From Formosa sp. Hel1_33_131 (GTDB lineage: Bacteria > Bacteroidota > Bacteroidia > Flavobacteriales > Flavobacteriaceae), in the NCBI RefSeq assembly GCF_001735745.1, contig NZ_CP017260.1, positions 2,580,001 through 2,612,000 of the forward strand: a stretch of 32,000 nt of DNA, in the 5' to 3' direction. The first letter of the stretch is position 1. Each line of letters begins with the position of its first letter. Positions 1 to 32,000 of the stretch are shown piece after piece. Below the pieces are notes generated by a model. That model was given only the letters and a program-made list of their open reading frames with translations. It searched no databases and was not told where the DNA came from. Both the position numbers and the translations under genes were made by a program.

Positions 1-377
1 ATTTCAATACTATTAATTGAGTGGTTAGGGTCTAATTTATTTAAAATCCAATCCAATCCTTTACCTCCTTTTGAAAGTGTATTTGCTTTCTTATTTTTTC
101 CTAAAACGCTACTAATAGTTTCATCGGGGTTGCCAAAAGGAATACCAGTATGTAAGATTAAAGTATCATTAAACAATTCTTTGCATACTACATTTCCTAA
201 CTGGTCAATGCTGATAGCCCATGCATAAAACCATACGGATAATTCATTTAAACCGTTTTTAAACTTTCGTTTCCAAAGAGAAGCTACAATGCCCCAAGGA
301 ATTGCAAGCAATAGCAGACTATCAAATAATACAATTGCTACAATTACTAATACGATTGATAAGGTAAAATTCTTCAT
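1..377 (-). CDS. Membrane protein, C-terminally truncated by the window edge (not in the ORF track)
   Basis: My translation from ATG 377..375 reads MKNFTLSIVLVIVAIVLFDSLLLLAIPWGIVASLWKRKF... with no stop down to position 1. The ATGA overlaps the stop of the upstream ORF. The N-terminus is strongly hydrophobic. Confidence 0.45.
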   Translation of the reverse strand, partial: MKNFTLSIVLVIVAIVLFDSLLLLAIPWGIVASLWKRKFKNGLNELSVWFYAWAISIDQLGNVVCKELFNDTLILHTGIPFGNPDETISSVLGKNKKANTLSKGGKGLDWILNKLDPNHSINSIE

Positions 378-745
378 TTTTTATAACTTTTCTCGATGTA
401 TTCTTCGATATAATTTATGACACTTCCGAGAAGCTCCGCACTCACATAGGCGTTAGGCTTCCTTGCCTGCAAGTTTCTTAAGGCCGATTTCCACCAACCC
501 AAAACCAGAAAATTTTGCGACGGTGCGAAAAAGTCTGAAATAGCTTTCTTAACGGCATCTGGCACTTCCAGTATCACAAGCTTTGCGCCTTGCATGTCAG
601 AAAATTTTTGACCATCAATTCTCCGTTGTGGATATAGAATTGATTGATAAATTGAATTTAACGTTTCCGTAGGAATATTTTCCTTATTTTCTAGAGGAGC
701 TGCATTGTACAACTCTATTTGCTCGATGTATTCTTCTCTTGTCAT
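374..745 (-). CDS. Hypothetical protein at the distal end of the tail-fibre module (possible fibre assembly or accessory protein)
   Basis: 123-aa ORF starting 1 nt after the upstream fibre-like gene. Function is suggested by position only. Confidence 0.45.
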   Translation of the reverse strand: MTREEYIEQIELYNAAPLENKENIPTETLNSIYQSILYPQRRIDGQKFSDMQGAKLVILEVPDAVKKAISDFFAPSQNFLVLGWWKSALRNLQARKPNAYVSAELLGSVINYIEEYIEKSYKK

Positions 746-746
746 C

Positions 747-1523
747 TTATCGGTTTATTTCGGTTATAATTAAATGTGTGTAATTCTGGTCAGAAGCCCA
801 TGTTTTCAATGTGCCTCGGCTACCTAATCCACTTGCTGTTCTATTGATGTCGTGTGCCCCATTTACATAAGTAACGCCGTTGTATGTTCTTGCAGTCAAC
901 TCAAATTGTAATGTGAAAGGTTTTGATTTATCAAGGGACAAATTGCCAATGAAATCCAAAATCATTTGGTGATTTAAGGCGTGAATCGCATTGGCCGAAT
1001 TAGACATCACACCACCATCATATCCGGTATTACCGAGATTATGCCAAGTACCGTTCACCTTTGCGTTAACATTCACATATAAGCCTCCCCAACTATTAGT
1101 GTTATCGCGAGTCGGCACATAGATATCCAACCTAACTTGCTTGTTAGGCTGGACTGTTATTTCTGGAAAGAGGTTAAGAAGCGCAGCATTTCCATCACCA
1201 AACGTTTTGGATGTTTTGAATGTTTGCACGTAAGTTTTTCCTGACCCCTCGCCGTCAGCCCCACCTTTTTTAAAAAGTTTTGATAATTCAATCATCAAAT
1301 CGTTTCTGTCACCCGAAAAAGCAACACCATTTATGGCTGTCACTTGATCGACAAAAAGCATTATAGCCTCCTTTTCTTCTTGGTTGGTAGGTGTCTTACT
1401 AATCAAGACTCCTTTTTCATTTCTCGGATGTTTCTGAATAAATACATCCGTTGCAATTATATGCTCAATTTCATCATTATCAGTTTTGATAAGAATATTC
1501 CCTGTTGTTGTTTCTATTTTCAT
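747..1523 (-). CDS. Putative distal tail fibre or receptor-binding protein
   Basis: 258 aa, rich in Gly, Asn and Thr (beta-type composition). It directly follows the tail-collar fibre gene. Confidence 0.4.
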   Translation of the reverse strand: MKIETTTGNILIKTDNDEIEHIIATDVFIQKHPRNEKGVLISKTPTNQEEKEAIMLFVDQVTAINGVAFSGDRNDLMIELSKLFKKGGADGEGSGKTYVQTFKTSKTFGDGNAALLNLFPEITVQPNKQVRLDIYVPTRDNTNSWGGLYVNVNAKVNGTWHNLGNTGYDGGVMSNSANAIHALNHQMILDFIGNLSLDKSKPFTLQFELTARTYNGVTYVNGAHDINRTASGLGSRGTLKTWASDQNYTHLIITEINR

Positions 1524-1525
1524 AA

Positions 1526-2371
1526 TTATAATCCTTTAAACATTATATAAGCCAGTGCGTAATATGGTGGTCGGTTGTCCTTTGGGCTGCCTGTAAATAC
1601 GTGATTGTGCGAATTAGTAACTATTTTATTACTACCAGCAGCGTTAATCGATTCTAAGTTTTCTGCTATTTCACCTCGTCCAGAACCGACAAGTAATCTT
1701 CCAGAAGTCGCAGACCCTAATGAACTTCCTGTTTTTCCCCACCCATCTCTTGAAACTGTTAAAGAAATAGATTTGTTATTTATAGTCCCGGAAGGTGTTA
1801 TATTATTACTGCCACCCTTTTTACCAACCGCATTATACTCGGTATTTGTGGGGTCCAATCCAACCACAAAACGACCTCTTAAATTTGGAGTTCCATTAGT
1901 TCCGTTACACAATACCCAACCTTGTGGGATATTAGCAATCGCACCGCTCCACATACTTATCAAACCTATTGGCATGGACATTTGAGTAAGTGGCGTAAAC
2001 CGCTTTAGTAAATTGAAATTAAAGGACTCTAAGCCACCCGTTCCGCATTTAGCATACCGACTAACATATGCTCGTTTTTGGTCTAAATTACCATCGTTAT
2101 CATTATCTTGGTTGTACGCAACTTCTTGTACATCTTCGTAGATACTTACGGTATTATTAAAAGTGCCACCCCGAAAAGGTAAAAGCTCCCCATTATACAC
2201 AATAGAACCCTCTGTAACATTCCCTGCAACAACTTGTACACCTTCCAAAATGAAAGTATCGCCCCCTAATGCGGTTAATGCCTTAATTGCCTTCCCGTAG
2301 GCATCTTGCAAAAAATTAAACGTTGTAGTGGTTACTGGGAAACCACCGCTATATAATTCTACTCTATCCAT
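1526..2371 (-). CDS. Tail fibre protein with a phage tail-collar domain
   Basis: GLISMWSGAIANIPQGWVLCNGTNGTPNLRGRFVVG matches the tail-collar signature (W-G-x-IP-GW-LCDG-NGTP-LRGRF). Confidence 0.7.
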   Translation of the reverse strand: MDRVELYSGGFPVTTTTFNFLQDAYGKAIKALTALGGDTFILEGVQVVAGNVTEGSIVYNGELLPFRGGTFNNTVSIYEDVQEVAYNQDNDNDGNLDQKRAYVSRYAKCGTGGLESFNFNLLKRFTPLTQMSMPIGLISMWSGAIANIPQGWVLCNGTNGTPNLRGRFVVGLDPTNTEYNAVGKKGGSNNITPSGTINNKSISLTVSRDGWGKTGSSLGSATSGRLLVGSGRGEIAENLESINAAGSNKIVTNSHNHVFTGSPKDNRPPYYALAYIMFKGL

Positions 2372-2859
2372 TTTATATTATATGTTTTTGATGCGAGTTT
2401 ATACGCATTGATTAATGTTCTCATATCACTTAAAAATCCTTCCAAAGCAATCGGCGATGCTGGTTTTAATTCAATAGGAACAAATACTAAAAAATCATCC
2501 TGACCGCCTATTAAATCTTCATCACTGTATATATATTGCGTGTCGATATAAACAGGTAATTGCTCTTCGGGTGTGTACACATAAAGGGCTTGTAAAAAAA
2601 TACCATTTTCGATATAAATTCGCTTTAACTCAGTATCAAAAGCATCATTTAATACCTTTTGTAAATAACAGACTTGTGAGTTATGGCTCAACTTGTAATT
2701 AACTCGTTTACGAAACTTTAAAAAATCACTGTACAGTTCTTTTATAGGTGCAATGAGTACCTGCAACCATGTAAAGAGCTTAACCTTTCTTAAAAAAGTA
2801 GGCAAGAGCCAAACAACAAGTTTGTTGTAATCTATTATGTATATCCTATCAAAGTTCAC
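2359..2859 (-). CDS. Baseplate or tail protein (position of Mu gp48 / P2 gpI)
   Basis: 166 aa, overlapping both neighbouring genes. Function is suggested by synteny only. Confidence 0.35.
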   Translation of the reverse strand: MNFDRIYIIDYNKLVVWLLPTFLRKVKLFTWLQVLIAPIKELYSDFLKFRKRVNYKLSHNSQVCYLQKVLNDAFDTELKRIYIENGIFLQALYVYTPEEQLPVYIDTQYIYSDEDLIGGQDDFLVFVPIELKPASPIALEGFLSDMRTLINAYKLASKTYNIKWIE

Positions 2860-3733
2860 GAGGCACGTAATTTATTACGGTGTTATCTAAATCTAAACGC
2901 ATATAGCCAGCTCTTGCGATATAAGTCTCGTCAATTTCGGCATAGTCAAAGTCTCCATATTTAGAGTATGCTTCTCGTATTTTTGGAATTTTAACACCCT
3001 CAACATTCTGCAAGTAATCTGTTAGCTTGGTTAATATCAGTTCGCCGTTAAATTCAAGGGTGTATAAAAACGTATTGATTGCTTGTATTACTGGTGTGTT
3101 ATCTGTACCATCTTTTCGGCTTCCATCTTGCCAAAGTATTTGCGGGTCGTATTGTATTTCTAAAACGAGCTTTAAATCGTCGTGAGGTAGTGATATATAT
3201 TGTATGTATGTACCAGCATCGGCAACCAAGAACATATATGCTTTAAAGGCTTCCATTTCGGGAGCTTCTAATGGGACTAATTGAGTGTTTTCTTCTTTAG
3301 CGAGTTTTAACTCTAAAAAACCATGCCCATTTATAATTTTACGTATAACGGCAACATGCTTTATGATTTTACTTTGCTCAATATCTGCTACCACCAAATC
3401 CGTATTATCGTAATAATCGGTTTGAGGTACTAAAGCATGCCCATATTGAAACTCTAAAGCCTTTTTTTTGTACCAAAGAAAATTATGTATTTCGTTAGCC
3501 GCTATACGCTGGTCTACCTCGGTTTCATAAATATCAAAAAGATTTTCTAATGACCATATAGCAAAAGCAACAATATACACCCATAGTCGCCATATAGCCA
3601 CTTTGGAGATACTTGTAAGACTTGATAAAGTACGTTGCTCATCCGTAGTTAAAACCTCTAAGGCAGAAAGCTCTGCGGTTTCCGTTTTCTTATCTAAAAT
3701 GAGTTGCTGTATGGTGTTTAAATCCCTTGCCAT
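2849..3733 (-). CDS. Baseplate J-like wedge protein
   Basis: 294 aa. Its size and position in the baseplate cluster fit; no diagnostic motif was recognised. Confidence 0.4.
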   Translation of the reverse strand: MARDLNTIQQLILDKKTETAELSALEVLTTDEQRTLSSLTSISKVAIWRLWVYIVAFAIWSLENLFDIYETEVDQRIAANEIHNFLWYKKKALEFQYGHALVPQTDYYDNTDLVVADIEQSKIIKHVAVIRKIINGHGFLELKLAKEENTQLVPLEAPEMEAFKAYMFLVADAGTYIQYISLPHDDLKLVLEIQYDPQILWQDGSRKDGTDNTPVIQAINTFLYTLEFNGELILTKLTDYLQNVEGVKIPKIREAYSKYGDFDYAEIDETYIARAGYMRLDLDNTVINYVPREL

Positions 3734-3747
3734 TTGATGTGCTTATT

Positions 3748-4152
3748 TTAAAATTCCCAGTTTTGATTTAATGCTTCATTTTTAAATTCTATACCATTTA
3801 ATAGCCATGCTTCCGCCTGTACAGAGGTAAGTATAATGCCATCATCTACGATATTAAATAAGGCTAAAACATCGATGTAATTCGGTTTACCCCATTTAAT
3901 AACTTCCTTTGTGTCAGGATGTATAATAGTATCTGTTGTATCTATCATATCAAATGACAAAACAAAACCAGTGTCAATTGGTTTTTTATCTAAATCGTCA
4001 ATAGAGTTGAATACCAGAAAACGAACCCTTAAATGTTTGTCTATTATTTGATTTTCAATACCTGATACTATTAGTACAGCATTATTATGCGAACTTCCTG
4101 TATCACTTATAAATGGCGTGTTTTGTTTTCTTTTTAACTGTAATATTTTCAT
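3748..4152 (-). CDS. Hypothetical structural protein
   Basis: 134-aa ORF, co-oriented and tightly packed within the baseplate/fibre cluster. Confidence 0.4.
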   Translation of the reverse strand: MKILQLKRKQNTPFISDTGSSHNNAVLIVSGIENQIIDKHLRVRFLVFNSIDDLDKKPIDTGFVLSFDMIDTTDTIIHPDTKEVIKWGKPNYIDVLALFNIVDDGIILTSVQAEAWLLNGIEFKNEALNQNWEF

Positions 4153-4153
4153 G

Positions 4154-5434
4154 TTATCCTATTTTTAAAAACCCGTTAGTATCTCTATAAAGTTTATTTG
4201 ACCCTTGTGAAGTTGTGGGCAGACCTATTATTTCGATAGCTCCATCCTCCCATATTTTAAGTGTTTTAATACCGTTGCATTCAATGGTTAAATTGTAAGT
4301 TCCATTGTCTCTACTAAACAAGGTTCTAAATTTTGAATTGTCATTTGTGTCCTTGTATATTCTTTGAATAGAGCCAAAAACCATTCCTTGAATATATTCT
4401 ACTATATAAGAGTTTCCATTTGTATCAGTCTTTACGGTATCTTTTATAATTCCTTGGTCTGCGTGTCTATTTATATTAGCATTTCCAATAAAGTTTAATT
4501 CACTATTATTATATATGTTATTAGCGCTTTTTCTTAAAATTTGTAAAACATCTTGTAAATTGAATAGTTTTTCATCAACTATAACTTTTTTTAACACACC
4601 ACTATTTGCAGGGTTGCCTCCTGAAAAGGAATAAGCCGATGTATCATTATTGATGCTATGAATAGCTATAATTTGCCCATCTTCTAACAGCACACTATCT
4701 CTGTTGTTTAATTCACTTAAAAATGAAGTTCCTACACCAACAATTTCAAAACCGTTAAAACTTGCTGTACCAGTAAGTGGTGTTTCTGTAGTCTTTACAC
4801 CAACGTCTAAAGCATAATCTGCTTCATCTCTATTAATAGCTACTTTTGTTGAATCAATAGTTTTAATATTGCTATTATCAGTATTGTCCCACTTTTGTTT
4901 TAAGCCAGCCAACTTTTCTTTTTCGGCTTGGCTAAAATTGGTGTCCGATAACCCTTTACCATCTTCTTTATCTACTTTTAAAGTAATATTCTGCTGTACT
5001 TGGTTTAATAAATCTTGTAAGCCATCTATAAAATCAATAGGCTGGGAGCTTGGCGGTATGTAATTTTCTAAACTGGCTAATTTTTCTTTTTCGGATTGGC
5101 TAAAATTGGTATCCGATAATCCTTTGCCGTTCACTTTATCCACTTTTAAAGTTTGCAGCGTTGTAATATTTGTCGTTATGGTGTTTATAGCATCTACTAA
5201 TCCGTCAATATATGCCATAGGTTTGGAAACATCGGGTACAAATTTTTCTATAATTAAAATTTCGCCATCCGTAAATTTAAAAGTGACGTCACCTGCAGCA
5301 TTTACTGATTTTTCTGTAAGTATCTCGCCATTGTCTTTATGATGGAAACTATCAAAAGCATCGTAGAATTGCTGCTGGGTAGGGACGTCTCCCGTTTCAA
5401 ACCATGTTTTTATTATATGTAAAGGTTTCTTCAT
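4154..5434 (-). CDS. Tail fibre-like protein with a tandem internal repeat
   Basis: The N-terminus is WFETGDVPTQQQFYDAFDSFHHKD. There are two ~58-aa repeats containing KVDKxxGKGLSDTNFSQxEKEKLAxL, a fibre-repeat type motif. Confidence 0.6.
   Translation of the reverse strand: MKKPLHIIKTWFETGDVPTQQQFYDAFDSFHHKDNGEILTEKSVNAAGDVTFKFTDGEILIIEKFVPDVSKPMAYIDGLVDAINTITTNITTLQTLKVDKVNGKGLSDTNFSQSEKEKLASLENYIPPSSQPIDFIDGLQDLLNQVQQNITLKVDKEDGKGLSDTNFSQAEKEKLAGLKQKWDNTDNSNIKTIDSTKVAINRDEADYALDVGVKTTETPLTGTASFNGFEIVGVGTSFLSELNNRDSVLLEDGQIIAIHSINNDTSAYSFSGGNPANSGVLKKVIVDEKLFNLQDVLQILRKSANNIYNNSELNFIGNANINRHADQGIIKDTVKTDTNGNSYIVEYIQGMVFGSIQRIYKDTNDNSKFRTLFSRDNGTYNLTIECNGIKTLKIWEDGAIEIIGLPTTSQGSNKLYRDTNGFLKIG
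4900..5225 (-). repeat. In-frame tandem duplication (~171-174 nt period) inside the fibre gene
   Basis: Positions 4904-4990 and 5071-5150 align by eye at roughly 85% identity: ...ttttctttttcgg(c/a)ttggctaaaattggt(g/a)tccgataa... Confidence 0.8.
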
Positions 5435-5437
5435 TTT

Positions 5438-5728
5438 CTATCCTATTATAAATGTGTTTGTTATATTCATAATCCCGATGCCTCCTAAGGATTGATTAAC
5501 GGTTATTTTAGTTGCTGTTGCAGGTCTTATTTGCTTTTTTTTGTAATAATCTGCGGCTTCATTTTCTTCAAAACTATTTTTGGCTAATTCTAAAATTATT
5601 CCTTCTTCTAAATCATCAGTAATACCTAAACCATTAACTATTGCTAAATCAAACACAGCGTATGGTGTGCCATACTCTTGAATAGCTATATCTAAAAGAT
5701 TTTGATTATATATGACTCTAGGTTTCAT
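5438..5728 (-). CDS. LysM-like small tail protein (P2 gpX-like)
   Basis: NLLDIAIQEYGTPYAVFDLAIVNGLGITDDLEEGIILEL resembles a LysM/gpX fold pattern. It lies in the baseplate cluster. Confidence 0.4.
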   Translation of the reverse strand: MKPRVIYNQNLLDIAIQEYGTPYAVFDLAIVNGLGITDDLEEGIILELAKNSFEENEAADYYKKKQIRPATATKITVNQSLGGIGIMNITNTFIIG

Positions 5729-6033
5729 TAATTTTTTGCTTCGTGTTGTTTTCTATAGTCGTCAAACTCTTTTTTAAGAGTTCTGTATTTGCCTTTCCAC
5801 AAATCCAAATTTTCACGCAACAACTGTATTTCTTTTTCCAACTCCAAAAATTTTGAGTCGTAGCGGTTTTTTAAGTCCGTCAGTGCCTCTTGGTACATAT
5901 CTACAATATGCTGCTGGTGTATATCGTTGGTGCTTTGGATTTCTTGGTGTCGCTTTTTGCGCTCAAAAAGCCATGCGCTGACCCCCGCTAGGGCGGTCAA
6001 GATTTCCGTGATGTGTTGTTTAATAAATTCCAT
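5728..6033 (-). CDS. Single-pass membrane protein with a long coiled coil
   Basis: A TM segment (ITEILTALAGVSAWLF) is followed by ERKKRHQE and a heptad-rich, charged helix. Confidence 0.5.
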   Translation of the reverse strand: MEFIKQHITEILTALAGVSAWLFERKKRHQEIQSTNDIHQQHIVDMYQEALTDLKNRYDSKFLELEKEIQLLRENLDLWKGKYRTLKKEFDDYRKQHEAKN

Positions 6034-6314
6034 TAGCTTTTTTTAATATTTAGTGTTATGTATTTTTTAAGGGCTTCATAATCTTTACCATCACGCTGTA
6101 GGTGTAGTTTAATTCTTGTTTGCAATTCGTCATCATCAACACTGCTATTGACTAATCGTATAATACTAGCGCCCAGTAATGGGTCACTTTTTAATTCGCC
6201 TTGATTTAACCTAAGTATGATACCGACATCTTGTGTTAAACTAGCATCAATCTTAAAATCACCATCTTCAAAAATTAGGTCATCATTTTCATCTAATACT
6301 ATATCTTGTTCCAT
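6033..6314 (-). CDS. Small baseplate wedge protein (gp25/W- or XkdS-like)
   Basis: 93 aa. FEDGDFKIDASLTQDVGIILRLNQGELKSDPLLG resembles the small baseplate protein pattern, and the position fits. Confidence 0.35.
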   Translation of the reverse strand: MEQDIVLDENDDLIFEDGDFKIDASLTQDVGIILRLNQGELKSDPLLGASIIRLVNSSVDDDELQTRIKLHLQRDGKDYEALKKYITLNIKKS

Positions 6315-6524
6315 TTAGTTGTTAATTACTCCCGTTGCTGTTACAGTAGCACCATCACTTGAAACGCCAGTAACCGTTGTTGTACGGCCAATGACAAATT
6401 GAGCAATAGCCGCCGCTTGTTTTTCTGCAAAACGTCTTCTGGCTTGTTCTGGTGTAACTCCAGCATCAGCTTCTACATCGTAGGCTTGTTCTAATAGATC
6501 CGCTAATTGTGCTTCTGTAATCAT
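6315..6524 (-). CDS. Hypothetical small protein between the spike and wedge genes
   Basis: 69-aa ORF with an Ala-rich helix followed by a TTTVTGVSSDGATVTATGV beta segment. Confidence 0.4.
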   Translation of the reverse strand: MITEAQLADLLEQAYDVEADAGVTPEQARRRFAEKQAAAIAQFVIGRTTTVTGVSSDGATVTATGVINN

Positions 6525-6525
6525 C

Positions 6526-7008
6526 TTATGTTAAAACAGTATTTAACCGCTGTTTAATCGCATTCATTGCTGGTACATTTATACTTGTTCCTTGTATGAC
6601 TATTATTTTGTTGAGTTCAACAATCAAATCATTGAGAACCTTCTTTAATGTTTCATTATTTCGCTTTACTAAAAACCCATTCGCATCAATTTTAAACGTA
6701 CTGGTGCCTACTTCAATAAATAGTTCATCAACAGCTTCCGCTTCTATTAAAAAGGTGGCTGCTTCATTATTGAGTATTAAACCGATCAAACATTTAGCAC
6801 CAATTTTTGGTTTTTTATAAACAGATCCTAAGCCGAGTAATACATCGTAAAATTCTAAATCATCAATCAAGCCTTTTACGGTCATTGTTTTGTTATTCCA
6901 ATCGACTTCTACAACTTCAGCCCAATGTGTTTGTACTTTGGTATTGCCTTTTGTTTTTAAATCTAAAAGATTTGTAAACTCGTTTAATTCTTGCCCTTCT
7001 CTTTTCAT
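6526..7008 (-). CDS. Baseplate spike / assembly protein V-like (Mu gp45 position)
   Basis: 160 aa. AEVVEVDWNNKTMTVKG...YDVLLGLG has an OB-fold-like pattern, and the gene follows the hub gene. Confidence 0.4.
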   Translation of the reverse strand: MKREGQELNEFTNLLDLKTKGNTKVQTHWAEVVEVDWNNKTMTVKGLIDDLEFYDVLLGLGSVYKKPKIGAKCLIGLILNNEAATFLIEAEAVDELFIEVGTSTFKIDANGFLVKRNNETLKKVLNDLIVELNKIIVIQGTSINVPAMNAIKQRLNTVLT

Positions 7009-7973
7009 ACGACCCCACCTAGTGTTATTTCTTGTCTAATTTTAGCATTGCCAAAGGTTTTATTGACGGCTTCGATATAATACACTCCAGATCTATCTTC
7101 ATATAATTTACTAGTCAAATTAACTTTTAAACCATGTCTTACACTTGGCTCACCAAATGCTGTAAAACTGCCATCGAAACCGCCACGCTTTTTAGTTTCG
7201 TAATCTTTTTCTAAAAGCTTTTTAATTTCAGCTTTTAATTCAATATTGTAATACGTTAATTGGTATTCATCACCTCCTGGATCTCCAATTTCTGCTAATA
7301 CTTTTTTACCGTTTCTCAGGACAGAAACACCTTTAATTTTTAAAATAACATCTTCTGCATTTCTGTAATTTAGATCATTGCTGACGGCGTTGCGTTCTAA
7401 ATGAAAATTAACCGTTTCTTCTTCGCTATCATCTGCATAGTACTTACCACAAACCAATCGTTTGCCTTTCATATAGCTATACAAATTGTAAGGATCCTTA
7501 CTTAATTTCTCCAATACTAGTGCTACGGTACTTTTAGCAAACCGTACACCGCCAAGTTCTACGCCTTCTAAGGCATCTACAGCATAATTTGGTGCAATAG
7601 TTTCAAGAAGCTTTTGAAGGGTCACATTCTTAAAGCTTACATTAACGGGAAGCTGCTTTAGTTTCCACATTTCATCTTCACAAGTAATTACGACTGGGAT
7701 TCCAGCAGATGCTTGTGTTATATACCCCTCAAATTCCGTCACATAATTACCATTATAGCCAAATTCAATTTTAATTGGTGCGCCCCTTCTAAAAATAGCA
7801 CGCACTTTATGTTTGTCAAAGAACTTTACATTTCTGGGCAATGTTACAGTTGCCCGGTCTGTTAATTGTTTAAAACTCGTTTCAGTTGTTATGGCTGAAA
7901 CTTGATGTATTATTAATTCTCGTCTACCTTCATATTTTGGTAGCGTAATTCTTGCGTTTAGTGCTAATGCCAT
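7005..7973 (-). CDS. Baseplate hub protein (P2 gpD / Mu gp44-like)
   Basis: 322 aa, second gene after the tape measure, with a 4-nt overlap on its neighbour. Confidence 0.5.
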   Translation of the reverse strand: MALALNARITLPKYEGRRELIIHQVSAITTETSFKQLTDRATVTLPRNVKFFDKHKVRAIFRRGAPIKIEFGYNGNYVTEFEGYITQASAGIPVVITCEDEMWKLKQLPVNVSFKNVTLQKLLETIAPNYAVDALEGVELGGVRFAKSTVALVLEKLSKDPYNLYSYMKGKRLVCGKYYADDSEEETVNFHLERNAVSNDLNYRNAEDVILKIKGVSVLRNGKKVLAEIGDPGGDEYQLTYYNIELKAEIKKLLEKDYETKKRGGFDGSFTAFGEPSVRHGLKVNLTSKLYEDRSGVYYIEAVNKTFGNAKIRQEITLGGVV

Positions 7974-7976
7974 AAT

Positions 7977-8588
7977 TCACAAGATTAATTCCAATGGTGC
8001 ATCACTAACTGCTGCAATTTCAAAGGGTATTATATTTTGTTTCCCTTCTAGTTGTGGAAAATTAATGTCTTCTATAACCAATCTATAAATAGACTTGTCT
8101 AAAAACAATTCACCAATGACTTCTATACTATCTGCAATGTTTTCCCACTTCAACAATTCTTGGTGTTGTTCGTATGCAGATACTTGTGGCGTATCTAAAC
8201 ACAGCCCACGAAAACGTATTTGCCAATCATCAAAGCCATAAATCTCTTTTACCGTCCCATTACTCCCAAGTATTTTTGTTTTAGTGATGTTTTTTGCACG
8301 TCTAAAATCAATTAACGTGGCTGGTGGAATATTAAAATCATTTAATGCTTGATCATCAATTATACCTGTTTCTTTATAATATTGATATGTACTACCTTTA
8401 AACACCGTTGGATAAATAATAGGAGTTCCCAGCCATGACATTTTTTTAGCTTCTTTTTTTTCCTTAACAGGAATTGAAGTATAGCTAGCATCCCCATTTT
8501 GTGGTGCATCATTTGGCAATACAAAATTGGCTGTATTTACACCAAATGCTTTGCTTAATAAAGTTGCTATGTCAAAGTTTGTATTCAT
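7977..8588 (-). CDS. Tail/baseplate protein immediately after the tape measure
   Basis: 203 aa. Its start abuts the TMP stop. Function is suggested by position (Mu gp43 slot). Confidence 0.4.
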   Translation of the reverse strand: MNTNFDIATLLSKAFGVNTANFVLPNDAPQNGDASYTSIPVKEKKEAKKMSWLGTPIIYPTVFKGSTYQYYKETGIIDDQALNDFNIPPATLIDFRRAKNITKTKILGSNGTVKEIYGFDDWQIRFRGLCLDTPQVSAYEQHQELLKWENIADSIEVIGELFLDKSIYRLVIEDINFPQLEGKQNIIPFEIAAVSDAPLELIL

Positions 8589-10588
8589 TATAAGCTTATG
8601 ACTGCATCACGCAGTTTATCATTAATTTTCCCTGTGACTGCATCCGAAATTTTATCGACTTCATCGCGCCAATTATTAGCAATATTGAAATAGTTTTTTA
8701 TTTCTAAATTCATTGTTATTCGTTTGCCAACACCTTTACCAGAACCAGACAACCCAGATCCTTTTCCACCCGCTTTTACTACGCCATCTTGCGAACCATC
8801 TAAGCGTGGTGCATAACTCCCTACTTTGCCAGTTGGCAATACACTTTCTTCTTCATCTTCTTTTAGACTTAAGGACGCTCCAGCTTTCAGAAATTCTTTC
8901 CCAGACTGTAATGCTAAATCTGCGGCCTCTTTATAACCATCTACTATAGATTTTTTTCTAGCTTCTGTGTCTGCATTAATTTCGGCAAGCATCTTTTGGT
9001 TTTCGGTACTATCTCCAATACCCATCGCTTCCTTGAATTTATACCAACCCGTTTTAATGAGATTGATACCTAACATGAAGCCACTAACAAAAACATTAAG
9101 ATAGGCTTTGGTGGCCGCAATAAATGATTTAAACAATAGCTTTGCGCCCGTCCAAGTGTGGTCCCATGCTTCGCCCCAGCCTGTAATACTCGTTACTAAC
9201 CAAACAATGCCTGCAACTAATGCTGCAACACCAACTATTATTAGCCCGATTGGATTGGCGGTTAATGCTGCATTCCATAACCATTGTAATGCGGTCACTA
9301 CTTTTGTGCCAGCACTTTGTAGCCAAGTCACTTTAGTTAGAGTTGTTATTATTGGGATCATAGAAGCGATGCCAGTTGCTACAGGTGCTAATTCCACAAC
9401 ACTTGATGCAATACCGCCAAATGTTTCTGTAAAAGCGGTTCTAACACCTGCTAACCATCCTCTTATGGAGGCACCAGAAGAAGCTATAGAAGGTATATTG
9501 TTAATATCTAAATCAATACTGCCAAGCCCTTCAATCCAACCAATACCTGCATCCTCACCAGCGCCTTTAAAAATATCTGCGAGTACTAATTGCTTAGCAC
9601 TTACAGTGGCACCGTCCATCGCTTTACTAATCATCTGTACAGCTTCAAATGTGGTTTTTCCAGCTAAGTCTTTAACTTCAATGCCAATCCCTTTTAAGGC
9701 TTCCACTTGTGGTTTGCCCATTTCTCGTAAAGACAAATCAGCCTCTTTAATACTGTCAATCGCCTTATCTGAAAATATACCATCCTTACCCGCCTTCGCC
9801 ATCAATGCAATCGCTTGTGATTGTGATAAACCAACTTGATTTATAAAGGTTGGGTATTCTTTTAACTGGTCTATAAAATCACCATTAATATTTGCGCCTT
9901 TTTCAAAGCCAGCTTCTATTAATGCAAAGTTTTCTTCGTAAGAACCGCCTATTTGCTTGGTCATAGCATTCGCAGCTTTGGCAATTTCTTCTGGGCTTTG
10001 CTTAAAGACTGCACCTAGCTTATAGGCTCTCTCAGTAAGGCTGTCTAATTGTTCACCAGATGTGCCAGAAAAACGTTCTATAGTGGTGCTTAAATCATTA
10101 ATTTCAGTCGTAAACCGCAAACCATCAATCGCTTTGTTTACCAGTTCTATTGCTTGGTTGGCAACAACAACTGCTGCACCCCAATTAGCCTTCATTTTTT
10201 CAGAATTTGGTGCTTTTTCTACGGCTTCTAATTCATGCTGTACTTCAACTAATTGTTCTTTATAACGTCTAACTTTAGTTTCCGCTTTTTTAATGTCAAA
10301 ATCTATTGTTGCTTTTAGTAAAGGATCTATTGCAGGACCTAAACTTTTTAAATGATTTTTTAAGCTGTCTAGTTGTTTTTCTTCTTTTTTAACTTCTTTG
10401 GTAAGATCACTAAAACTTTTAATTGCGTTTTGAGCCGTTGCTTTTGTAGCATCGTCCATACCATCTAAAGCGCGTGTCACATTGTGAAGTGTCTTATTAA
10501 CATTTTTAGTTGCGCCATCAACGCTTCGCATAGGTGCAGTCACCTTGTCTATTAATTCAAAAACCCAACTTGTTTTACTGCTACCCAT
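8588..10588 (-). CDS. Tail tape measure protein
   Basis: 666 aa. N-terminal coiled coil, a central Gly/Ala-rich hydrophobic block (…IGLIIVGVAALVAGIVWLV…), and it follows the frameshifted chaperone pair. Confidence 0.85.
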   Translation of the reverse strand: MGSSKTSWVFELIDKVTAPMRSVDGATKNVNKTLHNVTRALDGMDDATKATAQNAIKSFSDLTKEVKKEEKQLDSLKNHLKSLGPAIDPLLKATIDFDIKKAETKVRRYKEQLVEVQHELEAVEKAPNSEKMKANWGAAVVVANQAIELVNKAIDGLRFTTEINDLSTTIERFSGTSGEQLDSLTERAYKLGAVFKQSPEEIAKAANAMTKQIGGSYEENFALIEAGFEKGANINGDFIDQLKEYPTFINQVGLSQSQAIALMAKAGKDGIFSDKAIDSIKEADLSLREMGKPQVEALKGIGIEVKDLAGKTTFEAVQMISKAMDGATVSAKQLVLADIFKGAGEDAGIGWIEGLGSIDLDINNIPSIASSGASIRGWLAGVRTAFTETFGGIASSVVELAPVATGIASMIPIITTLTKVTWLQSAGTKVVTALQWLWNAALTANPIGLIIVGVAALVAGIVWLVTSITGWGEAWDHTWTGAKLLFKSFIAATKAYLNVFVSGFMLGINLIKTGWYKFKEAMGIGDSTENQKMLAEINADTEARKKSIVDGYKEAADLALQSGKEFLKAGASLSLKEDEEESVLPTGKVGSYAPRLDGSQDGVVKAGGKGSGLSGSGKGVGKRITMNLEIKNYFNIANNWRDEVDKISDAVTGKINDKLRDAVISL

Positions 10589-10847
10589 TTTTTAATACTT
10601 GGCTTAAAATTTCAACTAATGCTTTTTTATTTGCGCCTTCAATAACTTTATACAAATTTTCCAGATCTGTGTGCTTTACATATAAATATTCCTGGTAAAG
10701 CTTTGCCCATTCATTATTACTTAATTTTTCTGGATTAACTCCAATAAAATGGGACCGTAAAAGAGCATTGATTTTTTGTATAAATTGATGGTCCTCTTTT
10801 GATTCGTCTTCATCGACCTTTAAGGTGTAAAGGTCTAACGCTTTTTT
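10581..10847 (-). CDS. -1 frameshift extension of the tail assembly chaperone (gpGT / gpE'-like)
   Basis: I translated the -1 frame codon by codon from the slip site: ...KK-ALDLYTLKVDEDESKEDHQFIQKINALLRSHF...SQVLKNG*. It has no stop until 10581, no internal start, and overlaps the TMP ATG. Confidence 0.75.
   Translation of the reverse strand, partial: KKALDLYTLKVDEDESKEDHQFIQKINALLRSHFIGVNPEKLSNNEWAKLYQEYLYVKHTDLENLYKVIEGANKKALVEILSQVLKNG
10815..10847 (-). promoter_or_regulatory. Programmed -1 ribosomal frameshift signal
   Basis: Slippery heptamer A_AAA_AAG (10847..10841), a 5-nt spacer, then a perfect 8-bp hairpin GACCTTTA-CACCT-TAAAGGTC (10835..10815). Confidence 0.75.
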
Positions 10848-11167
10848 AGAGTTTTTTTGGCTTTAGATTTAAGTAGATTCACGCTATCAAGTACTTCTAA
10901 ATACACTTCACCATCTTTCTCTAAAGCTTCCATATCACCCCCTAAAACACAGTTTTTAATAAGAACCTCGTTCACCTTTTCAACATCTTTTTGTGCTGCA
11001 TGCCGTCCAATGGCTTTTAATACATTACGGTCTGGTTTTCGCACAATAAATTTATACGTTTTACCATCGACTTCAATGTCTAAGTCAGAAATTCGACTTT
11101 TGCCATATTGAGCTTCCCATTTTGCATTATCTTCTGCTGTAATGTCTTTATGTTTTTGATATTCCAT
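10835..11167 (-). CDS. Tail assembly chaperone (gpG / gpE-like, zero-frame product)
   Basis: 110 aa, lying between the tube and tape measure genes. It ends ...CTA AAA AAG CGT TAG, which contains a slippery heptamer. Confidence 0.75.
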   Translation of the reverse strand: MEYQKHKDITAEDNAKWEAQYGKSRISDLDIEVDGKTYKFIVRKPDRNVLKAIGRHAAQKDVEKVNEVLIKNCVLGGDMEALEKDGEVYLEVLDSVNLLKSKAKKTLKKR

Positions 11168-11174
11168 AACTTAA

Positions 11175-11615
11175 TTAGATTACATTCCATTCAATGTGGG
11201 ACACTAAGAGATCAAACTTCGTTACAATAGACCCATCTCCGTTTTTAACATCGATGCCATTGCCCATAAATTCGCAATTTCTAATGCGATCTTTTTGTAA
11301 AGAACCGTCTGCTTTTTCGTAATTAACAGTAATGTCAAATGGAGCAATGTCCTGTAAACGACCACCCGGTGGCAAGGCGTTTAAAAGTCCATTAACTTCT
11401 TCTTTATATAAAGAAAAGGAAGCTTTGGCTTCTGTGTTACCATCACCACGCCCTACAGGAAAACCGCCAGCACCATTAAAATTCTTTTTATCAGTTTCAT
11501 CGCTGTAAGCTAATTTTGTGATACCTTCTAAATCACGACCAAGAATATTAGTCGTAATACTATTCCATCCAGCCATTTTGCCGAATTTGTTTATAATTGT
11601 TCCTTGTGTTGGCAT
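11175..11615 (-). CDS. Tail tube protein
   Basis: 146 aa, lying between the sheath gene and the chaperone genes. Confidence 0.6.
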   Translation of the reverse strand: MPTQGTIINKFGKMAGWNSITTNILGRDLEGITKLAYSDETDKKNFNGAGGFPVGRGDGNTEAKASFSLYKEEVNGLLNALPPGGRLQDIAPFDITVNYEKADGSLQKDRIRNCEFMGNGIDVKNGDGSIVTKFDLLVSHIEWNVI

Positions 11616-11618
11616 ATT

Positions 11619-12848
11619 CTATAATTTATCAGTTAATCCTAAATCAAATTCAAATTCAAACACAATACTGTCAATAACAATATTACCTTGTATTTTTAGT
11701 GGGCTATCTTCTGTGAGTGTTTGTTGTGGGTTTATGTAGAAATCAAAACCAGATATTTCATTATCAATAACCATTGTTTCCATAGCTTTGTTCAATAAAC
11801 CTTGCCATGCAGAAATAGTAGTTGCCTTAATAAAACCAGTGGTTGGGTCTTTTTTAACGATACCTTTTACTTTTGGTATCAGTGTGGTACGAATTAAGCG
11901 TGCTGCTTTATTCCAAACCCTGTTGTTTTCTATATAAGCATAATCACTGGCTTTTTCTACACATGTTGGAGATCCATTAAAGAAAATGCCACCATACCCA
12001 TTAAATGCACCAGCAAAAATATACCCTTTACTAGTGAGTTCTTTAACTTCTGGAGGTGTTAAGTTATCAAATGGTGTCCCATCACTAAGTGCAGCAGCTG
12101 CAAAACGATCTGTACCCAAAACAGTTAAAGGATAATCTTCGTTTCCTTTAGATCCATCTGGTTTATTTAAAATGTCTACACTTCCTAAATTCTCATTAAC
12201 TTGTCGTACAGCAAGCATACCCAAAACAGCACCTACACTTGCATTTTTTGCATAGGCTGCATCTAACGAAGCAACCGCTAGATCTTGCGCGATACTCACA
12301 GATACATTGGGTGCTTTTTCAGCACGTAAATCTGGATAATTAGAAATGGTTAAAGCAGCATCACTAGCTTTACCTTCTAAAATCACAGCATCTATATAGT
12401 TATTTTCCAATGCAAAAGCATTAACAACCGCCTGTACTGTTTCAACTTCATTTATTAAAGTAGATACTGTAGAAGTTGCACCAATAACACCAATACTTTT
12501 AATATCTTTTTCGCTTCTAATAGTAGCTTTTAATGCAGCTTCTTGTAAAAGCGCACTTGCTTCTAAACCAGCAGTTGTTGGTATTAAAAACAGCGTACCA
12601 TCTGGACAATAAGTAAAGAAGTCATTAACTTCATTGTGGGCTAGTAAACCATTATTAGCATCAAAAGATGCATTGACTCCTAAATCTTCAGCATCACTAA
12701 CTTGTAGTAACTTATAAGCTTTATTTAGTTCAACAGTAGTACCAGTCGTTGGCATACCAACGACTAATGCCATCACAGCATCTGTACTTGCATTTCTACG
12801 ACCTAAACCGCCGTTTTGTTTGTTTATTTTTACGCCTTTAAAACTCAT
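11619..12848 (-). CDS. Contractile tail sheath protein
   Basis: 409 aa, immediately upstream of the tube gene in the sheath-tube-chaperone-TMP order. Confidence 0.65.
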   Translation of the reverse strand: MSFKGVKINKQNGGLGRRNASTDAVMALVVGMPTTGTTVELNKAYKLLQVSDAEDLGVNASFDANNGLLAHNEVNDFFTYCPDGTLFLIPTTAGLEASALLQEAALKATIRSEKDIKSIGVIGATSTVSTLINEVETVQAVVNAFALENNYIDAVILEGKASDAALTISNYPDLRAEKAPNVSVSIAQDLAVASLDAAYAKNASVGAVLGMLAVRQVNENLGSVDILNKPDGSKGNEDYPLTVLGTDRFAAAALSDGTPFDNLTPPEVKELTSKGYIFAGAFNGYGGIFFNGSPTCVEKASDYAYIENNRVWNKAARLIRTTLIPKVKGIVKKDPTTGFIKATTISAWQGLLNKAMETMVIDNEISGFDFYINPQQTLTEDSPLKIQGNIVIDSIVFEFEFDLGLTDKL

Positions 12849-12851
12849 CTT

Positions 12852-13211
12852 TTATTCCGTTTTATTAAGTTCTTCGATTCTTGCATCGTATGCAGCTAAA
12901 ACAGTTGCACGATTTTTACCTTCTAGCTCTAAAGCTTTTGCTGCATCCACAGCTTCAACAGTTTCTAAAGTAGCTGCTACTGCAATTAAATCTGCTGCAT
13001 TAGCTGGCTTGTTTTTAGTTCCTTCAGACGGTATGTTTTCATTTTCAATTTTGAAAACTTTACCTTCAGCCGTAGCGTGAATATTTGCGTGTGATTCATT
13101 TAAGAAAAACTGACCATCTGTAGTTCCAAAAACTACTTTGGCAGTTGGATAATTTTTAAATACGGCTTTTGATTGTTCTGTAAGCTCGGTTTTACTGTAT
13201 GATTTTTTCAT
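12852..13211 (-). CDS. Hypothetical soluble protein between the lysis genes and the sheath gene
   Basis: 119-aa ORF with no TM segment. Confidence 0.5.
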   Translation of the reverse strand: MKKSYSKTELTEQSKAVFKNYPTAKVVFGTTDGQFFLNESHANIHATAEGKVFKIENENIPSEGTKNKPANAADLIAVAATLETVEAVDAAKALELEGKNRATVLAAYDARIEELNKTE

Positions 13212-13214
13212 GGT

Positions 13215-13706
13215 TTAAAATGGTTTTAAATATCGTTTTAATAAGAATTTACCACCAACTAGGACCACAGCTAAAATGCCAATCCAAGACAATGCTTTGT
13301 AAATCCAATGGGTTTTAAATTCGGTTTTTGTTTCTTTTGTCTCCTTGACTTCAGTTCGCTTTATAAGTGTTTCTATAAGCTTGTTTTGGGTTTCAATAAT
13401 CTTTTCGTATTCTGCTGTAAAACATTCAACTTCAATATTGTTGTTAACACGTCTTACAGATCCTGTTGAACGCCCGGATTTAGAGGTTGCTATAATTGGC
13501 ACTTCTGTTAAATTGGCAATAGGCACATTGATTTTTAAACTATCTGCTGCTGCAGTAAGCGTATCAACCTTTTTTTGATACGTCACTTTAGTACTGGTAC
13601 TGTCAGTTTTTGTAACAGATGTTTGCAGTACAGGTCTGGCAGTTCTACAACCAGTTAATCCAACTAGCATTAAAGAGATCAATAATAGGTACTTTGTTAA
13701 TTGCAT
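13215..13706 (-). CDS. Unimolecular spanin candidate (u-spanin)
   Basis: N-terminal lipoprotein signal with lipobox (LMLVGLTG-C) plus a C-terminal TM helix (ALSWIGILAVVLVGG...KRYLKPF). It overlaps the amidase gene by 10 nt. Confidence 0.55.
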   Translation of the reverse strand: MQLTKYLLLISLMLVGLTGCRTARPVLQTSVTKTDSTSTKVTYQKKVDTLTAAADSLKINVPIANLTEVPIIATSKSGRSTGSVRRVNNNIEVECFTAEYEKIIETQNKLIETLIKRTEVKETKETKTEFKTHWIYKALSWIGILAVVLVGGKFLLKRYLKPF

Positions 13707-14152
13707 AAGTTCTGGTATTCTTGATAAGCATTAAAACACGGACACGTTTTTGAAAATTCAAATGGCTCTATAAATCCATTTCCATTTAGATCTTTAGAAA
13801 AGTCTCGATGCCCTCTTATTTCAGCTTTTGGATGCTTGATTTTTAAGTCTATTAATAGGTTTTCTAAAGCTGCTTTTTGTTGTGGGGTCCTGGTGTCTTT
13901 AGGCACTTGATTTTTAGATAGCCCACCAATATAACAGATCCCAAGACTATGCTTGTTATACCCTTTTACATGCGCGCCAATTTTGGCATCTGGCCTGCCT
14001 TTTTCAATGGTACCATCTAGCTTAATTACATAATGGTAACCAATCCCAGACCACCCCCGTTTTTTATGCCAGGCATCTATGTCTTTTACATCAAAGTCTT
14101 TGCCTTCTATTGTGGCACTGCAATGGACTACTAAATAATGGATACTTCTCAT
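13697..14152 (-). CDS. N-acetylmuramoyl-L-alanine amidase endolysin (Amidase_2 / PGRP / T7-lysozyme type)
   Basis: Motifs HCSAT, WHKKRGWSGIGYHYVI, GAHVKGYNKHSLGICYIGG and GHRDF...CPCF. Confidence 0.9.
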   Translation of the reverse strand: MRSIHYLVVHCSATIEGKDFDVKDIDAWHKKRGWSGIGYHYVIKLDGTIEKGRPDAKIGAHVKGYNKHSLGICYIGGLSKNQVPKDTRTPQQKAALENLLIDLKIKHPKAEIRGHRDFSKDLNGNGFIEPFEFSKTCPCFNAYQEYQNLCN

Positions 14153-14158
14153 AGTGAA

Positions 14159-14200
14159 ACCCTTTTAAGGGTGCTGGCTACTTGCAATAAGTTAGCCAGC
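14159..14200 (-). terminator. Tandem stem-loops downstream of the capsid gene (possible partial terminator or mRNA stabiliser)
   Basis: GCTGGCTA-12 nt-TAGCCAGC (14173-14200) next to ACCCTT..AAGGGT (14159-14172). The T-rich tract lies on the + side only. Confidence 0.4.
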
Positions 14201-14216
14201 CCTTTTGTTGTTTTTA

Positions 14217-15233
14217 TTACACCGTCCCAGATATAATTGCGGCGCTACCTTCAATGCCATAAGCGACAATAATGTGGTACACTCTAAAGCCAACCGTACT
14301 TTCTCTTAATTCTGGATCTGCGGAAGCATCACGTGCGTATCGTTTTACGGTACCTGCTGCTTTTGCAGTGCTTCCTTTATGAAATACGATAGAAGACTTA
14401 CGACCAACAACTACGGAACCATAGGGTAATTTTTTACCTGTTGCATCATATTCCGGTGTAGTACTGTCTTCATAGACTTTAAAGCCATAATACTTACTAC
14501 TAATCATCCCTTCTGTATGGTTATGATATTGGGTGTAAAACTTTTTATCTTCGTCTAGCAAATCACTAACATGGTCATCTTGTAAGACTAAAATTCTACC
14601 TTTTTTATTGATCCCTTTTTTGTTCATTTTTGCTTGTAAACTTCTAAGGTCTTTTGTAGTTAACTTTTTACGCCCGGTACCATCATCGGCACCCGTGGTT
14701 TCTAATACAAATTCATTATTGGCTTCATCATTTTCTTGTGGAGCTAAACCCCATATACCGTATTCCATGGTTTCATCTTCCAAGGTCTCGCGGTGTTGCA
14801 TTTGCACATCACTTTTCTTTTCGTATGGCAATGCATAAAGTTCATCGTCTGTTACAATCGTGTTTTCAGTATCAAATTTGTTCAGACCAACGACTACATG
14901 ACTATCATCACGGTTATTTTTAAGTATTGGATATTGCGTATTATTAATCAACACCTTTGGCGCTTCGCCACGTTTTGGTATTTTAATAACATCATTATTA
15001 ACCCAACTTTGCTTAGATCTAATTTCAGAAGCCCACGTATGTTCATGGCGCAACTGCTTAATCATTTCGCGCTCGGCTAATTCGTTTTTGATTGGCAAAG
15101 CAACAACTGTTGCGCTTGCAACTTGTACAGCTGTTTCTGTTTCTCCACTAAATGCATGACTAAATACCGTGACGCATAACACTGCTAAAAGTGATAATGT
15201 GAATTTTAATGATTTGAATAAAATGTTTTTCAT
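14217..15233 (-). CDS. Major capsid protein (HK97-fold type), with an unusual hydrophobic N-terminus
   Basis: 338 aa, directly after the protease/scaffold gene. The motif KKLTTKDLRSLQAKMNKKG...GRILVLQDDHVSDLL is typical of HK97-family capsid proteins. Confidence 0.65.
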   Translation of the reverse strand: MKNILFKSLKFTLSLLAVLCVTVFSHAFSGETETAVQVASATVVALPIKNELAEREMIKQLRHEHTWASEIRSKQSWVNNDVIKIPKRGEAPKVLINNTQYPILKNNRDDSHVVVGLNKFDTENTIVTDDELYALPYEKKSDVQMQHRETLEDETMEYGIWGLAPQENDEANNEFVLETTGADDGTGRKKLTTKDLRSLQAKMNKKGINKKGRILVLQDDHVSDLLDEDKKFYTQYHNHTEGMISSKYYGFKVYEDSTTPEYDATGKKLPYGSVVVGRKSSIVFHKGSTAKAAGTVKRYARDASADPELRESTVGFRVYHIIVAYGIEGSAAIISGTV

Positions 15234-15263
15234 TGTTCTACTTTTTTTAAGTTTCTGTTAATT

Positions 15264-16421
15264 TTATTGTTGGTCGCCAAAGTAGCCAGCTTCTAAAGCG
15301 TCGGCTTGTTTTGGATTTTCTACTTTCATTTTTTCGTAAGCTTGTGGATCTTTATCTAAATAATCCTCCAAAGTCCATTCTTTACGGGAGGCTTCAAGTG
15401 CATCATTACCATCTGCTGGAGTTAAATCAGCACTTAATTTTGGTTTAGTTACCATTGCTTCAAGTGCAGTTTTTGCTGCATCAAAGTTTGCGGTTGCTAA
15501 ATCAACATAGGTTTGCTTTTGATCTGCGGTTATTTTTTTAACAGCAATGGCAGCATCCACTAAAGTGTTCACTTCTTTTTCAGCTGCTGTTTTTTGCGCA
15601 TCTGTTGCAGCAGCAGTCGCTTCACGTTGTTTTAAAGCATCTATTTTCATAGCTTTTTGTGCGGCTGTAATTTCAGCATCAGTAGCACTCGCTTCTAAGC
15701 CTAAGAAGGCAATTTGTTCTTCTCGATTCATAATTTGTATTTGTTTTTGATTTGTTTTTTGTGTAGTTGCTTTTGGCACTATCGGGGCACCACAAGCTTC
15801 AAGTGTGGTCACGTCTTCTGCGCTTATTGTTCCATCTTCATCAATAATGGCATCAATAAAACCTTCTGTTTTGGCTTCTTCTGCACTCATCCAATGGTCG
15901 CCACCTTTCCAGAGTTCTTCAATTTCGGTAGTAGTCTTGCCGGTCTTTTTTGTGTATTTTGCCAAATAATCTTTGGTTACACTTCTAAGTAGCTTTAGTT
16001 CTTTTGTGATTTGGTCTTCATTTCCAAATGTGCCAAGCATAGGCTTGTGTATCATTATTTGCGAGTTCGCATAAGCACTTGTATAATGACAAGCTGTAAA
16101 GTATGTTGCTGCACTAGCAGCAGATGCCCCAACAGTTATATTAACTTTATCAAACCTGTTTAACTGGTTATTAATTTCAACAGCTTCAAATACGGAACCC
16201 CCATTACTATTTATATACACATTAGCTTCTGTATGTGTTTTTAGTAATTCATCTACTTTTTTCTGAAAGTCGCTAGAGTTATTGGCATTCCAATTAGCGA
16301 TACGTCCTATAATACGTATATAGGCTTTGCCATCTTTACTTTCAGCAGTAAGCTGTAAAGGCCTTGCCTTGCTATCTGGCTTGGCAGATCCTATAATAAT
16401 AATGCGTTTCTGTGACTTCAT
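15264..16421 (-). CDS. Prohead protease (ClpP/S14-like) fused to an Ala-rich scaffold domain
   Basis: INSNGGSVFEA...VGASAASAATYF...IMIHKPM match ClpP-like Ser/His motifs. The C-terminal ~150 aa are an Ala/Lys/Glu-rich helix. There is an internal in-frame ATG at 15731. Confidence 0.8.
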   Translation of the reverse strand: MKSQKRIIIIGSAKPDSKARPLQLTAESKDGKAYIRIIGRIANWNANNSSDFQKKVDELLKTHTEANVYINSNGGSVFEAVEINNQLNRFDKVNITVGASAASAATYFTACHYTSAYANSQIMIHKPMLGTFGNEDQITKELKLLRSVTKDYLAKYTKKTGKTTTEIEELWKGGDHWMSAEEAKTEGFIDAIIDEDGTISAEDVTTLEACGAPIVPKATTQKTNQKQIQIMNREEQIAFLGLEASATDAEITAAQKAMKIDALKQREATAAATDAQKTAAEKEVNTLVDAAIAVKKITADQKQTYVDLATANFDAAKTALEAMVTKPKLSADLTPADGNDALEASRKEWTLEDYLDKDPQAYEKMKVENPKQADALEAGYFGDQQ

Positions 16422-16592
16422 TTATACTTAATTACATGGCAAATGTGCTGCAATATCAGCATCCAAAAAAATCAACAAATCAAAATGGTAGTTTTTTACA
16501 CTCTTTTTGGTAGGGCTACTTCACCATTTCCGTTTATCCCTTTTTATAGCCATTAATATTGGTAGATATTTGACCTATAATTATTAGGTAGA
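16422..16592. promoter_or_regulatory. Divergent late control region between the protease and TerS genes
   Basis: A 171-nt gap between divergent operons. It holds three exact TGGTAG copies (16486, 16508, 16560), one AGGTAG (16586), and a near Bacteroidota -7 box GATATTTG (16565-16572). Confidence 0.5.
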
Positions 16593-17132
16593 ATGGCAAA
16601 AGAGAAAGAAAAGCAACTTGCACGAATTTACTATATAGAACAAGGTAAAACAGCCAAATGGATCGCTGTAAAACTGAGTCTTACAGAAAAAACAGTTGGC
16701 AGTTGGATTGCAAAATATGGATGGAAAGAATTAAGAAATGCCAAAGAAAACGGCATTGATAAGCGGATTGATAACATCAAAGAGGTAATCGATGATATTA
16801 TTGAAGATCGAAGTGTCTCCAGAACGACTTTAAATAAGTACAAGCTTGATTTAGTCAAAGCACAAGAACAAAAAGACCAGGGAACTGAAAAAGCGATAAA
16901 AGAACAAATTAGCGAGGTAAAACGTGAAATTGTTGGATTTGATGATGCTATCAGCAAATGGAACAAAACACTTGAAAACTTTGATAAAGAAAATAAAGTA
17001 TCGCTATCCAATTACATACACGTAATGGAAGAGGTGTTTAAAGACCTGTTGGCTTTTGATTCAAAATTGTATAAAGATACTTTAGATTTTCAAGACCAAC
17101 ACATTAACAAAGTAAGCATTACAATAGGATAG
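16593..17132 (+). CDS. terS: Terminase small subunit (Mu gp27 / DUF1804-like)
   Basis: N-terminal HTH pattern ARIYYIEQGKTAKWIAVKLSLTEKTVGSWIAKYGW, a coiled-coil C-terminus, and it precedes TerL. Confidence 0.6.
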   Translation: MAKEKEKQLARIYYIEQGKTAKWIAVKLSLTEKTVGSWIAKYGWKELRNAKENGIDKRIDNIKEVIDDIIEDRSVSRTTLNKYKLDLVKAQEQKDQGTEKAIKEQISEVKREIVGFDDAISKWNKTLENFDKENKVSLSNYIHVMEEVFKDLLAFDSKLYKDTLDFQDQHINKVSITIG

Positions 17133-17133
17133 T

Positions 17134-17403
17134 ATGAGATTTAAACTATTAAAAAAGATGATAAGCCTTATTGCAAACAAGGCAACTAGAAAAGAAATAT
17201 ACCTAGAGTTGGGGGCGCACTTTATTAAAAAAGGTGCTAATTATCAAGTTGGCGAAATTCTTTATAAGAAGAAAATTCAAGGCGACCATAAACTCTACAA
17301 AGCTAAGGTAGTAACAAACTTATATTTTGAATTTGATACCAACAAAATTTATGTAAGACGCAACAACCGCTTTGTGACGCCAAATCAAGTGGTCAAAAAA
17401 TAA
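17134..17403 (+). CDS. Hypothetical basic protein between TerS and TerL
   Basis: 89-aa ORF with a TAATG stop/start overlap with TerL. Confidence 0.5.
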   Translation: MRFKLLKKMISLIANKATRKEIYLELGAHFIKKGANYQVGEILYKKKIQGDHKLYKAKVVTNLYFEFDTNKIYVRRNNRFVTPNQVVKK

Positions 17404-18917
17404 TGAGAAAAGAAGACAAACAAGCATTAGAACGCTATAAAAAGCGGTTAGAATTTGCGAAAAGTGCGGGTACAGTGAATGCTTTTGAAACAAAAGTAGA
17501 ACAAACTGCACGCATTGATCGAGCAAAAAAAGACTATGCTTTTATGTGTCAACAATATTTTCCGCATTATGCAACATGTGAACCAGCAGAATGCCATTTA
17601 AAGGCTGCAAGACAAGTAATAAAAAATCCAACTATTAAGAAGTTTGACGAATTACCTCGGGGGTTTGGTAAGTCAGTAATGGACGATGTTTTATTGCCTT
17701 TTTGGCTTTGGATGAATGACCAAGCGCATTACATGGTGGTGGTTACGGTTAGCAAAGACCGGGCTAGTGAATTACTTGAAGATTTACGTGCCGAATTTGA
17801 AGGCAACCCAAAAATTATAAACGACTTTGGTGAACAACACAATATTGGGCAATGGGAAAAAGGTTTTTTTATTACCAAAAGTGGGTTTGTAGGCAAAGCA
17901 TTGGGTGCTGGTCAATCCGTACGTGGTTTGCGTGTAAAAAGCAGAAGGCCAGATTACATTGTAGTAGATGATCTGGAAACGAAGGAAACCATTAAAAACC
18001 CAAAACGCCAAAACGAATATGTAAAATGGATTGAACGTGATTTAATCCCAACGATGGATGGCGACATACGACGTTTTGTCTATGCCAATAACCGCTTTGC
18101 TCCAGTAATGATACAAACCAAATTACAGGAACGCCACCCAAAATGGATTGTGAACCATGTAAAGGCGTACGATCCTATTACCTATAAGCCAACTTGGCCA
18201 GCCAAGTATAGCGACACCTATTACAAAGAATTAGAAGATGAAATTGGGACGCTTGCTTTAGAAGCAGAATATTTACAAAAGCCACATATTGAAGGTGAAA
18301 TCTTTAAAATAGAACACATTCAATATTGCAAGCATCTTAGATTAAATCAATTTAAACACATCGTTGGCACCTGGGATGTTGCGTATAGCGGTAAGAGTAC
18401 AGGCGATTACAACGCTATTGCAGTACAGGGCTTACACCAAAAGAACTTTTATGTTATTGATGGGTTTGTAAAGCAATGCAAAATGCGTGAAGCTGTGGCC
18501 TATATGTGCGATTTTCAAAAACGGTTGCCACCAACAGTAATGGTGCATTGGAAATTTGAAGCCCAATTTTGGAATGATGAAGTAGAACGTGTCATAAAGG
18601 AAACCCAAAAAGCTTTTGGCATCATCTTAAACATCACCAAGCTTTTTGTACCAAAGGTTAAAAAGTACGATCGGATTTTAAGCTTGCACCCATATTATCA
18701 AAATAACCGCATTTTCTATTTCGAGAAATTAAAGGCAAGCAATGATGTGCAAGTAGGCATAACACAGCTGCTTGGAATAGAACCAGGTTACAAAACACAT
18801 GACGATTTTCCAGATACACACCAACAGGGTATTACCATACTGGAAACCTACAATGTGCCAGAGGGTGCCAACCAATATAAACAAGGTAAAATGTTGCCTA
18901 AAAACGAACGGATATGA
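17403..18917 (+). CDS. terL: Terminase large subunit
   Basis: 504 aa. Walker A-like LPRGFGKSV, Walker B DYIVVDDLE, and a C-terminal nuclease-size domain. Confidence 0.85.
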   Translation: MRKEDKQALERYKKRLEFAKSAGTVNAFETKVEQTARIDRAKKDYAFMCQQYFPHYATCEPAECHLKAARQVIKNPTIKKFDELPRGFGKSVMDDVLLPFWLWMNDQAHYMVVVTVSKDRASELLEDLRAEFEGNPKIINDFGEQHNIGQWEKGFFITKSGFVGKALGAGQSVRGLRVKSRRPDYIVVDDLETKETIKNPKRQNEYVKWIERDLIPTMDGDIRRFVYANNRFAPVMIQTKLQERHPKWIVNHVKAYDPITYKPTWPAKYSDTYYKELEDEIGTLALEAEYLQKPHIEGEIFKIEHIQYCKHLRLNQFKHIVGTWDVAYSGKSTGDYNAIAVQGLHQKNFYVIDGFVKQCKMREAVAYMCDFQKRLPPTVMVHWKFEAQFWNDEVERVIKETQKAFGIILNITKLFVPKVKKYDRILSLHPYYQNNRIFYFEKLKASNDVQVGITQLLGIEPGYKTHDDFPDTHQQGITILETYNVPEGANQYKQGKMLPKNERI

Positions 18918-19333
18918 TTTACTTAACGGATGATGATTTACTAACCGATAGTTTTCAGCGCTTTATTGATGAAAGCTCAAAAGACAATGAAGATGTGGTT
19001 GCTAATGCAGAACTAAAATGTATTGGCATCATTAAAACAATGCTTAAAGGGCGTTATAATACGGAGCTGATTTTTGATGAAACAGATCCCGTACGTGATG
19101 AGTTTTTAGCAGACATCTTAACCAAATTAACGCTACACAAAATATTTGGGCGTAATGCAGCACGTAAAGTACCAACAGACGTTAAAGACAATTACGATTG
19201 GGCCATGAAGCAATTAGGGTTGCTAAATGCAGGAAAATTACAGCTCGAATTACCAAGCCCCACAAACACCGATGGCACAGCTTCAGCTGCACCAATGTTT
19301 GGCAATAATACAAATCCAGATTTTTATATATAA
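18914..19333 (+). CDS. Head-tail connector protein (Mu gp36 / DUF1320-like)
   Basis: 139 aa. The pattern LTDDDL...AELKCIGIIKTMLKGRY...DILTKLTLHKIF...YDWAMKQLGLLNAGKL matches my recollection of this family. Confidence 0.5.
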   Translation: MIYLTDDDLLTDSFQRFIDESSKDNEDVVANAELKCIGIIKTMLKGRYNTELIFDETDPVRDEFLADILTKLTLHKIFGRNAARKVPTDVKDNYDWAMKQLGLLNAGKLQLELPSPTNTDGTASAAPMFGNNTNPDFYI

Positions 19334-20598
19334 TGAAAATACCTAAAATTATACACAACGCCGTTGCAAGATATGTTTTTAAAAATACCGATGAGCGCAC
19401 CTTAAAAGTTGTTGCAGCAACAAAGTCTGGTAACAGTAAAAGTTTAAGCGACCAAACCGAAAAAGAAGCGATTAGTATGCAGGCTAAAACACTTGCAGAT
19501 TGGAAGCTCGCATTAACATTGGCTAGTGATCCAGAAGAACCCACTTTTGGAGCATTAGAAAAATTATATCAAAATCTGGAGTTAGACAACCATTTAGTAG
19601 CTACGATTGAAAACAGAATAGAGCCGGTGCAAGGCACGCCATTTAAACTCACAGACCAATCTGGTAAAGAAAATGAAGAAGCCAAAGAACTATTTGAAGC
19701 AATGTGGTTTATAGATTTTATAGGGGTGTGTTTGCGTTCAAAGTTTCAAGGTACTAAAGTGGTTGAATTATTCGACCTAGACGAAAACATGCACCTAGAA
19801 AGCATCACAGAAGTACCTAAGGCACATGTGATACCATCAAAAGGTATTATTACAAAAGAAGCTGGTGGTACAACTGGATGGAATTATAAAGAAGGTATTT
19901 TTGCAGATCAATACATTCAAATTGGAAAAAATGATTTTCTTGGGATGTACGCACAGCTTGCGCCAATTGTACTCGCTAAAAAATTAGGCTTTGGTTCGTG
20001 GTTAGATTATGTAGAAAAGTATGGTGTGCCTCCAATTTTCGCCATTACAGACCGTGAAGATCAAGCACGTTTAGACCAACTCTACAATGCGTTGTTAAAT
20101 TTCAAGTCCAACAACTTCATGGTAGGTCGTGGGCAGGAAAAATTTGAGATTGGTAAAGATACTGGTGGAGGCTCTTTTGATATTTTTGATAAGCTAATTG
20201 AACGGGCAAATAGCGAACTATCTAAACGTATTTTAGGCGGTACCGGTACAACCGACGAAAAAAGCCACGTGGGTGCTGCAAATGTACATGCAGACATCTT
20301 GGCAACGAAGCACAAGCTAGATAAGTTTTTTGTAAAAGTTATTATTAATAATCAGTTAATCCCACGGCTCGTAAAGATAAGCCCCATATACGCATCCTTA
20401 GCTAATCTTAAATTTGATTGGGATGATGCCGAAACATTAACGTTAAAAGAGTTTATAGACACCGTTAAAGCTTTAAGTGCCTATTATGAAATTGATATCG
20501 AAGAATTGGCAACACGTACAGGCATTCCAATTACGGGTTTAAAAAATGCAATGGCAACACCACCAACCGATCCAGATCCTCAAAAAAAAAAGGAGTAA
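19333..20598 (+). CDS. Portal protein (Mu gp29 / DUF935-like)
   Basis: 421 aa, lying between the TerL/gp36-like genes and the MuF-like gene. It ends in a 10-A run. Confidence 0.7.
   Translation: MKIPKIIHNAVARYVFKNTDERTLKVVAATKSGNSKSLSDQTEKEAISMQAKTLADWKLALTLASDPEEPTFGALEKLYQNLELDNHLVATIENRIEPVQGTPFKLTDQSGKENEEAKELFEAMWFIDFIGVCLRSKFQGTKVVELFDLDENMHLESITEVPKAHVIPSKGIITKEAGGTTGWNYKEGIFADQYIQIGKNDFLGMYAQLAPIVLAKKLGFGSWLDYVEKYGVPPIFAITDREDQARLDQLYNALLNFKSNNFMVGRGQEKFEIGKDTGGGSFDIFDKLIERANSELSKRILGGTGTTDEKSHVGAANVHADILATKHKLDKFFVKVIINNQLIPRLVKISPIYASLANLKFDWDDAETLTLKEFIDTVKALSAYYEIDIEELATRTGIPITGLKNAMATPPTDPDPQKKKE
20582..20592 (+). promoter_or_regulatory. Candidate -1 recoding or transcriptional slippage site at the portal stop
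   Basis: CAA AAA AAA AAG GAG TAA contains A_AAA_AAA and A_AAA_AAG. The -1 frame is open from 20496 into the MuF ORF. Confidence 0.35.
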
Positions 20599-20666
20599 CT
20601 GAAGCGTTTACAAATATTGAGGCCTATTATAATGCGCCTTCATGTTCTCACGACCATGCAGCACCT

Positions 20667-21866
20667 GTGGCAATAGATTTAAATGGTTGGAATAAGACCA
20701 TTACACGCATTGCAAAACATCTACACACTGGGAAGTTAAAACCAAGTGATTTAGACCAGGATCTAATACAGCGCACATTTACTGAGCTTAATAAGGCTGC
20801 TGCTGAAGGTTATGGCGCAAACTACACCAGTTACAGTACAGAAAACAGTAAAACGGTACAACAGCTTCAGCAAAACATTTACCAGTTTAGTGCTGCTAAG
20901 ACGTTTCAGCAATTACAGAAATACAATAGTTTATTAGTAGATGAAAACGGCAAAGAACGTTCATTTTCTAGCTTTAAAAAGGCAGTATTAGCGGTGCATC
21001 CAAAATATAACACGAACTACTTACAAGCCGAATATCAAACCGCAAAAGCATCGGCGCAAATGGCAAGAAAGTGGCAAGGGTTTCAACGCAATAAAGCACG
21101 ATTTCCATATCTTAAATACAAAACAGTTGGAGACGACCACGTGCGTGACGATCACCAAAGGTTACAAAACTTTACAGCCCATATTGATGATCGTATATGG
21201 GACAAGATCTACCCACCCAACGGATGGCGGTGTCGCTGTTATATTGTGCAAACGAATGAAGCAAGTAATGAACCATCACCAGATACAAGCTTTATAGATC
21301 CTGAATTTAGTTTAAATGTGGGCAAAACGGGTGTAATATTCTCACCAGAACACCCCTATTTTGTGTTCCCTAAAAAAGATGAAGACAGTTATAAAAAGGC
21401 ATTTGAAACCTTTAAACTGATTGCTCCTTATGGAAAAGCAAAGTTTACAGCTAAAAATGGAGCTAAAGTATTTGTCAGTCCGTTTGCAGATCCTAACGAT
21501 TTAGAACACAATTTTGAAGTGGCTAAAGTGATGGCGAACACGCTTAAAAAGACTATAAAAATACGTCCGCATACGGATGGTACTGTAATCCTCAATGCAA
21601 AAAATCCAGAATACTTAGTCAATAAAAAAATCGCAGATTTAAAAGCTCCAAAAGGAGTCGCTTTAAAAAATATTTTTAAGAAGGCTAACAAACAAAAAAC
21701 AAAGGTGGTGGTGATTGATTTATTAAACAATCCAAATTCATTTGCACAAATGAAATTAGCGATTATAAAAAGGCTTGGTATAACTGATATTTATCCAAAT
21801 ATTGAAGAAGTGATTTTAATTTCAAAAGACCGTAAAACAATTGAAGTAATTAAACGCAAAAAGTAA
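20667..21866 (+). CDS. MuF-like minor head protein (Phage_Mu_F / SPP1 gp7 family)
   Basis: GDDHVRDDHQRLQNF...IYPPNGWRCRCYIV is the MuF signature. Its only nearby start candidate is GTG. Confidence 0.85.
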   Translation: MAIDLNGWNKTITRIAKHLHTGKLKPSDLDQDLIQRTFTELNKAAAEGYGANYTSYSTENSKTVQQLQQNIYQFSAAKTFQQLQKYNSLLVDENGKERSFSSFKKAVLAVHPKYNTNYLQAEYQTAKASAQMARKWQGFQRNKARFPYLKYKTVGDDHVRDDHQRLQNFTAHIDDRIWDKIYPPNGWRCRCYIVQTNEASNEPSPDTSFIDPEFSLNVGKTGVIFSPEHPYFVFPKKDEDSYKKAFETFKLIAPYGKAKFTAKNGAKVFVSPFADPNDLEHNFEVAKVMANTLKKTIKIRPHTDGTVILNAKNPEYLVNKKIADLKAPKGVALKNIFKKANKQKTKVVVIDLLNNPNSFAQMKLAIIKRLGITDIYPNIEEVILISKDRKTIEVIKRKK

Positions 21867-21878
21867 GACACAAAAAAA

Positions 21879-21903
21879 AGCAACCCGAAGATTGCTCTTT
21901 TGT
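21879..21903 (+). terminator. Weak stem-loop after the MuF-like gene
   Basis: An A8 run, AGCAA-cccgaaga-TTGCT, then CTTTTGT. Confidence 0.3.
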
Positions 21904-21958
21904 AACTAATTTCTTGAAATTACTCGCGACCCTTGTTACAGTACAAATATACAAAAAA

Positions 21959-22471
21959 ATGAATAAAGCAAACAAAATACCAGATTTTTTAGCCATGAGC
22001 CAACAGCTACTAAAGGACTTACAAAGTGATGCTGAAATAAAAGGTATGGAATTTATACATAGCAATTTTGAAAAACAAGGGTTTACAGATAACGCTTTTG
22101 AGGCGTGGAAACCGCGTAAAGAAAGTATGAGCTATAATTTATTACGTGTGACTAACAACCTGTTTAATTCTATAAATGTAGCAAGTAGCACACCAGAACG
22201 CATAACATTTGAAGCAGATGCACCTTATGCATCAATACACAATGAAGGGGGCATACTCAATGTGCCTATTACCGAACGGTCCCGTAAATACTTTTGGTTC
22301 ATGTTCAAGCAAACAGGCAAAGGGATGTGGCGGGCGATGGCTTTAACCAAAAAAACCCGATTGACTATTAAAATCGACCAAAGGCAATTCATGGGTCATA
22401 GTAACACCTTTTCTGAAGATTGGAATAACCATGTAACACAAGAAATTTTAACACGATTTAAAAACCTTTAA
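21959..22471 (+). CDS. Virion morphogenesis / head-tail completion protein (Mu gpG or HK97 gp10-like)
   Basis: IHSNFEKQGFTDNAFEAWKPRK...APYASIHNEGG pattern. I prefer ATG 21959 over the TTG 21914 used in the ORF track. Confidence 0.5.
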   Translation: MNKANKIPDFLAMSQQLLKDLQSDAEIKGMEFIHSNFEKQGFTDNAFEAWKPRKESMSYNLLRVTNNLFNSINVASSTPERITFEADAPYASIHNEGGILNVPITERSRKYFWFMFKQTGKGMWRAMALTKKTRLTIKIDQRQFMGHSNTFSEDWNNHVTQEILTRFKNL

Positions 22472-22484
22472 AACACCTTTTAAA

Positions 22485-22997
22485 ATGCAAAACTGGAAAG
22501 ATTTATACCAAGAACATGCGACAGCTGTAGAAACGAAGCTACCAGAAATAGAATGGTTTGATTTATGGCACAACCAGGTTAATTTTTTAACAGAAGAACA
22601 CCCCTTTAGCACACCTGCTTTATTTGTATCCTATCGAACAATAGGGATAGAAGATATTGGCGAAAAAGTACAAAAAGTAAACTTACAGGTAGATTTTTAT
22701 TTATACTATGAAACCTTTTTAGATACTTTTAGTGGCGCTTACAACCAACAAAGTGCTTTAGCTTTTATTGACCTCATGGATAAAATAAATGCTGTTTTTC
22801 ATGGTACAAGTGGCAAAAACTACAGCGAAATGAGACGTATTAATTTTGCACCCGTAGATACAGGGAATGCTGGCAATTTATACCGAATTAGCTACAGCTG
22901 TGTATTGCTAGATTACAGTGCTAAAAGTGGGTGTGTAGAAGAACAAAATGATGCCGATGTCAGTTTTGATAAAATCTCCTTTGAAATTGGACACTAA
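22485..22997 (+). CDS. Hypothetical head/neck protein
   Basis: 170-aa ORF, the last gene of the + strand late operon. Confidence 0.5.
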   Translation: MQNWKDLYQEHATAVETKLPEIEWFDLWHNQVNFLTEEHPFSTPALFVSYRTIGIEDIGEKVQKVNLQVDFYLYYETFLDTFSGAYNQQSALAFIDLMDKINAVFHGTSGKNYSEMRRINFAPVDTGNAGNLYRISYSCVLLDYSAKSGCVEEQNDADVSFDKISFEIGH

Positions 22998-23028
22998 AAA
23001 AACCAGTTAAATTAACTGGCTCTTTTTT
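22996..23028. terminator. Bidirectional rho-independent terminator between convergent operons
   Basis: An A7 run, CCAGTTAA-a-TTAACTGG (23003-23019), then CTCTTTTTT. Confidence 0.6.
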
Positions 23029-23206
23029 CGTATTTGTAAAATAATATATCTTCGATGGTCTTGGTGGTTTTATAAAACTTTTTGGCTAAAGCTGCTTTAA
23101 TATACGCATTGCTATATTTCTGGACACCAAAGCTTTTTACATTACAAAGGCGCTGGTGTTCTTCTCTAACAGCTTCATAGAGTCGTATGGTGGTGTCTCG
23201 TTGCAT
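23012..23206 (-). CDS. Small HTH-like protein (candidate Mor/C-type late activator)
   Basis: 64 aa. IKAALAKKFYKTTKTIEDILFY looks like a helix-turn-helix. It is the last gene of the leftward early/middle transcription unit. Confidence 0.35.
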   Translation of the reverse strand: MQRDTTIRLYEAVREEHQRLCNVKSFGVQKYSNAYIKAALAKKFYKTTKTIEDILFYKYEKRAS

Positions 23207-23251
23207 TACTTACAAAGTAAATACAAACTATTTAAATATCAAAATCGGGTT

Positions 23252-23644
23252 TTACTCGGTGGCTTTTTCGTACTCTTTTTTATCTTCTGACAACATCCGT
23301 TGATTTTGTGGTGTTATATTTTCAAAAGGATACAAAACATTTGCTTTGTCATACAATTCCAATGCTTTCTTTGCTGTTTCTTTTTGTAAATCTCCATCTA
23401 AATTAATTAGGTGAATAGCGACATAATAATATCTTTCACTTAACAGATAAAGCAAAAAAGCTTTGCCTTTATTGCATTTTTCTACAGGAGTTACAAAACA
23501 TTTTTCTTCTAATAACTGTAAACCTTCTTTTAACTGTTTTGAAGTGGCTCTAACTCTTACTTGTTCTTTAATAATTTCTTCAACTGTTTGTGCTTGTGAT
23601 AGGCTAAAACTGAATAGTAATGCAATAAGTAGGAGTTTTTTCAT
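23252..23644 (-). CDS. Secreted helical protein (moron)
   Basis: Signal peptide MKKLLLIALLFSFSLSQA|QT. ~32% GC in a spot count. Confidence 0.6.
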   Translation of the reverse strand: MKKLLLIALLFSFSLSQAQTVEEIIKEQVRVRATSKQLKEGLQLLEEKCFVTPVEKCNKGKAFLLYLLSERYYYVAIHLINLDGDLQKETAKKALELYDKANVLYPFENITPQNQRMLSEDKKEYEKATE

Positions 23645-23697
23645 GATTTAGAGGTTTGGACTAAAGATAATAAAAATACTTTAAATGAAAAACGGAA

Positions 23698-24588
23698 TTA
23701 TATTAATGACATTTGATTGTCATCTGATGGTCTTGGATTTATTTTTATGACTTCTATAATTTCGTGTGTAGTACTTATAACTTCGTAATTATAATCATAT
23801 TTAACAGTAATTTTAACCATACAGACCAAAGAGTCTTGCGGACGAACATCTATTTTCCTATTCTGAAAATCTTTTAACCAATCTTCGTGTGTTATTTTTG
23901 CAGAGATTGTTCCGTTTCCGTGTTTGAATGACCATTTTGAATCGCCTAAATAATCTGGTTTCTTGACTTTTAAAATCATTTTGGAATTAGATTCTAATTC
24001 TTCTTCCGTTATCAAATCTTCCATTGACTCGACATCAATTTTCAAATTAAGATTGAAAGATGCGTTTCCGAATGGAGATTCATAAGAAACCTTATCTGTA
24101 TCTGAAAGAACTTCTAACGACTGATTTATGTTGTCTATGTTTTTAATTATGGTTTTTTTATTTGTCGGAACATAAGTCGGAATTTGGTCAATTCCTGTTT
24201 CAGTTGCTGCTTTTTTTAATTCCATCTCAATCACTTCTATTTCAGTTGCGTCAGTTAATCTAACTTTACCTTCTAAAACATTTAAAGCAATGTATTTTGC
24301 TTTTAACAAATAATGACCTATCATTTTTTTATAATCTAAATCACCAATAGCACTATCTGGAACTTTTCTTAATGCGTTTGCTAAAATTGTTTTTAAAGAA
24401 CCTTTTTCTACATCTTCGAGAATTAAAACAGTTTCAATTTTATTATCAATATGTTTGACTAAATCTTTATCGAATTGTTCAAACGATTCAATTAAAGAAG
24501 CCATTGATTTAAAAACTCTCGATGGATTTGGAGATTTCTTATCAAAGTCTATAATTATACTAAAATCATTGTTTTCTTTTAGTTTCAT
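23698..24588 (-). CDS. Orphan 296-aa protein, no recognisable motif
   Basis: Long clean ORF, 25-30% GC in spot counts against ~37% for the phage backbone. A 128-nt upstream gap holds a TATATTTG -7 box. Confidence 0.6.
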   Translation of the reverse strand: MKLKENNDFSIIIDFDKKSPNPSRVFKSMASLIESFEQFDKDLVKHIDNKIETVLILEDVEKGSLKTILANALRKVPDSAIGDLDYKKMIGHYLLKAKYIALNVLEGKVRLTDATEIEVIEMELKKAATETGIDQIPTYVPTNKKTIIKNIDNINQSLEVLSDTDKVSYESPFGNASFNLNLKIDVESMEDLITEEELESNSKMILKVKKPDYLGDSKWSFKHGNGTISAKITHEDWLKDFQNRKIDVRPQDSLVCMVKITVKYDYNYEVISTTHEIIEVIKINPRPSDDNQMSLI

Positions 24589-24608
24589 CTAACAGATTTT
24601 ACTAAAAA

Positions 24609-24616
24609 CAAATATA
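24609..24616 (-). promoter_or_regulatory. Bacteroidota-type -7 promoter element (TAnnTTTG)
   Basis: The reverse complement reads TATATTTG, ~20 nt upstream of ATG 24588. Confidence 0.35.
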
Positions 24617-24716
24617 CAAAATATAGGTAAAAGTATACGTTATTTTTGCTTCCTTAGTAAGGATGTTTACTTTATTTTCAGTTCTTGCGCTTGGGATGCA
24701 CCCCATATTTCCAGTT

Positions 24717-25145
24717 TCAGAAAAGCTCAATCATAACACCAGAAAATTCTTTAGCGGTGAACCAGTCTGTAAAATCAGCTGCAGTATCAAATCCTTCACG
24801 CTTAACAATATGATTAATTGCGCAATTATCACTACAAACACCATTTATTGACATTTCAAAACCGTTATGGCTGTTGGTTATAAAAACTCTATGGGTTGCC
24901 ATTTCATAAACTCTAGCAAACTCCACTTGTTTACTTCGATAGGGTTTATCACTCCAATAGCGTAGCGATAAAAAGGCACGACCTTCGTTTACTTCATGCC
25001 TTATTTTTCGCCATCTTTTTTCATTACCTCTTATTGTGGTGGTTTTAGTTTTTGTAAGAAGTTTGTCTATAAAATTTGTCGCCTCCCCTTTTCTTGTATG
25101 ATGCGATGGAAATTTTTTTGAAAATGTTAATACAATTGTTTTCAT
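24717..25145 (-). CDS. ASCH/PUA-like domain protein
   Basis: FPSHHTRKGEATNFIDKLLTKTKTTTIRGNEKRW resembles the ASCH beta-barrel N-terminal pattern (G-x-K-x-x-TIR). Confidence 0.4.
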   Translation of the reverse strand: MKTIVLTFSKKFPSHHTRKGEATNFIDKLLTKTKTTTIRGNEKRWRKIRHEVNEGRAFLSLRYWSDKPYRSKQVEFARVYEMATHRVFITNSHNGFEMSINGVCSDNCAINHIVKREGFDTAADFTDWFTAKEFSGVMIELF

Positions 25146-25163
25146 TCTAACCTTTATTTTAAA

Positions 25164-25499
25164 TTAGTGTTTAAGCCCACAGTTACTGCAGTATACTATT
25201 TCTTTGTCGTCTATTACTGGCATATCGTTTTCACATTCAAAACAATGCATCCAGAAAACTTGATCATCATCAGGTGATACTGGTTTTTGCTTTGCTACAC
25301 TTTTGTTAAACCATCGACGTATTACATACCCTCTTAATATGCTTATCGCAGTAAAAAATAATGTAATGATGATATTTTTACCAGCTGAACTAGCGATACC
25401 TACTAAAGGAAATATTAAAAAGGTAGAAGCAAAGGATATTAAAAAGCCCACAGCTGTATTAATACACGCTTCTGCTAGTGATTGTTTTTTAGTTTGCAT
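25164..25499 (-). CDS. Two-TM membrane protein with a C-terminal zinc ribbon
   Basis: Hydrophobic segments INTAVGFLISFASTFLIFPLVGI and IIITLFFTAISIL, then CFEC...14 aa...CSNC. Confidence 0.55.
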   Translation of the reverse strand: MQTKKQSLAEACINTAVGFLISFASTFLIFPLVGIASSAGKNIIITLFFTAISILRGYVIRRWFNKSVAKQKPVSPDDDQVFWMHCFECENDMPVIDDKEIVYCSNCGLKH

Positions 25500-25502
25500 G
25501 GT

Positions 25503-25721
25503 TTATTGTTTTAAGTTTTCTAAAGCCTTGATAGCATATTCATTGTTTAATTTTGCTAATTGCTTCAATTTTTTTAGGTCTGTTACATAATAATTAGGTC
25601 GACCATTATACCATTTTGTTCCTTTTTTTACGATTAAGCTCTTATCCTTCAAATCGCTCTCATAATTGCTATGATTGAATTTGCTGACCTTGCAAAAATC
25701 TCTAAATTGTGATACGCACAT
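25503..25721 (-). CDS. Hypothetical early protein
   Basis: 72-aa ORF, co-oriented, with a 3-nt gap to the next gene. Confidence 0.45.
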   Translation of the reverse strand: MCVSQFRDFCKVSKFNHSNYESDLKDKSLIVKKGTKWYNGRPNYYVTDLKKLKQLAKLNNEYAIKALENLKQ

Positions 25722-25755
25722 TGTCTATTATTTTAGTTGTTTCTAGGTTGCTTAT

Positions 25756-26007
25756 TTACAGGATTACTGTTTTTAATTTTTTAATGAGTTCTATGTTTAT
25801 AGGTTTAATGCCATCCTCAATAATCTCGTAATTTGAAAATTGTGAGGTTATTTTATTATCTCGATATTCATTAATAATCTCAATAAAAGAGGTTTTTGTT
25901 TTAATTTCTGCAACCCTATAAGCAAAGCCATCATCGCATTCATCGCTAATTTTTGGTAGTAGTATAAATCCTAATTCTATTAATTGTTTGTCCGTTAAGT
26001 GTTTCAT
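25756..26007 (-). CDS. Hypothetical early protein
   Basis: 83-aa co-oriented ORF. Confidence 0.45.
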   Translation of the reverse strand: MKHLTDKQLIELGFILLPKISDECDDGFAYRVAEIKTKTSFIEIINEYRDNKITSQFSNYEIIEDGIKPINIELIKKLKTVIL

Positions 26008-26011
26008 TATT

Positions 26012-26719
26012 TTATTGTTTTATTGTTTTACGTTTTCGTTTTAGTATATCTAAATAGGGTTTGCGACCTGGGTTCTTACTCCAGTCTAAAATGGTGTCTT
26101 CTAGCATTTGTCGATCCATATACGCAGTAATCTTGTCTATGTAATTTTCTACACGCTTCACAAAGTTTTTCTTTTCTATTTTGGCATATGACTTTTTTAC
26201 ATCATCCATTGTGGTTGGGATGCTATTACGTTCGTTTTTTTGCGTGTTGTATTTTTGTTCTCGTAATTCCGCTTTTTTGTCTAAATACTTAGGGTACCAT
26301 TCGCCAAAAATTAGATTGCTATCGATACTTTTTTTAGCAACTCCAAACTTCCCAGAGCGACACATTTTAAAAAACAGTATGACATCCTCTAGGCTCTCAT
26401 AAGCAAAGTTTTCTAGGGTATCGACTGTAAGACTATCTATTTGATCTGCATTTAGTTTGGTGGTAAAAGCAAAGGAGTCAATAAAACGAGTAACCAACAC
26501 ATTCACAACGCTAAAGCCAACACTACTATGATCACCTATAAAAACACTTCTTAAATGAGGCTTTGAAAAGGTTTCGTTTATTGTTAAACCCATTTCAATC
26601 TGTGCTAATTTAGCGTTGCCCTCAATGATGCTTTTACTTAAACTTAAAGTTTCGCCCTGTCTCGCTTTCCATTGCGGATTTAAAGACCTGCTGGTTTGTT
26701 TTATTAACGCCTTTGACAT
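26012..26719 (-). CDS. Hypothetical early protein (start uncertain; alternative ATG at 26593)
   Basis: 235-aa ORF. Its first 86 nt overlap the upstream ORF. Confidence 0.5.
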   Translation of the reverse strand: MSKALIKQTSRSLNPQWKARQGETLSLSKSIIEGNAKLAQIEMGLTINETFSKPHLRSVFIGDHSSVGFSVVNVLVTRFIDSFAFTTKLNADQIDSLTVDTLENFAYESLEDVILFFKMCRSGKFGVAKKSIDSNLIFGEWYPKYLDKKAELREQKYNTQKNERNSIPTTMDDVKKSYAKIEKKNFVKRVENYIDKITAYMDRQMLEDTILDWSKNPGRKPYLDILKRKRKTIKQ

Positions 26720-27197
26720 TGATTAATATTTTATTGATTTGACTACTTATGAATTTTAAATCGGCACTTTTTTTATAGAAGTTATCCAGTTTGTGCCAAT
26801 TCTGTAAAATGATTTTCCAAAGCTGTAATGCCTCTTTTTCATCTTGCGATATCTCAGTAAGGTATTTTATGATAGCCTTTAAGCTTCTGCCATCTGTAGC
26901 ATTAAAACGAGGCTTTATTTTCATAAAATCATCATAAAAAGCAAACCATTCATCCAGAAATTCTGTGTACAAACTTTTCACTTTTATTATAGGCGAAATA
27001 ATAATTAAGTGACCTAAATTTTGGGTGTGCTGCTCTATAGCTTTTTCTGTTGGCGGTATTAATGCACCAATACTTTTTACTTGTGCATCTGTTAGCTTAC
27101 CTGTTAGTTTTTCTACTTTCAAAAAAGTATTATTACGATAGGTTACTTTTAAATTAGTACTGCAACTCTTTATGTGTATTTTGTAATGATTAGTCAT
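26634..27197 (-). CDS. Hypothetical early protein
   Basis: 187-aa co-oriented ORF. Confidence 0.5.
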   Translation of the reverse strand: MTNHYKIHIKSCSTNLKVTYRNNTFLKVEKLTGKLTDAQVKSIGALIPPTEKAIEQHTQNLGHLIIISPIIKVKSLYTEFLDEWFAFYDDFMKIKPRFNATDGRSLKAIIKYLTEISQDEKEALQLWKIILQNWHKLDNFYKKSADLKFISSQINKILINVKGVNKTNQQVFKSAMESETGRNFKFK

Positions 27198-27215
27198 TGC
27201 TGTTTTTTTATGATA

Positions 27216-27353
27216 CTAACAATCTACTTCTGTGTTTAACACTTGCTTGCAATCATCACAAATGGTAAGAACTGTTTCGCATGTACAAGAAACAGATGTT
27301 ACTTTTAACTGTTTGTTGCGATGCTTGCAATTTATATGAAGCCCTTTATCCAT
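27216..27353 (-). CDS. Cys-rich 45-aa miniprotein (not in the ORF track)
   Basis: My translation is MDKGLHINCKHRNKQLKVTSVSCTCETVLTICDDCKQVLNTEVDC*. It has six Cys and fills an otherwise empty 159-nt gap. Confidence 0.35.
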   Translation of the reverse strand: MDKGLHINCKHRNKQLKVTSVSCTCETVLTICDDCKQVLNTEVDC

Positions 27354-27356
27354 GGA

Positions 27357-27821
27357 TTAAATTGCTACTTGTTTTTTGTTGTATTGATCTACCATTTTTT
27401 CTAACACCACTATTGTGGTGCTTACTTCGTTGGTTGTCATTTCGTTTAAAGGCTTCTTAATTGGTGCTTTCGTTTGCAACCAATTACCAAAGCGTACCAT
27501 ATCTGCGAAGTATCTATTACTTTCATCACTTTTATAGTGCCATTCCATTTGCATTAACAGGCTAAGAATGTTCATGTGCGATTTCTTCTTATAATTGAAT
27601 TTCTGCCACTTATCAAGCCTTACAAAGGGTCTTTTAAACGGTGTTGCACCAAGAGACACTAAAGCATCGTTTGCTTCTGAAAAAGTTAGCTGCTTTGTGC
27701 TTGTGCGTTCTGGGTCGTTCGTAATGCTGTACACAAATGCCTTTTTTTGTTCTGGATCTGCAATTACTTCTCTAGGCAATACGGCATGAAGTACTTTTAT
27801 TTGATCTTTAGTTATTTGCAT
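27357..27821 (-). CDS. GemA-like protein (Mu gp16 / DUF1018-like)
   Basis: QIKVLHAVLP...KKAFVYSITNDPERTSTKQLTFSEANDALVSLG, together with the second-half pattern, matches my recollection of the family. Confidence 0.5.
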   Translation of the reverse strand: MQITKDQIKVLHAVLPREVIADPEQKKAFVYSITNDPERTSTKQLTFSEANDALVSLGATPFKRPFVRLDKWQKFNYKKKSHMNILSLLMQMEWHYKSDESNRYFADMVRFGNWLQTKAPIKKPLNEMTTNEVSTTIVVLEKMVDQYNKKQVAI

Positions 27822-27975
27822 TGCTATCTATTGATTTTATATGCTCTTGAAAAGCACGGATTTCATTTATAGAAAGCTCTTGGGATGCTATCCACTTGCC
27901 GTTACTATCTTTATAAACTGATTTTTGGTTTACCGTAATTTCATCATCAGTTATTTGTGTTATTTCTACTGCCAT
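27808..27975 (-). CDS. 55-aa hypothetical protein (not in the ORF track)
   Basis: My translation is MAVEITQITDDEITVNQKSVYKDSNGKWIASQELSINEIRAFQEHIKSIDSNANN*. Its end overlaps the GemA-like start. Confidence 0.35.
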   Translation of the reverse strand: MAVEITQITDDEITVNQKSVYKDSNGKWIASQELSINEIRAFQEHIKSIDSNANN

Positions 27976-28057
27976 TGGTGTCCGTTTTTAAGTAATTAAT
28001 ATTTTTTCCTGTCTCAGCCGAAACCTTATACAAGTACATTCGCAATAAATATAAATA

Positions 28058-28144
28058 GTAGCACTGCAGGAATCGAACCTACCCCGTCCTGCCGTAAGTG
28101 ATAGTGTACATTTGCCCAGTGCATTAGCCCACCGCTTAGTGCTA
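28058..28144 (-). tRNA. tRNA-like gene, 87 nt, isotype undetermined (non-canonical anticodon arm)
   Basis: Reverse complement: 7-bp acceptor TAGCACT/AGTGCTA. T arm GTAGG-TTCGATT-CCTGC. Possible D arm GGTG-GGCTAATG-CACT. No CCA is encoded. Confidence 0.5.
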
Positions 28145-28156
28145 CTATTTTAGGTT

Positions 28157-28861
28157 TCAAATGCTAGATATATTTAAGTCTACATTTTGATATTCGCCAT
28201 TGCTGTTTTTTTGCCAAACTCTAAAGTAGGTTTTGGTTTTAGGGCGTCTAATTGCAGAATTAATAAGTGCCACAGCTTCAGAAAACAAAGGATCCTTAAC
28301 TTTACTTTCATATCTGGTTAAATTCATCACGCTTTTTACGTCCAAATTGCCTTTGCGCTGGGTTTCAAATGCGTTTATAACCATTTCTTTTACGAATACA
28401 TTCTTGCTGGTAATATTGGCATCTAAAAAGGTATCAAATTTTTGCTTTGCTTTTGTAATAGCCAATTCATCAAATTGTATGGGTTGGTTAACAGATACTT
28501 CAATTTTGATGCTTCTATTAAAGTTGAACCAAGTAAAGTTGCCTTTGGTTTCTCTGTTGGTTGTTTTCTCGTCCATATAAGCATCATATACTTCTTGTGA
28601 TAAATCACGTATTGTGTCTTTAAAAACGGCTAACCTTTCGTTAATTGTAAGGGCTTCTTTTAATAGTTTTGCGCTTGAGCGTTCCATAAGCCTTTCAGCT
28701 TTTGTTATTCTATTTACTGGTATGTGTATACCAGCTTCATCCATCCATTCTTTGTCTTTTACTAGGTGTGTTGTTGCTGTAAGTTTTATTTTTTTCATTG
28801 TGTTATGTATTAAGGTTATTGGTTCTATTACTTCGATGTTATTAATGCGATTTTTATTCAT
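28157..28861 (-). CDS. DUF3164-like Mu-family early protein
   Basis: The C-terminal KTYFRVWQKNSNGEYQNVDLNI, the overall size and the position fit the family as I recall it. I prefer ATG 28861 (MNKNRINN) over 28921 to reduce the overlap. Confidence 0.45.
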   Translation of the reverse strand: MNKNRINNIEVIEPITLIHNTMKKIKLTATTHLVKDKEWMDEAGIHIPVNRITKAERLMERSSAKLLKEALTINERLAVFKDTIRDLSQEVYDAYMDEKTTNRETKGNFTWFNFNRSIKIEVSVNQPIQFDELAITKAKQKFDTFLDANITSKNVFVKEMVINAFETQRKGNLDVKSVMNLTRYESKVKDPLFSEAVALINSAIRRPKTKTYFRVWQKNSNGEYQNVDLNISSI

Positions 28862-29156
28862 AGTCACTTGGTTTAAAGGTTTTCCAGCAGCACCTATCTT
28901 CGTCAAACACTTCCAAAACACGATCTGGGTTATACCGTAATTCTGGACGTTCCCATTTGGCTTCTAATACCAAATGCCCTAGTATATCTACCCGTTCTGG
29001 TGGGGTGTTAATTGGAAATTCAACAATATCTTTTTGGTTAAGTGCTAAAGCCCATTGTTTGTGTAAGTAGCTTCGTTCAGCAATAGATAGTTGGGGCTTA
29101 ATGTTATCGAATCCTAAAATGTTAAGGCAGTATTGTATGTAGCGGTGTTTATTCAT
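28854..29156 (-). CDS. Hypothetical early protein
   Basis: 100-aa ORF with a TAATG overlap with the upstream small ORF. Confidence 0.5.
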   Translation of the reverse strand: MNKHRYIQYCLNILGFDNIKPQLSIAERSYLHKQWALALNQKDIVEFPINTPPERVDILGHLVLEAKWERPELRYNPDRVLEVFDEDRCCWKTFKPSDYE

Positions 29157-29332
29157 TAAGCTTCGATGGTTTTTAAAGTTGGGTTTTCGTCAAAATGTGA
29201 TATTTTGGTTGTATAATAATTTAGTGATCCCTCAATTCGTTTTTTTTCTGTAACACCAACCGTGTTTTGATATTTATAGTTAAGCTGAGCTAGCTTTTTT
29301 TCTAATTGATTTTTTGTATATGGTGTTTTCAT
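29156..29332 (-). CDS. 58-aa hypothetical protein (not in the ORF track)
   Basis: I translated it codon by codon: MKTPYTKNQLEKKLAQLNYKYQNTVGVTEKKRIEGSLNYYTTKISHFDENPTLKTIEA*. It has TAATG overlaps at both ends. Confidence 0.4.
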   Translation of the reverse strand: MKTPYTKNQLEKKLAQLNYKYQNTVGVTEKKRIEGSLNYYTTKISHFDENPTLKTIEA

Positions 29333-29676
29333 TATGCGCTTTGTTTTAAGGTGGCTTTAATCGTTTTTAAAAGCACTCGTGGATAATAATTTTCTATGAC
29401 AGCAGGATATGTTTTAAATAGATCCCAAAAAACTTTTGTGTTGTTGTTTGCTATAGTTATGTAGTCTCTATTGTCTTCAATAAATGCGTCTTCTACTTGT
29501 GTTTTAAACTGCTTTAAATACCAGTTAAATAGGCTTTCGTTGTTTACTAATGTTTTTAATGGGATGTTATAAGCAGAATACAGCATACACCAGTCGATGT
29601 AGCATTTAAACACCAAATCTGTATACATGGCCTGGTCCGTGCCAATTAGCTTTATTATTTTTTCTTGATTTGTCAT
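29332..29676 (-). CDS. Hypothetical early protein
   Basis: 114-aa co-oriented ORF. Confidence 0.5.
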   Translation of the reverse strand: MTNQEKIIKLIGTDQAMYTDLVFKCYIDWCMLYSAYNIPLKTLVNNESLFNWYLKQFKTQVEDAFIEDNRDYITIANNNTKVFWDLFKTYPAVIENYYPRVLLKTIKATLKQSA

Positions 29677-29680
29677 TGTC

Positions 29681-29842
29681 TTAAAAATTATATGGTCTGT
29701 ATGCTATATTGCTAAAATCAGATTCAGTATATGCGGGGCTTTCATTTTTAAATTTTCTTGATTGATTTTCCCAATGCATGCCCAAAGCTTCAATTAATCT
29801 TCTATTTGATTCTGCTATTAATTCTGCATGATAATTATCCAT
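29681..29842 (-). CDS. 53-aa hypothetical protein (not in the ORF track)
   Basis: My translation is MDNYHAELIAESNRRLIEALGMHWENQSRKFKNESPAYTESDFSNIAYRPYNF*. It fills the gap after the ATPase gene. Confidence 0.35.
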   Translation of the reverse strand: MDNYHAELIAESNRRLIEALGMHWENQSRKFKNESPAYTESDFSNIAYRPYNF

Positions 29843-29845
29843 TTC

Positions 29846-30490
29846 TTATCGTTTTAAATCGTTCCAATACTCTTGTGCGCCTTGTTCCCAAATCACAAAA
29901 GGTTTTAAATGAATACCTCGCGCAGCTCTGCTTTTTGCCCTAGCAATAAAGCCTTCTACATCTATTTTAACATCCGCGTCATACCAAACCGCTTTTGCTA
30001 AGGCACCAGATGCTTGTTTGCCATCGTTGTGGCTTATAAAAATTAATAGTGTATTAGGTATTGCTGCTTGCATCTTTTTATAATCTTGCTTGGTCATAAA
30101 TGTGTACTGTATGCTGTCTATAATTGCAATACGTGGTGCACCTTTTTTTTGTAGTCTTGCGACCATTTCTGGCATTGGTTCCCGATGCAATAAGATTAAA
30201 CAGCCTTTTGGTAGCTGGTCCATATGCATCTCTTTAAATGCATCTTGCATACTTTTACGTGCGCCTTCTTCTAATGAGTTGTAAGCCACTTTACCGTATT
30301 TCGACAACTCTTTTATAAGCTGCAGCACAAAAGTAGTTTTACCGTTAGCAGAAGCTCCTTTGATCATCCATGTGCCACTTGCTTCTGGGGTGCCTATTAA
30401 TTCTCTAAACCGTCCTGTTAGAGGTATTTCAATGAACTTTGTTTTTAATAATTCTTCTACTGATATTGCCTTTTTACGCTGCTTTGCCAT
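29846..30490 (-). CDS. RecA-superfamily P-loop ATPase (DnaB-C / KaiC / Sak4-like core)
   Basis: Walker A GASANGKTT, a VAYNSLEEG motif (SLEM-type), and Walker B RIAIIDSIQ. 214 aa, a core-only size. Confidence 0.55.
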   Translation of the reverse strand: MAKQRKKAISVEELLKTKFIEIPLTGRFRELIGTPEASGTWMIKGASANGKTTFVLQLIKELSKYGKVAYNSLEEGARKSMQDAFKEMHMDQLPKGCLILLHREPMPEMVARLQKKGAPRIAIIDSIQYTFMTKQDYKKMQAAIPNTLLIFISHNDGKQASGALAKAVWYDADVKIDVEGFIARAKSRAARGIHLKPFVIWEQGAQEYWNDLKR

Positions 30491-30496
30491 CTAACT

Positions 30497-31360
30497 TTAT
30501 GCAGATTTCTTTTGGTTTGCTTTTAGTTTTATTTTTATTTTATCAATATCACGGCGTACACGTCTTAAATCACCTTCGCTATTGTGATATATAAAAGACA
30601 CATCATCGCCATCTGTAATGCCATTCGCATTGCATATTTGCTTTACATCTTGTTCTGTTATTGGTGCAAGCTTTATAAACTTTTTACCAATACGACTGTA
30701 TAATTCTGCATAGCCGATTTTTTCACGATTAACGCCCTTTATTATTCGCTTTTCCAAAGCTTCAACACCACTAACAACAAAACCACAGTGCCCGCTTAAA
30801 TCGTTATAGAAGTCCATAAACAGATCTAGTTGTGGATCCTTAAGCTTGTCAAACTGATCTATGATTAAAAGCGGTGTATCTAAACCTTTTAAATGCTTTA
30901 TAAATCGGTTAATGAGTTCTTCTGTAGTTCCTATTGAACTTAGGCCCGTATTAATTAAAAGCTGTTTTATGTAGCTTTTTTTGGTCCAATAGTTTTTACA
31001 TTCTACATAAATCACATTTTCGTGGTCCCGCTCAAAATTTATAAAGGCTTCTGTTTTGCCTTTACCAGCACTATCGCTAATGCCAATACTTAAACTTTCA
31101 GATTTTGCAACGCTCAGCAATTGTTTAACTTGTAAAAAGTTGTGTGTTTTTGCAATGTTCCACTTTGGATCTATACGCAAAGTCACTTGTACTTTTCGCC
31201 AGAGGGCATCACTAATAAGTTTCCAATTGTTGTTAAGCATTTGGCTAATAGTGGCCGAAGACACATCCGCTTGTAAAGCCAACTGATTTTGGCTGGTTTT
31301 AGTACTACGTCTTGAAAGTTCGTTTGCAATAAGTGTTTTGTGTTCTTTTGATAGTTGCAT
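30497..31360 (-). CDS. MuB-like transposition target/activator AAA+ ATPase
   Basis: N-terminal HTH (NQLALQADVSSATISQMLNN), Walker A SDSAGKGKTEA, Walker B LLIIDQFDKL. It lies directly downstream of the transposase. Confidence 0.75.
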   Translation of the reverse strand: MQLSKEHKTLIANELSRRSTKTSQNQLALQADVSSATISQMLNNNWKLISDALWRKVQVTLRIDPKWNIAKTHNFLQVKQLLSVAKSESLSIGISDSAGKGKTEAFINFERDHENVIYVECKNYWTKKSYIKQLLINTGLSSIGTTEELINRFIKHLKGLDTPLLIIDQFDKLKDPQLDLFMDFYNDLSGHCGFVVSGVEALEKRIIKGVNREKIGYAELYSRIGKKFIKLAPITEQDVKQICNANGITDGDDVSFIYHNSEGDLRRVRRDIDKIKIKLKANQKKSA

Positions 31361-31378
31361 AATAATTAGGTTATTAGT

Positions 31379-32000
31379 TTATAGTAAATCGAATACTGAT
31401 GCAGCTTCTACCGCATTGCGTTCTTTTTTTGGTAGTTTGCCACCCATTTTTATTTTAAATTCTTGATCTTCTATTAATTGTTCTGGAGTAATACCAGTTT
31501 CACGCTGTATTTGCTCCATTTGCTTTTTAGCTTTGGCTTCTTCAACTTTACGGACTTCATAGTCTTTTGCAAATTGGGCTTTATCGCCTTCAGTCATTAA
31601 AGCAGGTATTTGCTGTTGCTTGTGTACTGGTTGTGCATCTGCTATAAATTTGGTATCGCCATTTGGAAGTTTAGCGTACAGACTTACATAATTATCTAGT
31701 TGGTCTGGGTCGTACTTTACAAAGAATTTCGAGCCAACGTAACGTTCTCTGAAGCGTAAATCAACATTGTCATTGGCATCGTATACCTCGAAATGATACT
31801 TTTTATTGGCGATTTGAACTTTAATTCCATCGGCTTTGTATGTAATGGTATCGTTCGTATAAATCCAAAACAAATCTATCATGTCCAGATAGTTCATTTT
31901 TTCTTGCATTATTGGTTCATGGTTGTAAACCTCATTGCGTGTTTCGTTAAACTTTGGATGTTTGGCGTTATTCCATTCGTTAACCGAAATTTTAAAAGCT
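31379..32000 (-). CDS. MuA-type DDE transposase, C-terminal part (N-terminus outside the window)
   Basis: I translated 31910-32000 in frame (…AFKISVNEWNNAKHPKFNETRNEVYNHEPI-MQEK…) and found no stop. GSKFFVKYDPDQLDNYVSLY fits the Mu transposase C-terminal barrel motif. Confidence 0.7.
   Translation of the reverse strand, partial: AFKISVNEWNNAKHPKFNETRNEVYNHEPIMQEKMNYLDMIDLFWIYTNDTITYKADGIKVQIANKKYHFEVYDANDNVDLRFRERYVGSKFFVKYDPDQLDNYVSLYAKLPNGDTKFIADAQPVHKQQQIPALMTEGDKAQFAKDYEVRKVEEAKAKKQMEQIQRETGITPEQLIEDQEFKIKMGGKLPKKERNAVEAASVFDLL

Follow-up and report, generated by a model that had tools for sequence, protein, structure and literature searches.

Organization of the portal-MuF locus

The window (the whole 32,000-nucleotide stretch that was analysed) carries phage genes in the order terminase, gp36-like adaptor, portal, MuF and gpG-like. 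The Mu-type portal gene (19333..20598, forward strand, taken from the ORF list) encodes 421 aa ending in ...TDPDPQKKKE. Residues 77-398 match Pfam PF06074 Portal_Mu (DUF935) with an E value of 9e-59 and 199.9 bits against a cutoff of 23.9, and the protein was assigned to PHROG 113 portal. A sequence search of the PDB with portal and MuF gave no matches, and a tRNA scan across the window gave none either.

Rechecking sequence and frames, we found that the 3' end of the portal gene reads CAA AAA AAA AAG GAG TAA, as given in the initial annotation. It contains a homopolymer of 10 A residues (A10; 20582..20591, forward strand), the candidate slip site. In the phase set by the portal ORF, two overlapping -1 heptamers are present (20583..20592, forward strand), namely the two that had been pointed out within the run: A_AAA_AAA at 20583-20589 and A_AAA_AAG at 20586-20592. 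The zero-frame TAA stop (20596..20598, forward strand) follows one codon (GAG) past the second heptamer. The portal end therefore combines the in-phase X_XXY_YYZ motif in the upstream ORF that defines a -1 programmed ribosomal frameshift site with the coding-strand A/T run of at least 9 that defines programmed transcriptional slippage, a threshold taken from a 2016 recoding review (PMC5009743). It should be noted that a lone A10 in 32 kb of DNA with 35% GC is insignificant by itself; it carries weight because it is conserved.

No stimulatory hairpin or pseudoknot was found 5 to 9 nt 3' of the run in the window (fold z-score, +0.43), and no conserved downstream RNA structure was found in its clade, which agrees with the earlier remark that only weak hairpins lie there. 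Without a downstream stimulatory structure, the efficiency of ribosomal frameshifting in the window could be low. The Shine-Dalgarno-like GGAG 3' of the run was dismissed, since relatives do not keep it.

The MuF reading frame (20592..21866, forward strand), -1 relative to portal, comprises 424 aa plus a stop and has no conserved start. As claimed previously, no stop interrupts the -1 frame from 20496 across the gap into the MuF ORF ending at 21866. The openness upstream of the run was confirmed as well, but these 86 nt are incidental, as many relatives have a TAA in the -1 frame that takes in the first two A's of the run. The protein contains a Phage_Mu_F (SPP1 gp7-like) domain (21000..21245, forward strand; Pfam PF04233; E = 4.6e-13; 50.3 bits versus a cutoff of 29.6) and, at its C terminus, a borderline CdiA_C-like domain (21600..21836, forward strand; Pfam PF18451; 27.1 bits versus a cutoff of 26.6). 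It was assigned to PHROG 220 "minor head protein and DNA pilot" and to PHROG 35074, a fused portal-MuF family. A profile score above the gathering threshold and a position directly downstream of portal place it in the MuF/SPP1 gp7 family.

Conservation of the A10 run in close relatives

A megablast search of phage genomes with the region returned no match, and relatives were found by tblastn. Their loci were sampled by MuF-motif seeding, and frames were assigned from tblastn HSPs. The close-relative set comprises the window and 14 IMG/VR loci, with 12 distinct junctions and portal identities of 45-92%. Exactly 10 A residues occupy the homologous spot in the window and in all 14 of the IMG/VR loci (12 distinct), with diverged flanks. 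MuF always lies in the -1 frame in this set, and the A10 run was found in all three codon phases. Overall, 31 of 37 loci with an A-run have A10, with phases 1, 2, and 3 represented by 15, 6, and 10 loci, respectively. The run length is thus conserved independently of codon phase, which is a mark of programmed transcriptional slippage. In phase-1 loci, the first two A's form part of the -1-frame TAA, so that a shift is possible only inside the run. Both of the non-MuF frames hit stops shortly after it.

The plaque-forming phage Peternella_1 has the same A10 arrangement, which argues that the arrangement is no defect. One locus (L010), whose portal match is interrupted by an indel, has the same junction as another (L003) and is not an in-frame fusion.

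Slippery heptamers in the wider family

The wider set consists of 71 distinct Bacteroidota phage and prophage loci with MuF in the -1 frame, drawn from IMG/VR and from genomes in GTDB. A -1 relation between the frames was not accepted as evidence on its own, since overlaps of the ATGA type produce the same relation, and in-phase heptamers together with the absence of starts were used in its place. An in-phase X_XXY_YYZ heptamer was present just upstream of the portal stop, within a short permitted window, in 68 of the 71 loci; the chance expectation is 0.0074 heptamers per codon, or about 0.1 per window (approximately 10%). The portal stop follows 0 to 3 codons past the heptamer in 48 of these 68 loci. 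Loci without long runs carry T_TTT_TTC, G_GGA_AAG, A_AAT_TTT, C_CCT_TTT or A6-7G sites, and heptamers at such short-site loci number 40 in phase versus 9 in each of the remaining phases. With at least 10 heptamer types found, site, phase and frame are conserved in divergent homologues in which the heptamer itself has been substituted.

A hairpin 5 to 8 nt past the heptamer is a hallmark of ribosomal -1 frameshifting. Strong hairpins at this distance often occur at the short-site loci (L052, L091, L083, L079, L061, L043, and L027). Loci with at least 9 A residues fold less stably downstream than short-site loci, with a mean MFE of -9.7 versus -17.0 kcal/mol, and the downstream shuffle z-scores of the two groups differ (Mann-Whitney, P = 0.01).

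In-frame portal-MuF fusions

Natural in-frame fusions of portal and MuF make up more than 90 protein clusters, with lengths of 830-880 aa. They are colinear with the 844-aa product predicted for the window, covering 89-100%. Further fusions are PHROG 35074 and the 852-aa "portal" of a Porphyromonas gingivalis phage (BK068092). Most of the inspected in-frame fusions retain an A-run (A9-A12), with stops just past the run in the other frames. A prophage of Pseudotenacibaculum haliotis is one in-frame relative with A10. On the portal tree, polarity, that is, whether the fusion is read in the zero frame or by a -1 shift, has flipped at least six times. The KKK motif is conserved as protein in the in-frame fusions too, so conservation of the A-run could partly reflect the lysine motif and not slippage. 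The comparison with related phages that the initial annotation had called for came out in favor on all points: A-run, open -1 frame and linker protein are conserved, and genuinely fused portal-MuF genes exist.

The frame break could also be accounted for by a homopolymer sequencing or assembly error, a pseudogenizing mutation, or a DNA-level phase-variable tract. Homopolymers are error prone, and A9, A11, and A12 variants do occur. Against this, A10 is common to four independent metagenome assemblies of the portal identical to that of the window and recurs in 31 distinct loci, both isolate and metagenome derived. MuF remains in the -1 frame at loci with A11 or A12, so that a change in run length does not switch frames. 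In-frame fused genes can also carry A10, their difference from the -1 loci lying outside the run, and distant relatives have non-homopolymer heptamers at the same position. We consider an artifact or a switch of this kind highly improbable.

The linker and the missing MuF start codon

On the basis of protein conservation and codon-position diversity, the apparent intergenic gap (20592..20666, forward strand) encodes a linker, read in the -1 frame as GVTEAFTNIEAYYNAPSCSHDHAAP. Diversity across the three codon positions was 0.374, 0.354, and 0.526, the third position exceeding the first and second. Protein comparison across loci revealed a conserved IEAxY...C.H motif in the linker. In the window, the peptide predicted from the gap is GVTEAFTNIEAYYNAPSCSHDHAAPVAIDLNGWNK, and the predicted fusion junction reads ...DPDPQKKK|GVTEAFTNIEAYY.... 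The earlier version of this junction had four lysines; the correct number is three (...DPDPQKKKGVTEAF...). Its estimate of about 840 aa for the fusion was close to the computed 844 aa.

As noted before, MuF has no nearby ATG. GTG 20667 is the sole canonical start ahead of the conserved MuF body, and the first in-frame ATG is indeed codon 132 counted from this GTG (window position 21060), leaving 131 codons without ATG. A sigma-70 promoter scan of the gap gave nothing above background, and a terminator scan of the gap detected none.

If MuF were translated independently, from GTG 20667 or a noncanonical codon, the A-run and the open frame would be incidental. The GTG is present and is called by ORF finders. 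Bacteroidota start translation without Shine-Dalgarno sequences, so that the absence of such a sequence is no argument against initiation here. In some relatives (pippi8-1, FPSV-S1, L069, and L076), MuF has its own ATG, which indicates that a tether is not obligatory for MuF function. However, these own-ATG relatives lack the IEAYY...C.H linker. GTG 20667 is not conserved, close relatives having Leu or Glu there, and amino acid conservation begins at the first codon past the run, 25 codons upstream of the GTG. Candidate MuF starts sit at nonhomologous positions among relatives; no ATG, GTG or TTG occurs within 100 codons in L007 and L008, and no start codon within 80 codons in L027, L051, and L079. 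The slippery heptamers, moreover, are conserved in phase. Independent initiation of MuF is, on this evidence, very improbable. MuF corresponds to a downstream -1-frame ORF that overlaps or abuts portal and has no conserved start.

Proposed recoding and its mechanism

Taken as a comparative argument from sequence, these data make it very probable that the A10 at the 3' end of portal is a programmed -1 recoding site giving a portal-MuF fusion. The original proposal of a -1 slip, or insertion of one A, that yields portal-MuF beside free portal is supported by this comparative evidence. Most decoding would end at TAA 20596 and give the free portal of 421 aa. A fraction would slip into the -1 frame within the run and read 424 more codons, producing an 844-aa portal-linker-MuF protein. 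The shift could occur by tandem tRNA-Lys slippage on A_AAA_AAA or A_AAA_AAG, or by translation of mRNAs that have received one extra A through RNA polymerase stuttering. As MuF lacks its own initiation site, it would be synthesized only through the fusion. The covalent tether is expected to place MuF on the capsid-interior (C-terminal) side of some of the 12 portal subunits and would set its packaging and copy number, as in Gag-Pol or lambda G/GT. A phage head protease might later release MuF.

We then weighed the two routes. The shift at A10 may be mainly transcriptional, with the polymerase stuttering on the T10 template to give many A11 mRNAs and with ribosomal slippage minor in this clade, a reading to which we give somewhat less than even weight. 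The exact A10 is kept in three phases (15, 6, and 10 loci), whereas a ribosomal site needs 7 nt in one phase. The window clade has no 3' stimulator, loci with at least 9 A residues are less stably folded downstream, and stops come soon past the run in both non-MuF frames. The in-frame relatives keep A9-A12 and the other-frame stops, like Thermus dnaX, and at least six polarity flips are easier to tolerate if efficiency is in the tens of percent. Highly efficient slippage of bacterial RNA polymerase on runs of 9 A/T has been reported (PMC5009743). However, the related A6G, A7G, G_GGA_AAG, A_AAT_TTT and T_TTT_TTC sites are too short for polymerase slippage, which implies that the ancestral, family-wide mechanism is ribosomal. 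In addition, any phase of A10 also holds an in-phase A_AAA_AAA or A_AAA_AAG.

A purely ribosomal shift on one of these heptamers, the extra A's serving as tandem heptamers or lysine codons, appears rather unlikely. It is in keeping with the in-phase heptamers found family-wide, including the non-homopolymer sites with hairpins, and with the zero-frame stop near the site. The same phage also offers an internal comparison in its tail-chaperone heptamer (10847-10841, reverse strand; CTA AAA AAG CGT TAG), where the run is only A6. Here, A_AAA_AAG is followed by CGT TAG, which corroborates the earlier observation that the same heptamer with a nearby stop is used there; the -1 extension is 86 aa and reaches the tape-measure start. 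On the other hand, a stimulator is absent from the window, such a model does not account for why the A's lying outside the in-phase heptamer are conserved as well, to a total of 10, and a 10-A run is expected to provoke polymerase slippage regardless (PMC5009743).

Returning to recoding at A10 by either route, we tentatively suggest, at somewhat less than even probability, that in Bacteroidota Mu-like phages portal/MuF recoding is a second, head-module counterpart of the universal G/GT frameshift of the tail and the sole capsid entry route for MuF with its nuclease-like cargo domain, driven in the A10 clade mainly by high-efficiency polymerase stutter in the range of tens of percent. If this joint reading is true, stutter at that level would allow polarity to flip repeatedly by 1-nt indels without loss of the run.

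Comparison with known systems

In retroviral and totivirus Gag-Pol and in T7 10A/10B, a minor virion component is made as a frameshift extension of a structural protein. Incorporation of MuF is proposed to follow the same principle. The carrier here is the portal, with 12 copies at one vertex, and not a capsid protein; unlike in Gag-Pol, the genome is DNA and the host is bacterial.

Mycobacteriophage portals presumably belong to a different portal family. Cluster B1 mycobacteriophages nevertheless encode an in-frame "portal and MuF-like fusion protein" (PMC9584339), which, like BK068092 and PHROG 35074, has the portal-linker-MuF architecture of the predicted product. Those fusions are single ORFs, whereas the halves in the window lie in different frames and need recoding.

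The closest parallel in the tail is the lambda-type chaperone G/GT with its -1 frameshift (Levin, Hendrix and Casjens 1993; Xu et al. 2004; reviewed in PMC5009743). As with portal-MuF, the downstream domain lacks its own start and exists solely as a fusion, and the arrangement but not the sequence is kept across very divergent phages. A fixed molar ratio, known for G/GT, is predicted for portal-MuF. In contrast, the genes paired here, portal and MuF, belong to the head module, the homopolymer at the window site spans 10 nt, which suffices for polymerase slippage, and the downstream partner MuF is elsewhere a free-standing gene or part of an in-frame fusion.

For dnaX tau/gamma, the same review describes an A_AAA_AAG -1 frameshift in Escherichia coli, A9 transcriptional slippage in Thermus thermophilus and reversed polarity in some species (PMC5009743). 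Portal-MuF shares the slippery sequence and the alternative-frame stops directly after it, and in-frame relatives with A10 would yield a short product by slipping, like dnaX gamma. In the window, polarity is reversed, the long product arising through slipping, as is also described for some dnaX genes (PMC5009743). It differs from dnaX in being a viral structural protein and not a replication factor, and its site has no Shine-Dalgarno-like or hairpin stimulators.

SPP1 gp7, a MuF-family protein, binds noncovalently to portal gp6 and is present at 1 to 2 copies per capsid (as cited in PMC5576092). It resembles the window MuF in being portal associated and encoded directly downstream of portal, and a similarly low copy number per virion is predicted here. 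While gp7 is separately translated and binds the portal, the window MuF is proposed to be covalently tethered to it.

Annotation and occurrence

By sequence comparison, the same portal-MuF arrangement, likewise unannotated, is present in relatives of this phage, roughly 70 phages and prophages of Bacteroidota. A literature search of open-access papers and bioRxiv found in-frame portal-MuF fusions and no portal-MuF frameshift, and the word "portal" is absent from the examined text of the 2016 recoding review (PMC5009743). Arbitrary internal starts are currently assigned to MuF in Winoviridae (e.g., Peternella_1), Elizabethkingia phage TCUEAP3 and dozens of prophages of Bacteroidota; in all of these, what is really made is probably portal fused to MuF, about 840 aa long. 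The junction would then count as a further site of recoding, widely conserved and situated in the head module of phages. The fusion would also offer a testable way to target and count a MuF/gp7-type protein at the portal vertex, namely 12 subunits multiplied by slip frequency. Within one family, long homopolymers, classical heptamers accompanied by hairpins, in-frame portal-MuF fusions and separately encoded MuF genes interconvert, and the family offers a natural series in which ribosomal and polymerase slippage can be compared in a phylum without Shine-Dalgarno initiation.

MuF polymorphic toxins have a C-terminal toxin domain that varies between relatives and a cognate downstream immunity gene (Jamet et al. 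2017, PMC5576092). The ORF list contains no small ORF between MuF (end, 21866) and the gpG-like gene (21914). Across the set A1, the C-terminal domain of MuF is conserved and not polymorphic, and a CdiA_C-like domain is also precomputed on many fused portal-MuF homologues.

Probable slip site at the portal 3' end

The window carries a Mu-like phage or prophage of the Flavobacteriia type with a GC content of 35%. On the plus strand, genes for a large terminase (17403-18917), a gp36/DUF1320-like adaptor (18914-19333), and a Mu-type portal (19333-20598) are followed by a MuF-family ORF and a gpG-like gene (21914), and the protease, capsid, and tail genes lie on the minus strand. As described in the initial annotation, the portal gene ends in CAA AAA AAA AAG GAG TAA with a run of ten A's (A10) at 20582-20591, and the -1 frame containing MuF is open from 20496; this frame ends at 21866. 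The GTG at 20667 was also rightly regarded as the sole canonical start upstream of the conserved MuF body; the next ATG, codon 132 from this GTG, is at 21060. A -1 slip or a transcript with 11 A's is predicted to yield a product of 844 aa with the junction ...DPDPQKKKGVTEAF..., which agrees with the proposed fusion of about 840 aa but contains three junction lysines instead of four. A transcript with nine A's would encode a predicted 422-aa portal variant. Nucleotide diversity among codon positions 1, 2, and 3 of the apparent intergenic gap (20592-20666) was 0.374, 0.354, and 0.526, respectively, and this third-position excess is a coding signature.

The A10 run was present in 4/4 independent assemblies of a portal identical to that of the window (ENA twice, Logan, and JGI). 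All four metagenome contigs (L094 to L097) stop at one base, approximately 92 nt past the run (window ~20683), and their start points differ. The shared end suggests an assembly-graph branch, i.e., a mosaic boundary between strains where the MuF body starts, which fits the lower conservation of MuF (78%) than of portal (89 to 92%) in the related loci L003 and L010.

Conservation in close relatives

The nearest cultured phage is Winogradskyella phage Peternella_1, with identities of 70.6% for portal and 53.6% for MuF (tblastn). Its junction, CCT AAA AAA AAA AGT CTA AAA AAA GTG GTC TAA, contains A10 with MuF in the -1 frame, and the GTG annotated as its MuF start is not homologous to the window GTG. 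The comparison with related phages that the initial annotation had proposed bore out the arrangement: an IMG/VR scan returned 14 loci with portal identities of 45 to 92%, and each of them carries exactly A10 at the homologous position, with MuF in the -1 frame. The zero-frame stop is located 1 to 8 codons past the run. Depending on the clade, the run lies in codon phase 1, 2, or 3. Retention of all ten A's in every codon phase, though a ribosomal site needs only seven, argues for a large component of RNA polymerase slippage; selection on the encoded lysine motif could explain part of this conservation. In phase 1 loci, the first two A's are part of a -1-frame TAA, confining the shift to the run itself. 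The -1-frame translations, taken from run onset, align from their first residue (KKK..IEAxY...C.H/CxCxxC...LKPSDL). No ATG, GTG, or TTG was found among the first 100 -1-frame codons of L007 and L008, and the candidate MuF starts of the other loci are at scattered positions.

In the deposited records of Peternella_1 (L001, MT732475; site at 3175) and Elizabethkingia phage TCUEAP3 (L100, OK632026; site at 2217), MuF is annotated from an internal GTG or ATG, 98 to 278 nt past the portal stop, leaving conserved coding sequence unannotated. Portal and MuF labels are inconsistent in these records.

Slippery heptamers in the wider family

A MuF profile run against a single genome from each GTDB species recovered 77 prophage loci. 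Essentially all belong to Bacteroidota, including Formosa, Yeosuana, Tenacibaculum, Polaribacter, Chitinophaga, Riemerella, Capnocytophaga, Chryseobacterium, and Flavobacterium, as well as Bacteroidales MAGs. One locus with A10 at 2459 and a -1 MuF (L054) sits in a MAG labelled alphaproteobacterial (contig binned as Roseobacteraceae); it is either a mis-binned Bacteroidota phage contig or an arrangement reaching beyond Bacteroidota.

MuF motifs served to recruit the loci and tblastn HSPs to assign frames; heptamers were counted only in the interval bounded by the final -1-frame stop and the stop of portal (mean length, 46 nt). Of 71 distinct loci whose MuF lies in the -1 frame, 68 have an in-phase X_XXY_YYZ heptamer, compared with approximately 0.1 expected per interval from the remainder of the same portal ORFs (198 in-phase heptamers per 26,744 codons). 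The last in-phase heptamer was A_AAA_AAA (26 loci), A_AAA_AAG (16), T_TTT_TTC (13), A_AAT_TTT (4), G_GGA_AAG (3), T_TTT_TTT (2), or a singleton (4). The zero-frame stop followed within 0 to 3 codons in 48/68 loci. Where a long A-run is lacking, 40 heptamers were in phase, versus 9 in each of the two remaining phases. Strong stem-loops beginning 5 to 8 nt downstream were frequent at such short sites (e.g., L052, L091, L083, L079, L061, L043, and L027), and downstream folding was more stable than at loci with at least nine A's (mean MFE, -17.0 versus -9.7 kcal/mol; mean z scores against dinucleotide shuffles, -1.51 versus -0.76; P = 0.01, Mann-Whitney). Heptamers that are phase locked and interchangeable, with spaced hairpins after them, are the classic pattern of ribosomal -1 frameshifting, and sites such as G_GGA_AAG or A_AAT_TTT cannot reflect polymerase slippage.

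Exceptions are L069, L076, and two cultured phages of Flavobacterium, pippi8-1 and FPSV-S1, in which MuF has an ATG of its own and lacks the linker motif that follows the slip site elsewhere. TCUEAP3 has an in-phase T_TTT_TTC, and the annotated start of its MuF is an ATG located 278 nt downstream.

A ribosomal contribution at A10 is also favored by the tail-assembly chaperone of the same phage, for which the comparison made in the initial annotation was correct. Chaperone G (110 aa, 10835-11167, minus strand) ends in CTA AAA AAG CGT TAG, and a -1 shift on A_AAA_AAG (10847-10841) leads to the 86-aa T extension (10583-10847), whose end coincides with the start of the tape-measure gene (666 aa, 8588-10588, minus strand).

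In-frame fusions and polarity

Portal and MuF are also encoded as one ORF. The single annotated 852-aa "portal" of Porphyromonas gingivalis phages includes MuF and holds an in-phase T_TTT_TTC in its linker, and the profile of the fused family PHROG 35074 matches both window proteins. Searching 5.8 billion proteins with the hypothetical 844-aa product yielded more than 90 clusters of 830 to 880 aa with PF06074 and mostly PF04233 (query coverage, 89 to 100%; identity, 31 to 49%). KKK was found at the junction of all 15 fused proteins inspected, most commonly as QKKK or EKKK. In-frame genes carry A10 in phase 2 (L025, L028, L033, L065, L103, L104, and L106), A9 (L045 and L105), or A12 (L102). Most of these genes have a -1-frame stop 1 to 3 codons past the run, so that a slip there would release free portal, the shorter product, as in dnaX tau/gamma.

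The Dysgonomonas sp. ZJ279 prophage (L104, 1550-1575) reads CAA AAA AAA AAG AGT AAG, differing from window positions 20581-20598 by a single G beside A10. This one-base indel beside the run flips the polarity, turning an in-frame portal-MuF gene into one that depends on a frameshift. On a rough neighbor-joining portal tree, A-run sites group as one large clade and fused states are interspersed among -1 states, implying at least six polarity switches. The common denominator is a putative slip site at the portal/MuF boundary with two predicted products, portal and portal-MuF.

Frequent polarity flips would be easier to tolerate if slip frequency were tens of percent. Together with the A-run retained in fused genes, the stops that follow the run in both other frames, and the absence of a 3' stimulator at the window site, they favor a large transcriptional component. 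According to a review of recoding, slippage of bacterial RNA polymerase on 9 A/T is efficient, and Thermus dnaX, which has stops in both of the alternative frames, makes use of it (PMC5009743). Ribosomal and transcriptional routes give the same protein and are indistinguishable in silico; we estimate that both contribute.

Mycobacteriophages are already known to encode in-frame "portal and MuF-like fusion proteins" (PMC9584339). No report of a portal-to-MuF frameshift was found in open-access literature and bioRxiv, including the Peternella paper (PMC8776804) and the P. gingivalis phage paper (bioRxiv 2022.12.30.519816), and the word "portal" is absent from the available text of the 2016 recoding review (PMC5009743). 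Since the mechanism class is well known, the portal-MuF site adds to it and does not form a new one; its unusual breadth and polarity flips are the added interest.

Proposed function and MuF domains

In established portal structures, the C terminus (crown) points into the capsid interior, so a C-terminal MuF extension would sit inside the head. A slip frequency of 8 to 17% on 12 portal subunits would give 1 to 2 tethered MuF per virion, and the head maturation protease (15264-16421, minus strand) could free MuF from its tether. The C-terminal processing of Mu portal gpH is a lead for such release. Genes for MuF/SPP1 gp7 proteins lie immediately 3' of portal genes, and SPP1 gp7 binds the portal and occurs at 1 to 2 copies per capsid (PMC5576092).

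Directly after the slip site (20610-20650, plus strand), the linker contains IEAxY followed by C-x-H, or C-x-C-x-x-C in deeper clades, and could form a small metal-binding knuckle. The motif is shared by loci L003 to L022 and L011 to L016 and by fused proteins P0006 to P0021.

The MuF C terminus (21600-21836, plus strand) matches the Pfam tRNA-nuclease toxin domain CdiA_C barely above threshold. In the window, no small immunity-like ORF was found between MuF and the gpG-like gene (21914); Peternella_1 has two tiny ORFs 3' of MuF. The domain is conserved, not polymorphic, in relatives (RPHI..KNPEY..K.AD.K) and may represent an injected effector.

Follow-up and report, generated by a model that had tools for sequence, protein, structure and literature searches.

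An apparently mobile promoter-plus-ORF cassette carrying a candidate defence gene in the accessory slot of a Mu-like Formosa prophage

PDC-S42 is a single-gene 'phage defence candidate', one of 145 candidates put forward through guilt-by-embedding, candidates of this kind being defined by their embedding in, or adjacency to, BREX, DISARM or type I restriction-modification (RM) loci (Payne et al. 2024 bioRxiv), and DUF6575 is a domain reported from one E. coli PD defence system that has been validated (Vassallo et al. 2022). In the supplements searched, neither the definition of PDC-S42 nor the identity of the PD system bearing DUF6575 was found, and the literature searched held no mention of 'PDC-S42' or of the 'LAPAL motif' that gives the NCBIfam family NF053583 its name. 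The protein of 296 aa described here shows some likeness to all three, and the database labels for its family contradict one another: NCBIfam has 'putative phage structural protein', PADLOC has 'defence candidate', and the PHROGs have 'unknown'.

The gene for this protein lies in a 32,000-nucleotide stretch of Formosa sp. Hel1_33_131 (hereafter the window), which carries a Mu-like prophage in a Flavobacteriaceae-type genome, recognizable by Portal_Mu, Mu F, Gp36 and a Mu G-like protein and, further, by Mu protease I, a MuB-like AAA protein and DUF3164; no tRNA genes were found in the window. The leftward early operon ends distally in a hypervariable accessory segment (23649..26001, minus strand), where synteny with the closest relative (L016) breaks: the two sequences correspond from 19000 to 23648 and then again from 26002, at ~80% nucleotide identity on both flanks, and the relative lacks the 296-aa gene. 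The sequence-only reading had drawn an island of foreign genes at 23252–24716; on the evidence of synteny, the limits shift to those of the variable segment. The segment holds the 296-aa gene, a 142-aa gene (phrog_8581), a DUF7220 gene with a zinc ribbon, and two ORFs of 72 and 83 aa, and its GC content of 0.303 makes it the lowest 2.35 kb of the window. In related phages the slot carries a rhomboid protease, Dam and Dcm methyltransferases, or a reverse transcriptase, and tblastn with the 296-aa gene gave zero matches in all 15 of the related Mu-like contigs. A search of viral contigs with the 142-aa upstream gene returned no relatives. RM, BREX and DISARM components were sought near the window gene and none was found, phage genes lying on both sides.

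Comparison of its copies shows the 296-aa gene to be, at the level of nucleotide homology, a discrete mobile promoter-plus-ORF cassette of ~0.94 kb (~23684..24632, minus strand) inside this prophage slot, made up of 35–44 nt of promoter, the ORF and 0–14 nt past the stop codon. The cassette recurs at 81–91% nucleotide identity in four unrelated contexts, which include another Flavobacteriaceae genome, an integrase island and a polyketide/flexirubin-like gene cluster. Identity is 91% to the copy in L030, 84% to that in L012 and 81% to those in L013/L014; homology begins and ends at the cassette limits, and the flanks of the copies, the window's own included, are unrelated in every case. The GC profile of the window is non-uniform, and the cassette, with a GC content of 0.280 versus 0.357 for the window outside the variable segment, is its lowest-GC stretch of ~950 nt; when a 949-nt frame is slid along the window, 0.13% of positions have a GC as low, and the minimum, located at 23671, coincides with the cassette. 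Taken gene by gene, GC is 0.285 for the 296-aa gene (z = –2.0) and 0.300 for the adjacent 130-aa gene (z = –1.5), against a gene mean of 0.349 (sd 0.032). The low GC that had been remarked on for both genes is a real trough with the window minimum at the cassette, but the fall is modest and arises mainly at codon positions 1 and 2, the GC3 deviation being weak (z = –1.3 for the 296-aa gene and –1.4 for the 130-aa gene).

The cassette appears to bring its own promoter. An exact match to the Bacteroidota-type –7 box TAnnTTTG, TATATTTG, occupies 24609..24616 (minus strand), 20 nt 5′ of the ATG, within a 128-nt spacer (24589..24716, minus strand) whose cassette portion is limited to the proximal ~44 nt; spacer and box, the latter on the coding strand, are present as had been read from the letters. 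TAnnTTTG is also found 20–24 nt 5′ of the ATG in L030, L012, L013 and L001, as in the window, with 'nn' and the surrounding bases differing among them, and in L001, where the upstream region cannot be aligned with that of the window, the chance expectation of such a box is ~1.6%. It is because the position of the motif relative to the ATG is kept in orthologues that we read the box as a putative promoter belonging to the 296-aa gene itself, which would then be driven independently of the phage early promoter. Motif enrichment was also considered as a measure of the significance of TATATTTG and was rejected, TAnnTTTG having 40 matches in the window versus 55 expected. The 128-nt spacer contains no terminator, no Rfam match and no significant RNA structure (z = –0.56). 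Downstream of the 296-aa gene, a scan found no terminator ahead of the 130-aa gene, and the next lies at 23003–23019, past a 64-aa ORF; the 296-aa gene is therefore not a fully insulated transcription unit, and its transcript would continue through the genes of 130 and 64 aa.

The CDS itself (23698..24588, minus strand) encodes a two-domain protein, predicted to be soluble, of the NF053583/phrog_27740/PDC-S42-related family. Both this ORF and that of 130 aa (23252..23644, minus strand) are as the sequence-only reading gave them, although its description of the 296-aa protein as an orphan gives way to a family: a word index yielded 377 homologues, and the cluster representatives at 50% identity include 1,463 relatives, nearly all of them ~300 aa long and distributed patchily over more than 12 phyla. 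The NF053583 profile matches with 117 bits (cut-off 60) and over its full length, residues 9–284 aligning with profile positions 1–291 of 292, and the PHROG matches are phrog_27740 and phrog_3243. The sole match in the defence library of PADLOC is to the candidate PDC-S42 (E = 7.4e-12), and it is restricted to the C-terminal ~98 residues (190–287), which align with profile positions 201–293 of 302 and leave the N-domain outside the model; 29 of 31 family members match PDC-S42, likewise via the C-terminal domain. Homology with a conserved early or structural protein of Mu was not found. Pfam gave zero matches at E ≤ 1 for the 296-aa or the 130-aa protein, a profile of the 296-aa family alignment had zero matches among PDB sequences at E ≤ 10, and a 578-aa fusion protein (P0125) has an extra N-terminal 280 residues with no Pfam match.

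The AlphaFold2 model of the 296-aa protein (mean pLDDT 79) has the helical N-terminal half and beta-rich C-terminal half that had been anticipated from the sequence. There is no transmembrane segment, the top 19-residue Kyte–Doolittle value of 0.67 indicating a soluble protein, and the protein is acidic, with a net charge of –9. Foldseek comparison of the whole model with the PDB yielded OB-like trends but nothing below 1e-3. The C-terminal ~100 residues gave recurrent OB-like matches (probability 0.7–0.99, best E 7e-3, TM-scores of 0.3–0.4 on the target), and the N-domain alone gave generic helical bundles only (best E = 0.7), with no PDB match. As neither the N-domain nor the whole model has a significant PDB match, no catalytic activity can be named. 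Residues invariant in the family occur in both parts of the protein: R24, D40, D59, S64, D78 and K98 in the N-domain, and K209, D212, Y213, W219, W237, F241, P250 and D252 in the C-terminal barrel.

Beyond the closest copies, the family is found in varied company. Among the 547 neighbouring genes at its loci, which form 504 clusters, no conserved partner emerges, and the 130-aa gene of the window and the genes that follow the family member in L001 and L008 are mutually unrelated. IS1595-family transposases are enriched 12.6-fold at ±1–2 genes (9 of 289 near neighbours versus 2 of 784 distal ones, p = 2e-4). At two loci (L037 and L070), inverted repeats of 25–33 nt enclose an IS1595-type transposase together with a relative of the 296-aa gene, and identical duplicated units of 1.0–1.1 kb occur within genomes (L002/L003 and L068/L070). 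These arrangements show that more distant relatives ride as passengers in what, by their gene and repeat content, are IS1595-family transposons. Some settings are defence-like: one relative (L008) lies with a type I RM system, the duplicated pair L002/L003 with toxin–antitoxin, Fic and DUF2971 genes, and a relative in a Vibrio prophage with Phd/RelE, and methyltransferase, Mrr and MmeI domains are among the near neighbours. Two observations count against a defence reading, namely that RM-type domains are on only ~5–6% of near neighbours (a raw share, for the near set alone) and that several homologues sit among housekeeping genes. When PADLOC was run on 144 near neighbours, redundant methyltransferase models dominated, with four proteins matching them.

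The reading that we prefer, though we would put it slightly below an even chance, is that the variable slot of this Mu-like prophage has taken up the 296-aa gene as a mobile accessory gene with a promoter of its own, defence being its candidate function. The protein would most probably act alone, providing an accessory function that benefits its carrier, and the mechanism that we favour would be defence against other phages or mobile elements. The OB-like C-terminal barrel may recognise a nucleic acid or a phage protein via its invariant aromatic and charged residues, and the fold-novel helical N-domain may carry an effector or oligomerisation activity via its own. The broader proposition, that the family constitutes a new single-protein anti-phage or anti-mobile-element system, in which an OB-like barrel would be the sensor and a helical domain of unmatched fold the effector, spread both as a 0.94–1.1-kb cassette and as an IS1595 passenger, is a good deal more doubtful, and we hold it as a possibility only.

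Of the other functions that the 296-aa protein might have, an early role in the phage itself is the one to which we give most weight, unlikely as it still appears. On this account the protein would serve host takeover in the lytic phase or escape from immunity, for instance as a nucleic-acid-binding protein or an acidic decoy, and such a role is consistent with the net charge noted above, with the early-strand position of the gene in a Mu-like phage and with its slot, which in relatives holds anti-restriction Dam and Dcm methyltransferases, with the RM genes that adjoin some homologues, and with the two PHROG families that include relatives. A homologue is present, however, in only 2 of 50,697 phage records, both times in a cargo region near the end of the record, and many homologues, preceded by upstream regions of their own, occupy chromosomal non-phage sites, IS1595 transposons or a biosynthetic cluster, places where a counter-defence gene would be of little use. 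The gene could also be selfish, serving the element that carries it (in transposition, target choice or post-segregational stabilisation) and not the host, a view that the specific enrichment of IS1595-family transposases, the repeat-bounded units of transposase plus gene and the identical copies within one genome would all suit. IS1595-family elements with passenger genes have reportedly been described in ISfinder. We nevertheless consider this rather improbable: 68 of the 79 loci lack an IS1595 transposase within a distance of four genes, the orientation of the relatives to the transposase varies, no antitoxin-like partner is conserved, and neither a transposase nor flanking repeats accompany the window copy or the closest cassette copies, a search for terminal repeats around the window cassette giving only short matches of the chance type. 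A structural or morphogenetic role, as the name of NF053583 would have it, seems very improbable indeed. Head genes do adjoin the 296-aa gene in the window, and a portal/capsid block does so in L001, but the gene is missing from 15 related phages that share the head and tail modules, is present in non-phage contexts, and is transcribed convergently to the head operon of the window. In addition, the record of Mesorhizobium phage vB_MseS-P1 flags 15 proteins from virion mass spectrometry and leaves the homologue gp62 unflagged, and the LAPAL motif was found neither in the window protein nor in 76 homologues from genome contigs (searched as LAPAL, LAP.L and L.PAL).

A separate question concerns the 130-aa gene, which the sequence-only reading had joined to its neighbour as a second foreign gene and a candidate moron. 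Its product is predicted to be a secreted protein with two conserved cysteines: the N-terminus resembles a signal peptide (MKKLLLIALLFSFSLSQA|Q; top 15-residue Kyte–Doolittle value of 2.04, residues 4–18), and all four aligned homologues likewise begin with one or two charged residues followed by a hydrophobic stretch, in keeping with the signal peptide that had been proposed. A role in superinfection exclusion or lysogenic conversion would fit these features, as well as an evolution faster than that of the flanks (42% tblastn identity over 111 residues to the L016 copy versus 86–88% for the neighbours) and the occurrence, at the same position in L019 and L022, of a secreted or lipoprotein gene of another family. 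The gene is not foreign, however: it lies inside a block syntenic with L016, and 6 of the 15 related contigs have a homologue at the corresponding position, with 34–44% identity. Its family numbers 32 proteins, each of ~130 aa, and those named are all from Flavobacteriaceae (Formosa, Yeosuana, Seonamhaeicola and Winogradskyella). It has no –7 box of its own, overlaps the upstream gene in L016, has a GC3 within the range of other genes and gave zero matches in the family libraries searched, and we judge the moron role for this protein to be improbable. Nor is it the last gene before the terminator, as a count of two genes had implied. A third ORF, of 64 aa (23012..23206, minus strand), intervenes; its GC of 0.359 is normal, 13 of the 15 related contigs give a tblastn match at the equivalent position (34–88% identity), and the family libraries searched (Pfam and PHROG) have no match to it. 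A scan places a bidirectional intrinsic terminator hairpin, common to both convergent operons, at 23003..23019, reading on the minus strand as CCAGTTAATTTAACTGG followed by TTTTTTT. From their conservation, the 130-aa and 64-aa genes are evidently ordinary genes of the lineage, outside the mobile unit. The moron idea accordingly divides, standing for the 296-aa gene (absent from all 15 relatives, with a conserved –7 box, in the lowest-GC stretch and matching PDC-S42) and failing for the 130-aa gene, which is backbone.

What follows from the preferred reading, that of an accessory gene with defence as its candidate function, depends on the outcome for defence. Were defence confirmed, the gene would be a new-fold single-gene system and would illustrate clearly the spread of immune genes by insertion sequences; should the broader proposition hold, insertion sequences and Mu-like prophages would be the vehicles of a previously uncharacterised immune gene. 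If defence is not confirmed, what would be left is an ordinary accessory gene occupying the variable slot of this Mu-like prophage. In either case the 296-aa gene offers a concrete example of prophage cargo from a large family with contradictory labels, for which the minimal mobile unit is here defined as promoter plus ORF, the structural label is argued against, and invariant residues are listed for mutation; the link of the family to IS1595 transposons may not have been noted before.

Set against the known systems, the locus resembles each in part. DUF6575 is a lead only: the second-best structural match of the 296-aa model in BFVD is a viral protein annotated with DUF6575 (E = 2e-5 over 210 columns), but the TM-score is 0.3 and the rmsd 6.9, and there is neither a Pfam match at E ≤ 1 nor a PADLOC match to a PD system. 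OB-fold domains (SSB/RPA, the LysRS N-domain, the ExoVII large subunit and S1) are recurrent Foldseek matches of the modelled C-terminal ~100 residues, which include invariant aromatic and charged residues, although all E-values exceed 1e-3, TM-scores are low and no PDB match exists at the sequence level. The likeness to NF053583, the 'LAPAL motif-containing putative phage structural protein', is full-length and extends to protein length and two-domain layout, whereas the eponymous motif is absent, and the genomic context and gp62 virion proteomics argue against the role named. PDC-S42 is matched by the C-terminal barrel and is alike in overall size (a profile of 302 positions), in single-gene organization and, through the L008 relative, in a place beside a type I RM system, but only residues 190–287 align and the window gene is surrounded by no BREX, DISARM or RM locus. 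Like the passengers of IS1595-family transposons (tIS), the family includes relatives enclosed by repeats together with a transposase (L037 and L070) and duplicated within genomes, whereas the window copy is without transposase and terminal repeats. Finally, as with phage morons in the sense of Juhala and Hendrix, the 296-aa gene is inserted in a prophage, is missing from close relatives, and has its own predicted promoter and a deviant composition; it differs from them in having no terminator of its own, in lying in a 2.35-kb segment replaced wholesale and not between genes that are adjacent in relatives, and in that the same cassette is also found outside phages.

The window holds a Mu-like prophage, encoding Portal_Mu, Mu F, Gp36 and one virion morphogenesis protein like Mu G; a Clp/Mu-I protease, tape-measure protein, MuB-like AAA protein and DUF3164 are encoded as well. 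Its leftward early operon converges with the head module, and at the operon's distal end lie three minus-strand genes encoding proteins of 296 aa (23698..24588), 130 aa (23252..23644) and 64 aa (23012..23206). The sequence-only reading had described the first two, with coordinates and lengths that agree exactly with the ORF listing, as the only genes preceding the convergent terminator; the 64-aa ORF, downstream of the 130-aa gene, in fact intervenes. The terminator found by scanning, a hairpin with T-runs on both strands at 23003-23019, is common to both convergent operons. A second terminator-like hairpin (23244-23260, plus strand) overlaps the 130-aa stop codon antisense to the coding strand and may be due to chance, given two sites found versus 1.6 expected. 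On the other strand, the Mu F-like head protein (20667-21866, plus strand) matches the CdiA_C toxin domain over C-terminal residues 312-390 (E = 1.1e-5; 25.9 bits, slightly below the 26.6 cut-off), in resemblance to the MuF polymorphic toxins of temperate phages.

Twenty window proteins were compared by tblastn with 15 related Mu-like viral contigs, recovered with the 170-aa protein encoded immediately across the terminator. No gene in this part of the prophage is better conserved than the 64-aa ORF, which occupies the same position in 13 of the 15 contigs (34-88% identity) and had no family match in Pfam or PHROG searches. The 130-aa protein occurs at the same position in six (34-44% identity), and the 296-aa protein in none. 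A profile of the 130-aa family comprises 32 proteins of ~130 aa, all annotated as hypothetical; those with a named source all come from Flavobacteriaceae genera. With L016, the relative closest to the window (nucleotide identity about 80%), synteny is unbroken over window positions 19000-23648, ending four bases beyond the 130-aa start codon, and resumes at 26002, which places the variable segment proper at 23649-26001. The 130-aa and 64-aa genes are thus backbone, and the earlier picture of a foreign gene pair at 23252-24716 does not hold.

Related phages fill the variable segment with other cargo, which marks it as an accessory-gene hot spot. In L016, the place of the 296-aa gene is taken (7153-10262) by anti-restriction-type cargo, namely a rhomboid-family membrane protease with Dam (D12) and Dcm (C5) DNA methyltransferases. 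Two other related contigs, L018 and L022, carry an RVT_1 reverse transcriptase (320 aa, E = 1e-19; 9384-10346 and 8494-9456, respectively) beside a conserved 98-aa protein (9101-9397 and 8211-8507), a pair that could form a retron-, Abi- or DGR-like module. Within the window slot, a 111-aa protein (25164-25499, minus strand) matches DUF7220 (E = 2e-28), with two hydrophobic stretches followed by a C-terminal zinc ribbon; by tblastn, it recurs in the slots of three related contigs (L018, L019 and L021) and not in L016. The minus-strand ORFs at 26012-26719 and 26634-27197 overlap by 86 nt as listed, as they do in L016; either the downstream gene starts further along than listed, or the overlap may itself be conserved.

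Comparison of the window with four unrelated loci carrying close homologues shows that the 296-aa gene forms, within this slot, a single-gene cassette that is mobile and brings its own promoter. Nucleotide homology begins 35-44 nt 5′ of the ATG and stops 0-14 nt past the stop codon, with unrelated flanks in all four loci: Croceitalea marina (91% identity), an integrase island (84%), and two copies (L013 and L014; 81%) beside an HTH_3 gene in a ketosynthase/ApeP/ABC-transporter cluster. The surroundings of the latter copies look like an aryl-polyene/flexirubin-type biosynthetic cluster, in which the cassette and a 99-aa HTH_3 gene, together at L013 6838-8081, lie between 4HBT thioesterase and ketoacyl synthase genes. 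The common upstream stretch contains TAnnTTTG at a constant distance from the ATG (TATATTTG, TATCTTTG, TACCTTTG, TATTTTTG); the window copy, at 24616..24609 on the minus strand within the 128-nt spacer (24589-24716), is the perfect −7 box reported previously. The upstream region of a further homologue, L001, is unalignable, yet TACATTTG occurs at −29 (chance per locus about 1.6%). TAnnTTTG is not enriched across the window (40 matches versus 55 expected); the promoter call relies on the conserved position of the motif, not on its mere presence. Scanning found no terminator in the spacer; its RNA folding is not significant (z = −0.56), and Rfam gave no match. Expression of the 296-aa gene would be independent of the early promoter, with probable read-through into the two downstream genes.

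The AT-rich composition noted earlier is real, although modest. Against a GC average of 0.349 (sd 0.032) over 45 ORFs treated as genes, the 296-aa gene (0.285, z = −2.0) is second lowest overall and lowest among genes >100 aa; the 130-aa gene is at 0.300 (z = −1.5), and the 64-aa ORF is normal (0.359). Since GC3 deviates less (0.205 and 0.198 for the 296- and 130-aa genes, z about −1.3 to −1.4), amino-acid composition accounts for much of the drop. The cassette (0.280) is essentially the GC minimum of the 32 kb in sliding 949-nt windows (0.279 at 23671), with only 0.13% as low, and the 2.35-kb variable segment (0.303) is the lowest of its size, compared to 0.357 for the remainder.

The 296-aa protein is not an orphan as had been supposed, but belongs to a large, horizontally spread family, with 377 word-indexed homologues and, counted as representatives of clusters at 50% identity, 1,463 relatives at E ≤ 1e-3 (489 at E ≤ 1e-30). 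Eighty genome loci (36-56% identity) span Bacteroidota, Ignavibacteria, Chloroflexota, Cyanobacteria, Acidobacteriota, Bacillota, Nitrospirota, Alpha-, Beta-, Gamma- and Deltaproteobacteria, the candidate phyla Saccharibacteria and Levyibacteriota, and others. Of the 150 relatives listed, almost all measure 290-320 aa. The sole long one, a metagenomic protein of 578 aa (P0125), may be either a true fusion or an error of gene calling; the additional 280 residues at its N-terminus gave no Pfam match and include RNPVMH, an R-x4-H motif that recalls HEPN domains.

The predicted division into a helical N-terminal half and a beta-rich C-terminal half is borne out by the AlphaFold2 model (mean pLDDT 79), in which residues 1-157 form a strand plus six helices and residues 166-284 a beta barrel. 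Foldseek against the PDB returned nothing below 1e-3 for the whole model, and the N-domain modelled separately (pLDDT 78) found no structural relative (best E = 0.7). The C-terminal ~100 residues recurrently matched OB folds (LysRS N-domain, SSB, RPA, ExoVII, Est3/TPP1, S1) with probability up to 0.99, none below E 1e-3. Residues conserved in ≥90% of 77 sequences include R24, D40, D59, S64, D78, K98 and Y139 in the N-domain, and K209, P211, D212, Y213, G215, W219, W237, F241, P250 and D252 in the barrel. The protein has a net charge of −9 and no transmembrane segment.

A structural role is named by the full-length NCBIfam match NF053583 (117 bits, cut-off 60), 'LAPAL motif-containing putative phage structural protein'. 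However, the homologue gp62 of Mesorhizobium phage vB_MseS-P1 is not among the 15 proteins flagged in that record from virion mass spectrometry; we consider this role highly improbable. A phage counter-defence or early function, for which one might cite the early-operon location and the L016 cargo, is unlikely; only 2 of 50,697 phage records encode a family protein, both near the record end in a cargo region. The protein also matches phrog_27740 and phrog_3243, neither of which has an assigned function. The family lacks a conserved partner gene (547 neighbours within four genes form 504 clusters), and its sole recurrent neighbour is an IS1595-family transposase (11 of 79 loci), enriched 12.6-fold at ±1-2 genes (9/289) versus ≥5 positions (2/784; Fisher p = 2e-4). 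Inverted repeats flank transposase and family gene together in two loci, L037 (8955-11281; 31/33 nt matching, with no target-site duplication seen) and L070 (9866-11890; 30 nt). L070 and L068 share identical gene and transposase modules, present twice in one Paracoccaceae genome, where a 1.16-kb insertion interrupts one of the copies. The unit shared identically by L002 and L003 (1,098 bp) consists of the family gene and 180 nt upstream only. An IS1595-linked role, as a selfish passenger or in addiction, is rather unlikely.

We favour a stand-alone defensive role, in which the OB-like barrel may act as the recognition module. Family genes are next to type I RM in L008 and, in a Vibrio prophage, next to Phd/RelE and a transposase; in L002/L003 the surrounding genes are toxin-antitoxin, Fic and DUF2971. 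The L006 copy closes an integrase/DnaB island, and the L004 copy has housekeeping genes on both sides. The earlier suggestion of a defence or exclusion gene is supported in part, and the observation behind it is confirmed in part. The cassette and cargo component is secure; defence by itself is possible but doubtful, and the combined statement, with independent expression included, falls a little short of an even call. PADLOC PDC-S42 matches the C-terminal ~98 residues only (E = 7.4e-12; likewise in 29 of 31 relatives) and is one of 145 'phage defence candidates' nominated by guilt-by-embedding within loci for BREX, DISARM and type I RM. Among predicted viral structures, the model came closest to a mycobacteriophage protein that is itself uncharacterised (E = 5e-6) and to one annotated DUF6575 (E = 2e-5). 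One validated PD defence system of E. coli contains the DUF6575 domain, for which Pfam and PADLOC searches gave no sequence-level link to the 296-aa protein. The 296-aa gene is a member of a catalogued, so far uncharacterised family rather than a new kind of system.
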